A stretch of DNA of 64,000 bases from Pseudomonadota bacterium (GTDB lineage Bacteria; Pseudomonadota; Gammaproteobacteria; Steroidobacterales; MnTg04), in the NCBI GenBank assembly GCA_022560735.1, contig JADFSO010000005.1:47822-111821 (forward strand), in the 5' to 3' direction. A model generated the notes under the pieces. It was not told where the DNA came from, searched no databases, and saw only the letters and a program-made list of their open reading frames with translations. This document shows positions 1-64,000 of this stretch, one piece after another. Made by a program: the position numbers and the translations under genes. Every line of letters starts with the position of its first letter. Positions within the stretch are counted from its first letter, which is position 1.

Positions 1-503
1 ACACCCCACAGGTTGGCGAGCACCGGCCCGAGCATCAGCGACAACATGAAAGTGCCGCCGATGGTGACCCCGACGACCGCCATCGAACGGGTTCGAAATT
101 CGACGCGCGTGTGATCGGCCAGCCAGGCGGTGACCGCAGCCGATATCGCACCGGCGCCTTGCAGCGCCCGGCCCGCAATCAGCACCATCATGCTATCGGC
201 GCGGGCGGCGATCACGCTGCCGGCAATAAAAATCAGCAGGCCAAAAATGATGACCGGCTTGCGCCCGATCCGATCCGACAACATACCGAACGGGACCTGC
301 AGCGTGGCCTGGGTGATGCCATAAGAGCCGACCGCCAGACCGATCAGCAGCGGCGTCGCACCCGGCAAATCGGCCGCGTACAGGGCCAGCACCGGCAACA
401 GCAAAAACAAGCCCAGCATGCGCACGCCATAGACGCCGGCGAGCACCGCGGTGACCCGCCGTTCAAGCGAATTCAGGCCATAGTCTTGTGCCTTGTCCGT
501 CAA
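1..503 (-). CDS. yajR: MFS transporter, YajR-like (N-terminal part; runs off the window start)
   Basis: Not in the ORF track. Manual translation from TTG at 503, with GGAG upstream: MTDKAQDYGLNSLERRVTAVLAGVYGVRMLGLFLLLPVL...QVPFGMLSDRIGRKPVIIFGL...GRALQGAGAISAAV. This has the MFS motif A (SDRIGRK) and resembles YajR. Divergent from uvrA, a common arrangement. Confidence 0.85.
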   Translation of the reverse strand, partial: MTDKAQDYGLNSLERRVTAVLAGVYGVRMLGLFLLLPVLALYAADLPGATPLLIGLAVGSYGITQATLQVPFGMLSDRIGRKPVIIFGLLIFIAGSVIAARADSMMVLIAGRALQGAGAISAAVTAWLADHTRVEFRTRSMAVVGVTIGGTFMLSLMLGPVLANLWG

Positions 504-574
504 AAGCCGCTCCTTTTGCCCCGCGAATCCAAAGCGGCGTATATTAGCAGGTTGACTCGTCAATACAGCGGACC

Positions 575-3427
575 ATGAAAAAGATCAGCATCCGGGGCGC
601 CCGCACGCACAATCTGAAAAACCTGGACCTGGAACTGCCACGGGAAAGGTTGATCGTGTTCACCGGCCTGTCCGGTTCGGGCAAGTCTTCGCTGGCGTTC
701 GACACCATTTACGCGGAGGGTCAGCGGCGTTACGTCGAGTCGCTGTCCACCTATGCGCGGCAATTCCTGTCGATGATGGAAAAACCGGATGTCGATCATA
801 TAGAAGGTCTGTCGCCGGCGATTGCCATCGAACAAAAATCCACCTCGCACAACCCGCGCTCCACGGTCGGCACGGTCACCGAGATCTACGATTATCTGCG
901 GCTGCTGTATGCGCGTGCCGGCATCCCGCGTTGCCCCGACCACGGCGGTGACCTGGAGGCCCAGACCATCAGCCAGATGGTGGACACAGTCATGGCGCTG
1001 GATGAAGGCAGCCAGCTGATGTTACTGGCCCCGTTGGTCCAGGATCGCAAGGGCGAGCATGTTCAACTGTTGCGCGAGATACGCAGCCAGGGTTTTATCC
1101 GCGCGCGGATCGATGGCAAGATTTGCGAGCTCGACAACGCACCGAAGCTCGAGCTGAAACGCAGACACACGATCGAGGTGATTGTCGATCGCTTCAAGGT
1201 ACGCCCCGATATCAACCTGCGGCTGGCGGAATCGTTCGAGACCGCGCTGCACCTGACCGAGGGCGTGGCCCGGATCGCCTGGATGGACGATACGGACCAG
1301 GCCGAACTGGTCTTTTCGGATCGCTTTGCCTGCAAGGTCTGCGGTTACAGCCTGAGCGAGCTCGAGCCGCGCCTGTTTTCTTTCAATAACCCGACCGGCG
1401 CCTGCCCGAACTGCGATGGCCTCGGGATCAAGCAGTTCTTCGATGCCGGTCGCGTGGTCCTGCACGACAACCTGAGCCTGGCGGGTGGTGCGATCCGCGG
1501 CTGGGACCGGCGCAACGCTTATTACTTCCAGATGATCCAGTCGCTGGCCCGGCATTTCCAGTTCGATATCGAGTCACCGTTCGAGGATCTGCCCGACGAT
1601 ATACGCGAGATCATCCTCTATGGCAGCGGCAAGGAAAAAGTCGATTTCCAGTATCTCGACGGCCGCGGCGGTCATGTCAGGCGGCGCCATGTCTTCGAGG
1701 GAATTATTCCAAACATGCGCAGACGCTATCGCGAGACCGAATCCAGCATGGTGCGCGAAGAACTCGCCAAGTACATGTCCAGCCAGCCATGCCCGGAATG
1801 CGGTGGCAAGAGACTCAACCGGGCCGCGCGCAACGTTTTCGTCGCGGAGAAAACCCTGTCGGAAATCACCTCGATGGGGGTCGGCGAGGCAAGGGAATTT
1901 TTTGCCGGCATGGCGTTGCCGGGTTGGCGGGGAGAAATCGCGACCAAGATCGTCAAGGAAGTCGGCGAAAGACTGCGCTTTCTGTCCGATGTCGGTCTCG
2001 ATTACCTGACGCTGGACCGCAGCGCCGAGACCCTGTCGGGTGGCGAGGCGCAGCGTATCCGTCTTGCCAGCCAGATCGGCTCCGGCCTGGTCGGGGTCAT
2101 GTACATCCTCGACGAACCCTCGATCGGCCTGCACCAGCGCGACAACCAGCGCCTGTTGCGCACGCTGTTTCGCCTGCGCGACCTGGGCAACACCGTGATC
2201 GTGGTCGAACATGACGAAGAAGCGATCCTGGCAGCAGACCATGTGGTCGATCTGGGCCCCGGCGCCGGCGTCCACGGGGGGCAGATCGTCGCCCAGGGTA
2301 CCCCGCAGGAAATCCAGGCCCAGGCCGAGTCGCTCACCGGCCAGTACCTGTCCGGCCGGCGCAGCATACCGATGCCGCTGATGCGCACGCCGGCGGACGG
2401 CAAACGGGTGCTTGCAATCCGCGGCGCGCGCGGCAACAACCTGAAGAATATCGATGTGGACATTCCGATCGGACTGATGACCTGCGTGACCGGGGTTTCC
2501 GGATCGGGCAAATCCACGCTGATCAACAGCACGCTTTACGAAGCGGTGGCCGATCGCATCAACCCCTCCGCGCACAATCCGGCGCCGAACGACGGCGTGG
2601 ACGGACTGGAGCACCTGGACCGGGTCATCGATATCAGCCAGAGCCCGATCGGCCGAACCCCGCGCTCCAACCCGGCGACCTACACCGGCCTGTTCACGCC
2701 GATACGCGATCTGTTCGCCGGCACGCCGGAGGCCCGTTCGCGCGGCTATGCCGCCGGGCGCTTCAGCTTTAACGTCAAGGGGGGTCGCTGCGAGGCTTGC
2801 CAGGGCGATGGCGTACTCAAGGTCGAGATGCATTTCCTGCCCGATATCTATGTGTCCTGCGACATCTGCAAGAGTAAACGCTATAACCGCGAGACCTTAC
2901 AGATCCTGTACAAGGGCAAGAACATTCATGAAGTACTGGACATGACCGTCGAGGACGCGCTGATATTTTTTGCCAATATCCCGGTGATTGCGAAAAAACT
3001 GGCGACCCTGACCGATGTCGGCCTGACTTACATCCGGCTCGGGCAAAACGCGACCACACTGTCCGGTGGCGAAGCGCAACGGGTAAAACTCGCCAAGGAA
3101 TTATCCAAGCGCGCGACCGGGCGCACCTTGTATATACTCGATGAGCCGACCACCGGTCTGCACTTCCATGACATCGCGCAGTTGCTGCTGGTGTTGCAGC
3201 GCTTGCGCGATCAGGGCAATACCGTCGTCGTCATCGAACACAACCTCGATGTCATCAAGACCGCCGACTGGATCATCGATCTCGGTCCCGAGGGCGGCGA
3301 TGGTGGTGGCGAAGTCGTCGCGACCGGCACACCGGAGGAAGTCAGCGAAACCCCTGGCTCCTATACCGGTGAATATCTGAAGCGCGTGTTGAGAAAAGCC
3401 GCGAATGGAAAACGGATGACGGCGTGA
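575..3427 (+). CDS. uvrA: Excinuclease ABC subunit A
   Basis: 950 aa. Two Walker A motifs ([16 protein letters not shown]), two LSGGEAQR signatures, zinc-finger cysteines and the GARTHNLKN start. Confidence 0.99.
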
Positions 3428-3473
3428 TGCAGACCGCTGGCAAAGAGCCCGGCATCAAAAACAGATTTTTCAG

Positions 3474-5573
3474 TCAAAGATCTCGCTGCGAAGAAATATC
3501 CAGCAAAGCCTTCTCAAAATCCCGGGTAAATTTTCCGGTATCGAACAACGCGCAGGTCTCTCGTTTGCGCGCCAGTTTCTTTTTCAGATCGGCCAGGTCT
3601 TCCATGTCCTGCCCGAGGTGAATCGCCATATCGCGATATTCCTGTTCCGAACTCATGATCAGTTCCGGTAATTCTGCCGCCGTCAAAATACTTCCGGCGA
3701 CCCGCGAGGCAAAAGTGTCCCCCGGCAAGGTCAGCACCGGGCAACCCATCCACAACGCATCGCTGGCTGTCGTGTGCGCGTTGTATGGCAACGTATCGAG
3801 AAACAGGTCCGCATGACGGTATGTCGCAAGATATTGTTTTTGTTCGGCTTTTTTTGCAAAAATCAGGCGTTCCGGCGCCAGCCCCAGGTCTTTTGCAGCA
3901 GACCGCAGCCGATCTTTCGCCGGCCACCTGGGATCGGGATCGAGCAGCCAAAGGACACTGTCCGGGACCGCGTCAAGAATTGCCACCCAGCGTGCAAAAG
4001 TCTGCCGGGTAATTTTCTGGCTCGCATTGAAACAACAATAGACCATGCCCTGGTCGGGCAATCCGAACTCGGAACGGCCCGGCGTGCCGGTTGCGGTTTC
4101 GCGATCGCGGTCGTTAACTTGATAGCTGTTCGGCAAGCGGATGATTTTTTCACTGTATGCGGATTCGCTGCCTGCGGGTATCACGAATTCATCGGCAACC
4201 AGGTAATCCATAAATTCCGCGCCCATCGTTCCCGGATAGCCGAGAAAACTGAGCTGCAACGGAGCCGGCCGGTAGGCGAAAACTTCGGACATTGCATCCA
4301 GCGTATAACCTTTCAGGTCGACCAGGATATCGACCCGGTCATCGCGGATTCTTTGAGCGATCTTCACCGGCGTCCAGCCACTGACATCGACAAACTCGTC
4401 GAAAGCATCCACAACCCGCCGGCGAATCGCGCTGTTGTCGTCCGGGCCGTTGGAATAAGCGAGCAGGCGGAATTTGGAACGGTCATGCGCCGCGAACAAT
4501 CCGGCCATCAGGTATGCAGTCGGGTGCTGGTAAAAGTCGGCGGAGACGTAGGCGAGTGTCAACCGTTGATCGTCCGGCGGATTCTTGCCGGATTTTTCCG
4601 CGGGTGGAAGTTTCTCAATCCGGGAAAATTGGCGTGCCCACAATTCAGCGCAATGTTTTTGCTGTTGCGCCGTGCTGTGCTCCAGGGTCAGGGAAAACGG
4701 GGTCAGTCCGCCGACGTCCTGCTCAAGCGCCTTGAAATACTGCTGCGACAATCTCTCGGCGCCATCCCAGTCGAATAGCGCCCGGCGCAGAAACAACGCA
4801 GCCGAGATCGCACCGCCATGCAGCGGCTCGATCTGCAGCGCGCGACCGTAGCAACTCAGTGCCTCACCGGCCATGCGTGCCTCATCCAGCAACAGGCCCA
4901 GGTTGTACCAGGTATCGGCATTATCCGGGGCGGTTTTCAAGGACGCCTGATACGTGCTGACCGCCTGCTGCCGATCGCCTTTCGCCGCCAGCACGGAACC
5001 GAGCTGCGCCAGGCAACCCGGGTGCCCGGGTGCAGCCTGCAGCGTATCGCGCACCGCCCGTTCCGCCGCTTCCAGATCGCCCTGCGCCTGCAAAACCATA
5101 CTCAGGTTGGTGCCTGCCTCAGGGTAGCCTGGCGAAGCCCGCAGAGCCTGCTCAAACTGCGCTTGCGCCTCGCCGAGGCGGCCTTGCAGGAAGCGCGCGC
5201 TACCGAGACCGTTTAGCGCAGCAGGCAATGCGGGTTCGATCGCCAGCGCGGCCTGGAAACGCTCCGCGGCCTCAACGGATCTTTGCATCGCGTTATACAC
5301 TGCACCGAGGTTGCACAATGCGTCCGCATCGCCCGGTGCAGAAGCCAACGCCTGAAGAATCAGTTTCTCGGCACGTTCGTGGCCACCTTGCTGATGATGA
5401 ACCAGGCCCAAAAAATGCAATGCGTGGAACTGGCCGGGAACGGCCCGCAATACCCTCTCGTAAATCGGTTTCGCCTCATCGAGCGCTCCCGCCTGGTGCA
5501 ACTGCAGCGCCTGATCGAGAAGCTGCTTAAGCGGCACTTCGCTGCCGTCATCAAGGCGTATGGTTTGATTCAT
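3474..5573 (-). CDS. TPR-repeat O-GlcNAc transferase-like glycosyltransferase (GT41/SPINDLY family)
   Basis: About 10 TPR-like repeats, then GT41 motifs: YVSADFYQHPTAYL, DILVDLKGYT, APLQLSFLGYPGT, DLFLDTLPYNAHTTASDALWMGCPV. Start moved to ATG 5573 (MNQTIRLDDG); the ORF-track extension to 5747 looks non-coding. Confidence 0.9.
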   Translation of the reverse strand: MNQTIRLDDGSEVPLKQLLDQALQLHQAGALDEAKPIYERVLRAVPGQFHALHFLGLVHHQQGGHERAEKLILQALASAPGDADALCNLGAVYNAMQRSVEAAERFQAALAIEPALPAALNGLGSARFLQGRLGEAQAQFEQALRASPGYPEAGTNLSMVLQAQGDLEAAERAVRDTLQAAPGHPGCLAQLGSVLAAKGDRQQAVSTYQASLKTAPDNADTWYNLGLLLDEARMAGEALSCYGRALQIEPLHGGAISAALFLRRALFDWDGAERLSQQYFKALEQDVGGLTPFSLTLEHSTAQQQKHCAELWARQFSRIEKLPPAEKSGKNPPDDQRLTLAYVSADFYQHPTAYLMAGLFAAHDRSKFRLLAYSNGPDDNSAIRRRVVDAFDEFVDVSGWTPVKIAQRIRDDRVDILVDLKGYTLDAMSEVFAYRPAPLQLSFLGYPGTMGAEFMDYLVADEFVIPAGSESAYSEKIIRLPNSYQVNDRDRETATGTPGRSEFGLPDQGMVYCCFNASQKITRQTFARWVAILDAVPDSVLWLLDPDPRWPAKDRLRSAAKDLGLAPERLIFAKKAEQKQYLATYRHADLFLDTLPYNAHTTASDALWMGCPVLTLPGDTFASRVAGSILTAAELPELIMSSEQEYRDMAIHLGQDMEDLADLKKKLARKRETCALFDTGKFTRDFEKALLDISSQRDL

Positions 5574-5667
5574 ATAGTGGGAGCAAAGATACTGGTAGCT
5601 GTTGTTCCGGTTTGATGTTAGCAGATGTCGACGCTGCGACCGGCAACGCCATCGAGAGGACAAAGAC

Positions 5668-5796
5668 ATGAGCCAAATCACCGCCACCTTGTCATCCGGG
5701 ACCGATGTTGAATTGTCGAACGGCCGCCACACCTGGAGAGCGGACATATTTGTTTTTTGCGAGCGGGCTAACTGGACAAGGTGTCAACAGGACTGA
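5668..5796 (+). pseudogene. 5' fragment of an OsmC/YhfA-like gene, truncated after codon 26
   Basis: RBS GAGAGGA, then MSQITATLSSGTDVELSNGRHTWRAD. OsmC-family proteins continue D-E-P...GG...GP-P; here the sequence switches at 5745/5746 into the intI 3' flank. Family call is from memory. Confidence 0.5.
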
Positions 5797-6178
5797 CGAT
5801 TGCGCCGGCACGGTTGCGGACGACATGAAGATAGATCTCCGTCGTCCGAATATCGCCGTGCCCGAGTAGCGACTGCACCAGCTTGATGTCGTAGCCGGTT
5901 TCGATCAACCGGGTGGCAAAGGAGTGCCTGAAGGTATGCGACCCAGCCCTCCGGTGGATGCCAGCCCGCCGAATCGCCGGTTTGAGCGCTTTTTGAAACG
6001 CCGAGTAATGCCGATGGTGGCGACGAAGTACACCGGTTTGCGGATCAACGCAGCGAAGTACCCAATGCAGATAGGTTTTCTCAGTCGCGTAACTCAGACC
6101 GCGATCGCGTATCGATTGCCTGAACAAGGAAACGAAGCGTTTGGATTTTCTTGGCAATGCCGGGCGTATATCATCCAT
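5768..6178 (-). pseudogene. intI: Integron integrase with large in-frame internal deletion (136 aa)
   Basis: IntI N-terminus (FRQSIRDRGLSYATEKTYLHWV) joined directly to the IntI-specific DPQTGVLRRHH motif and box II (HTFRHSFAT...YDIKLVQSLLGH...TTEIYLHV...SPVD). The central region with catalytic Arg/Lys is absent. Confidence 0.9.
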
Positions 6179-6189
6179 GATCCATCCAG

Positions 6190-6291
6190 CGGTAACGCCG
6201 CACCAAGCGCAGAGGCACTTAAAGCTAGCGAAGTTTCTGCAAAACGACCGGCCCAGCCCAAACGCGGCAAACCGCTGGTACGGCGCCAGAC
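6190..6291 (+). other. Degenerate attC-like site next to the intI start
   Basis: GGTAAC-GCCGC-ACCAAGCG ... CGCTGGT-ACGGC-GCCAGAC. Arms pair with one extra base in the left L box; the right core is GCCAGAC instead of GTTAGAC. Confidence 0.5.
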
Positions 6292-6303
6292 TGGGACAAC
6301 CGC

Positions 6304-6558
6304 TTAGCCGATATTCTTTAACTCTTCACGTACAACTCTGCGCAAAATCTGTTCCAGGGGTTCACGTGTCTGCACCATGTATTCGTGAAGTGCCTGGTTG
6401 ATTAATGTCTGATAGTTGCCGCCACCCGCATCGTCAACCTGCTTTTTGAACCATTCGATCACTTCTTCATCCAGGCGAATCGTGATGCGTTTCTTTCCAG
6501 TAGGCGCCGAAATCACTGGCCCTCGTTTGCCCTTGCTGAAATCGTAGTCTTTCCTCAT
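6304..6558 (-). CDS. brnA: BrnA-family antitoxin (type II TA)
   Basis: MRKDYDFSKGKRG...KKRITIRLDEEVIEWFK...GNYQTLINQALHEYM matches the BrnA RHH pattern. TAATG overlap with the upstream toxin. Confidence 0.85.
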   Translation of the reverse strand: MRKDYDFSKGKRGPVISAPTGKKRITIRLDEEVIEWFKKQVDDAGGGNYQTLINQALHEYMVQTREPLEQILRRVVREELKNIG

Positions 6559-6845
6559 TAAATTGCTCCGTAGCATTTACCTTCGCCCTTTGATGCTTTA
6601 CGGGAAGATATAATGCGGACGACATCGTCACGGTGGGTAAATACAGTAACTAAAACCCGTCCCATTGCGTCCATACCCAATGAAACGAATCGAGTTTCAT
6701 CCTCTGAATCCAGATCAGCAATGGTAAGTGCCAGCTCGTCCTCCAAGGCAATCACGGCATCCGCGAACCCGACACCATGCTTTATTGCGTTGGCCTTGGT
6801 TTTGACCAAATCCCATTCATATTCAACTGAATTTACTGTATGCAC
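6558..6845 (-). CDS. brnT: BrnT-family toxin (DUF497); true start uncertain
   Basis: EYEWDLVKTKANAIKHGVGFADA...ETRFVSLG...VFTHRDDVVRIISSRKA is the BrnT consensus. The family start aligns with GTT at 6827. Confidence 0.85.
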   Translation of the reverse strand: MHTVNSVEYEWDLVKTKANAIKHGVGFADAVIALEDELALTIADLDSEDETRFVSLGMDAMGRVLVTVFTHRDDVVRIISSRKASKGEGKCYGAI

Positions 6846-6864
6846 AACTGTACACCAATGTCAA
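6835..6864 (-). promoter_or_regulatory. Sigma70-like promoter of the first brnTA module
   Basis: Minus strand: TTGACA (6864-6859), 18 nt, TACAGT (6840-6835). An imperfect TGTA...TACA dyad overlaps the spacer. Confidence 0.55.
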
Positions 6865-7173
6865 GCTAATCGACCCCACCCTGGCTACGGGTCAACGCCA
6901 TCGTGACCGGCTTTCGCCTGCGGCCTCAGCGTTTTCCTGCTGTCTGATTTATATGGCACCGGGTTTTTTTACACCAACCGCATATCAGGCCAATAACGCC
7001 AGATTCATGATTTACAAAGCTTTTCTATCTCTTTTGGGAATTTGCTATCATATATATAGCGCGACATACAAAGCCCTTGATCGAACGCCACAAAGGTGGG
7101 TTTTTTGTTATCGCATAAATGGTTGGTGTTGAGAGGCGTTCACCAGCCGTAGACAATAAATTACAAACGCATA

Positions 7174-7220
7174 CATAGAATGATCATCAAAACCAACAAC
7201 CATAGAATTAACTGTTAGAT
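7174..7220 (+). other. Probable attI site
   Basis: AT-rich tract with no attC stem, ending TTAACT-GTTAGAT (core 7214-7220). CATAGAAT direct repeats at 7174 and 7201. GTTAGAT is the exact complement of the ATCTAAC that ends cassette 1. Confidence 0.6.
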
Positions 7221-7223
7221 TCC

Positions 7224-7766
7224 ATGCGCCGTTGGTTCTTACACAGCTTTTCAGTAGTCATCGTCCTGATTACATTGATCGCCGCTTGGCGCATTATGTC
7301 GACGACATTTGACCTGGCTGTTATTTACGCAACTGATGAAGACGATGGGCCGCTGCAAGAAATTTACCTTTGGCGAATCCGGAATCTGGAATCTTGTCCC
7401 TCCCTGGACTCATCTTCGCCTGAATCGCCAACTGGCTATGTGGTGAATGCGTACAATATGCCAAACACGGATAATGCAAAGGTATTCGAAGTCTTAGCGA
7501 TATTGATTGACATTGGTTGCGATATTAATGCACGAAATAGTTTTGGGGGAGTTCCTTTACACAACCCAGTTATGGCGGGAGAAATACAGATGGTGCGTTT
7601 CTTATTGCGCAACGGTGCGGATCCTTTCCTGCGGTTCGAAGGTAACGAGCGGAACTCGCATCTTTCCGGTCTCAACTCTTTTCAACTTGCCCAGCTTACG
7701 CAAGAGAAAATGGGCCGGAACACGGAGGTAATTGGTTTGTTGAGAGAGTATGAAGATGGAATCTAA
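7224..7766 (+). CDS. Cassette 1: membrane-anchored ankyrin-repeat protein
   Basis: N-terminal hydrophobic helix and ankyrin consensus (GCDINARNSFGGVPLH...VRFLLRNGADP). Low GC. Stop codon lies within ATCTAAC. Confidence 0.8.
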   Translation: MRRWFLHSFSVVIVLITLIAAWRIMSTTFDLAVIYATDEDDGPLQEIYLWRIRNLESCPSLDSSSPESPTGYVVNAYNMPNTDNAKVFEVLAILIDIGCDINARNSFGGVPLHNPVMAGEIQMVRFLLRNGADPFLRFEGNERNSHLSGLNSFQLAQLTQEKMGRNTEVIGLLREYEDGI

Positions 7767-7795
7767 CCAGTGACTGTGGTTCCAAGTCAACCCGA

Positions 7796-8920
<1,125 letters not shown>

Positions 8921-9062
8921 GTTTTGCTACAAAATCAACCATACAAGCGCATGCAGTTCGCGCCTGCGGCGCCGGACCGGCCTGCGGCCGGCCGCTGATG
9001 CAGGTCGTTAGAAACCTGATCAAGGTATAGAGATAGCGCCCGAGGAACCACCACCGGGTTAC

Positions 9063-9098
9063 TTGCAATCACTCCAAAAAAGGTATATTTTCTATACC
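9063..9098 (+). promoter_or_regulatory. Promoter and operator of cassette 2 TA
   Basis: TTGCAA-N17-TATTTT, overlapped by the inverted repeat GGTATA-N5-TATACC (9082-9098). Confidence 0.55.
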
Positions 9099-9101
9099 AT
9101 T

Positions 9102-9362
9102 ATGGGATTCGAGTTCGATCCTCAGAAAAGTGACCGAAACCTCGCTAATCACGGCATCGATTTTGTTGAAGCTCAGCAACTGTGGAACGACTCGAATTTA
9201 TTGGAGATCCCAGCGCGGACCGAGGATGAACCAAGGTTTATCGTAATTGGCCAGATCAATGCTAAACATTGGTCAGCTGTAATTACCTATCGCGGCGATG
9301 ACATTCGCATCATTTCCGTGCGGCGATCCCGAGAGGAAGAGGTAATCTGGTATGAAAGCTAA
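9102..9362 (+). CDS. brnT: Cassette 2: BrnT-family toxin
   Basis: MGFEFDPQKSDRNLANHGIDFVEAQQLW...EPRFIVIG...RIISVRRSR. Start moved to ATG 9102. Confidence 0.85.
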   Translation: MGFEFDPQKSDRNLANHGIDFVEAQQLWNDSNLLEIPARTEDEPRFIVIGQINAKHWSAVITYRGDDIRIISVRRSREEEVIWYES

Positions 9363-9621
9363 GAAATTTGATAGCGATTTTGACCAAGGCAAAGATGTAA
9401 CCGGTGCCTTGAATCTTTCTAAAGCTCGGCGTCCGAAACAGCAACAAAAACGTGTGAATGTCGATTTTCCAACCTGGATGGTCGAGTCACTTGATAAGGA
9501 AGCACGGCGGTTAGGTGTAACTCGACAATCAATCATTAAAGTGTGGCTTGCGGAAAGATTGGAGCAGTCGGCTTCTAACCAGTCGGTGCAGACCGACAGC
9601 CAGCAAGCTGGCCGCCGCTGA
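9352..9621 (+). CDS. brnA: Cassette 2: CopG/BrnA-type antitoxin
   Basis: MKAKKFDSDFDQGKDV...KRVNVDFPTWMVESLDKEARRLGVTRQSIIKVWLAERL (RHH fold). Overlaps the toxin and reads into attC2. Confidence 0.8.
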   Translation: MKAKKFDSDFDQGKDVTGALNLSKARRPKQQQKRVNVDFPTWMVESLDKEARRLGVTRQSIIKVWLAERLEQSASNQSVQTDSQQAGRR

Positions 9622-9635
9622 CCTAAGCGTTATGA
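9573..9635 (+). other. attC2 (intact, 63 bp)
   Basis: TTCTAAC-CAGTC-GGTGCAG...CTGACC-TAAGC-GTTATGA. TTCTAAC is the exact complement of the cassette start GTTAGAA (9007). Confidence 0.9.
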
Positions 9636-9675
9636 GCCTTAGAACATTAGCGCCAGCGTGCTATTCTTGATTGTG

Positions 9676-9693
9676 GTACCATAATGGTACTAT
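9676..9693 (+). promoter_or_regulatory. hicAB operator palindrome and extended -10
   Basis: GTACCAT-A-ATGGTAC (9676-9690) overlaps TGgTACTAT (9685-9693). The ATG follows 6 nt later, consistent with a leaderless mRNA. Confidence 0.65.
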
Positions 9694-9699
9694 TGCAGC

Positions 9700-9903
9700 A
9701 TGCCACCAAAGATTCGCGAATTGATTCGAGACCTGGAGTCCGCAGGCTTCGCTAATCGAGGTGGTAAAGGTGGTCACCGCAACTTTCGACATTCGGAAGG
9801 GGTCAGTATCACACTCAGTGGTAAGCCTGGTCAGGATGCGAAGCGGTACCAGATTAGAGATGTTAAACGAGCTATAGAGCTGATTGATGATGAAAAAGCG
9901 TAA
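9700..9903 (+). CDS. hicA: Cassette 3: HicA-family toxin
   Basis: 67 aa: RELIRDLESAGF...GKGGHRNFRH (GSH-like motif). Confidence 0.85.
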   Translation: MPPKIRELIRDLESAGFANRGGKGGHRNFRHSEGVSITLSGKPGQDAKRYQIRDVKRAIELIDDEKA

Positions 9904-10228
9904 TCAATATTTGAAAGTGGTCGAGTGGTCAGAAGAAGATCAGTGTTTCATTGGACGAGTACCAGGCCTGGCATTGGGCGGTGTTCATGGGAAAAACGAA
10001 GGCAAAGTTTATGAAAGACTCGGTACCCTCGTGGATGAGTGGATCGCTATATACGAGGCAGATGGGGCTTCGTTGCCACCGGCTACAGCGGGAAGAAGAT
10101 ACTCGGGTCGCTTCAATATTCGGCTAGGCGAAACACTTCATGAGCGTTTGGCTATAGAATCCTTGAAGGTAAAAGAAAGCCTGAACTCATATTGCGTGAA
10201 GGTACTAAGAAATGAGGTTGGCTTATAA
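9890..10228 (+). CDS. hicB: Cassette 3: HicB-family antitoxin
   Basis: VEWSEEDQCFIGRVPGL...HG...YSGRFNIRLGETLHERLAIES: HicB domain plus RHH. Start at 9887 or 9890. Confidence 0.85.
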   Translation: MKKRNQYLKVVEWSEEDQCFIGRVPGLALGGVHGKNEGKVYERLGTLVDEWIAIYEADGASLPPATAGRRYSGRFNIRLGETLHERLAIESLKVKESLNSYCVKVLRNEVGL

Positions 10229-10263
10229 CCAGTCGATGAAGCGGGCCAACCTAGCCGTCACAG
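10223..10263 (+). other. attC3, left half only
   Basis: TTATAAC-CAGTC-GATGAAG..., with no matching L'/GTT arm before the next ATG at 10287. Confidence 0.65.
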
Positions 10264-10286
10264 GTAATTAAAAGCGAGCGCATCCC

Positions 10287-11609
10287 ATGAGTGAATCAGG
10301 AAGAGGAGTCAGCCGTCGTACGGTTTTGCGCGGTCTGGCCTCCGGCGCAGTAGTGGCAATCGCTGGTGCTGTAAAAGCCCGGACGGTCGGTGAATTACCC
10401 AAACCGCCTACTGACGTCGCCCCGCAAACACTATCACGTGATGAGGATTACTGGAGTGAAGTGGCCAGTTATTATGATGCCACCGTCGGGACGATCAATC
10501 TCGAACATGGCTACTGGGGCAAGATGGCTCGTCCTGTACAGGAGTTTTATCTGTCAGCTACCAGGATGGTAAACAAACAAAACTCTTACTATGCACGCAG
10601 GGACTACGACGCAGATCACCAGTCAAGTGTGCAACGTGTTGCTCGCGCACTGGGGGCGGAAGAAAGTGAGATTGTACTTACCCGAAACGCAACCGAGGCC
10701 ATTCATAATTTAATTCGTCAGTATCGTGGGCTGAGATCCGGCGATGCCGTACTTTATGCCGATGCAGATTATCCCAGTTTCAAGACAACCATGGCGTGGC
10801 TGGAAAAGGTACATGATGTGAATGCTGTTGAAATCGAGCTGCCAGCCCGAGCCAACCAGCAAGAGCTACTGAAAAAATATATCAGTGCGTTCGATGCAAA
10901 CCGCAATCTGAAGTTAATCCTGGTCACTCATGTGAGCAATCAACACGGCATGGTAATACCGCTGAAAGCGATAGCAGCGGAAGCGCGTATTCGTGGTATC
11001 GATGTGATTTGCGATAACGCACAGTCATGGGGGTTAATGGACTATAGAATCAGTGACCTCGATGTGGACTGGGCCGGGTTCAATTTGCATAAATGGATCG
11101 GTGCACCGCTGGGGGTCGGCGCACTTTACATGCGGCGCGGGTCATTACAGAAAATTGCCCCTTACCCGGGCGAGGTTGACTTGAATAACACCGATGCCGG
11201 TGCCCGCGTCCATACCGCTACTTCCAACTTTGCTGCTATTCTTGCCATACCTGCTGCACTGGATTTCCATGAATTAATCGGTGGCGCAAACAAGGAAGCT
11301 CGACTTAACTATCTTAGAAGCTTGTGGACCAGCGAAGCAGAGGCAATGCCCAATATTGAAGTACTCGGTGGCACTGATGAAGCATCCCGCACGGGCATGG
11401 CGTCATTGCGTCTGGTTGCTAAGAAAACAATTGAAGATGCAAAGAAACTTCAACAAAGGCTGGAAAACGATTTCGGAATCTTTACCGTAGTGAGAAAAGG
11501 ATTGGCAAGTGGAGGCTGTGTAAGGATTACACCGCAGATATTCAGTACTCCCGGACAAATAGGCCGATTCGTGGATGCACTGCGAGTACTTAACAAATTG
11601 AGGCGTTAG
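10287..11609 (+). CDS. Cassette 4: Tat-exported class V aminotransferase (isopenicillin-N epimerase / cysteine desulfurase-like)
   Basis: Twin-arginine signal SRRTVL; PLP motifs DNAQS and NLHKWIGAPLG; NLEHGYWG, TRNATEA. Confidence 0.85.
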   Translation: MSESGRGVSRRTVLRGLASGAVVAIAGAVKARTVGELPKPPTDVAPQTLSRDEDYWSEVASYYDATVGTINLEHGYWGKMARPVQEFYLSATRMVNKQNSYYARRDYDADHQSSVQRVARALGAEESEIVLTRNATEAIHNLIRQYRGLRSGDAVLYADADYPSFKTTMAWLEKVHDVNAVEIELPARANQQELLKKYISAFDANRNLKLILVTHVSNQHGMVIPLKAIAAEARIRGIDVICDNAQSWGLMDYRISDLDVDWAGFNLHKWIGAPLGVGALYMRRGSLQKIAPYPGEVDLNNTDAGARVHTATSNFAAILAIPAALDFHELIGGANKEARLNYLRSLWTSEAEAMPNIEVLGGTDEASRTGMASLRLVAKKTIEDAKKLQQRLENDFGIFTVVRKGLASGGCVRITPQIFSTPGQIGRFVDALRVLNKLRR

Positions 11610-11611
11610 GC
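11588..11611 (+). other. Collapsed attC (24 bp)
   Basis: ACTTAAC-AAATT-GAGGC-GTTAGGC: both cores and spacers present, L boxes and loop absent. Confidence 0.65.
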
Positions 11612-11627
11612 GTAAACCGAGATACCA

Positions 11628-11972
11628 GTGGAATTCGACAATTCAATAATTCTGGCAGTGTTTCTGGGTATGTTGCTGCTGCTGGTGATCCTGTTCCTCG
11701 GCGTAATGATTGCAGGCGCCCTTGCGCCTAGACCGTCTCGCGGCGCACCGCTAATTGCGTCCGAAGACGGTCATTTTGAAGTCGCGGGGAAACGTATCTC
11801 TTGCTCGCATTGTGGCGGCTCTGAATTCAGCGTAAATCAAATTCTTTTGAACACCTGGCTTCTTTCACTGTTAAGGATCGATTGGTTGGACGCAAGCGCC
11901 AGTGTTTTGACATGTCTAAAATGCGGGCAACTTACGTGGTTCAATCAAGACTCGGCAAAAGGTGACGAGTGA
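11628..11972 (+). CDS. Cassette 5: membrane-anchored zinc-ribbon protein
   Basis: GTG start, N-terminal TM helix, CSHC...CLKC. Confidence 0.7.
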   Translation: MEFDNSIILAVFLGMLLLLVILFLGVMIAGALAPRPSRGAPLIASEDGHFEVAGKRISCSHCGGSEFSVNQILLNTWLLSLLRIDWLDASASVLTCLKCGQLTWFNQDSAKGDE

Positions 11973-12339
11973 ATGCCATCTTGAGTACTTCGATAACGCG
12001 ATTTTTCTCTCTGGGGCTGCGATGCTCGTCAGACCCGACGCTGTTACCGGTTTCTTTCGCGAAAATTCGGGCTCACTTGGACTCCATGTCTTAGCGGTAG
12101 TGGTCAGACTGATTTTGGGTGCAGCACTCATTGGGTATGCAACGGATTCCAAATATCCAGTCGCCTTGCAGATCTTCGGTTGGCTTTCGGTGGGTGGTGC
12201 AATTATTTTGGGAGGAATGGGCCGGGCTCGATTCAAGGCCGTGATTAGCTGAGCGCTCGGTTTCGCCTCATCTCTCATGCGTTTTGCTGGCTTGTTGGCC
12301 GCTGCGCTTGGAGGCTTTCTGATTTATGCAGTAGCTTGA
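11962..12339 (+). pseudogene. Cassette 6: small multi-TM protein, probably 5'-truncated, with internal TGA at 12250-12252
   Basis: The hydrophobic ORF continues in frame past TGA (KAVIS*ALGFASSLMRFAGLLAAALGGFLIYAVA*), consistent with TGG>TGA. Confidence 0.6.
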
Positions 12340-12349
12340 TTCGACAGTG

Positions 12350-12373
12350 CTGCAACAAAGCCAAGCGTTGGGC
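12350..12373 (+). other. Collapsed attC (24 bp)
   Basis: CTGCAAC-AAAGC-CAAGC-GTTGGGC; same geometry as 11588-11611. Confidence 0.6.
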
Positions 12374-12403
12374 ATAAATATTTAAACCGTGGAGTAGTCA
12401 GAA

Positions 12404-12685
12404 ATGAAAGCCATCTGGAAAGACACAGTAATAGCACAATCCGATGAAACAGTAGTCGTTGAAGGAAACCATTATTTCCCGGCAGAATCGGTTAGCATGG
12501 AGTTTCTAAAAGACAGCGACACAATATCGGGATGCCCGTGGAAGGGAACCGCCAACTACTACAACATAGATGTCGACGGTGAAACCAACCCGGACGCAGC
12601 TTGGTACTATCCGGACCCCAAGGACGCCGCGAGCGAAATCCGCGGTCGAATTGCCTTCTGGAAAGGAGTGCAGATCATCGAGTGA
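12404..12685 (+). CDS. Cassette 7: DUF427 family protein
   Basis: MKAIWKDTVIAQSDETVVVEGNHYFP...SGCPWKGTANYY...AAWYYPDPK...RIAFWKGV. GGAG RBS. Confidence 0.85.
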   Translation: MKAIWKDTVIAQSDETVVVEGNHYFPAESVSMEFLKDSDTISGCPWKGTANYYNIDVDGETNPDAAWYYPDPKDAASEIRGRIAFWKGVQIIE

Positions 12686-12701
12686 TGACTTCCGGATTTA
12701 T

Positions 12702-12761
12702 GCTTGACCCGTGCAAGCAAGCGAACCTCCTTTCGGTCGACTGCGGTTGCTGGCGTCAGGC
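12702..12761 (+). other. Degenerate attC with TGAC/GTCA cores (60 bp)
   Basis: GCTTGAC-CCGT-GCAA...TTGC-TGGC-GTCAGGC, located 16 nt after the DUF427 stop. Confidence 0.45.
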
Positions 12762-12837
12762 ATAGAACGGCATGCCGATTTGCTGGCTCAGACCATCGAT
12801 ATGTATGACAATATCTCAAACCGCTTAGGAGAAAATC

Positions 12838-13156
12838 ATGGGGACGATTCCCGCCAAACAATACCTGAAGATAACCGAGCGCTTTCCGGATTATATGAGC
12901 GCTGTCGAGTCACTTGGAAAAACTGCAAAGAAGGAAGGCCCGATCGATGAGAAGACCGCCCCACCTGGTTCAAATAGCGGCGGCGGCGGCGATTCGCTCT
13001 GAAGGAGCTGTGCACAGTCATACAAGAAGAGCCATTGACGCTGGTGCACAGGCTGATGAAATTTATCACGCCATCATACTTATTACGAGTACCATTGCGT
13101 TTCCCACTGTTGTGGCGGCATTAAGCTGGGTAGACGATGTGATTGAAGGTTCCTGA
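12838..13156 (+). pseudogene. Carboxymuconolactone decarboxylase (CMD/AhpD-like) gene with +1 frameshift
   Basis: AGGAG RBS, then MGTIPAKQY...EGPIDEKTA. An extra C in the run at 12959-12962 shifts the frame to HLVQIAAAAAIRSEGAVHSHTRRAIDAG...FPTVVAALSWV. Confidence 0.75.
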
Positions 13157-13310
13157 TATCAAGTACGTAACACATTATTGCGCCTTCCCATTTGCAGACC
13201 GATAATTGAGGTGGTTTCGTTGCGAACCACGGCGCTGCCGGGAAAGCTGCAGCGAATCCGGCCGGCGCTCAATTTCAAACAGCCATTGCATTGGCAGGAG
13301 TTTGAGAATC

Positions 13311-13916
13311 ATGACGTTGCCGATCCGCTCTGCCCGATGGAAGATCTTGCTGGCCATGCTGGTTCTGGCGACTAGCCTGAGCGCCTGCGCTTCCATTCCA
13401 ACCGGTGCGCATTACGACCATGCATCGGATTTCAGTGGCTACCGGTCTTATTCCTGGATCGCCGCCAATCCGCTGATTCTGGGTAGCGGTGAACAATCCT
13501 CGATCAGCCCGCTGACCCAGAGCTATATCACCCGGGCGATTGGCGCTGAACTCGAGCGCAAGGATTATGCCTTCGCCGATTCGCCGGCTGAGGCTGACTT
13601 CATCGTATGTTATACGCTGGGCACACGGGCGACGATCGATGCCTACTCATACCCGGCCACACATCAGGGAGACTGGGGATGGCATCTGTATGGACGCCAT
13701 TACTATACGAGTCAAGTGCATCATCGGTCTTATACCGAGGGAACATTGAGTATCGATATTTTTGACGGAAAATCCAGACAACCCGTTTGGCACGGGTGGG
13801 CCGGCAAGACGATAAGCGATGCCAACCAGCAAAAACCATTGCCGATCATCAAGAAAGCGGTCGCCCAAATATTTGAGCAATTCCCGCCGGGTCAAGACGC
13901 GTTCGATAGTAAATAA
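13311..13916 (+). CDS. DUF4136-like lipoprotein
   Basis: RBS CAGGAG; lipobox LSAC; DFSGYRSYSW; YTEGTLSIDIFDGKSRQPVWHG. Confidence 0.8.
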   Translation: MTLPIRSARWKILLAMLVLATSLSACASIPTGAHYDHASDFSGYRSYSWIAANPLILGSGEQSSISPLTQSYITRAIGAELERKDYAFADSPAEADFIVCYTLGTRATIDAYSYPATHQGDWGWHLYGRHYYTSQVHHRSYTEGTLSIDIFDGKSRQPVWHGWAGKTISDANQQKPLPIIKKAVAQIFEQFPPGQDAFDSK

Positions 13917-13952
13917 TCCTGCCCGAAATAGCTGACCGCCGGCATCAGCCAC

Positions 13953-15653
13953 TCAATATCCCGCCGCGTGCCCATCCTTCCTGGTCTCGGACGCACCGAT
14001 ATAAGTGCCGTTTTTCTCATCGCGGCGGATCGCCTGGTAGCCGCCAAAGCCACCGACCGACAGGCTCACATGGTGACCCCTTTGCCTTAGCTCTGCGATG
14101 ACCTGATCGTCAATTCCCGATTCCAGCAACAGCACGCCGCCATCGTGCATTTGCTCGCCGGTCGGCTGGCTGCTGCCTTCGTGGCGCAGGCGCGGCGCGT
14201 CGCCCGCCTCCTGCAGGTTCATACCGAAATCGATCAGGTTTACGAGGATCTGCACATGCGCCTGTGGCTGCATCGCCCCACCCATGATGCCAAAACTCAG
14301 CCAGGGCTTACCGTCTTTGGTGACAAATGCGGGAATGATGGTGTGGAAAGGGCGTTTGCCAGGCTCGAAGCTGTTGGCATGGCCCTCCTCGAGACTGAAC
14401 AACTCACCGCGGTCTTGCAGGTTGAAGCCCAGACCGGGCGGCACCATGCCCGAACCCATACCGCGATAATTGCTCTGGATCAGCGAGACCATGTTGCCGT
14501 ATTTGTCGGCCGTCGTGAGGTAAATGGTATCGCCGTTTTTCAGCTTTGGGTCCCCCGGCGGATATGCCTTCGCGGCTTTTTCCATCGACAGAAGTTCGCG
14601 CCGCCGGTCTGCGTATGCTTTCGATATCATTTCCTTGACCGGCACATCGGCGAAATCCGGGTCGGCATAGAACTTCGCCCGGTCTTCGAAAGCCAGTTTC
14701 TTGGCTTCGGTCAGCACGTGCAGGTAATCTGCGCTGCCAAATCCCATGGCGGCAAGATCGAAAGGCTCCAGGATGTTCAGCATCTGCAAAGCCGCGATAC
14801 CCTGGCCGTTCGGTGGCAGCTCCCAGACATCGTAACCGCGATAACTCGTCGAGACCGGCTCAACCCATTCGGAACGGTGGCTTAGCAAATCCTCGTAGCT
14901 GAGGAAGCCGCCATTGGCCTGCACGTGGTCGGCGATGACATGCGCCATCTCGCCCTTGTAAAACACATCACGGCCGCCCTCGGCAATTTTTTCCAGGGTA
15001 TTTGCCAATCGCGGGTTCTTGAAAATCTCGCCCTTGGCGGGCGCCCGGCCATTGGGTAAATAGGTTTCGCGGAACGCGGGATACTCGCCGAGTATGGTCT
15101 CGTATTTTTTCCACAGCCAGGCGATGTATTCGCTGACCGGGAAGCCTTCGCGGGCGTAATCGATCGCGGGTTTGAGTATTTCCTTCATCGGCAGCGAACC
15201 AAAACGCTGATGCATCTCGAACCAGCCATCGACCGTGCCCGGCACGCTGACCGGCAATGCTCCACGCGGTGGGATCGACTCGTAGCCGTTGTCGATAAAC
15301 CATTCCCGCGTCAGCGAGCGCGGCGAGCGCCCGCTGGCATTCAGGCCATACAGTTTTTTCGTTTTGGCATCCCAGATTATCGCGAACAAGTCGCCGCCGA
15401 TGCCGTTACCGGTCGGCTCCATCAGGCCGAGCGCGGCGTTCGCCGCGATGGCGGCGTCGATTGCGTTACCACCGGACTTGAGAATATCGATCGCTATCTG
15501 AGTCGCGAGCGGCTGGCTGGTCGCCGCCATGCCATGCGTCGCGATGACCTCGGAGCGGCTGGCAAAGCTGTCACCTGATTCTCGGTCGTATCCATATCCC
15601 ATCGGGGTCACCATAAACAACATCAGTCCGCTCAAAATCCACTGGCTTCGCAT
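13953..15653 (-). CDS. ggt: Gamma-glutamyltransferase
   Basis: Signal peptide; GGNAIDAAIA, EPTGNGIGGD, autocleavage GDTIY, PGKRPFHTIIP, GGAMQPQ. Confidence 0.95.
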   Translation of the reverse strand: MRSQWILSGLMLFMVTPMGYGYDRESGDSFASRSEVIATHGMAATSQPLATQIAIDILKSGGNAIDAAIAANAALGLMEPTGNGIGGDLFAIIWDAKTKKLYGLNASGRSPRSLTREWFIDNGYESIPPRGALPVSVPGTVDGWFEMHQRFGSLPMKEILKPAIDYAREGFPVSEYIAWLWKKYETILGEYPAFRETYLPNGRAPAKGEIFKNPRLANTLEKIAEGGRDVFYKGEMAHVIADHVQANGGFLSYEDLLSHRSEWVEPVSTSYRGYDVWELPPNGQGIAALQMLNILEPFDLAAMGFGSADYLHVLTEAKKLAFEDRAKFYADPDFADVPVKEMISKAYADRRRELLSMEKAAKAYPPGDPKLKNGDTIYLTTADKYGNMVSLIQSNYRGMGSGMVPPGLGFNLQDRGELFSLEEGHANSFEPGKRPFHTIIPAFVTKDGKPWLSFGIMGGAMQPQAHVQILVNLIDFGMNLQEAGDAPRLRHEGSSQPTGEQMHDGGVLLLESGIDDQVIAELRQRGHHVSLSVGGFGGYQAIRRDEKNGTYIGASETRKDGHAAGY

Positions 15654-15752
15654 TCGGGGTCTCCATCGTCGGCGGCAGGCCCCGATTGTCCCACAAAATC
15701 GTAATAGGCGGCAGGGTTGTTATACACTGGATTCCTTTGCGGAGACCACGCA

Positions 15753-17075
15753 ATGACTCAGTTGGCAACGCATTACCCGGCCCACCTGGATCGGGTGAAG
15801 GGCTTTACGGACCAGGCACTGGAGGCCACCGGCTACGACGAGCTGCTGATCGCCGGTGGCGCACTCAAAGTCGTTTTCCTCGACGATAACAGCTATCCGT
15901 TCAAGACGAATCCACACCTCAAATGGTGGGCGCCGATCACCGATAATCCAAACTGCTGGCTGCATTACCGGCCGGGCGAGAAACCGCTGTTTATCTTTTT
16001 CCGGCCGCTCGATTACTGGCACGATGCGGCGCTCGCACCGACCGATTTCTGGGTCGATCATTTCGATCTGAAACTGATCGGAAATCCGGGCGAGATTCGT
16101 GATCTGCTACCCAAGGACCTGTCGAAAACGGCCTTCATCGGCGAGGACACCAACGCCGCGGGCAATTGGGACGTAGGCGCGGTCAATCCGCAGCCCCTGA
16201 TCGATCATCTCGACCACCATCGCGCCGCGAAATCCGAATATGAGGTCGCCTGCATGCGCGAGGCATCGAAACTGGGTTGCCGGGGCCATCGCGCGGCCGA
16301 GCAGGCATTCCGGGATGGCGCGACCGAGTTCGAAATCCATCTCGCCTATCTCAAAGCCACCGGCCACATGGAGCACCAGCTTCCCTACGGCAACATCATC
16401 GCGCTCAACAGTCACGGCTCGGTTTTGCATTACCAGGCCCTGGAGCGGAAAAACCCGGCTGAGCGATTGTCATTCCTGATCGATGCGGGCGCGCAATGCA
16501 ATGGCTATGCCGCCGACATCACGCGAACCTACGCGGCGGAAGACGGTGATTTCCAGGCGATGATCGCGGCCATGGAGAAAACCCAGCTGGAGATATGTGC
16601 ACGCGTCAAACCGGGTCTGGATTACCGTGAATTGCATTTGCAGGCCCATCTGCTGCTGGCCGGCATCCTCGCCGACTTCGAGGTGATCAATGTCAGCGCC
16701 GAAGAAGCCGTGGCCAGCGGTTTGAGCGGCGTGTTTTTTCCGCATGGCCTGGGTCACCTGATCGGCCTGCACGTACATGACAACGGTGGTTTCTCCGCCG
16801 GCGCCGGCGGCGGGAAAATAGACCCGCCCGATGGCCACCCGTTCCTGCGGCTGACCCGCATACTCGAAGAGGACTGGGTCATGACCATCGAACCGGGCAT
16901 TTATTTTATCGAGCAACTGCTGCAACCGGTTCGCGATGGCAGCGACTCGGCCAGGATCAACTGGACCGCGATCGATAAATTCAGCCCCTGCGGCGGCATC
17001 AGGATCGAGGACAATGTGCGGGCCAGCGATGGGGCATGCGAAAACCTGACCCGGGATGCATTTTCCGCGCTATAA
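15753..17075 (+). CDS. pepQ: Xaa-Pro dipeptidase (prolidase)
   Basis: M24 motifs LIDAGA...ADITRT, FPHGLGHLIGLHVHD, TIEPGIYF, GGIRIED; PepQ-type N-terminus (FLDDNSYPFK). Confidence 0.92.
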   Translation: MTQLATHYPAHLDRVKGFTDQALEATGYDELLIAGGALKVVFLDDNSYPFKTNPHLKWWAPITDNPNCWLHYRPGEKPLFIFFRPLDYWHDAALAPTDFWVDHFDLKLIGNPGEIRDLLPKDLSKTAFIGEDTNAAGNWDVGAVNPQPLIDHLDHHRAAKSEYEVACMREASKLGCRGHRAAEQAFRDGATEFEIHLAYLKATGHMEHQLPYGNIIALNSHGSVLHYQALERKNPAERLSFLIDAGAQCNGYAADITRTYAAEDGDFQAMIAAMEKTQLEICARVKPGLDYRELHLQAHLLLAGILADFEVINVSAEEAVASGLSGVFFPHGLGHLIGLHVHDNGGFSAGAGGGKIDPPDGHPFLRLTRILEEDWVMTIEPGIYFIEQLLQPVRDGSDSARINWTAIDKFSPCGGIRIEDNVRASDGACENLTRDAFSAL

Positions 17076-17104
17076 AAAAAACCGCGGGTGAACGCGGTTT
17101 TTTT
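17074..17104. terminator. Bidirectional intrinsic terminator between pepQ and rplQ
   Basis: A-tract-CCGCG-GGTGAA-CGCGG-T-tract between convergent genes. Confidence 0.9.
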
Positions 17105-17157
17105 GTTGCGGCTGACAGACCGTGTGGCATGCTTGGCCTTATGTTCGTTACCTTCGT

Positions 17158-17529
17158 TTATTCGCTGGCGGGCGTTTCCTCGACCAGTTTGACCACCGCC
17201 ATCGGGGCTGCGTCGCCCGTTCGCAGCCCTGCCTTCAGGATGCGCAGATAACCACCGGGACGGTTGACATAGCGTGGACCGATTTCGCTAAACAGCTTGC
17301 CCACGGCTTCCTTGTCGCGCAGGCGATCGAAAGCGCGACGGCGTTGTGCAACGCCATCGGTCTTGGCCATGGTGATCAGCGGCTCGACAACCCGGCGCAG
17401 TTCCTTGGCCTTTGGCAGCGTGGTGCGAATGGTTTCATGACGCAGCAGCGACACCGCCATGTTCTTGAACATGGCTTTGCGGTGCGAGCTGTTGCGCCCG
17501 AGTTTACGGCCGGATTTGCGATGATGCAT
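17158..17529 (-). CDS. rplQ: 50S ribosomal protein L17
   Basis: [21 protein letters not shown]...[14 protein letters not shown]. Confidence 0.98.
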
Positions 17530-17571
17530 GTTTATCGATTCCAGTTCACGAAGAGATCGGATCCGCGAGGA

Positions 17572-18576
17572 TCAGGCAATGACCCGCTCTTCTTCAGGTT
17601 GCAGGCTGGGTGGCGGCCAGTTTTCCAGGCGCATACCCAGCGACAGTTCATGGCTGAGTAAAACTTCCTTGATCTCGGTCAGCGACTTCTTGCCCAGGTT
17701 CGGGGTGCGCAGCAGTTCGACTTCGGTACACTGAACGAGGTCGCCGATGTAGTTAATGCTTTCGGCCTTAAGGCAATTCGCCGAGCGAACCGTCAGCTCG
17801 AGATCATCAACCGGGCGCAGCAGGATCGGATCGATCTGCGCTTCGGCCATGCTGGCCGCCGTGTCATCCTGCCCTTGCAGGTCGACGAATACCGAGAGCT
17901 GATCCTTGAGGATGCTGCCGGCGCGGCGTATCGCTTCCTCGGGATCGATCGCGCCATTGGTCTCGATATCGATGATCAGCTTATCGAGGTCGGTGCGCTG
18001 CTCGACACGGGCCGCCTCGACGCTGTAGGTCACGCGGCGAATCGGGCTGAACGAGGCATCGAGTTGCAGAACACCGATCTCGCGCGTAGCCTCGTCAAAG
18101 CGAATCCGTTGCTTGGCGGGCAGATAGCCGCGGCCACGCCGGATTTTCAGGGTCATGCGAAGCTCGCCCTTCTTGGTCAGGTTCGCAATGACCATATCGG
18201 GGTTGACCACTTCGATATCGTGATCGACCGCAATATCGCCGGCGGTCACCGGACCGGGGCCTTTCTTGAACAGGCTCAGCGTCGCCTCCTCACGCGTGTG
18301 CATACACAACGCAACCTGCTTGAGGTTGAGCAGAATATCTACGATGTCTTCCTGCACGCCTTCGATGCTGGTGTACTCGTGCAGCACACCCTCGATTTCT
18401 GCCTCGACAATGGCGCTGCCGGGCATCGAAGACAAAAGGATACGACGCAGGGCATTGCCCAGCGTGTGGCCAAAACCACGCTCGAACGGTTCGATAACCA
18501 CGCGAGCCTGGTTTTCATTGCGGGATATCAGCTTGACGACCCGCGGCTTTAGAAAATCTGTAGTGCTATCCAGCAT
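17572..18576 (-). CDS. rpoA: RNA polymerase alpha subunit
   Basis: [22 protein letters not shown]; alpha-[14 protein letters not shown]. Confidence 0.99.
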
Positions 18577-18594
18577 TGATCGATACCTTCACAT

Positions 18595-19215
18595 TTACTT
18601 GGAGTACAACTCGACAACCAGGTTTTCATTGATATCCGGAAGAATCTCGTCTCTTTCCGGGACAGCTTTGAAAACGCCACTCATTTTCTTCACATCGACT
18701 TCGACCCAGTCCGGCAAACCTACCTGGCCGGCAATATCGATCGAAGCCTTAATCCGGTCCTGCTTCTGCGCTTTTTCGCGTATGGAAATCTCATCGCCCG
18801 CCGCCACCTGGTAGGAAGAAATGTTGGTGACCTTGCCATTGACCAGCACCGACTTGTGGCTGACCAGCTGGCGAGCCTCGGCGCGGGTGCGGGCGAAACC
18901 CATGCGGTAAACCACGTTGTCCAGACGGCCTTCCAGCAGCTTGAGTAACAGTTCACCGGTCGCGCCTTTGCGGCCGGCCGCATTCTTGTAATAGTTGCGG
19001 AACTGGCGCTCCAGCACCCCGTACATGCGGCGCAGTTTTTGTTTCTCGCGCAATTGCAGACCGTAATCCGACAACCGCGTACGGCGTTGACCCGGTCCGC
19101 CAGGGGGCACGTCCAGCTTGCACTTGGATTCCAGTGGCCGGACCCCGCTTTTGAGGAACAAATCGGTTCCCTCGCGGCGTGACAGCTTACACTTTGGACC
19201 TGTATACCTTGCCAT
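18595..19215 (-). CDS. rpsD: 30S ribosomal protein S4
   Basis: [16 protein letters not shown]; LREKQK; RLDNVVYR. Confidence 0.99.
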
Positions 19216-19224
19216 CTTTAATCC

Positions 19225-19611
19225 TCAGACTCTGCGCTTTTTCGGCGGACGACAACCGTTGTGAGGTATCGGCGTCACGTCGGCGATACTGGTGATGCGA
19301 AAACCGACTGAATTCAGCGAACGGACAGCCGCTTCACGACCCGGGCCCGGACCCTTGACGCGAACCTCCAGGTTCTTGATGCCGAATTCCAGCGCCGCGT
19401 TACCCGCTTTCTCGGCAGCAACCTGGGCGGCAAACGGCGTACTCTTGCGTGATCCACGGAAGCCACAGCCGCCCGCGGTCGCCCACGAAAGAGTATTGCC
19501 CTGGCGGTCGGTGATCGTGATGATCGTGTTGTTAAAGGACGCATGAATGTGCGCGATGGCGTCTGCCACCTGTTTTTTCACTTTCTTGCGTGCTTTCGTA
19601 TGCGTTGCCAT
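19225..19611 (-). CDS. rpsK: 30S ribosomal protein S11
   Basis: [10 protein letters not shown]; [18 protein letters not shown]. Confidence 0.99.
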
Positions 19612-19665
19612 ATATGTATCCTGAATATCTGCCGTGCGCCTTTATCGGCGCCACTTTGCTAAAAA

Positions 19666-20022
19666 TTATTTCCTGACCAGGCGCCGCGGTCCCTTGCGGG
19701 TGCGCGCGTTGGTACGGGTACGCTGGCCGTGCATCGGCAGGCCGCGTCGATGCCGAATACCGCGGTAGCACCCCAGATCCAGCAAGCGCTTGATGTTGAT
19801 CGAAACCTCGCGGCGCAAATCACCTTCGACGGTATAGTTCGCAACCGCGCCACGAATACGCTCGACTTCGGGTTCGCTCAGATCGCTGACCCGGGTCGCG
19901 GGATTAATATCCACAGCCGCGCAAATCTTGCCGGCGCTGCTTAGCCCCACACCATAAATGTGCTGCAGAGCAATCACGATGTGCTTGTTGGTCGGTATGT
20001 TTATTCCAGCAATTCGAGCCAT
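19666..20022 (-). CDS. rpsM: 30S ribosomal protein S13
   Basis: [10 protein letters not shown]; [13 protein letters not shown]; RTNARTRKG. Confidence 0.99.
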
Positions 20023-20084
20023 TAAAGGCGCTCCTCAATAGCCAGCGCGAAGCCGATCAGTATATGAAAATCCGGGTCCAAAAT

Positions 20085-20197
20085 CTATCCTTGCCGCTGC
20101 TTGTGGCGGGGATCCGTACAGATCACCCTGACCACGCGATTGCGGCGAATGATTTTGCAATTCCGGCAAATCTTCTTCACCGATGCACGCACTTTCA
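20085..20197 (-). pseudogene. rpmJ: 50S ribosomal protein L36 (zinc-binding type), frameshifted as given
   Basis: [30 protein letters not shown], then out of frame. One more C at 20108-20110 gives RHKQRQG*. The span is 113 nt, not a multiple of 3. Confidence 0.85.
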
Positions 20198-20236
20198 TGA
20201 TCTATCTCCCGTCAACAACCTGGGTCAGACAGGGCC

Positions 20237-21574
20237 TCAGGCCCTGGACCCACTACCATAACCGCGCAGACTCGATTTCTTCATCAAGCCTTCGTACTGA
20301 TGAGACATCATGTGCGCCTGTAGCTGGCCCATGAAGTCCATCACCACCACAACGATAATCAGCAAAGAAGTCCCACCGAAGTAGAACGGCACCTGCCAGT
20401 ACATAATCATGAATTCCGGCAACAGGCACACCGTGGCAACATAAAACGCCCCCCACATCGTCAGTCGGGTCAGCACTTTGTCCAGGTACTCCGCCGTTTG
20501 GTGGCCCGGCCGCATGCCCGGAATAAAGGCACCGGATTTTTTCAGGTTATCGGCGGTGTCCCTGGAGTTAACCGTAAGGGCGGTATAAAAAAAGCAGAAA
20601 AAGACGATCAGCGAGCCATACAGCAGGATGTAAACCGGCTGACCGGGCGACAGGCTCGCAGCGATGGTCTGCAGCCAGCCGACATTATCGCTTTGACCGA
20701 ACCAGCTCGCGATCGTCGCCGGGAACAAAATGATGCTGCTCGCGAAAATCGGCGGGATCACACCCGACATGTTGAGCTTGAACGGCAGGTGCGAACTCTG
20801 GCCCTGCACCATCTTGCGGCCCTGCATGCGCCGCGCGTAATGCACCGGGATGCGACGCTGGCCACGCTCGACGAAGACCACGAAAGCGGTAACGCCCAGC
20901 ACCAGCACAAAGAGAATCAGCGCCAGCGCCGGCAGCATCTGGCCGGTGCGCACCAACTCGAAGGTACCACCGATCGCCGATGGCAGCCCGGAAATAATAC
21001 TGGCCAGGATGATCATCGAAATACCGTTGCCGATACCGCGCTCGGTGACCTGCTCGCCCAGCCACATCAGGAACATGGTCCCGGTGACCAGGCTGACCGC
21101 CGCCGTGAAAACAAAGGCGGTGCCGGGATTAACGACCACGGCCTGGCTTTGCAGGGCGGTAGCAGCGGCAATTGATTGAAAGCCCGCCAGCCCAACCGTG
21201 GCAAAGCGCGTGTACTGCGTAATCTTGCGGCGCCCGGCCTCGCCTTCCTTGCGCATCGCCTGCAACGTAGGGACGACGTGGCTCATCATTTGCATGATGA
21301 TGGACGCAGAAATATAGGGCATGATGCCCAGCGCGAAAATACTCATGCGCTCCAGCGCGCCGCCGGAAAACATGTTGAAAACGTCAAGCAAGGTGCCGCT
21401 TTGTTGATCGAACAACGCAGCCATCGCGACCGGATCTACGCCCGGCACCGGGATAAACGTACCCACGCGATAGACGATCAGTGCACCGACCAGGAATATC
21501 AGGCGCGTGCGCAACTCGGAGAAACGCGAGGCTTCACCAAGAGCAGCTGCTGGATTTCTGATTCCCTTTGCCAA
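20237..21574 (-). CDS. secY: Preprotein translocase SecY
   Basis: [16 protein letters not shown]; [10 protein letters not shown]; [10 protein letters not shown]; [10 protein letters not shown]. Confidence 0.99.
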
Positions 21575-21599
21575 GATATTTTCTCGTCCGCTGTGCCTG

Positions 21600-22061
21600 T
21601 TACTCGATTTTTCCGCCGGCGGCCTCGATGGCTGCCCGGGCGCCCCTGGTCACCAGCAGCCCCTTGACGGTAACCGCTTTGTCGATTTTGCCCGAGGCAA
21701 TGACCTTGATCCGGTCCGCGCGCGCAGACACCAGTCCCGCTCTTTTCAATGCGAGATCATCGACCACGTTTTCGGCGGCCCCTTTTTCACCGGCCCCCTT
21801 TTCACAGGCGATGACCAGTTCATGCAACCTGACCTCGGCTGCAAAGCGGGCCTTGCGCGAGGCGAAGCCCACTTTGGGCAGACGCCGCTGCAAAGGCATC
21901 TGACCGCCTTCGAAGCCGACCTTGTGATAACCGCCGGAACGGGCGTGCTGGCCCTTGTGACCGCGGCCACAGGTCTTGCCCTGACCCGCGGAATGCCCGC
22001 GCCCCATGCGCTTGCCGGCTTTTTTACTGCCCTCGGCGGGCCTTAAATCGTTGAGTCTCAT
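21600..22061 (-). CDS. rplO: 50S ribosomal protein L15
   Basis: [19 protein letters not shown]; [15 protein letters not shown]. Confidence 0.98.
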
Positions 22062-22062
22062 C

Positions 22063-22251
22063 TTAGACTTCCTCGACCTTGAGCAGGTACAAAACCTTGT
22101 TAATCATCCCGCGGTTTTCCGGCGTATCCAGAACCGTCACGCTGTGGTTCATACGCCGCAGCCCCAGGCCACGCACACAGGCACGGTGCTTTGGCAAGCG
22201 CCCAAAACGACTCTTCACCAAGGTGATTTTCAACTGCTTCTTATCTGCCAT
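22063..22251 (-). CDS. rpmD: 50S ribosomal protein L30
   Basis: LKITLVKS...[12 protein letters not shown]; operon position. Confidence 0.97.
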
Positions 22252-22255
22252 GGTT

Positions 22256-22759
22256 TTAACTCAGAATCTCTGCCACAGACTTGCCGCGTTTTGCGGCAAT
22301 GGTCTCCGGGGAATGCATCCCCATCAGACCATTGATGGTCGCGCGAACCACGTTGATCGGGTTCCGCGAACCGTAACTCTTGGCCAGCACGTTGCGCACG
22401 CCGGCACACTCGAGTACGGCGCGCATCGCGCCCCCGGCAATAACACCGGTACCTTCGGACGCCGGCTGCATGTAAACGCGGGTCGCGCCATGACGACCGT
22501 TGATGACGTATTGCAAAGTGTCGTCCTTCAACGCCACGTTCTGCAGGTTCTTGCGCGCGGCCTGCATGGCCTTTTGAATGGCGATCGGCACTTCACGCGC
22601 CTTGCCATAACCGAAGCCGACCCGGCCCTTGCCATCGCCGACCACGGTCAAAGCGGTGAACCCGAACTGACGGCCACCTTTGACGACCTTGGCGACGCGG
22701 TTGACGGTCACCAGCTTTTCAAGCAAATCGTCGCTTGGACCTCTATCAAACTTAGCCAT
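22256..22759 (-). CDS. rpsE: 30S ribosomal protein S5
   Basis: [18 protein letters not shown]; start set at MAKF. Confidence 0.98.
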
Positions 22760-22806
22760 ATGCAAAAACTCTTCCTGCTAGAACCCTGTCCGACCCCAAA
22801 ACGGGA

Positions 22807-23160
22807 TCAGAACTCCAGGCCGCCCTCGCGGGCGGCATCGGCCAGCGCCTTGACGCGGCCATGAAAACGAAATCCGGAACGATCGAAGGCGACGCGCTTG
22901 ACGCCCGCTTTTATTGCCTTCTCGGCAATTACCTTGCCGACCACCGTTGCCGCTTCGACATTGCCGGTCTTGCTGACCGAAGCCTGCACATCCTTCTGCA
23001 GGGTCGAAGCCGCGGCAACAACCTTGCCACCGGTCTGATCGATAATCTGGGCATACATGTGCCGCGGCGTGCGATGCACGGTCAGGCGGAACTCACGCAA
23101 TTGCATAATTTTGGCGCGGGTCTTTCGTGCCCGGCGCAAACGCGTTTTCTTGCTATCCAT
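22807..23160 (-). CDS. rplR: 50S ribosomal protein L18
   Basis: [14 protein letters not shown]; [16 protein letters not shown]. Confidence 0.98.
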
Positions 23161-23167
23161 TACTCAC

Positions 23168-23701
23168 CTACTTTTTCTTCGCTTCCTTGATCCGGACCCG
23201 CTCATCGGCATAGCGCACACCCTTACCCTTGTAGGGCTCCGGCGGACGATAAGCGCGTATCTCGGCGGCGACCTGGCCGACTTTCTGCTTGTCGACTCCC
23301 CTGACCACGACTTCCGTCTGGCTCGGGGTTTCAACAGTGACGCCTTCCGGTACCTGGTAATTGACCGGGTGCGAAAAGCCCAGTGTCAGTTTCAGCATAT
23401 TGTCCTGCACCACCGCACGGTAACCGACGCCGCGCAACTCCAGCTTGCGCTCGTAACCGGCGGTCACGCCCTCGATCATGTTGGCCAGCAAGGCGCGGGT
23501 CGTTCCGGCGATCGCAATCACCGACTGCTCTGTACGACGAACCTTGACGGTCAGCGCACCATCCTCCTGCTCCACCTGGATATCCGCATGCAGGTCGAGG
23601 GTCAGCTTTCCCTTGCTGCCCTTAATGCTCACCTGGCCAGCGCTCAGGTTCACTTCCACGCCACTCGGCAACTCAACTGGTTTTTTGGCGACTCTAGACA
23701 T
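23168..23701 (-). CDS. rplF: 50S ribosomal protein L6
   Basis: MSRVAKKPV; RPPEPYKGKGVRY. Confidence 0.98.
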   Translation of the reverse strand: MSRVAKKPVELPSGVEVNLSAGQVSIKGSKGKLTLDLHADIQVEQEDGALTVKVRRTEQSVIAIAGTTRALLANMIEGVTAGYERKLELRGVGYRAVVQDNMLKLTLGFSHPVNYQVPEGVTVETPSQTEVVVRGVDKQKVGQVAAEIRAYRPPEPYKGKGVRYADERVRIKEAKKK

Positions 23702-23736
23702 CGTCAAACTCGCTATACGTTATTCAATCAGGCGTC

Positions 23737-24132
23737 TTAAGACACCAAACACAAAATCTCACCGCCATGGCCCTGCTTGCGAGCTTCGCGGTCACTCATT
23801 ACACCACGGGACGTAGACACGATCGCCACCCCGAGGCCACCCAAAACTCTTGGCAGATCATCCTTGCCGTCGTAACTGCGCAGACCCGGCCGGCTTGCGC
23901 GCTTTAGCGACTCGATCACGGGTTTGCCTTCAAAATATTTCAAATCCACATGCAGCGTGCTGTGGCTGCCGTTGACCTCGGTCTGGAATTCGATGATATA
24001 GCCTTCATCCTTGAGAACCTTGGCAATCGCCTGTTTGATTTTCGAACCAGGCATGCTGACGCGAACCATACCGGCCTTTTGGCCATTACGGATGCGGGTC
24101 AACATATCGGCAATTGGATCGCTCATACTCAT
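23737..24132 (-). CDS. rpsH: 30S ribosomal protein S8
   Basis: [13 protein letters not shown]; SRPGLR; GGEILC. Confidence 0.98.
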
Positions 24133-24159
24133 TTTCGTAATCCTGTTTAAATTTTCCGC

Positions 24160-24465
24160 TTACCAGCTGGCCTTGCGCAGGCCCGGTATCTCGCCATTCA
24201 TCGTGGCCTCGCGAAGTTTGTTCCGCCCTAGACCGAACTTGCGATAAAAACCCTTGGGACGACCGGTAATCGCGCAACGATTGCGCATCCGCGTCGGGCT
24301 GGAATTGCGCGGCAAAGCCTGTATTTTCCTCATCGCCGCCATCCGCTCTTCGAGGCTGTTGTTGACGTTGCCGATAATCTCCTTGAGCAGCGCGCGTTTC
24401 GCCGCGTAGCGCCGCACACACTTTGCGCGCTTGACATCTCTTGCAATCATGGATTTTTTAGCCAT
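24160..24465 (-). CDS. rpsN: 30S ribosomal protein S14 (long, zinc-independent type)
   Basis: 101 aa; MAKKSM; [10 protein letters not shown]; [11 protein letters not shown]. Confidence 0.98.
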
Positions 24466-24479
24466 TCAAATCGTCCTTT

Positions 24480-25019
24480 TTATTTCTTGAACGGAAAGTC
24501 GAACGCTTCCAGCAGCGCCCTTCCCTGTTCGTCATTCTTTGCCGTCGTGGTAATCGTGATGTCCATGCCGCGAATCGAATCGATGTGGTCGTATTCGATT
24601 TCCGGAAATATGATCTGCTCCTGCACGCCCATGCTGAAGTTACCGCGGCCATCGAACGACTTCGCGCTGAGGCCACGGAAATCGCGAATACGCGGGATCG
24701 CAATATTCACCAGGCGGTCCAGGAACTCGTACATGCGCTCGCGCCGCAACGTGACTTTCGCGCCGATCGGGTAGCCATCACGAATCTTGAAACTGGCAAC
24801 CGACTTGCGGGCACGCGTAACCAGCGCCTTCTGACCGGACAAAAGGGCCAGGTCCGCAGTCGCCTTTTCCATCACCTTGCGATCGGCGACGGCCTCCCCC
24901 ACACCCATGTTGACGGTTATTTTGCTGATCTTCGGAACCTCCATCGGGTTTTTCAGGTTCAGCTTTTCCATCAGCGCCGGGGCAACTGTTTTTTTGTAAT
25001 GTTCCTGTAATCTGGACAT
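24480..25019 (-). CDS. rplE: 50S ribosomal protein L5
   Basis: [11 protein letters not shown]; RIRDFRG; IIFPEI. Start set at MSRLQ. Confidence 0.98.
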
Positions 25020-25032
25020 CGTCATTACTCTC

Positions 25033-25350
25033 TTAAACGTCCACAACTTCGTTGTTTGACTTGAAGAACCGCACCTTGCGGCCGTCTTCCAAAAAGCGGA
25101 TACCGATGCGGTCGCCTTTCTTGGTTTGCGGGTTGTAAAGCATCAGGTTGCTTTGTGCTATCGGCATTTCCTTGTCGATAATGCCGCCCTGAACGCCAGC
25201 CTGCGGATTGGGCTTCTGGTGCTTCTTCACCATGTTGATGCCTTCGACCAGCACCCGCTCGTCATCATAGACACGCAACACGGTACCCCGGCGGCCCTTG
25301 TCCTTGCCGGTGATTACGATGATGTCATCGCCTGTTCTGATCTTTCTCAT
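25033..25350 (-). CDS. rplX: 50S ribosomal protein L24
   Basis: [13 protein letters not shown] (KOW motif). Confidence 0.98.
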
Positions 25351-25371
25351 AACTCTTTGCTCCGCACCCGC

Positions 25372-25740
25372 TCAAAGCACTTCAGGTGCCAGCGAAATAA
25401 TTTTCATAAACCGGCTGGTGCGCAATTCCCGGGTCACCGGGCCAAAAATACGCGTGCCGATCGGTTCCATGCGTGCATTCAGCAGCACCGCCGCGTTGCT
25501 ATCGAAACGGATCACCGACCCGTCGGGACGCCGCACGCCCTTGCGGGTACGCACGACAACCGCGTTATAGATCTCGCCCTTTTTGACCTTGCCGCGCGGT
25601 ATAGCGTCCTTGACGCTGACCTTGATAATGTCACCCACGCCGGCATAGCGGCGCTTCGATCCGCCGAGCACCTTGATGCACTGCACGCGGCGAGCGCCAC
25701 TGTTGTCTGCCGCACTGAGTACTGTCTGCATCTGTATCAT
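25372..25740 (-). CDS. rplN: 50S ribosomal protein L14
   Basis: [16 protein letters not shown]; [10 protein letters not shown]. Confidence 0.99.
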
Positions 25741-25782
25741 CGCTACGCTTCCAGTTTGCTCTTTAAAATCCGGGTTCCCCGC

Positions 25783-26064
25783 TCAACGGCTGGGGGCCCG
25801 CTCCACAATGCTTTCCAGTCTCCAGCTCTTGTTCTTCGACAAGGGCCGGCATTCGGAAATAATCACTACGTCACCGGCATTGCAATCATTGTTTTCATCG
25901 TGCGCCATCAGCTTTGATGTGCGCCGGATGTACTTGCCATACATTGGGTGCTTGACCAGCCGCTCCACCGAAACGGTAATCGACTTGTTCATCGCACCGC
26001 TGACGACCTTGCCGGTTAGCTTGCGCTGAACCTTTTCCCTGTTTTCCGTACTTTTCTCACTCAT
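25783..26064 (-). CDS. rpsQ: 30S ribosomal protein S17
   Basis: [14 protein letters not shown]; HPMYGK; ECRPLSK. Confidence 0.98.
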
Positions 26065-26279
26065 CACGAATCATCCTTTGACGGGTTCGATACTCGACGC
26101 TGCTCGCCCATTACGGTTTTCAGCCGCGCGATATCCTTACGAACCTTGCGGAACTGATCAGGCTTCGCCAGTTGCCCGGACGCACGCTGCATGCGCAGAT
26201 TGAACTGCTCGCGCCGCAGCTTGATCAGTTCTTCCTGTAACCCGGCAGCACTCTTGCTGCGAAATTCGGCTGCCTTCAT
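26064..26279 (-). CDS. rpmC: 50S ribosomal protein L29
   Basis: [15 protein letters not shown]; [10 protein letters not shown]. Confidence 0.97.
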
Positions 26280-26693
26280 TTACATCACCTGCCTAGTGAC
26301 GAAAGTCGTGGCAATCGGCAGCTTGGCCGCCGCCAGGCGAAACGCCTCGCGCGCAACGTCTTCCGCCACACCTTCCATTTCGTACAAAACGCGACCCGGC
26401 TGAATCTGGGCTACCCAGTATTCAACGTTACCCTTGCCCTTGCCCTGGCGAACCTCCAGCGGTTTCTTGGTGATCGGCTTGTCCGGGAAAACCCGGATCC
26501 AGATCTTGCCGCCGCGCTTCACGTAACGGGTCATCGCCCGCCGCGCCGCCTCGATCTGCCGCGCGGTCAACCTGCCTCGCCCAATGGCCTTCAGACCAAA
26601 CACACCAAAAGCGACCGTGTTGCCGCGCTGGGCCAGACCCCGGTTCTTGCCTTTCATCTGTTTGCGGAATTTGGTCCGCTTCGGCTGTAACAT
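26280..26693 (-). CDS. rplP: 50S ribosomal protein L16
   Basis: [11 protein letters not shown]; [10 protein letters not shown]. Confidence 0.99.
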
Positions 26694-26724
26694 TTCTCAG
26701 CTGCTCCTCAAACCAGCGCCGCCA

Positions 26725-27405
26725 TCAAGCGGCGTTGTCGGCGGCTTCTTTACCGGTTTCAGTGGTATCGAAAATTTCGCCTTTAAAAATCCAGACCTTT
26801 ACGCCGATGATTCCATAGGTCGTCTTGGCTTCGGCCAGGCCATAATCGATATCGGCACGCAGGGTATGCAGCGGCACCCGGCCTTCGCGATACCACTCGC
26901 TGCGAGCAATCTCCGCGCCATTGAGGCGGCCGGCTACCTTCACCTTGATACCCTGGGCGCCCAGGCGCATCGTATTGGTCACCGCGCGCTTCATCGCGCG
27001 GCGGAACATCACGCGGCGCACGAGCTGCTGCGCGATGCCTTCGGCGACCAGCTTCGCATCCAGCTCGGGCTTGCGAATTTCGGCAATCCTGATTTTTACA
27101 TCCTGAATCTTCAGATCGAGCAAGCTGGCGATATCGTTGCGCAGCTTCTCGATGTCCTCGCCTTTCTTGCCAATCACGATGCCGGGACGGGCCGTGTGAA
27201 TGGTGATGTGCGTTACCTTGTTAGCCGGACGTTCGATCTGGATACGGCTGACCGACGCTTCCGCCAGGCGTTTGTTCAGAAACTCCCTGACCTTGTGATC
27301 TGCGGCGACATTCCCGGCGAAATGCGCGCTGTCGGCATACCAGGTGGACATCCAGTCCTTGGTAATGCCAAGTCGAATTCCGATCGGATGTACTTTTTGT
27401 CCCAT
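26725..27405 (-). CDS. rpsC: 30S ribosomal protein S3
   Basis: [13 protein letters not shown]; [14 protein letters not shown]. Confidence 0.99.
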
Positions 27406-27419
27406 TACGGCTTCTCTCT

Positions 27420-27752
27420 TTACTCGTCCGCAACCTGGACGGTGATGTGACTGTTGCGTTTGATAATTCTCGCGCCACGCCCCTTTGCCCGCGCCCGAAA
27501 ACGCTTGAGGGTCGGCGCCTCGTCTACCATCACGCCCGAAATCCGCAATTCATCGATGTCCGCGCCGTGATTGTGCTCGGCATTGGCGATTGCCGACTCC
27601 AACACCTTTTTGAGGATCCGCGCCGCTTTCTTCGGCATAAAAGCCAGGGTCTGCAGCGCGGTCGCAACCGGTTGGCCGCGCACAGCATCGGCTACCAGGC
27701 GGCATTTCTGCGGGGAAATCCGCGCATGCCGTAATTTTGCTGCTACCTGCAT
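27420..27752 (-). CDS. rplV: 50S ribosomal protein L22
   Basis: [12 protein letters not shown]; RAKGRG; SHITV. Confidence 0.98.
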
Positions 27753-27768
27753 TATCCCGACTCCTCGA

Positions 27769-28038
27769 TTAAGTCTTCTTGTCGCCCGAGTGACCCCTGA
27801 AAGTCCGGGTCATCGCGAATTCGCCAAGCTTGTGGCCGACCATATTTTCGGAAATCAGGACCGGCACGTGCTGGCGGCCGTTATGCACGGCGATCGTCAG
27901 GCCCACCATGTCAGGCAACACCATGGAGCGACGCGACCAGGTCTTGATCGGCCGGCGGCTGTTGCTGGCTACTGCTGCCTCGACCTTCCTGGCGAGGTGC
28001 GCATCCACAAAAGGACCTTTTTTAACTGAGCGTGGCAC
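27769..28038 (-). CDS. rpsS: 30S ribosomal protein S19
   Basis: [12 protein letters not shown]; GHKLGEFA. Confidence 0.99.
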
Positions 28039-28064
28039 AGTGACTTCCTCTGATTAAACTCTGC

Positions 28065-28892
28065 TTATTTTTTCTTGCGGCGGCGGACGATCATGCTGTC
28101 CGTACGCTTGTTACTACGGGTCTTGTAACCCTTGGTCGGCACACCCCATGGCGAGACCGGGTGGCGACCACCGGAGGTACGGCCTTCGCCGCCGCCATGT
28201 GGATGATCGACCGGGTTCATCGCCACGCCGCGGACGGTCGGGCGTACCCCGCGCCAGCGGCTGGCTCCCGCCTTGCCCAGCTTGCGCAGGTTGTGTTCGT
28301 GATGGCCGACTTCGCCGATCGTCGCGCGGCAGCTGGCCAGCACCTTGCGCATTTCTCCGGAGCGCAGGCGCAGTGTTGCGTAGGTGCCTTCACGGGCGAC
28401 CAGCTGTGCCGATGAGCCGGCGCTGCGGGCAAGCTGGGCGCCTTTGCCCAGTTTGAGCTCCACACAATGCACCAGCGAGCCGACCGGTATGTAGCGTAAC
28501 GGCAGGGCGTTGCCCGTCTTGATCGGCGCCTCCCGGCCAGCCATGATCGAATCGCCTTGTTGCATGCCTTTCGCCGCAATGATGTAGCGCCGCTCGCCAT
28601 CGGCATACAGCACCAGCGCGATGTGCGCACTGCGGTTCGGATCGTATTCGATCCTCTCAACCTTGCCCGGCACGCCATCCTTGTCGCGCTTGAAATCGAT
28701 AATGCGATAGCGCTGTTTATGGCCGCCACCTTGATGGCGAACCGTAATCCGCCCCTGGTTGTTGCGACCGCCCGTCTTGCTCTTGGGCGCCAGCAACGGG
28801 CCGTGAGGCTCGCCCTTATGCAGCCCGGTGTTCTTTACACGAACAACGAAGCGACGTCCGGCTGAGGTTGGTTTTGCTTTTTGCAATGCCAT
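28065..28892 (-). CDS. rplB: 50S ribosomal protein L2
   Basis: GRNNQGRIT; [15 protein letters not shown]. Confidence 0.99.
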
Positions 28893-28934
28893 GGCTTTAG
28901 CTCTGTATCGTTAACCTTTTACCTGAACCCGTCT

Positions 28935-29231
28935 TTATTCCGGATTCAGAAAATCAATATCGTGGCCTTCGGCCAGCTTTACGTAGGCCTTCTTCCAGTC
29001 CGACCGGCGTCCCGGGGTCTGGCCAAACCGCTTGGCCTTGCCCTTGACGTTTACTACGGTGACGTTTTCAACTTCGACTTCGAACAGCAGTTCGACCGCC
29101 TTGCGTATTTCCGCCTTGTTGGCGTCGCGACGCACCCGAAACGCGACCTGGTTGTGCTTTTCCGCCATCCGGGTGGTCTTTTCGGAAACATGCGGCCCGA
29201 GCAGGATGGTCATCAGTCTTTCCTGGCTCAT
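28935..29231 (-). CDS. rplW: 50S ribosomal protein L23
   Basis: PHVSEKT; WKKAYVKL. Confidence 0.98.
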
Positions 29232-29845
29232 CGCAGACGCTCCTCGATCATTTTGATCGCCGGCACGGTGATCAGGACCTTTTCGAAACGCACCAGGCTG
29301 ACCGGATCCAGCGCGGTCGCATCCAGCACATCGACGTCGTGCAGGTTGCGCGCGGCCAGGAACACCTTTTCATCGAAAGCTTCGATGACGATCAGGGCAC
29401 TGTCCAGACCAAACTCCTTCAGCTTTTGCACGAGCAGCTTCGTTTTCGGCGCTGCCAGCTCCAGCGTGTCGATAACGACCAGCCGATCCTGGCGGACCAG
29501 CTCGGACAGCATCGAACGAATCGCGCTGCGATACATCTTGCGGTTGACCTTCTGGCTATGGTCACGCGTCTGCGCGGCAAATGTCCGGCCACCACCGACC
29601 CAGATCGGGCTGCGAATGGTGCCGGCGCGGGCCCGGCCCGTGCCTTTCTGACGCCAGGGCTTGGCGCCGCCCCCGCGTGCGGAAGAGCGGTTTTTCTGTC
29701 CCTTGGTGCCGCTGCGCGCACCCGCCATGTAGGCCGTGACTACCTGGTGGATCAGCGCTTCGTTAAATTTGCTGCCAAAAGCCGTTGCGGAAACCTGGAT
29801 ATCGGAACCGCCTGCAGCCTTGTGCAATTTCAGTTTCATAGCCAT
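29228..29845 (-). CDS. rplD: 50S ribosomal protein L4
   Basis: [14 protein letters not shown]; PIWVGGG. Confidence 0.98.
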
Positions 29846-29848
29846 GCC

Positions 29849-30493
29849 CTACTGCCCGCCTTTGACCGCCGGACGAATAATCACATCGCCGCCGGCATTA
29901 CCCGGGACGGCTCCCTTGACCAGCAGCAGGTTGCGTTCCAGATCCACGCGTACCACTTCCAGGTTCTGCGAGGTGCGGCGCACATTGCCCATGTGCCCGG
30001 CCATTTTCTTGCCCTTGAATACCCGGCCCGGGGTCTGGTTCTGACCGATGGAACCCGGCGCCCGATGGGCCAGCGAGTTGCCGTGGGTCGCGTCCTGCAT
30101 CTGGAAATGATGCCGCTTGATAACGCCGGCGTATCCTTTACCGATGGAGGTACCCTCGACATCGACTTTCTGGCCATTTTTGAAAAAATCGACCTTGATT
30201 TCGGAACCGGCGCCAAGATCGGCTCCCTCGTCATCTTGCAGGCGGAACTCCCACAGACCGCGGCCGAGCTCCTGCCCGGCCTTGGCGAAGTGCCCGGCGA
30301 CGGCTTTGCTGACATGCGAGAGCTTGCAGGTGCCGGTGGTGACCTGGAGCGCGCGATAGCCATCGTTCGCCACGGTCTTTACCTGGGTGACCCGATTCGG
30401 CAACGCCTCAATGACGGTGACCGGAATCGATTCTCCGGCGTCCGTAAACACGCGAGTCATGCCGCATTTGCGGCCAACCAGACCAAGTGCCAT
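29849..30493 (-). CDS. rplC: 50S ribosomal protein L3
   Basis: [10 protein letters not shown]; [24 protein letters not shown]. Confidence 0.99.
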
Positions 30494-30512
30494 TGTCCTG
30501 TTCCTCTACACC

Positions 30513-30669
30513 GTACCGACTTCGATTGGCCGGTACTGACTACAAAAAAAAGCGCCCGCTCCAGGCGGAAAAACTCCACCAGGCGGTCGTCAAATAGCTG
30601 GCCCGGCGCAGATGTACCGCGCCGGGCCAAAAGAGCCAGATATTATAGCAGGAAAACCTGCTAGTTCAA
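30513..30669 (-). promoter_or_regulatory. Internal promoter plus structured leader/attenuator upstream of rplC
   Basis: TTGAAC-N16-TATAAT with TGn; an 11-bp hairpin (30599-30629); overlapping alternative hairpins; a U8 tract (30544-30551). Confidence 0.6.
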
Positions 30670-30975
30670 TTTAATCTGGACGTCCACACCCGCCGGCAAT
30701 TCAAGCTTCATCAGGGCGTCCACGGTCTTGTCGGTCGGGTTTACGATATCCATCAACCGCTTGTGGGTACGCAGCTCGTACTGGTCCCTGGCGTCCTTGT
30801 TGACATGCGGTGAAATCAGCACCGTAAAGCGCTCCATCTTGGTCGGCAAAGGCACCGGGCCTTTCACCTGGGCGCCAGTGCGCTTCGCCGTTTCCACGAT
30901 TTCCCTGGCCGATGTATCGATCAACCTGTGGTCGAACGATTTCAGCCGAATCCGGATATTCTGATTACTTGCCAT
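30661..30975 (-). CDS. rpsJ: 30S ribosomal protein S10
   Basis: [10 protein letters not shown]; GPVPLPT; RTHKRLMDI. Confidence 0.99.
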
Positions 30976-30996
30976 ATCTGTCTCTCGTTTGTCTGT

Positions 30997-32187
30997 TTAG
31001 TCGATGATCTTGGCGACGACGCCGGCGCCGACGGTCCGGCCACCCTCGCGGATGGCAAAGCGCAGGCCTTCTTCCATGGCGATCGGTGCAATCAACTCAA
31101 CCGTGACCTGCACATTGTCGCCCGGCATCACCATCTCGGTGCCATCGGGCAGGTATACCGCGCCGGTGACATCGGTCGTCCGAAAATAAAACTGCGGCCG
31201 GTAGCCTTTGAAAAACGGCGTGTGACGACCGCCTTCTTCCTTGGTCAGCACATACACCTCGGCTTCGAACTTGGTGTGCGGCTTGATCGATCCCGGCTTC
31301 GCCAGCACCTGGCCGCGCTCCACGTCCTCACGCTTGGTGCCGCGCAGCAAAACCCCCACGTTGTCGCCAGCCATGCCCTCATCGAGCAGCTTGCGAAACA
31401 TCTCGACACCGGTACAGGTGGTCTTGGTGGTCTCGTTGATCCCGACGATCTCCACCTCGTCGCCCACATGCACCACACCCCGGTCAATCCGGCCGGTCAC
31501 CACCGTGCCGCGACCGGAAATCGAGAACACGTCCTCGACCGGCATCAGGAAATCACCATCGATCGCACGCTCGGGCAACGGAATATAGCGGTCCATCTCC
31601 TCGACCAGCTTCAATACGCTGGGGATTCCGATGTCGCTGTCGTCGCCTTCCAGCGCCTTCAGCGCCGAACCCACCACGATCGGCGTGTCATCGCCCGGGA
31701 ACTCGTAAATCGACAGCAGCTCACGGATCTCCATCTCCACCAGCTCGATCAGCTCGGCGTCATCCACCATGTCTGCCTTGTTCATATACACCAGGATGTA
31801 TGGCACACCCACCTGGCGGGCCAACAGGATATGCTCGCGGGTCTGCGGCATCGGGCCATCGGCCGCCGAAACCACCAATATCGCGCCATCCATCTGCGCC
31901 GCACCGGTGATCATGTTCTTGACGTAATCGGCATGCCCCGGGCAATCGACGTGGGCGTAATGGCGATTCTCGCTCTGATACTCCACGTGCGCCGTCGCGA
32001 TCGTGATCCCCCGCGCCTTCTCTTCCGGGGCATTGTCGATCTGGTCATACGCACGATATTCGCCGCCATGCCTCTCAGCCATCAGCTTCGTCAATGCCGC
32101 CGTCAGCGTCGTCTTGCCATGATCCACATGGCCAATCGTGCCTACGTTGATATGCGGCTTCGTACGTTGGAATTTTTCCTTGGACAC
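30997..32187 (-). CDS. tuf: Elongation factor Tu (str-operon copy)
   Basis: [18 protein letters not shown]; GTG start. Confidence 0.99.
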
Positions 32188-32243
32188 GATGCACCTCTGC
32201 TTTGTCTGGTGTGTCTGAGTTTTGCTCTTTAAAACCGTCTTGC

Positions 32244-34337
32244 TCAGGACGCTTTTTTCATGACATCGTCCGCCACGCTCTGCGGGACCTGGGCGTACTT
32301 GGCGAATTCCATCGAGTAAGTCGCGCGGCCCTGTGACATCGAGCGCAGCGAAGTCGCGTAGCCAAACATCTCGGCCAGCGGCACCTCGGCACGGATCAGC
32401 TTGCCAGCGGGGCTGTCTTCCATGCCCGATGGCTGGCCACGACGGCGGTTGAGATCGCCCATTACGTCGCCCATGTAGTCCTCCGGCGAGACCACTTCCA
32501 CCGCCATGATCGGCTCGAGCAACACCGGGTCCGCCTTGAGCGCGCCATCCCTGAACGCCATCGAACCGGCGATCTTGAACGCCATCTCGCTCGAGTCGAC
32601 GTCATGATAGGAGCCGTCATAAAGGGTCACTTTGCAATCGACGACCGGATAGCCGGCGATTACGCCATTGCACATTTGCTCCTGGATGCCCTTGTCCACC
32701 GCATTGATGTATTCCTTGGGAACCGAACCGCCGACGATGGCGTTCTCAAATTCATAACCGGAACCGGCCTCGACCGGCTCGATCCGGATATACACATGAC
32801 CATACTGACCGCGGCCGCCGGTCTGGCGAATAAACTTGCCTTGCTGTTCGACCGTCGAGCGAATGGTTTCGCGATAGGCCACCTGGGGCCTGCCGACATT
32901 GGATTCCACGTTGAATTCACGGCGCATGCGGTCGACGATGATGTCGAGGTGCAGCTCGCCCATGCCCGAGATGATGGTCTGACCCGATTCCTCGTCGGTA
33001 TGCACCCGGAACGACGGGTCTTCCTTGGCCAGTTTGCTCAGCGCTATGCCCATGCGCTCCTGATCGGCCTTGGTTTTCGGTTCGACCGCGACGGCGATGA
33101 CCGGCTCCGGGAATTCCATCCGTTCCAGCGTGATGATGTGCTTTGGGTCGGACAGCGTGTCGCCGGTGTTGACATCTTTCAGGCCGACAGCGGCGGCTAT
33201 ATCGCCGGCAAATACTTCCTTGATTTCGGTACGATCGTTGGCGTGCATCTGCAGAATACGGCCAACGCGCTCTTTGCGGCTCTTGACCGGGTTATAAATC
33301 GTGTCGCCCGATTTGAGCACACCCGAATAAACGCGGAAAAAGGTCAGCGAACCCACGAACGGGTCGGTGGCGATCTTGAACGCCAGCGCCGCAAACGGCT
33401 GATCGTCGGCCGCGAGGCGAGTTGCCTTCTCACCGTTCTCCAATTCGCCCTCGATGGCCGCCACGTCGGTCGGCGATGGCAGCAACTCGATAACTATGTC
33501 GAGCACCGCCTGTACGCCCTTGTTTTTGAACGCGGAACCACAGACAGTCGGTACGATTTCGTTATTGATGGTGCGCTTCCGCAGGCCACGAACAATTTCC
33601 TCCCGGCTCAGATCGCCCTCTTCGAGATACTTCTCGAGCAAGTCTTCGTCGGCCTCGGCCGCAGCTTCGACCATGATCTCGCGACGTTCCTCGGCAGCCT
33701 TCAGCAGATCTTCAGGAATGTCACGGGCCTCATAACTGGTACCCTGGGTAGAATCATCCCAGTAGATCGCCTTCATCTGCAGCAAGTCGATGACGCCTTC
33801 GAAATTTTCCTCGGCGCCGATCGGAATCTGCAAGGCAACCGGGTTGCCGCCAAGACGCTCCCTGATCTGCTCGAGGACCCGGAAAAAGTCGGCGCCGGCG
33901 CGATCCATCTTGTTGATAAAAGCCATGCGCGGCACGCCGTACTTGTTGGCCTGACGCCAAACCGTTTCCGACTGGGGTTCGACCCCGCCAACCGAACAGA
34001 ACACCGCGACGGCGCTGTCCAGCACCCGCAGCGAACGCTCGACCTCGATCGTGAAATCAACGTGTCCGGGCGTGTCGATAATATTGATCCGGTGCTCCGG
34101 GAACTGCTTGTTCATCCCTGACCAGAAACAGGTCGTCGCCGCCGAGGTGATGGTGATGCCCCGCTCCTGCTCCAGCTCCATCCAGTCCATGACAGCGGCG
34201 CCATCGTGCACTTCACCGATCTTGTGGGAGACACCGGTATAAAACAGAATGCGCTCGGTCGTCGTCGTCTTGCCCGCATCAATATGGGCCATGATGCCGA
34301 TATTGCGGTAGCGATCGATGGGCGTGGTCCGTGGCAC
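32244..34337 (-). CDS. fusA: Elongation factor G
   Basis: AHIDAGKTT; RGITI; DTPGH; NKMD. Confidence 0.99.
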
Positions 34338-34367
34338 TGTCTGTTCCTCTGCGAGCTAAGCGCTGGT

Positions 34368-34895
<528 letters not shown>

Positions 34896-35270
34896 TCAGG
34901 ACTTGGGTTTCTTGGCGCCGTACTTGGAGCGGCCTTTGCGCCGGTCGGATACGCCGGCGCAATCCAGGGTTCCCCGGATCGTGTGGTAACGGACACCCGG
35001 CAAATCCTTGACCCGGCCACCACGAATCAGGACCACCGAGTGCTCCTGCAGGTTATGCCCTTCGCCACCGATGTAACTGGTCACTTCAAAACCATTGGTC
35101 AGGCGCACCCGGGCCACTTTCCGCAGGGCCGAGTTCGGCTTTTTCGGCGTTGTGGTATAGACCCGCGTACACACGCCACGCTTTTGCGGGCTGGCTTCGA
35201 GCGCCGGAACCGTGCTTTTCGCAACCCGCTTTTTGCGTGCTTTGCGGACCAATTGATTTACTGTCGCCAT
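34896..35270 (-). CDS. rpsL: 30S ribosomal protein S12
   Basis: [10 protein letters not shown]; [11 protein letters not shown]; GGRVKDLPG. Confidence 0.99.
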
Positions 35271-35448
35271 GCTCTTTCTCTTTATTTGACGCGCCTTCAG
35301 GCGCACCCGTGAAACGTTCCCCGCTGCTTTACTCAAAGCGAAAATCTCATCGCGGAGAAACAGCGAGCCGCCTAAATCGGCGGCTCGTGAAATCCCTTAA
35401 ACAAGCGCACAGACCGGCCCCAGCCGAGCTGCGTGGTTAAGAGTGGGA

Positions 35449-35477
35449 ATTTTATGAACCGGCCCCTCGGGTGTCAA
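35449..35477 (-). promoter_or_regulatory. Sigma70 promoter of the str operon
   Basis: TTGACA (35477-35472), N17, TAAAAT (35454-35449). Confidence 0.85.
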
Positions 35478-35549
35478 GCAAAGTCGGGTGAAAACCCCCG
35501 AATTCCACGCCCGCGGAGCCGGTTTATGGTTCGTGACTCCGGGCCGGCC

Positions 35550-38500
35550 TCAGGCCTGCTCGTCCGCCGCCCCTTTGGCCTCCTCCCCTTTGGCCTCCTC
35601 GATAAGCACCGGCGCAGCCGTTTCCACGACCTCCGCCTTGACCACTTCCTCGACGGCGACCGGCGCCTCCGCCGTGACGGTTTCCGCCTCGGCCTCTTCG
35701 GCAGCGGGGATCTTGACTAACTGATTCGCCAACGCCTCGGCCTTCGAACGGCGCCGGTTGCTATGATACGACATGCCCGTACCGGCGGGGATCAGGCGCC
35801 CGACAATCACGTTCTCCTTCAGGCCCCGGAGGTCGTCACGCAAACCGCGAACAGCCGCCTCGGTCAGAACCCGGGTCGTTTCCTGGAAAGAGGCCGCCGA
35901 AATGAACGATTCGGTGGCCAGCGAGGCTTTGGTGATGCCCAGCAGCACCGGCGTGTGCTCGGCCTGCTTCTTGTTCATGCGTTCCATTTCCCGGTTCAAC
36001 TCGATCAGCCTGGCACGATCCAGTTGTTCGCCTTTCAGCAGGCGGGTATCGCCCGGATCCTTGATCTCAACCTTGCGCAGCATCTGGCGAATGATCACCT
36101 CGATATGCTTGTCGTTGATCTTGACGCCCTGCAACCGATATACGTCCTGGATTTCACGAACCAGGTAGTCAGCCAACGGCTCCACTCCCTGCAAACGCAA
36201 AATGTCATGCGGATTGGGCTCGCCATCGGCAATTTCTTCGCCGCGCTCGACCTGCTCGCCTTCGAACACGTTCAGGTGCCGCCATTTCGGGATCAACTCC
36301 TCGTGTGACTCGCCGTTCTCGTCGGTGATCACGAGGCGGCGCTTGCCCTTGGTTTCCTTGCCAAAACTAACCGTGCCGGTATGTTCGGCCAGGATCGACG
36401 CTTCCTTGGGCTTGCGGGCCTCGAAAAGATCGGCCACCCGCGGCAGACCACCGGTAATGTCACGGGTCTTCGAGGTTTCCTGCGGGATCCGCGCAAGCAC
36501 ATCACCAATAGACACCTTGACGCCGTCTTCTTTGTTGACCAGCGCCCCCGCCGGCAACGCGTACACGGCGGGAATATCGGTATTGGCAAAGCAGACCGGC
36601 TTGGCGTCCTTGCCTTTCTTGTCCATCAGCGTGACGGTCGGTCGCAGATCGCGGCCGACAGCGGTGCGCTGCTTCACATCCAGCACTTCGATGCTGGTCA
36701 GCCCGGTAAATTCATCGACCTGGCGGCTGACGGCCACCCCGTCTTCGAAGTCTTCAAAGCGGATGTAACCGTTCACTTCGGTGACGACCGGGTGGGTGTG
36801 CGGATCCCAGGTCGCAACCATCTGGCCTGGCTCGACCGATGCCCCGTCGCGGATCAGGATCATCGCGCCGTAGGGGATCTTGTACCGTTCGCGCTCGCGA
36901 CCGTACTCGTCCATGACGCCAAGCTCGCCTGAACGCGATACCGCGACCAGGTGCCCCTTGGTATGCTGCACAGTCTTGATGTGACGCAGGTGCACAGTGC
37001 CCTTGCTCTTGATCTCAACGCTATTGACCGCTGCCGCACGTGAGGCGGCGCCGCCGATATGGAAGGTCCGCATCGTTAGCTGGGTACCGGGTTCACCGAT
37101 CGACTGCGCGGCGATCACACCGACGGCTTCGCCGATGTTGATTTGATCGCCACGACCAAGATCGCGTCCATAACAGCTCGCGCAGACACCGTACAGGGTT
37201 TCACAAGCAATCGGCGAGCGTACCATCACGGAGTCGATCTGGTTTTGCTCCAGCTTGTCCACCCAGCGCTCATCCAGCAGCGTACCGGCCGTCGCAACCA
37301 CCTCTTTTTTGCTTCCCGGTTTGACCACGTCCTCGACCAGGACCCTGCCCAGCACTCGTTCGCTGAGCGGTTCGACCACATCGCCGCCTTCGACCAACGG
37401 GGTCATTATCAGACCGGTCGTCGTGCCACAATCTTCCTCGGTGACGACCAGGTCCTGCGCAACATCGACCAAGCGCCGTGTCAGGTAACCCGAGTTCGCG
37501 GTTTTCAGCGCGGTATCGGCCAGACCCTTGCGTGCGCCGTGAGTCGAGATAAAGTATTGCAGGACATCCAGGCCTTCCCGGAAATTTGCAGTAATCGGCG
37601 CCTCGATAATCGATCCATCGGGTTTGGCCATCAAGCCACGCATGCCGGCAAGCTGCCTGATCTGCGCCGCCGATCCACGAGCGCCCGAATCGGCCATCAT
37701 GTATATCGAGTTAAAGGAATCCTGCTGGACCTTCTCGCCTTTGGCGTTGACCACCACTTCGGTGCCCAACTCCTTCATCATCGCGTTGGCCACCTGGTCA
37801 TTGGTGCGCGACCAGATATCCACGACCTTGTTATAGCGCTCACCATCGGTCAGCAAGCCAGAGGAGTACTGATCCTGGATTTCCTTGACCTCGGCTTCGG
37901 CCGCCGCCAGGATCTCGGTCTTTTCCTCGGGCACGACCATGTCGTTTGCACAGATGGATATGCCGGCGCGCGTCGCGTAGTGGAATCCCGTGTACATCAG
38001 TTGATCGGCAAAAACAACAGTCTCTTTCAGACCGACATCGCGGTAGCAAGCGTTGATGACTCGCGAAATCGCTTTCTTGTTCATGGTCTGGTTAACGAGG
38101 TCGAATGGCAGCCCCTCGGGCAATATTTCGCTGAGCAGGGCGCGCCCTATTGTAGTGTCGTAAACCTTGTTGGTGACCGTTTTCTCCCCTTGTTCGTCGA
38201 CCGCCGTTTCCTTTATCCGCACCTTGACGATGGCCTGCAACTCGACATACCTGTTCTCGTAGGCTCGATGGACTTCGGCGACATCGGCAAACATACTGCC
38301 TTCACCACGCGCGTTAATGCGATCCCGCGACATATAATAAAGACCGAGCACGACATCCTGGGACGGCACGATAATCGGGTCGCCGTTGGCCGGCGAAAGA
38401 ATATTGTTCGATGCCATCATCAGCGCGCGCGCTTCAAGCTGCGCTTCGATCGACAACGGCACATGTACCGCCATCTGGTCGCCATCGAAGTCGGCATTGA

Positions 38501-39869
38501 ATGCCGTACAGACCAGCGGGTGAAGCTGGATCGCCTTGCCTTCGATCAGCACCGGCTCAAAGGCCTGGATACCCAGGCGATGCAGCGTCGGCGCTCGATT
38601 GAGCATCACCGGGTGCTCGCGAATCACATCTTCGAGGATGTCCCAGACTTCCGGGCCTTCGCGTTCGACCAGGCGTTTCGCGGACTTGATCGTCGCCGCT
38701 TCGCCGCGCGATTGTAACTTACTGAAAATAAAGGGCTTAAATAGCTCAAGCGCCATTTTCTTTGGCAGCCCGCACTGGTGCAGTTTTAGCGTGGGACCGA
38801 CGACGATGACCGAACGGCCAGAGTAGTCCACCCGTTTACCGAGCAGGTTCTGCCGAAACCGCCCCTGCTTGCCCTTGATCATGTCGGCCAGCGACTTCAG
38901 CGGGCGCTTGTTGGTGCCGGTGATCGCACGGCCACGCCTGCCGTTGTCGAGCAGCGCATCGACCGATTCCTGCAACATACGTTTTTCGTTGCGCACGATG
39001 ATGTCCGGTGCGTTCAACTCCAGCAGCCGGCGCAGGCGGTTGTTGCGGTTAATGACGCGGCGGTATAGATCGTTCAGATCGGAAGTCGCAAAACGGCCCC
39101 CATCGAGCGGCACCAGCGGACGCAGGTCCGGTGGCAGCACCGGCAGGACGGTCAGCACCATCCACTTCGGCTGGTTGCCCGAGGAGATAAAAGATTCCAG
39201 CAGCTTCAGTCTCTTGGACAACCTCTTGAGCTTGGTCTCCGAACCGGTGGCGGCCATATCCTCGCGGACTTTCACGACTTCGGCGTTGAGGTCCAGGCTT
39301 CCCAGCAGTTGGTAAACCGCCTCCGCGCCCATCCTGGCGTCAAAATCGTCGCCATGTTGTTCGATGGTTTCCAGGTAGGCCTCATCCGAGAGCAGTTGCC
39401 CGCGCTCCAGCGGCGTCATGCCGGGATCGATAACGACGAAGGCCTCGAAATAGAGGATGCGTTCGATTTCGCGCAGCGTCATATCCAGCATCAGGCCGAT
39501 ACGCGATGGCAATGATTTCAAAAACCAGATGTGCGCGACCGGGCTGGCCAGTTCGATGTGACCCATACGCTCGCGGCGTACCTTGGACTGGACGACCTCG
39601 ACACCGCATTTCTCGCAGACCACGCCACGATGCTTGAGGCGTTTGTACTTGCCGCAAAGACATTCGTAATCCTTGGTCGGGCCAAAAATCTTGGCGCAGA
39701 ACAAGCCATCGCGTTCCGGCTTGAAGGTTCTGTAATTGATGGTCTCGGGTTTTTTGACTTCACCCCAGGACCAGGAACGAATCATTTCCGGCGATGCCAG
39801 CCCGATGCGAATCGCATCGAAATCGTCGTTCGGAGTCAGCTGCTTTGCGAATTTCAGTAAATCTCTCAT
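35550..39869 (-). CDS. rpoC: RNA polymerase beta' subunit
   Basis: [12 protein letters not shown] active site and zinc-finger cysteines. Start set at MRDLLK. Acidic C-terminal tail. Confidence 0.99.
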
Positions 39870-39873
39870 TGGC

Positions 39874-43953
<4,080 letters not shown>

Positions 43954-44109
43954 CGTGTGCTACCTCGGTTCGGGCTGTTGCATCAGGCCGTTAAACGGCT
44001 TGCAGCCCGGCATAAAACAGAAACGGGAAAAGGCCGGCGACAACAATCACCAGCCGATCCCGGTTGACGGGCAATGCCCATACGCGCAAAACATAGCAAG
44101 CGGCTTCGC

Positions 44110-44487
44110 TTACTTGATTTCAACGCTTGCGCCAGCTTCCTCGAGCTGCTTTTTGACGTCCTCGGCTTCGTCCTTGTTTACCCCTTCCTTGATCGAGGCG
44201 GGAGAGGATTCCACCAGGTCCTTGGCTTCTTTCAGGCCAAGACCGGTCAATGCGCGAACGACCTTGATGACCGGGACCTTGGTGGCGCCAAATGAAGTCA
44301 TGACGACTTCAAACTCGGTCTGTTCCGCCACCGCTTCGTCGCCACCGGCAGCCGGCGCCACGGCAGCCGCCACGGGGGCGGCAGCGGACACGCCGAACTT
44401 CTCTTCCATGTCGGCAATCAGTTCGACAACGTCTATCACGCTCATGTTTGAGATCGCTTCGAGAATCTCGTTTTTCGATACAGCCAT
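44110..44487 (-). CDS. rplL: 50S ribosomal protein L7/L12
   Basis: [12 protein letters not shown]-like hinge; [12 protein letters not shown]. Confidence 0.98.
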
Positions 44488-44550
44488 TTCCAAAACTCCT
44501 GTTGTGTTACCCACACAAATATATTGATTGGTCCAAAGGTCAGTAGCGGG

Positions 44551-45078
44551 TCACGCCGCCTGCTGTTGGTCGCGAACAGCTGCGAGCGTACGCACCAGCT
44601 TGGTGTGCGGCTCGGCAAGAGTGCGGACCAGCTTGGTGATCGGCGCCTGGATGACGCCTGCGAGCATGCCCAGGGCTTGCTCGAGATTTGGCAGTGCTGC
44701 CAAACGATCCAGATCGGCGGCCGGCAGCAAATTGCCGCTAATGGCCAGACCGACTGTTACCAGCTTGTCGTTTTCCCTGGCGAACTTCTTCACCACGCGG
44801 GCCGCTGCACCCGGGTCCTCCTGCGAGAACGCCAGCAACAACGGGCCGCTCAGGATCTCGCCCAGGCACTCGAATTCAGTGCCCTCGATCGCTCTGCGCG
44901 CCAAGGTGTTCTTGACCACACGCAGGTATACGCCGGACTCGCGCGCTTGTTTGCGCAACTCCGTCATCTGCGTAACGGTCAGACCACGATATTCAGCCAC
45001 CAGGGCCGAATAAGCATTGGCTGCCACCACATTGACCGCTGCGACAAGTGCTTTTTTGTCTTCCAGACGCAATGGCAT
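44551..45078 (-). CDS. rplJ: 50S ribosomal protein L10
   Basis: MPLRLEDKK with AGGAGG RBS; EYRGLTV; [10 protein letters not shown]. Confidence 0.98.
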
Positions 45079-45217
45079 GGTTACCTCCTGACTATTAAGG
45101 GTCCATCTATAAATAAGGAGGAACTTCCCGTTCCACCCACCTCTCACGGATACTCCGGCGTCTCCGCCGTCGCACCACCGACAGTGGCCCTCCAGCACGC
45201 AATGCTGACCTGGGTAA

Positions 45218-45309
45218 CACCGTCTGCGCAGGCCGATAGCCTCGATTAAAAGTTCCGCGTCCCGGCCGTGTCTTTGCGGCCATGCGTCACTCACCTGCGG
45301 TCTTTGACG
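45218..45309 (-). promoter_or_regulatory. L10 leader (autoregulatory RNA)
   Basis: AAAGACCGCAGG...TTTTAAT...CCTGCGCAGACG, upstream of rplJ, matches the L10-leader pattern as I recall it. Confidence 0.75.
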
Positions 45310-45403
45310 ATTACCGGATTGCTCCGGCTCTCATGCACTCCCTTGCGGTTCCCGGGCTCAGCCGCCAAAAAATGGCTGACCAGGCTGGAAACCATTCCTG
45401 TAT

Positions 45404-46093
45404 TTAAATCGTGGCGTGATCCACCCGGATGCCCGGGCCCTGACTCGATGACAGGGTCAGACCTTTCATATATATGCCCTTGGCCGAGGCCGGCTTTGCC
45501 TTGACCAGGTCGGACAACAACGCGTCGAGGTTTTCCCTCAGCGCCTTGGCTTCGAAATTGCTGACCCCGATCGGGCAATGGATGATCCCGGCCTTGTCGG
45601 TGCGATAGCGCACCTGTCCTGCCTTGGCATTCGTTACGGCGGATGCGACATCGGCGGTCACCGTGCCAACTTTTGGATTCGGCATCAGCCCGCGCGGACC
45701 CAGGATCTGTCCCAGGGGACCGACGACACGCATCGCATCCGGAGTCGCGATCAGCACGTCGAAGTCGAGTTTGCCAGCTTTGATTTGTTCGGCCAGGTCT
45801 TCAAAACCTACGAGGTCGGCACCGGCTTTCGTCGCCTTGTCGGCGTTGTCGCCCTGGGCAAAAACCGCCACGCGCACCGTTTTGCCCAGACCATGCGGCA
45901 ACACGGTCGAGCCACGCACGACCTGGTCCGACTTACGCGGATCAACACCCAGGTTGACCGACACATCGACCGATTCGGTAAATTTGGCCGTGGCCATTTC
46001 CTTGACCAGCGCTATCGCCTCGTCGATGGCGTAAATCTTGCCCGGCTCGATCTTGTCAGCCCAGGACTTTTTGCGTTTACTGATCCCGGCCAT
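45404..46093 (-). CDS. rplA: 50S ribosomal protein L1
   Basis: KFTESVD; [14 protein letters not shown]; [11 protein letters not shown]. Confidence 0.99.
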
Positions 46094-46094
46094 C

Positions 46095-46526
46095 TCAAAC
46101 GCCCTCCGTTTCTATGCCCATGCTACGGGCCGTGCCCGCGATCGTGCGCACGGCCGCATCCATATCGGCGGCGGTCAGATCCGGCTCCTTGGCGGTGGCA
46201 ATTTCCTCGAGCTGGGCGCGACTGACCCTGCCGACTTTCTCGGTGTTCGGTGTGCCGCTGCCCTTCTTGATTTTCGCGGCTTTCCTCAGCAACACCGCGG
46301 CGGGCGGTGTCTTGCTGATAAAGGTGAAGCTGCGATCGCTGTAAACCGTTATCACCACGGGAATCGGCAAGCCGGGCTCGACACCCTGGGTATGGGCGTT
46401 AAAGGCTTTACAAAATTCCATGATGTTGACGCCATGCTGGCCCAGCGCCGGTCCTACCGGTGGGCTGGGGTTAGCCTGGCCAGCCGGGATTTGCAGTTTG
46501 ATAAATCCCTTAACTTTCTTGGCCAT
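46095..46526 (-). CDS. rplK: 50S ribosomal protein L11
   Basis: [11 protein letters not shown]; IAGTARSMG. Confidence 0.99.
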
Positions 46527-46623
46527 GATTCAAATCCTCGCTTGGGTGCAAACGCCTTGCGGCTCCCCGCCTGCTTCCGTTCCGATATGCCGGCGAACCG
46601 GCCTCGTCCTTGTATTTCCCGCC

Positions 46624-47157
46624 TCAGGCTTTCTCGACCTGGGCAAAATCCAACTCCACCGGGGTGGAGCGTCCGAGTATCTGCACGGCAACCTGCAGAC
46701 GACTCTTTTCATAATTGACCTGCTCGACGACTCCGTTGAAATCATTGAACGGCCCATCAACCACGCGAACCAGCTCGCCGGGCTCAAACAACACCTTGGG
46801 CCGCGGCTTGTCGACCCCTTCCTGAACCCGCTGCTCGATGCCCTCCGCTTCTTTTTCGGAAATCGGCGCTGGCTTGTCGCTGGTTCCGCCAATAAACCCC
46901 AGAACCTTGGGTACTGACTTCACGAGGTGCCAGGTTTGCTCGTCCATATCCATCTGCACCAGCACATAGCCCGGGTAAAACTTTCTTTCGCTCCGCCTTT
47001 TCTGGCCATTCTTCATTTCCACCACTTCTTCGGTGGGAACGAGAATCTTGCCAAACTTGTCCTGCATGCCATCGAGCTCGATACGCTCTTCCAGCGATTT
47101 TTTTACCTTGTGCTCGAAGTTCGAGTAGGCATGCACCACGTACCAGCGCAGGGCCAT
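46624..47157 (-). CDS. nusG: Transcription termination/antitermination factor NusG
   Basis: [11 protein letters not shown]; YPGYVLV; KOW GPFNDF. Confidence 0.99.
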
Positions 47158-47158
47158 G

Positions 47159-47536
47159 TCAGCCTCCCTGCCCGGTCAAAGTCTTGGTTACCCACAACAG
47201 ACCCATGTCCAGACCCCAGAAGAACACGCCCAGGATGATGACGAATACGATCACCGCCAAAGTGGTCTGCGTCGTGTCCTGCCGGCTTGGCCAGACCACT
47301 TTGCGTAACTCGACGCGCGAAGTCTGGATGAATTGCCACATGTCCCGGCCCATCGCAGTCTGCATGACGATGACGATGGCGATCACTACGGATGCCAGAA
47401 CGCCGCCTGCCCTGATCACGACCGGCATATCCGGATAATAGTAATAGGCGCCGATCCCGCTGATCAAAACGGCAATCGCGAGAAAAAGCTTTACTGTATC
47501 CAGTGCGCTGGCACCAGTTTCGGTCTGGGCGTTCAT
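47159..47536 (-). CDS. secE: Preprotein translocase SecE (3-TM form)
   Basis: [13 protein letters not shown]; three hydrophobic segments. Confidence 0.97.
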
Positions 47537-47588
47537 GGATGATCGCAGAATCAGTCGTCAATGCAGCTGCCGGGGCTCTCCGGAACCG

Positions 47589-47664
47589 TGGCAGGCCAGG
47601 AGGGAATCGAACCCCCAACCTGCGGTTTTGGAGACCGCCGCTCTGCCAATTGAGCTACTGGCCT
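47589..47664 (-). tRNA. trpT: tRNA-Trp (CCA)
   Basis: AGGCCAGTAGCTCAATTGGCAGAGCGGCGGTCTCCAAAACCGCAGGTTGGGGGTTCGATTCCCTCCTGGCCTGCCA; 76 nt with encoded CCA. Confidence 0.97.
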
Positions 47665-47735
47665 GTTGTACCTCTCGCGGATAAAGCGGACACACGACCG
47701 GAAAGCTCCGCTCGCGTACCTGTGTGATAAAAAAA

Positions 47736-48926
47736 TTACTCGATGATCTTGGCGACGACGCCGGCGCCGACGGTCCGGCCACCCTCGCGGATGGCAAAGC
47801 GCAGGCCTTCTTCCATGGCGATCGGTGCAATCAACTCAACCGTGACCTGCACATTGTCGCCCGGCATCACCATCTCGGTGCCATCGGGCAGGTATACCGC
47901 GCCGGTGACATCGGTCGTCCGAAAATAAAACTGCGGCCGGTAGCCTTTGAAAAACGGCGTGTGACGACCGCCTTCTTCCTTGGTCAGCACATACACCTCG
48001 GCTTCAAACTTGGTGTGCGGCTTGATCGATCCCGGCTTCGCCAGCACCTGGCCGCGCTCCACGTCCTCACGCTTGGTGCCGCGCAGCAAAACCCCCACGT
48101 TGTCGCCAGCCATGCCCTCATCGAGCAGCTTGCGAAACATCTCGACACCGGTACAGGTGGTCTTGGTGGTCTCGTTGATCCCGACGATCTCCACCTCGTC
48201 GCCCACATGCACCACACCCCGGTCAATCCGGCCGGTCACCACCGTGCCGCGACCGGAAATCGAGAACACGTCCTCGACCGGCATCAGGAAATCACCATCG
48301 ATCGCACGCTCGGGCAACGGAATATAGCGGTCCATCTCCTCGACCAGCTTCAATACGCTGGGGATTCCGATGTCGCTGTCGTCGCCTTCCAGCGCCTTCA
48401 GCGCCGAACCCACCACGATCGGCGTGTCATCGCCCGGGAACTCGTAAATCGACAGCAGCTCACGGATCTCCATCTCCACCAGCTCGATCAGCTCGGCGTC
48501 ATCCACCATGTCTGCCTTGTTCATATACACCAGGATGTATGGCACACCCACCTGGCGGGCCAACAGGATATGCTCGCGGGTCTGCGGCATCGGGCCATCG
48601 GCCGCCGAAACCACCAATATCGCGCCATCCATCTGCGCCGCACCGGTGATCATGTTCTTGACGTAATCGGCATGCCCCGGGCAATCGACGTGGGCGTAAT
48701 GGCGATTCTCGCTCTGATACTCCACGTGCGCCGTCGCGATCGTGATCCCCCGCGCCTTCTCTTCCGGGGCATTGTCGATCTGGTCATACGCACGATATTC
48801 GCCGCCATGCCTCTCAGCCATCAGCTTCGTCAATGCCGCCGTCAGCGTCGTCTTGCCATGATCCACATGGCCAATCGTGCCTACGTTGATATGCGGCTTC
48901 GTACGTTGGAATTTTTCCTTGGACAC
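47736..48926 (-). CDS. tuf: Elongation factor Tu (tRNA-tuf-secE copy)
   Basis: Same protein as 30997-32187 apart from the last residue. GTG start at 48926; the ORF-track extension runs through a tRNA. Confidence 0.99.
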
Positions 48927-49025
48927 GATGTTCTCCCCGTTCCAATACTGTTTACGCCAAATCCGGGCCCGGTTTCCGCCGATCTCCCGCAGTCCGTTTC
49001 GTTTGTGCCACGCCACCTCGCCGGG

Positions 49026-49100
<75 letters not shown>

Positions 49101-49127
49101 CGTGTTCATTTCCAGCTTGTTGCCTGA

Positions 49128-49201
49128 TGGAGCGGGTGATGGGAATCGAACCCACATCATCAGCTTGGAAGGCTGAGGTTCTACCTTTGAACTACACCCG
49201 C
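49128..49201 (-). tRNA. glyT: tRNA-Gly (TCC)
   Basis: GCGGGTGTAGTTCAAAGGTAGAACCTCAGCCTTCCAAGCTGA...GGTTCGATTCC...CTCCA; 74 nt. Confidence 0.97.
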
Positions 49202-49274
49202 CACGAAAACCACCACCTTCACCGCCGACAGACAAATAAACCTTTGTTTTTAAAAGATTTTTTTATTCATGCGT

Positions 49275-49359
49275 TGGTGGAGGGGGTAGGATTCGAACCT
49301 ACGAAGGCATAGCCAGCAGATTTACAGTCTGCCCCCGTTGACCGCTTGGGTACCCCTCC
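49275..49359 (-). tRNA. tyrU: tRNA-Tyr (GTA)
   Basis: GGAGGGGTACCCAAGCGGTCAACGGGGGCAGACTGTAAATCTGC...GGTTCGAATCC...CACCA; 85 nt with long variable arm. Confidence 0.97.
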
Positions 49360-49376
49360 GCGAATCCAAGCCGGCT

Positions 49377-49405
49377 ATTGTGCTTGGCATGATAATGCGT
49401 GTCAA
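49377..49405 (-). promoter_or_regulatory. Sigma70 promoter of the tRNA-tuf operon
   Basis: TTGACA-N17-CACAAT followed by a GC-rich discriminator (AGCCGGC). Confidence 0.7.
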
Positions 49406-49561
49406 CCAAAAGCGAGTAAAATCTTGCTTGCGCCGCATCGCCCGCAAGCCATACCACGAAAGGGTTCGAACACCCGGGCGATGACCGGCGCCGGGGTCGG
49501 AGCCAGGCATGGAAAAGAACACCCTGATTTCTTCGTTATTATGAAAACTGGCCCTTAACAA

Positions 49562-49918
49562 ATGGCCAATCCCGTGCATAATGGGTTCGCCGATCCGAGG
49601 ACAAAAAAAAGGATGGACGGGGTGGCAAAGAGACCCGAGCGAAGAAGCAATCTGCGGCACAAGGCGCTGACGACGGTGTACCTGTCGATACCCGGAACCG
49701 GTGGCCGCCGGTGTATCGCACGCAACGTCAGCTCCAGGGGCGTGTTTGTCGAAACCGACACCCTGGACCTGATGCGCGGCACCCAGGTCGAACTGATATT
49801 CGCCGTCAACCTGGGCCAGGTAACCCGGATTCACAGGCGCCCCGCGGAAATTGCGCATGTCAGCACGATAGGCGCCGGCCTGCACATGACCTTGACCGGT
49901 ACCGATACCCTTTATTGA
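49562..49918 (+). CDS. Stand-alone PilZ domain protein (start may be further downstream)
   Basis: RxxxR (RRSNLR) and NVSSRG (D/NxSxxG) c-di-GMP motifs. Confidence 0.8.
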   Translation: MANPVHNGFADPRTKKRMDGVAKRPERRSNLRHKALTTVYLSIPGTGGRRCIARNVSSRGVFVETDTLDLMRGTQVELIFAVNLGQVTRIHRRPAEIAHVSTIGAGLHMTLTGTDTLY

Positions 49919-49969
49919 ATCTGCGGTCATGCCGCGGTTCTTGTTTCAGAAATCGCCACGGGTCGTGGC

Positions 49970-50563
49970 TCAGGGTTCGGCGCCGACGGCGCAGGCGATA
50001 CCGGTCCCACCGAGACCGCAGTAACCACCAGGGTTTTTTGCCAGGTACTGCTGGTGGTATTCCTCGGCCAGGTAGAATTCACCGGCCGGCACTATTTCCG
50101 TCGTTATTTTGCCAAAACCGGCCTGGTCCAGCGGCTTCCGATAGGACTCGCGGCTTGCCAGGGCCTGCTCCTTCTGCGCTGCAGTGCCATACGCGATCAC
50201 TGAGCGGTACTGACTGCCGATGTCGTTGCCCTGGCGCATCCCCTGACTCGGGTCATGGCCTTCCCAAAAAACCTTCAATAAGTCCTGGTAGGAAATTTGC
50301 CCAGGAAAATACACGATCCTTACGAACTCGGCATGACCGGTATTTCCCGTGCAAACATCCTGATAGCTCGGGCTCTTCGTTGGTCCGCCGCCATAGCCTG
50401 CAGCCGTGGAAAATACGCCCGCCAGCGGCCAGAACAGCTTTTCCGCACCCCAGAAACACCCCATACCAAACACCGCCGACTCGCTATCAGCCGGAAACGG
50501 CGGCTGCAACAGGTTGCCATTGATGAAATGAATCAACTGTTCGCCGTCCGGCATTCCTGTCAC
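49970..50563 (-). CDS. msrA: Peptide methionine sulfoxide reductase A
   Basis: GMGCFWGAE; TGHAE; DIGSQYRS; AEEYHQQYL. Confidence 0.97.
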
Positions 50564-51540
50564 CCTTTTCCCGGTCGCTGCATGGTTAGTTGCTGCCCGA
50601 TCAATACACTGCGGTCATGTTTCACCGGTTCAAGGGCCAGATCAACGAAACCTTGTTCCCGCGCCAGCGCCACGATGGCCTCGCTTTGCCCCGCCGGACC
50701 CGCCGCCCTGGCAAGATCTTCATAGCGCAGCCTGGCGCCGGCAAGTTCCTTCCTGCCCCTGGCCGTTTGTTCCCGGGCCGACGCCATGCCCCGTGAACCC
50801 AGGACTTCCAGCGCGCGGCTGCCAAATCCCATCGCCAGGCGCAGGGATTCTGGCGAAAAAGACGACGACGCCTCGGTGCCGAGGCGCGCAGCTATTTCGT
50901 TGACCCGGTGGCGGCTTTTTTCCGCGTCCTCATTACCGGCGGCCGCCCGGCCTTCGTTCATCAGGCTGATTTGCTCGATCAGCACATCGACCGCAGCATA
51001 AAATTTCAGCTTCTCGATCAACTCGATCTGCCGCAACTGCTCGCGACCCCTGCGCAGCACCTCCGAATCGTGATCGTGCATGATAAAGCAGGCCCGGCCA
51101 TCCGGTTCGAGCACCCGCCACAGTTCCGCCAGCGCGGCGCCATGGCGCGTGTATTCAAATGCGTATTGACCGCTGACGCCGGCAAACCACTGGTCTTCGA
51201 AGGGCAGGTTTTCGGCCGACGCTTGCGAATGAAAGGTGATCGAAGCGACGAGTTCCGCCTTTTCCTTTAGCGAACGCCGCGGGTCGATCGAGGCCCGGTC
51301 TGCTCCGTGAAGTTCAAAATCCCGCTGTTCATTACGCGAATACTCCGCCGCCAACATCGCGATCGCGCCATTACCGGTGCCAATATCCAGCAACCGTGAG
51401 CGTGCCGGAAAAACGGAAAAAAACTGCAGCCAGCGGTCGCGCAGCTCGCCCTGGTAATTGGTTTCGAAACCATCGACCATCGAGGTCAACGGTCCCGCCG
51501 CCCAGTATTCACCCCAAAAATCCTGCTCTTCGTTCAACAT
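50560..51540 (-). CDS. Class I SAM-dependent methyltransferase with helical C-terminal region
   Basis: LLDIGTGNG (motif I); SGQYAFEY; LWRVLEPDG. Start set at ATG 51540; the ORF-track extension is antisense to the next gene. Confidence 0.85.
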
Positions 51541-51640
51541 GCGGCCCGTGTATGCGGAAAACACCGATTGTCCCCTGCCGCCCGGCTTTAATAAAGTCCC
51601 CCCTTTAGCTAACCTTCGTTTCACCGAGGTGGTGGCGTAA

Positions 51641-53146
51641 ATGCACGATATCGAATCCATTCGCAAACAACTGGATCGCGGCGATTTCGACCCGGCCGAT
51701 GTGGCGCTCAATGAAGCCTTGTTGAAAACGCCTGGCGACGAGGAACTTCTCGCGCTACGCGGCAACCTCCGGCACCTGCAGCGCCGCTTCCAGGCCGCGG
51801 TTGTGGATTTTGAGGCGGCCCTGATAAAGCAACCGGATGAGGCGACCTGGCACAATGCGCTGGGCAAAAGCCTGAATAACCTGCGGCAGCCGGTGGCCGC
51901 GGAGAGCGCTTTCCGCCGTTCACTGGAAATCGAACCCGGTAACGCGGAGGCCTGGCACAACCTGGCCTTCGCGTTGCGTGCCCAGGGCAAGCATTACCAG
52001 GCCGCGGACGCATTTTCAGAAGCGTTGCAGATTAAACCGGACTATGTTTCCGCGTGGCACAACGCGGGTCTGGTCTACCTGGCCATGGATGACCCGGATC
52101 AGGCACTCGCTGCGTTTCTCAAGGCGCAGACACTGGCTGCGGACAGGCCTCGGCTTGCCACGCACATCGGCGTGGCCTTGCACAACCTGGGCCGTTACGA
52201 GGATGCGGTTGCCACCTACCGGAAGGCGCTGGCGGGGGAACCGGAAGCCGAAACGCAAAACAACCTGGCCGTCAGTTTGCAGGAACTCGGCCATGGCGAT
52301 GAGGCGCTGGCCGCATACCGGGAAGCGGCCCGCCTCGCACCCGATGACCAGGAAATCCAAATCAAGATTGCCGATCTCCTGATCGGCATGGGTCGACCGG
52401 ACCAGGCGATCGATATCGCCAGGCGATGCCTGGCCCGCGTACCGGGACAAACCGGCGCCCTGGCAGTGGCCGCGGTCGCCGGCCAGGAGCCCGGTTGCGA
52501 ACTCATGGATACCGAACTGCTCAACTTCGACAAGTTGATTTTTCAGGCCGAACTGGGCGTTGTAAATCACGCTGATTCAGCGGAGGAATTCAACCAGGCG
52601 CTTGCTACCCATGTACTCGAACACCCCACGCTGGTTTACGAGCCAGCGGGCCACGCGACCCGCCATGGCAGCCACACCGGTGACCTGCTGACCGGAGAAA
52701 AAGGCCCGCTCGCGATCATCGAAAAGGAAATCACCGCAGGTATCGGCCGTTTCCTGGCAACGCTGGATGAGAAGAAAGCAGGGTTCGTGTTTGCCGGCAA
52801 GCCCGATAGCTGGCGCCTGACCATGTGGGCGGTGGTCATGGATGCGCTGGGACACCAGTTGCCGCATATCCACCCGGCGGCCTGGCTAAGCGGTGTTTAT
52901 TATGTCCAGGTCCCCGGGGAAATAAACGATCATGACGAAAGCAAAGCAGGCTGGATCGAGTTCGGCGCGCCGCCGAAATCGATGAATTGCCGCGGCGACC
53001 ACCGCCTGAAAACCTTCCGCCCGGTTGCCGGCAATTATTTCCTCTTCCCCAGTTATTTCTATCACCGGACCATCCCTTTCGAGAGCAAGCAAAAAAGAAT
53101 CTGTATCGCTTTCGATGCAATACCCTCGGAAAAACCCCAGGATTGA
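51641..53146 (+). CDS. TPR protein with C-terminal putative 2OG-Fe(II) oxygenase (TIGR02466-like) domain
   Basis: About 7-8 TPRs, then PHIHPAAWLSGVYYV, GWIEFG, LFPSYFYHRTIPF, RICIAFD. Confidence 0.85.
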   Translation: MHDIESIRKQLDRGDFDPADVALNEALLKTPGDEELLALRGNLRHLQRRFQAAVVDFEAALIKQPDEATWHNALGKSLNNLRQPVAAESAFRRSLEIEPGNAEAWHNLAFALRAQGKHYQAADAFSEALQIKPDYVSAWHNAGLVYLAMDDPDQALAAFLKAQTLAADRPRLATHIGVALHNLGRYEDAVATYRKALAGEPEAETQNNLAVSLQELGHGDEALAAYREAARLAPDDQEIQIKIADLLIGMGRPDQAIDIARRCLARVPGQTGALAVAAVAGQEPGCELMDTELLNFDKLIFQAELGVVNHADSAEEFNQALATHVLEHPTLVYEPAGHATRHGSHTGDLLTGEKGPLAIIEKEITAGIGRFLATLDEKKAGFVFAGKPDSWRLTMWAVVMDALGHQLPHIHPAAWLSGVYYVQVPGEINDHDESKAGWIEFGAPPKSMNCRGDHRLKTFRPVAGNYFLFPSYFYHRTIPFESKQKRICIAFDAIPSEKPQD

Positions 53147-53261
53147 AAAACCGCCGGCGACCTTCTGCTATATTGGACCTGACCCGGAAAAACGGAACCC
53201 GTTCGACAAATAGCGGTCACTGTTTCAGTAGCGATGTTGCGGGCATTCGTACAGGAAATAC

Positions 53262-53573
53262 ATGCGAGAAGTCAGATCACATACAGCTAAACGCCGCAGA
53301 TATTCGATTCGCAGCCTGCTTTTCGTTTTGCTGATGCTGGGTGGCCAGGCCGCCCTCGCCTCCCACCAGGCTTCGCACGAGACATCGGCCGAGTTGTCAG
53401 CCTGTGTTAGCTGCCTGGCCAGTAATGCCTGTGACGAGTTGTTAAACAACAGCGATGAATACGCCTCACTAAAAATTGTTCATGTCATGGCCGAAACGGG
53501 CGACCGTCCGGTGCTGGCCAGGCGAACCGTCTCCCACCCCACGATACGCGCGCCGCCTTCCAACATTTCCTGA
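53262..53573 (+). CDS. Small DUF2946-like membrane/periplasmic protein
   Basis: Hydrophobic segment, His-rich stretch, CVSC and C-terminal RAPP; first gene of the metal-uptake locus. Confidence 0.55.
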   Translation: MREVRSHTAKRRRYSIRSLLFVLLMLGGQAALASHQASHETSAELSACVSCLASNACDELLNNSDEYASLKIVHVMAETGDRPVLARRTVSHPTIRAPPSNIS

Positions 53574-53626
53574 TTTGAAGTCCATCGCCGCGTCAAGCGG
53601 CGGTCACAAGTATCGTGGAGTCTCTC

Positions 53627-54871
53627 ATGAACAACAACGCTTCGATGGTGTTTTCCAGGCGCATATCCCGCCCGGGATCCGGCTTGTTTTTTCAATTCTG
53701 TTTATTGCTGACCGCTGTCTGTCTGCTCAACGGCGCAGCCTCCGCGCAAGCGGTATCCGGCAACCGGTTTAACCCGGCGATCAGCCTGATCCTCGATGGG
53801 CAATTCTCGGCATACTCCAATCGTGCCGAAGATTTTGAAATTTCCGGTTTCCTGATCGACGATGAAGCCGGACCGATCGCCGAAGGATTTTCCCTGGATG
53901 AGTCAGAACTGGCAATCAGCGCGAATATTGATGACCAGTATTATGGCTTTGTCGATGTGGCGTTTGTGCAAGAAGCCGATGGCGAGACCGCGGTAGAAAT
54001 GGAAGAGGCCTATTTTCAGACCCTGAACCTGCCGTCGGGGCTGACCCTCAAGGGCGGCAAGTTTTTTTCCAGCATCGGCTATCACAACGTCTTCCACTCG
54101 CACACCTGGCATTTTGCCGATGCCCCGCTGGCGTACCAGGCGATGCTCGGTACGACCTTTGCCGATACCGGCGTCCAGCTGCGCTGGCTGGCGCCGCTGG
54201 ACCGGTTTCTCGAACTGGGCGTCGAGATTTTCCAGGGCGATAGTTTCCCGGCGGCAAACGACAACGGCAGCCCCGGCGCATTTTCCGTTTTTGCCAAGAC
54301 CGGTGGCGATGTCGGCATCAGTCACAGCTGGAAAGCGGGCCTGTCGTATCTGGATTACGAGGCGCGCAAGCGGGATGGTGGCGAGGCCCTGGCCGACTTG
54401 ATGTTTGCCGGTGACGGCGAAGTGTTTATTGCCGACTTTGTCTGGAAATGGGCTGAAAATGGCAACCCGCGATCAAGGAATTTCATAATTCAAGGTGAAT
54501 ACCTGCATCTTGGCGAAGACGGGCAGGTCGATTTTTTTAATGGCGTTGCCAATGAAAGCGGTCCATACGACCTGGACCAGTCGGGATTCTATATACAGGG
54601 TATCTATCAGTTCAAACCGCGTTGGCGAGTCGGGCTGCGTTTTGACCGCCTGTCGTCAAGCAACCAGCTTCCCGCCTTGAGTGTGGTTACACCGTTGAGC
54701 GATGACGACAGGAATCCGCGGCGTTTGACCGCGATGGTCGATTTTTCGAACAGCGAATTCAGCCGTCTGCGGTTACAGCTTGCCATAGACGATTCTTCCG
54801 CCGACAACGACACGCAGGTGCTGCTCCAGTATGTCATGAGCATCGGCGCCCATGGCGCACACCAGTTTTAG
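53627..54871 (+). CDS. Outer-membrane beta-barrel of the family linked to Zn/Mn uptake loci
   Basis: Signal peptide; FNPAISLILDG; HNVFHSHTW; C-terminal GAHGAHQF; GGAG RBS. Confidence 0.7.
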   Translation: MNNNASMVFSRRISRPGSGLFFQFCLLLTAVCLLNGAASAQAVSGNRFNPAISLILDGQFSAYSNRAEDFEISGFLIDDEAGPIAEGFSLDESELAISANIDDQYYGFVDVAFVQEADGETAVEMEEAYFQTLNLPSGLTLKGGKFFSSIGYHNVFHSHTWHFADAPLAYQAMLGTTFADTGVQLRWLAPLDRFLELGVEIFQGDSFPAANDNGSPGAFSVFAKTGGDVGISHSWKAGLSYLDYEARKRDGGEALADLMFAGDGEVFIADFVWKWAENGNPRSRNFIIQGEYLHLGEDGQVDFFNGVANESGPYDLDQSGFYIQGIYQFKPRWRVGLRFDRLSSSNQLPALSVVTPLSDDDRNPRRLTAMVDFSNSEFSRLRLQLAIDDSSADNDTQVLLQYVMSIGAHGAHQF

Positions 54872-54885
54872 GGGCAGGCACAACC

Positions 54886-55794
54886 ATGAAAAAAATCATT
54901 TTCAAATTTATTCTTTTGCCTGCACTGCTCCTGGCCGGATTCCCGGCGCAAGCGGCGTTACGGGTGTTTAGCTGCGAGCCCGAATGGGCGTCGCTGGCCG
55001 AGGAACTCGGCGGCGACAAGCTGGATATTTTTTCCGCGACCCACGCCCAGCAGGATGTCCATTATATCCAGGCCCGTCCGAGCCTGATCGCCCGGCTGCG
55101 GCGCGCCGATCTGATGATCTGCACCGGCGCCGATCTCGAAATAGGCTGGCTGCCAGTGCTGTTGCGCCAGGCGGCCAACCCGACCGTGCAACCCGGGCTG
55201 CCGGGTTTTTTCGAGGCGTCCGCGTTCGCAAAATTGCTGGAGGTTCCCGATTCCGTCGATCGGGCACAAGGCGATGTGCATCCCTTTGGCAATCCGCACA
55301 TTCAGCTCGACCCGCGAAACATTGCTAAAATCGCCGCCGCGCTGGCGTTACGGCTACAAAGCCTGGACCCGGACAACGCCGATTTCTACCGGCAAAGATA
55401 TGCCGATTTCGACCGGCGCTGGCAGGAAAAAACCAAGCAATGGACCGAGCGGGCCAAACCACTGGCCGGCATGGGCCTGATCGTTTATCACCGTAGCTGG
55501 GTATATCTCGTTGACTGGCTGAGCCTGCGCGAGGTTGGGGCGCTCGAACCCAAACCGGGCATCCCGCCGAGCGCGGGCCACCTGGCCAGCATCCTGCAAC
55601 GGATCGAGAGCCAGGATGTCGCGCTGACCGTGCGCTCGGTTTACCAGAGCTCGCGCGCCACGGAGTGGATTGCCCGGCGCAGCGACGTTCCCGCGGTTGT
55701 GCTCCCGCATACGGTTGGCGCCACCGCTGGAGCGGACGATCTTTTCGGTCTGTTCGACTCGCTCGTCGATATTTTGCTGGAGCACCGACGATGA
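54886..55794 (+). CDS. Metal ABC transporter substrate-binding protein (ZnuA/MntC cluster A-I)
   Basis: QDVHYIQARPS; GDVHPFGNPHIQLDP; YHRSW; LEPKPGIPPS. Confidence 0.9.
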   Translation: MKKIIFKFILLPALLLAGFPAQAALRVFSCEPEWASLAEELGGDKLDIFSATHAQQDVHYIQARPSLIARLRRADLMICTGADLEIGWLPVLLRQAANPTVQPGLPGFFEASAFAKLLEVPDSVDRAQGDVHPFGNPHIQLDPRNIAKIAAALALRLQSLDPDNADFYRQRYADFDRRWQEKTKQWTERAKPLAGMGLIVYHRSWVYLVDWLSLREVGALEPKPGIPPSAGHLASILQRIESQDVALTVRSVYQSSRATEWIARRSDVPAVVLPHTVGATAGADDLFGLFDSLVDILLEHRR

Positions 55795-56555
55795 ACATGG
55801 ACGCGCTGGATATCAGTATCCTCGGCCCCGGTTTCCTGGCAGGTCTGCTGGTGCTGGCAACCCATGTCCCGCTCGGCAGGCAAGTGCTCAAACGCGGCAT
55901 CATTTTCATCGATCTGGCGGTTGCCCAGATGGCCGGGCTTGGGGTCGTTGCCGCCAGTGTCCTCGGCTGGGACACGCATGGTATCGCCGCGCAAATTGCG
56001 GCCGTTTCGGCGGCGCTGATCGGCGCGGCCTTGCTGACCTGGACCGAAAAGCGCTGTGGCGATGTCCAGGAGGCGATAATCGGCGGATTGTTCGTGCTGG
56101 CCGCCAGCGGAGGGATCCTGTTGCTGGCCAACCACCCGCGCGGCGGCGAGGAATTGAAAGACCTGCTGGTGGGCCAGATTCTGTGGGCCGACTGGCATAC
56201 GCTGGGGCCGGCTGCCATGGTCAGCGTGGCGGTGTTGCTGGCCTGGTATTCGATCCGGGAAAAACTCGGTCGCACCGGTTTCTACCTGCTGTTCGCGATC
56301 AGTGTGACGGTATCCGTGCAACTGGTCGGTATATACCTGGTGTTTGCCAGCCTGATATTGCCGGCGCTGGCCACCCGCAACCTGGGGCGACGCGCCGGTC
56401 TGACCCAGGCCTACGCACTGGGCGTGCTGGCTTATTTTTCCGGACTCGTGTTGTCGGCGCTGCTGGATCTTCCCAGTGGGCCGGTCATCGTCTGGATGCT
56501 GGCCGGGCTGGCGTTGGTGCTCAGTTTCCGACACAGTAAATCCAGAGCCGGCTGA
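55791..56555 (+). CDS. Metal ABC transporter permease (ABC-3 family)
   Basis: GIIFIDLAVAQMAGLG; VQEAIIG; VQLVGIYLVFASLILPA. ATGA overlap with the binding-protein stop. Confidence 0.88.
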   Translation: MNMDALDISILGPGFLAGLLVLATHVPLGRQVLKRGIIFIDLAVAQMAGLGVVAASVLGWDTHGIAAQIAAVSAALIGAALLTWTEKRCGDVQEAIIGGLFVLAASGGILLLANHPRGGEELKDLLVGQILWADWHTLGPAAMVSVAVLLAWYSIREKLGRTGFYLLFAISVTVSVQLVGIYLVFASLILPALATRNLGRRAGLTQAYALGVLAYFSGLVLSALLDLPSGPVIVWMLAGLALVLSFRHSKSRAG

Positions 56556-56593
56556 AAATTCGGCCGCGGCTGCCCGCAAACGAAGTGACCCTG

Positions 56594-58201
56594 ATGAGCC
56601 ACACCAAGACATTGAAAAAAGCCGTCAGCCAGCACCAAAACGGTGAGTTTGAAAACGCGGCTAAATTGTATCGGCAGGTACTTGCCGAAGAACCAGGCAA
56701 CGCAGACGCCCTGCACATGCTTGGGCTATTGTCTTACCAGGAAGGACAAGCTGACCGGGCCGTGGATCTGATTTCACGTTCGCTGGCAATCAATCCGGAC
56801 TTTCCCCCGGCGATCATGAACCTCGGTAATGCATTGCTGGCCACGCAAGACCATGCAAAAGCGGAGGAAATTTTTCGTCGTGCCTTAGCCGTTCAAGACC
56901 CGCAGACCGGCGCCATGCTCGGTCTGGCGGTTTGCCTGTGCGGACAGGAGCGATACGAGGAGGCGATCGAGTGGCTTGACCGGCTGCTGGAAACAGAGCC
57001 AGAAAATGCATCGGCACTTTTCCAAATGGCGCAGTCATACAAAGGACTCGAGAAATATTCCGCAGCCCGCGAATACCTGTCGAAAGCGATCAAAATGATT
57101 CCGGATAATCCGCATTGGCTGCTTAGCCGCAGCCAGATGCATCAGTTCCTGGCCGAATATGAAGCGGCCGAGACAGACTGCCGCCGGGCCTGCGATCTGG
57201 AACCGGGCAATGCCGCGTACCGTCATGAACTGGGCCTGATTCTGCGCCTGCAGTCGCGACCGGCCGATGCGGAACAGGAATTGCTGGCAGCAACCGGGCT
57301 GGATCCGCTCCTGACCAATGCCTGGATCAATCTTGGCAACGCCTGCCGGGACCAGGGCAAGTTCGCAGAGTCCATTGCTCATTTCGAGCATGCGCTGACC
57401 CTTGAGCCGGATAACGCCCTGACACATACCTATCTTGGCGCCGCGCGTCTGCAATCCGGCCAGGCGAAAATCGGTCTGCAAATCCTGGATCGGAGCAGGA
57501 TGCTGAACCCGTTCGATAGAACAACCATGGCGTATCACGTCGTTGCGCTGAGCGAAAACGGGCAACTGGAAAAAGCCCGCAAGCTGCTGGATTACGACCG
57601 CCTGCTTGGCAGGCATGAAGTCAGTGCGCCAACAGGGTTTGACAGCCTTGGCGAGTTTAACCGGGCATTGGCGCGACACGTGGCCGATCATCCGACCCTG
57701 CAGTACGAACGCAGCGGAAATACCACGATAAAGGGGTGCCAGACCGCCAATCTTCTCGAGTCCGCCCCGGGACCCGTCACCGCGCTTAAAGACATCATCG
57801 ACCGCGCGGTCCGGGATTATTTCGCGTCGCTCGCAACGGATACCAGCCATCCGTACCTGGCCTGGAAACCGGAGCGCTGGCGATACGCGATGTGGGGCGT
57901 GATCCTCGACAAGCAGGGTCGCCAGGACCCGCATATTCATCCCGATGCCTGGCTAAGCGGTGTGTACTATGTGCAATTGCCGGCCGAAATAAAAACCGGC
58001 GACGATGACCCGCAGGGTTGGCTTGAATTCGGTCAGCCGCCGGCAAGTCTGAATTGCCGCGCCGAGCAACCGACCCGTTTAATGCGGCCCGAGGAAGGCA
58101 CATTATTCATGTTTCCCTCGTTTTTTTACCACCGTACTATCCCGTTTGACAGCGAAGAACCAAGAATTTCAATAGCTTTTGACCTGCGACCGCTGGTTTG
58201 A
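56594..58201 (+). CDS. Second TPR plus putative 2OG-Fe(II) oxygenase paralogue
   Basis: TPRs, then PHIHPDAWLSGVYYV, GWLEFG, MFPSFFYHRTIPF, RISIAFD. Confidence 0.85.
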   Translation: MSHTKTLKKAVSQHQNGEFENAAKLYRQVLAEEPGNADALHMLGLLSYQEGQADRAVDLISRSLAINPDFPPAIMNLGNALLATQDHAKAEEIFRRALAVQDPQTGAMLGLAVCLCGQERYEEAIEWLDRLLETEPENASALFQMAQSYKGLEKYSAAREYLSKAIKMIPDNPHWLLSRSQMHQFLAEYEAAETDCRRACDLEPGNAAYRHELGLILRLQSRPADAEQELLAATGLDPLLTNAWINLGNACRDQGKFAESIAHFEHALTLEPDNALTHTYLGAARLQSGQAKIGLQILDRSRMLNPFDRTTMAYHVVALSENGQLEKARKLLDYDRLLGRHEVSAPTGFDSLGEFNRALARHVADHPTLQYERSGNTTIKGCQTANLLESAPGPVTALKDIIDRAVRDYFASLATDTSHPYLAWKPERWRYAMWGVILDKQGRQDPHIHPDAWLSGVYYVQLPAEIKTGDDDPQGWLEFGQPPASLNCRAEQPTRLMRPEEGTLFMFPSFFYHRTIPFDSEEPRISIAFDLRPLV

Positions 58202-58244
58202 AACCGGCATTGTCAGCCACCAGGAAAGACCGGAAAAGAAGAAC

Positions 58245-60200
58245 ATGAAAATAATCGGGCTCCATTTCGGTCATGACGCTTCGATCACGATCATCATCGA
58301 TGGGAAAATCGTGGTACATGTGCTGGCCGAAAGACACAACAGGGTCAAACATTCGGTCGGCCTGCGGGCCGCTGAAATGGATGCCGCACTTTCCGCGGCG
58401 GACCTGGAATGGCGGGAGATCGATTGTTGCGCGGTGGTCTCCACACAGGACCTGGAAATAATGACCGGGCTGGTCGGCGACGATTTTGCCATCAGGCCAG
58501 GCGAAACCAAGCAGCACCCCGTGCCATCTCCTTTCATGCAACTCCTGGAATCCGCCGGTACGCCGCTCGAATCGCTATTGGTCAAGGGCCTGCAAAAAGT
58601 TGCCGAGTTGGATGAAGAACGCGCGGCGCTTCCGGAAAACCAGCGCTGGACGAAGATTTTCCCGGAGTGGCAAGAATTTCGCGCAGGCCGGATCAGCAGC
58701 ATCGGCTGGCTGAATGTTTTTATCGCTCACGATCGATGGAACGCCGGGCGTGGTATGGAGGACATTCGGACCGATGGAATCGATCCAGCCATGTTTGGCA
58801 ACGCAACCCGCCTGGGCATGCATATCCCCGTCACGGTCAGCTGGAAAGGTCATTCGGTACCCGGTTACTTTGTCGATCATCATGTGTGCCATGCGGCCAG
58901 TGCGTATTACCGGTCGGGATTCGAAAACAGCGCGATCATTACTCATGACGGCGGCGATGCCTCGCGTAATCTGAGCGGGCTGTTCTGTTACGGGCAGGGA
59001 TCCCGCCTGTTTACGCTGGGCCCTCACCACCTGGCTCTTGGCGGCATATACCGGGCCATGGGCATCAAACTGGGATTCGGCGCCATCGGCCCCGAGGGTA
59101 AACTGATGGGTTTGTCGTCTTATGGTCAGCCCAGGTTTTTTGACAGCCGCTTTGTCGGCAATGTGCATGATTCGCAAAAGCGTTTCGGGGAAGGGCCGTT
59201 TTCCGCCTGGTATCGGCACTGTCTGAAACTGGCCGAACAAGCCCATTATGACTTGTTGCACGGCGAGGCTTCGCAGGTGCTGAATCCGATCAGCGTCGAT
59301 ATGGCGGCCAGCACGCAGAAACTTTTTGCAGAGGGTTATCTGCTCGCGGCGGAAGTGCTGCACCAGGGGCTGGCCGAGAGCGATCGCGGTACCGCGAACC
59401 TTTGCCTGACCGGTGGTGCGGCACTGAACTGTCCGAGCAACAGTCGCCTGTATAACGAGAGCGCCTTCAGGGATATCTATATCGATCCGAATTGCGACGA
59501 TGGCGGACTGTCGGTGGGCGGGGCATTGTTTATTTTTCACAACCTGATGGATCATCCGGTTGATCTGGCCACCGCAAAAAACAACCGCTCACCATTTTTT
59601 GGTTTGCAATGGCCGGCCGGCCTCAGCGAGGAAATTTTTGTCGATGCCGGCCAACGATACGCCGTGTCCAAACCGGACAACATGGCGGCGAGCGCAGCAA
59701 AAGATCTCGATGAAAACAAGGTGCTGGCTTTGTATGAAGGGCGCAGTGAAATGGGTCCGCGGGCCTTGTGCCATCGATCGGTGCTAGCCAACCCCACCGA
59801 TCACGGCAATTGGGCCAGGGTCAACGGGATCAAGGGGCGGGAGGCCTGGCGACCCTTTGCGCCGGTGGTCATCGAAGAAAAAATGCAGGATTGGTTTGCC
59901 GGGTGTCCGACCCATTCGCCGTATATGCTGTTTACCGCCAGGGTACGATCGCGCCGGCTGCCGGCCATCACCCATGTGGATGGATCCTCAAGAATCCAGA
60001 CCGTGAGCGCAGAGACCGGCGCCATCTACCAGATCCTGCGCGAGTTCGATGCACTGACCGGTATTCCGGTGCTGATGAATACCTCGCTGAATGGGCCGGG
60101 CGTACCGATCGTCGAACGACCGGATGAGGCCTACGAGCTTTTTAAAGACAGCGCGGTCGATGTCCTGTATTTGAACGGTATGCGGATCGGTAAAAATTAG
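58245..60200 (+). CDS. Carbamoyltransferase (NodU/CmcH family)
   Basis: GLHFGHDAS; AERHNRVKH; HHVCHAASAY; EGKLMGLSSYG; GGAALNC; GRSEMGPRALCHRS; RPFAP; THVDGSSRIQTV; NTSLN. Confidence 0.92.
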   Translation: MKIIGLHFGHDASITIIIDGKIVVHVLAERHNRVKHSVGLRAAEMDAALSAADLEWREIDCCAVVSTQDLEIMTGLVGDDFAIRPGETKQHPVPSPFMQLLESAGTPLESLLVKGLQKVAELDEERAALPENQRWTKIFPEWQEFRAGRISSIGWLNVFIAHDRWNAGRGMEDIRTDGIDPAMFGNATRLGMHIPVTVSWKGHSVPGYFVDHHVCHAASAYYRSGFENSAIITHDGGDASRNLSGLFCYGQGSRLFTLGPHHLALGGIYRAMGIKLGFGAIGPEGKLMGLSSYGQPRFFDSRFVGNVHDSQKRFGEGPFSAWYRHCLKLAEQAHYDLLHGEASQVLNPISVDMAASTQKLFAEGYLLAAEVLHQGLAESDRGTANLCLTGGAALNCPSNSRLYNESAFRDIYIDPNCDDGGLSVGGALFIFHNLMDHPVDLATAKNNRSPFFGLQWPAGLSEEIFVDAGQRYAVSKPDNMAASAAKDLDENKVLALYEGRSEMGPRALCHRSVLANPTDHGNWARVNGIKGREAWRPFAPVVIEEKMQDWFAGCPTHSPYMLFTARVRSRRLPAITHVDGSSRIQTVSAETGAIYQILREFDALTGIPVLMNTSLNGPGVPIVERPDEAYELFKDSAVDVLYLNGMRIGKN

Positions 60201-60213
60201 CGGGCAGGCTGAA

Positions 60214-61641
60214 TTATGCGGCATCCGTGTCTGGCAACAACTCGCCCAGCGCCAGTACTTTTGCTTTCATCACGGCCTGGTTTGCCCGCACCTGTTCGAG
60301 GATCGCCTGGAAATCGGGGTTGTTTTTGAGCTTATCGAAAAATGGCGTCTCGAGATCGTGAGGAACCGAGTAGCCATTGTCCGCCGCCTGTTGCAGCGTA
60401 TACAAAGCGCGGATTCGTTCACCGGCAAGCGCATAATACGCGGCGCGCAACTGCTGAGCATCCAGGACATAATAGCGCTGCTCGATCGCATTGCCGATCT
60501 GGATACCGACTTTTGCGAGCAGATCGCCGGCCAGCGCAGTCTGATCGAGGCGCAACTGGCGATAGCCTTGCGCCGCCCATGCGTCCGCGTCGTTCGGGTC
60601 CAGTTCGAGCGCCTTTTCGATCAGCGGCCCGCTCAGCCGCAACGACTCGGTAATCGACAATGAGCCATACTCGTCCATATCCAGGTATGTACTGCCCAGC
60701 AATGCCATCGCCGCCACATAGCCCGGTTCCCGCTCGATCGCCCTTTGCAGATAATCCGCGGCACGCTCCAGCGCCCCGGCGTCGTTCTCGTTGAGTTCGC
60801 CTCGCGCCCTTAGAAACAGATCATAGGCCGCGGGATCGATCGCGACCCTTTCCGGGGCAATCTCTTCATCGAGCAACTCGATACGCAAGGCCTTGACCAC
60901 GGCCGCCGCGATCTCGTCCTGCAACGCGAAAATATCGGTCAGTTCCCGGTCATAGGTCTCCGACCACAGGTGAAAACCATCGGCCACGTTGATCAGCTGA
61001 GTCGTTATGCGCACCCGGTTGCCGGCGCGGCGCACGCTGCCTTCGAGTATATGACCCACCCCCAGTTCCTCGCCGATTTTCTGGATGTTCTGGTCGCTGC
61101 CCTTGTAGGCGAAAGACGAAGTACGCGCCGCCACCCGCAGTGAATCCACCTTGGCCAGCAAGTTGAGCAGTTCTTCCGCCAGGCCATCGGAAAAATAGTC
61201 GGTCTCCGGGTCGGAGCTCATGTTGACCAGCGGCAACACGGCGATCGAGTGGGTGCCGTCCTGGGCCGGTACGGGTACCGCCGAATCGGCCGCGTCAGGG
61301 TCTTTGAAATAAATACTATAGACAAGCGCAAGCACCAGCGAGCCGATGATGACAAAATCGATCCTGCGCCCGGTTTGGCTGGTAATCGATTGGCTGCGAT
61401 CGACGTCTTTTTCCTTCTTCAGCCCTTCGGGCGTCATCTCGAAAGCCCAGGCCAGGATCAGCGAAATCGGAAAACCCAGGATCAGCAACAGAAAAATCAG
61501 TTTGGATGACCACTCGGGCAAATTGAGTATCGGCACGATCAGATCGGCAACCTGGAGAATCAGCCAGGCGGCGACCAGGTAGACGAAGGCGACGCGCAAC
61601 ACGTTGCGCCGCCTGAGTTCCGTGAAAAAGCTATCGCCCAT
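60214..61641 (-). CDS. Membrane protein with TolB-like/adenylate-cyclase-associated domain and TPRs
   Basis: ELRRRNVLRVA N-terminus with TM helices; IAVLPLVNMSSDPETDYFSDGLAEELLNLL; LEGSVRRAGNRVRITTQLI. No catalytic domain seen. Confidence 0.8.
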   Translation of the reverse strand: MGDSFFTELRRRNVLRVAFVYLVAAWLILQVADLIVPILNLPEWSSKLIFLLLILGFPISLILAWAFEMTPEGLKKEKDVDRSQSITSQTGRRIDFVIIGSLVLALVYSIYFKDPDAADSAVPVPAQDGTHSIAVLPLVNMSSDPETDYFSDGLAEELLNLLAKVDSLRVAARTSSFAYKGSDQNIQKIGEELGVGHILEGSVRRAGNRVRITTQLINVADGFHLWSETYDRELTDIFALQDEIAAAVVKALRIELLDEEIAPERVAIDPAAYDLFLRARGELNENDAGALERAADYLQRAIEREPGYVAAMALLGSTYLDMDEYGSLSITESLRLSGPLIEKALELDPNDADAWAAQGYRQLRLDQTALAGDLLAKVGIQIGNAIEQRYYVLDAQQLRAAYYALAGERIRALYTLQQAADNGYSVPHDLETPFFDKLKNNPDFQAILEQVRANQAVMKAKVLALGELLPDTDAA

Positions 61642-61720
61642 ATGTTGTCGCCGTACGCTGGTATGGCGCTAAACCTAGCAGAATTGGGCTATAGGCGCAG
61701 TATTTCCACTACATCAGGGA

Positions 61721-62677
61721 CTACTTCACCAGTTCGGTCGATGGATTGAAAGTGTACCAGGCGAACCAGAAAAGCCGCCCCGTGCTCCATTTCTCATGAC
61801 TGTCGCGATCGCTGATCGTTACCGTCCCGTCTTCTGCCATCGACAACGCCAGGTCGCGACCCGCCAGGCTGACTTCGATTCGGCTGGTTTTTTCGAATGC
61901 CGCCTCGGTTACCGCAACAGGCTGCCCGCCGACGCTGGCGCCGAACACGACGGTTTTCGGATGTACGCGCTTGTCTTTGTCAGAGACCGGCATGAATATC
62001 GTTCTTCCCTTTCGATACTTGGCATAATGGTCCGTGGAATAGTCTTGATCGAACCCGGTATCGATCGACAATACTTTGCTGCCGGGATGCTTTTTTTGCC
62101 AGCGAGACCAGCGCGTCATGGTGACCGGCAAGGTTGCCAGCTTCTGGCCGGTATTCGGTCCGGCTATAGCCACGCCTTCGATCTGGCTCCACAGCGTATT
62201 GCTGGCCCGGTCGTAGATAACCAAATCACTGTTATACAGGATGCCCGATACGCCAAACTCTGTAACCACATCTCCCATGACACGGCTCATTGCCACGCCC
62301 GAACCACACAAGGGGCAAAAGGTAATGGCGATCGGCTTGCCGCCGACCGTATCGTTGACGATTTCATGGTGATCCAGAATTTTCGCCGGGTAAGCGCGCG
62401 CATCGCCGTCGATAACGATGCCGAGTATCAGGTCGTCAGCTTTCAGGAAATCTGCCTCGTCCGCCGTTACAAACCTGGGGTAGTCGATCGAGCGGATGCA
62501 GTCGCGTATGGGGCAAGCCTGGTACAGCTTGTCGAAATCCACGCTGCGGGGGGTGCTGTCATCGAAAGCAAAGGTTTCTTCAAGTATGTTGGTGTCGTAA
62601 TGGCGTTGTGCAAGTACCGGCAACATGACGAACACGAGCAAAGCTGCAGTCACGATCGGTTTGATTTTTTGGTTCAT
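61721..62677 (-). CDS. DUF3179-like exported protein
   Basis: Signal peptide; DCIRSIDYP; HEIVND; CPLCGSG; FGVSGILYNSDLVIYDR; FWFAW. Confidence 0.8.
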   Translation of the reverse strand: MNQKIKPIVTAALLVFVMLPVLAQRHYDTNILEETFAFDDSTPRSVDFDKLYQACPIRDCIRSIDYPRFVTADEADFLKADDLILGIVIDGDARAYPAKILDHHEIVNDTVGGKPIAITFCPLCGSGVAMSRVMGDVVTEFGVSGILYNSDLVIYDRASNTLWSQIEGVAIAGPNTGQKLATLPVTMTRWSRWQKKHPGSKVLSIDTGFDQDYSTDHYAKYRKGRTIFMPVSDKDKRVHPKTVVFGASVGGQPVAVTEAAFEKTSRIEVSLAGRDLALSMAEDGTVTISDRDSHEKWSTGRLFWFAWYTFNPSTELVK

Positions 62678-62882
62678 GGGGCCCCCGGAGCTTAGGTCCG
62701 GACAAACCGCCGGATCATCAAATGGAAAATCGATTCGGCCATGCATGCCGGCACAAACGACATCGACCGCTTCACCAATTAGACCCCTAAAGCAGGCCTT
62801 TTGTTACCGGTGGCGGCTGTTTCATTGCAAATTCGGCGCCATTGTCCATACCTGGGCGAGTCCGGAGATCCGAGCCAGGCGC

Positions 62883-62948
62883 ATGCGTTCGTTTTTTGAG
62901 GAATCGAAACGCAGAAACGTCTTCCGGGTGGCGATTTTCTGTTATTGG
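62883..62948 (+). pseudogene. 5' remnant of a paralogue of the 60214-61641 gene
   Basis: MRSFFEESKRRNVFRVAIFCYW aligns with MGDSFFTELRRRNVLRVAFVYL; it then runs antisense into the methyltransferase. Confidence 0.5.
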
Positions 62949-63799
62949 ATTCGGCTTGGTTTGTGGCGGGTCTTCTTGTACCTGGGCTTCATGCCCTCGG
63001 CCCAGCTGATGCCATACCAAAGCGCCGCATCCGGCCGTCGCGAAAAATCTCGCAGGGCATACAACGCGTCGATGTATTTCTTTTCGCTCATTAGCCCGGC
63101 CTGGATCACTTCCTCGGCCGCACCACCCAGCACTTCGTAAAGATTGTGCACGATGCCCTTGAACTCGCGCATGCCCGCGCAGCCGCCATAAAATACCAGC
63201 GTGTTTTTTTGCGGTTCGGCGCCGACCTGGTGCAGTAACTGGACCAGTTTCCGGCCGATAAACGGGTCGTTGCCATTTTTCCGGTAGGTTTCAAAGTAGG
63301 CCCGCCACGCATCCATGACACCGGGCGGCTCCGGCCACAGGCGCAACGTGTCGTGATCGTCGTCGGCCAGCACGATACGACCGCCATTGCGGACCGCCTC
63401 GAACATCGTTTCCACGACGCCCAGCGGGTTGTTCACATGCTCGAGCAGAAAGCGCGTATGCGCCAGGTCGAAACGACCCATTTCATTTTGCCGTAATGGC
63501 AGGAATGCGGCTTCGCCGACACGAAAATCGACCAGATCGGCCTCGTTGTCCGCCAGCGCCCGATCAACCGCCGTGGCCAGTTGCGCCGGATCGCGTTCGA
63601 TGGCGATGACTTTGGAACTGTCCGGCAGGCATCTGGCGATCGCGCGGGTGAATTCCCCCGTTCCGCAACCGACATCGAGCACCAATTCCTCGCCACCGGG
63701 ATCCAGCGCACGCAGACAGGCCTGGTTGATGAGCTTGTTCATCAGGGCCAGGCGGCGCTGTTCTTTTTCAGAACTGCCGTGTACGTACCGGTCTTTCAT
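62942..63799 (-). CDS. Class I SAM-dependent methyltransferase (start 63799 or 63814)
   Basis: YVHG..EQRRL; VLDVGCGTG; FDLAHTRFLLEHV; GGRIVLAD. Confidence 0.88.
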   Translation of the reverse strand: MKDRYVHGSSEKEQRRLALMNKLINQACLRALDPGGEELVLDVGCGTGEFTRAIARCLPDSSKVIAIERDPAQLATAVDRALADNEADLVDFRVGEAAFLPLRQNEMGRFDLAHTRFLLEHVNNPLGVVETMFEAVRNGGRIVLADDDHDTLRLWPEPPGVMDAWRAYFETYRKNGNDPFIGRKLVQLLHQVGAEPQKNTLVFYGGCAGMREFKGIVHNLYEVLGGAAEEVIQAGLMSEKKYIDALYALRDFSRRPDAALWYGISWAEGMKPRYKKTRHKPSRIQ

Positions 63800-63939
63800 T
63801 CCACTGAGCGCCATGCAAACCATACGTCATTCTAAACCCTTCATGGATCAGGGAAAACCTGTGTCCTTTTGGCGACACTTTTGCCGAATCAAACTCGCTC
63901 CGGTGGTATATTGCACCCAGAAACGATCCGGAGACAGCA

Positions 63940-64000
63940 ATGAACCGATACACACTGGTATTCATGATGCTCCTGGTATCCATGGGCGTGCAGGCCCAGG
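63940..64000 (+). CDS. Start of an exported protein (partial)
   Basis: GGAG RBS; MNRYTLVFMMLLVSMGVQAQ is signal-peptide-like; runs off the window end. Confidence 0.55.
   Translation, partial: MNRYTLVFMMLLVSMGVQAQ

Follow-up and report, generated by a model that had tools for sequence, protein, structure and literature searches.

Two AAC-N10-GTT motifs in a sedentary chromosomal integron as probable worn cassette junctions with a coincidentally shared spacing

Background

How mobile cassettes turn into permanent chromosomal genes is a real question of integron biology, and the locus described here is a clear natural example of it. In a 64,000-nt stretch of DNA (the window), a preliminary description had pointed to two 24-mers at the junctions AT5/orf114 (site 1) and memb/DUF427 (site 2), each with exactly 10 nt between AAC and GTT, and had explained them as attC sites that had both collapsed in the same way. 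Recurrent attC collapse, if true, would be a general pathway domesticating cassettes into operons. The locus raises the question of whether the two motifs share a history or only a spacing. With a probability of roughly two in three, we consider the window to carry the sedentary chromosomal integron of an uncultured gammaproteobacterium from marine sediment, in which the two 24-mers are worn cassette junctions and the spacing that they share is coincidental.

Table 1. Features of the integron array in the window
Feature	Position	Strand	Remarks
intI remnant	5768..6178	(-)	136-aa ORF; IntI reduced to its C-terminal ~92 residues
74-nt-family attC split by IS110-family element	7762..9013	(+)	Left part TCTAACCAG at 7762-7770; IS at ~7771-8946
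IS110-family transposase	7796-8740	minus	Pfam/NCBIfam families
attC2, intact	9573..9635	(+)	R'' TTCTAAC, right spacer TAAGC, R' GTTATGA; CM R1 47.8 bits
Short attC of HicAB cassette	10223..10263	(+)	R' GTCACAG at 10257-10263; CM R1 21.3 bits
AT5, class-V aminotransferase/cysteine-desulfurase-like, 440 aa	10287..11609	(+)	Pfam Aminotran_5
Site 1, ACTTAACAAATTGAGGCGTTAGGC	11588-11611	(+)	AT5/orf114 junction; AAC to GTT = 10 nt
orf114, small protein, putative former cassette	11628..11972	(+)	ORF; no Pfam/NCBIfam match
Scar of 91-92-bp deletion	11997..12001	(+)	Between CGCGA direct repeats; alignment with L064/L065 (98% identical)
memb pseudogene, 5'-truncated small membrane protein	12002..12339	(+)	In-frame TGA at 12250-12252 (TGG in L052)
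Site 2, CTGCAACAAAGCCAAGCGTTGGGC	12350-12373	(+)	memb/DUF427 junction; AAC to GTT = 10 nt
DUF427 gene, former cassette	12404..12685	(+)	Pfam PF04248
Decayed full-length attC of DUF427 cassette	12702..12761	(+)	R'' GCTTGAC, R' GTCAGGC; CM R1 16.9 bits, E ~1e-3
CMD (carboxymuconolactone-decarboxylase-like) pseudogene	12838..13156	(+)	1-nt insertion frameshift near 12960 relative to intact 105-aa L052 gene
DUF4136 lipoprotein gene	13311..13916	(+)	Pfam; last unit before convergent ggt

Results

The integron lies between a GT41/TPR gene and ggt, and its intI, present as a fragment only, stands beside a row of cassettes that are bounded by attCs and all point the same way (Table 1). The remnant matched Pfam Phage_integrase and, as its top NCBIfam family, the integron integrase model TIGR02249 (model positions 224-315, E 3e-36, under the full-length cut-off), and the population contigs L035, L045 and L051 have the same remnant. 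A covariance model of attC sites built here (CM R1), which scores its own building attCs at 21-76 bits, detected a family of 74-nt attCs and placed the array attCs at the IS110-split site, at attC2, after HicAB and after DUF427. The split attC scored 58.8 bits at 8939-9013, its right part ending in R' GTTAGAA (9007-9013), and an unbroken version occurs in L045 (6054-6129); the right spacer TAAGC read earlier in attC2 was confirmed. Visual inspection of 6180-6300 revealed no clear attI core, the promoter and terminator scan of 10100-14000 gave nothing above chance near either site, and Rfam returned no family match in 5000-14500. The sole run labelled metatranscriptomic is a WGA library, whose single contig spans 9000-14500 evenly and is therefore uninformative on transcription through the two junctions.

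Among the population contigs (99.0-99.9% identical), cassette content varies only left of 10257. To the left of attC2, L049 carries another cassette up to G/TTATGA (the slash marks the crossover), and the attC of the HicAB cassette is the last point of cassette variation among relatives: left of 10257 the window has HicAB, L052 a class-C beta-lactamase-like gene and L056 yet another cassette, whereas the three are homologous rightwards from G/TCAYAGGTA. The AT5-orf114 and memb-DUF427 pairs remain neighbours in lineages that are 89-100% identical. The proximal cassettes, up to 10257, would thus be the part in which attCs are still recognisable and which varies within the population, while AT5, orf114, memb, DUF427, CMD and DUF4136 appear to be old cassettes that are now fixed.

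Site 2 is the junction at which the loss of an attC can be followed base by base. The site lies 10 nt past the memb pseudogene stop and 31 nt before the DUF427 start codon. The memb gene belongs to a widespread integron-cassette family (249 metagenome relatives, many of them attC-flanked, with attCs on both sides in for example L104, L113 and L138), and 34 of 76 homologues show a stop codon followed by 12-16 nt, GCAA-CATAAC and a full attC. The CATAAC-type R'' begins mostly 19 nt (nearly all 16-22) after the first base of the stop, and covariance model matches start at this family R'' in L138, L126 and L136. The window aligns gap-free with 13 full-length relatives as GCAA-CAAAGC-CAAGC-G/TTGGGC. 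In this alignment the flank that the family conserves 5' of R'' is GCAAC (12352-12356), and R'' itself has decayed to ACAAAGC (12355-12361; ACATAAC in the family). A single spacer remains, CAAGC (12362-12366), originally the left or the right one, and G/TTGGGC (12367-12373) is the R' with which the DUF427 cassette starts. The AAC of the 24-mer is accordingly not the R'' triplet, and its context ranked about 390th of 1781 with an R'' position weight matrix (PWM).

The downstream side of this junction has its own independent record. Homologues of DUF427 with 84-87% amino acid identity occur in other arrays next to different neighbours, with a 5'UTR homologous to that of the window, and in four other contexts GTTCGGT, GTTAGGT or GTTAGGC lies 27-29 nt before the ATG (GTTGGGC and 30 nt in the window). 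Homology of the R' itself extends to L057/59/60, L061 and L062, and in two contexts, L057/59/60 and L061, this R' sits behind a full attC. By these homologies GTTGGGC is a genuine cassette boundary, and the proposal to look for the same cassettes elsewhere with full attCs was borne out for both memb and DUF427, with the endpoints mapped. The decayed attC behind DUF427 in the window has orthologues in the attCs that follow this gene in L052, L057-L060 and L062. An initial candidate explanation, in which the attC at 10223-10263 was "terminal" and chance alone accounted for both sites, was overturned by this decayed attC and by the DUF427 cassettes elsewhere. No cassette exchange was found at site 2 in any lineage with both memb and DUF427.

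A candidate attC/R' before DUF4136 (13165-13225, with GTTGCGA at 13219-13225), suggested by L056, had a poor PWM rank (804 of 1781), and homology with L031/L055 resumes at about 13874-13920. Fold-energy z-scores of the candidate fossil attCs (L056, L059, L065 and window 12702-12761) were not significant, so structure alone cannot decide on them. The same distal block holds further lesions: a deletion of about 92 bp flanked by CGCGA repeats, the nonsense codon in memb and the frameshift in CMD. The deletion took out the orf114/memb junction (TAAC-N41-GTTGCAA in relatives) together with the start of memb. Homologues of orf114, CMD, DUF4136 and the small ORF were found among the fetched loci only at the same chromosomal locus. 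An apparent tandem duplication of orf114 in L049 was rejected as an N-filled scaffold gap.

Site 1 was correctly placed at a gene boundary, as was site 2, though it is not intergenic: it consists of the last six codons and the stop (CGT TAG) of AT5. CTT AAC (11589-11594) encodes Leu-Asn, and the Asn is also encoded there in the closest non-cassette orthologues (CTTAAC-TGA in L054; LN, ING and LNS in P0004, P0005 and P0006, respectively). The last four codons and stop (AAA TTG AGG CGT TAG) run beyond the end of L054, the closest of these. The context of GTTAGGC (11605-11611) ranked 1-3 among 1781 GTTs with a PWM of attC 3' ends trained on attCs from other loci, and ATTGAGGC-GTT-AGGC came first of the 1781 when the training left out the window sites and the near-identical L059 site, so that the GTT is probably a real R', with a G/TT crossover starting the next cassette. 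About 10 nt of an attC 3' arm, AAATTGAGGC, precede it; ATTGAGGCGTT is the 3' end of the AHSA1-cassette attC in L057-L060 (an 11-mer match), and the arm fragment ATTGAGGC is identical to part of a real attC.

In the upstream half of site 1, CTTAAC can pair with GTTAGG over six positions, including one G-T pair, and the R'' PWM placed the context of the AAC at ranks 6-14 of 1781; because of this, a true R'' overlapping the last AT5 codons is possible. The search for the same cassettes elsewhere, successful at site 2, failed here: no attC was found near AT5 orthologues at 34 loci, orf114 was not found in other arrays, and AT5 and orf114 were never found as independent cassettes. A full-length attC of the AT5 cassette was likewise not found, so the endpoints at site 1 are deduced from the attC of an unrelated cassette.

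The literal 24-mers and their 10-nt spacing had been reported correctly, but the spacing is not special. The window contains 4 copies of YAAC-N10-GTTR, whereas shuffled sequences have 2.18 +/- 1.52 and 18 of 100 shuffles reach 4. Apart from the two sites, the motif is found twice in the rplQ/rpsD region, and spacings other than N10 are represented by 0-5 copies. In 69 other arrays a peak at N10 was absent (10 observed, 16.4 expected), and the predicted excess over other spacings thus failed to appear in either set. Junction lengths of N5, N10, N41 and N46 are seen in the window and its close relatives, and L059 has N18 or no cores; at the places of the two sites L052 reads AAG..ATT (site 1) and AAC..GTC (site 2). 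Since the AAC of site 1 is an Asn codon and that of site 2 belongs to the conserved flank GCAAC, their common N10 is best regarded as a coincidence.

Nor does either site look like a functional attC. An R'' of the form RYYYAAC is lacking at site 2, which reads AGC at this place; site 1 has CTTAAC, a Leu-Asn codon pair of AT5 that can pair with GTTAGG and might still be an R''. An R' of the form GTTRRRY is present at site 2, by homology to the DUF427 cassette, and probably at site 1. The L'' and L' boxes and the 50-150-nt hairpin are missing, with 10 nt (site 1) and 5 nt (site 2) between the cores, the fold energies are 0 to -2.7 kcal/mol, and CM R1 gave no match at site 2. What the sites do resemble is fused cassettes: at site 2 both flanking genes occur elsewhere as separate attC cassettes (memb at 34 of 76 loci, DUF427 in other arrays), and part of the upstream attC survives between the neighbouring genes, as a decayed R'' plus spacer at site 2 and as a 3'-arm fragment at site 1.

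Discussion

According to the preliminary description, both attCs were cut down to one and the same form, R''-5 nt-5 nt-R', by a specific route that fixes the cassettes, for example cleavage of the folded hairpin at its L boxes by the integrase. AAC-N10-GTT does stand at both cassette junctions, the right spacers GAGGC and CAAGC resemble the real AAGGC, TAAGC and CAAGC, and the CM R1 alignment spans the whole of site 1, with a deletion in the middle. Nevertheless, this model can hardly be right. At site 2 the AAC lies 5 nt upstream of the family R'' triplet and a single spacer is left, and the AAC of site 1 encodes an Asn that is ancestral, so the statement that both R boxes and both spacers remain does not survive; the deletions seem to end at different points, other junctions have collapsed to other lengths, N10 is enriched neither in the window nor in the 69 arrays, and L052 does without the motif. 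In normal IntI chemistry, moreover, cleavage is known at the R box only. A milder variant, in which attC hairpins of inactive arrays recurrently collapse to R''-spacer-R' or arm-R' stubs by a preferred route, has long odds against it as well: the two sites are compatible cases, with no statistics behind them. One candidate route would be slippage between short direct-repeat-like arm sequences, for example AATTGA in the AHSA1-type attC and the CAAC/CAAG spacers of the memb type.

Two further explanations deny that an attC was deleted at one or both junctions. Site 1 may be nothing but the 3' coding end of AT5, with AT5-orf114 as one unit and the GTT created by an A>G change (CAT>CGT) in the window lineage. 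The AAC is coding, L052/L053, L055, L031 and L056 read ATT (ATTAG) in place of GTT, so that the G could be a late chance substitution, the CM R1 score of 9.4 bits (E 0.3-0.7) is insignificant, the hairpin has an energy close to 0 kcal/mol, and the orf114-type and small-ORF-type lineages have 9-11 nt in common after the presumed crossover (TTAGGCGTA.A; TTAGGCGTAAACC past the G in the window), above the 6 nt expected from IntI exchange. Against this stand the first rank of ATTGAGGC-GTT-AGGC, the four extra AT5 codons, which need an origin, and the change of gene content at the site, where the following gene differs in L031/L055/L056 and orf114 is swapped for a different small ORF in L031/L056; ATTAGGC is, in addition, also the decayed form of a proven R' (DUF427 attC, L052). 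On balance we consider it unlikely that site 1 is no relic. Insertion by IntI at a secondary, non-canonical site, for example of DUF427 into the memb attC at spacer/L'', would mean that the downstream cassette never adjoined a full attC. Site 2 falls exactly at the spacer/L'' boundary of the family alignment, and L056 keeps a long decayed memb attC (GCCAC GTATC CAGCG CCGTAC...), the left part of which matches 12341-12367 and the right part of which resembles 13163-13225, as if DUF427-CMD had been inserted between them. However, the full attC expected at the right end of the block, after CMD, was not found, L056 is a single 1.8-kb contig whose right-part similarity is weak and not significant by BLAST, and the spacer/L'' boundary appears unlike the secondary-site consensus. 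Illegitimate IntI events have been proposed as a route to fused cassettes (PMC8876359), but at this locus we find such an insertion quite improbable.

The worn-junction reading accommodates these observations as follows. The real element in both 24-mers would be the R' core, whose G/TT crossover opens the downstream cassette, as established by homology for DUF427 and presumed for orf114. The upstream attC would be nearly gone at both junctions, though not cut back to the same points: site 2 appears to keep a point-mutated R'' (ACATAAC to ACAAAGC) and one 5-nt spacer, and site 1 about 10 nt of 3' arm. At site 1 the deletion would also have taken the original AT5 stop, so that the ORF runs on into the R' and stops at the TAG contained in GTTAGGC. 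The most likely cause of the attC losses is deletion across the hairpin, either through slippage during replication or mediated by microhomology. The relics are predicted to have no activity of their own; as a consequence of them, adjacent cassettes would no longer be excisable one by one. As the shared spacing is a coincidence, the locus is an ordinary case of known decay and gives no evidence for a new mechanism. Its value lies in combining a variable proximal and a fixed distal part in one array, and in an attC loss that is mapped per base at site 2 against dozens of full-length relatives. It also makes plain that assigning R boxes to short AAC/GTT motifs requires full-length homologues.

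Insertion of cassettes at secondary sites was reportedly described by Recchia, Stokes and Hall in the 1990s. It leaves a GTT-type core only, and no attC, on the 5' side of a cassette, which becomes fixed; the 3' attC of the inserted cassette stays intact, and no deletion is required. At the junctions of the window, in contrast, an origin by deletion is more likely, though not proven. CALINs, which Cury et al. (2016) are said to have defined as attC clusters without an integrase, and degenerate sedentary integrons have several features in common with the locus: here, too, the integrase is truncated or absent, the chromosomal location is fixed, attCs and cassette genes decay progressively, and a strong mutual resemblance unites the proximal attCs in this array and in close relatives (the 74-nt repeat family). 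Since an intI fragment is still present, the window holds an inactivated integron and not strictly a CALIN, and it differs further in that its distal junctions have decayed below detection by the attC model.

The claim that shortened attCs fuse cassettes holds in so far as attC relics stand at the junctions and the cassettes are fixed; the common geometry does not. In the fused cassettes of class 1 integrons, such as blaGES-1/aacA4, blaOXA-10/aadA1 and aadA1/blaOXA-9 in Tn1331, the upstream cassette has lost some or all of its attC but neither gene has gone, and the integrase cannot take the two apart (PMC4670013, PMC8876359); in blaGES-1/aacA4 the attC is down to 6 bp of the 1L core (PMC4670013, PMC8876359). 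Stem-loop slippage or illegitimate IntI events have been proposed as causes (PMC8876359 section 2.4.4, PMC4670013). Site 2 is alike in that it also keeps R''(1L) plus spacer. In contrast to the class 1 examples, the array described here is chromosomal, belongs to an environmental bacterium, has a dead integrase and carries non-resistance genes, and two of its fused units are pseudogenes. The locus thus illustrates the known decay of attCs and fusion of cassettes in an environmental chromosomal integron.

Setting of the two junctions

A chromosomal integron occupies the stretch from the GT41/TPR gene to ggt. To the right of an integrase remnant come toxin-antitoxin genes along with further small genes, delimited by attCs that belong to a conserved 74-nt family, and a covariance model made from ten attCs of this window-type family gave real sites scores of 21-76 bits. 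Among metagenome contigs sharing 99.0-99.9% identity with the window, cassette content varies only left of 10257, and relatives whose class-V aminotransferase gene (AT5) is 88-95% identical (related loci L052/53, L055, L056 and L031) carry different cassettes up to exactly G|TCAYAGGTA at this position, with homology rightwards. Since different cassettes abut exactly the same G|TC in three lineages (the window, L052 and L056), recombination at a non-canonical GTC core is suggested. GAC/GTC cores are also present in the DUF427 attC and in L056. In L052, a cassette for a 437-aa serine hydrolase (2266-3579; class-C beta-lactamase/D-aminopeptidase family, far under NCBIfam cut-offs) occupies the array position of the window's HicAB cassette.

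One 74-nt-family attC is interrupted by an IS110-family element. In other metagenomes (L085/L087, about 1960-2000), an unrelated attC of the small membrane-protein (memb) family is split at this position by the identical end (ATAACCAG|TGACTGTGGTTCCAAGTCAA). From these insertion points, the element is therefore an IS that targets attCs, as IS1111-attC elements do.

Coordinates of features in the window
Feature	Position	Strand	Remarks
Integron integrase remnant, C-terminal quarter	5768-6178	minus	136-aa ORF; TIGR02249 positions 224-315, E 3e-36
IS110-family element ('RNA-guided transposase', NF033542)	7771-8946		within attC, between TCTAACCAG and CGCATGCAG
IS110-family transposase	7796-8740	minus
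Non-coding end of IS110-family element	8741-8946		candidate place for bridge RNA matching attC
R' of last content-variable attC	10257-10263		GTCAYAG, GTC instead of GTT; also L052 3643-3649, L056 83-89
AT5	10287-11609		440 aa
Site 1	11588-11611		AT5/orf114 junction
orf114, next ORF 3' of site 1	start 11628
CGCGA repeat	11997-12001		92-bp deletion between repeats; neighbouring junction and memb start gone
memb nonsense codon	12250-12252		TGG>TGA
Site 2	12350-12373		10 nt 3' of memb pseudogene stop, 31 nt 5' of DUF427
R'' triplet position, site 2	12359-12361		now AGC
R' of site 2, as read from homologues	12367-12373		DUF427 cassette begins at 12368
DUF427	12404-12685
Decayed attC 3' of DUF427	12702-12761		60 nt; 16.9 bits, E about 1e-3
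Frameshift, carboxymuconolactone-decarboxylase-like gene	about 12960		1-nt insertion
GCTGAGTCGTTATGC	61004		inside gene far from integron

Distal genes and site 2

Both 24-mers match the preliminary description exactly in sequence and in their placement at gene boundaries, site 1 covering the final six codons and stop of AT5 and site 2 being intergenic. A first reading took them for chance motifs within a conserved flank, from relatives' variants (CTTAAG..ATTAG or CTTAAC..ATTAG at site 1, CAAC..GTCAAGC at site 2) and from the final codons CTT AAC TGA of an AT5 orthologue in ordinary chromosomal context (L054, 75% identical); it was revised in the light of the DUF427 attC and the DUF427-bearing arrays. 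An unfiltered covariance-model run placed a decayed attC, conserved in L052, directly 3' of DUF427, and in MAGs 86% identical at ggt-pepQ a cassette array containing DUF427 among other genes reaches ggt; the genes right of 10257 are thus, on this comparison, old cassettes as well.

DUF427 homologues (84-87% aa) in L057/59/60, L061 and L062/63 carry a GTTRGGY core 27-30 nt 5' of the ATG (window GTTGGGC; L057 GTTCGGT; L061 GTTAGGT; L062 GTTAGGC), followed by a homologous 5'UTR (...GGAGTARYCRGAAATG). Because this core closes the full attC of the preceding cassette in L057/59/60 and L061 (25 bits, fold z about -4 in L061), the right half of site 2 is a true R'. For the left half, metagenomes were scanned with aligned memb homologues, which yielded 80 loci; 34 of the 76 homologues with a readable stop show the stop, 12-16 nt, GCAA-CATAAC and a full attC ending in GTTRRRY 55-100 nt further. 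Covariance-model matches begin at that ACATAAC in L138, L126 and L136, and attCs 5' of memb were found in L085, L093, L104 and L113. The window aligns without gaps as tga-ttcgacagtgct-GCAA-CAAAGC-CAAGC-G|TTGGGC. Full attCs on the cassettes of site 2 thus exist elsewhere, and its endpoints could be mapped. The AAC previously taken as R'' is the conserved GCAAC flank (rank about 390 of 1781 on an R''-context matrix), and because the R'' position is now AGC with a single 5-nt spacer before R', the true geometry is R''-N5-R' rather than two R boxes with both spacers kept.

Site 1

The right half of site 1 is probably an R' with a stub of the 3' arm. On a 3'-end matrix trained on other loci only, ATTGAGGC-GTT-AGGC ranks first of the 1781 GTTs in the window, above its two intact attCs, which speaks against a chance origin, and the 11-mer ATTGAGGCGTT recurs as the 3' end of the AHSA1 cassette's attC in L057-60. 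Window AT5 exceeds L054, its closest non-cassette orthologue, whose stop directly follows the Asn codon, by four codons, and site 1 is followed by orf114 in some lineages, by another small ORF in L031 and L056. An ATT at the GTT position in four relatives and 9-11 nt of common sequence beyond G|TT leave a chance origin of site 1 a probability of roughly one in five. The 61004 sequence scores only slightly below real attC 3' ends and calibrates the chance level of the matrix at about 7.5 bits.

The AAC of site 1 is an AT5 Asn codon; outside the clade, the C-termini of the three closest homologues read LN, ING and LNS, and an attC was found at 0 of 34 orthologous AT5 loci. The L057-60 attC carries AATTGA in both arms; purely as a model, a deletion between these copies would yield AAC-G-AATTGA-GGC-GTT, the spacing of site 1, from the attC of another cassette. 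As attC remnants, the 24-mers keep a true R' at site 2 and a probable one at site 1; the AAC is not the R'' triplet at site 2 and probably not at site 1.

Spacing and decay

As a bare pattern, YAAC-N10-GTTR is nothing unusual in the window, with 4 copies against 2.18 +/- 1.52 expected (at least 4 in 18/100 shuffles), the other two lying in the ribosomal-protein region; spacings of 0-30 nt give 0-5 copies each. Nor was an N10 excess found in 69 independent array-bearing loci (10 versus 16.4 +/- 4.9 expected). In the same loci (L057-L063, L078-L154), N25 is over-represented (29 versus 16.2 +/- 3.8), possibly through homologous sequence common to them.

The proposal that identical deletion endpoints and a common 24-bp geometry betray a defined mechanism, such as L-box cleavage, finds no support: the endpoints of the two junctions appear to differ, and other junctions are N41 (orf114/memb in L064/65), N46 (DUF427 attC) and N18 or core-less (L059). 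The fixed part of the array holds three lesions (the 92-bp deletion, nonsense codon and frameshift), in genes intact in L052 or L064/L065. The AT5-to-ggt stretch is a patchwork across relatives (L031 313-487, L055 2372-2489 and L056 1440-1819 versus window 11615-13880): L031 has only a 65-aa ORF resembling the L7/L12 C-terminal domain, L055 about 117 bp, and L056 an L031-type small ORF fused to the memb 3' end.

Both 24-mers are real but ordinary relics, fused cassettes of a decaying chromosomal integron. Unequal endpoints, varied junction lengths, the unenriched N10, the lesions and the literature favour attC loss by slippage or microhomology deletion, which would have occurred in an array no longer maintained. 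Fused cassettes have been ascribed to attC stem-loop slippage or illegitimate integrase events (PMC8876359, PMC4670013), and an attC cut to 6 bp of 1L, no longer used by the integrase, is on record (PMC4670013, PMC8876359).
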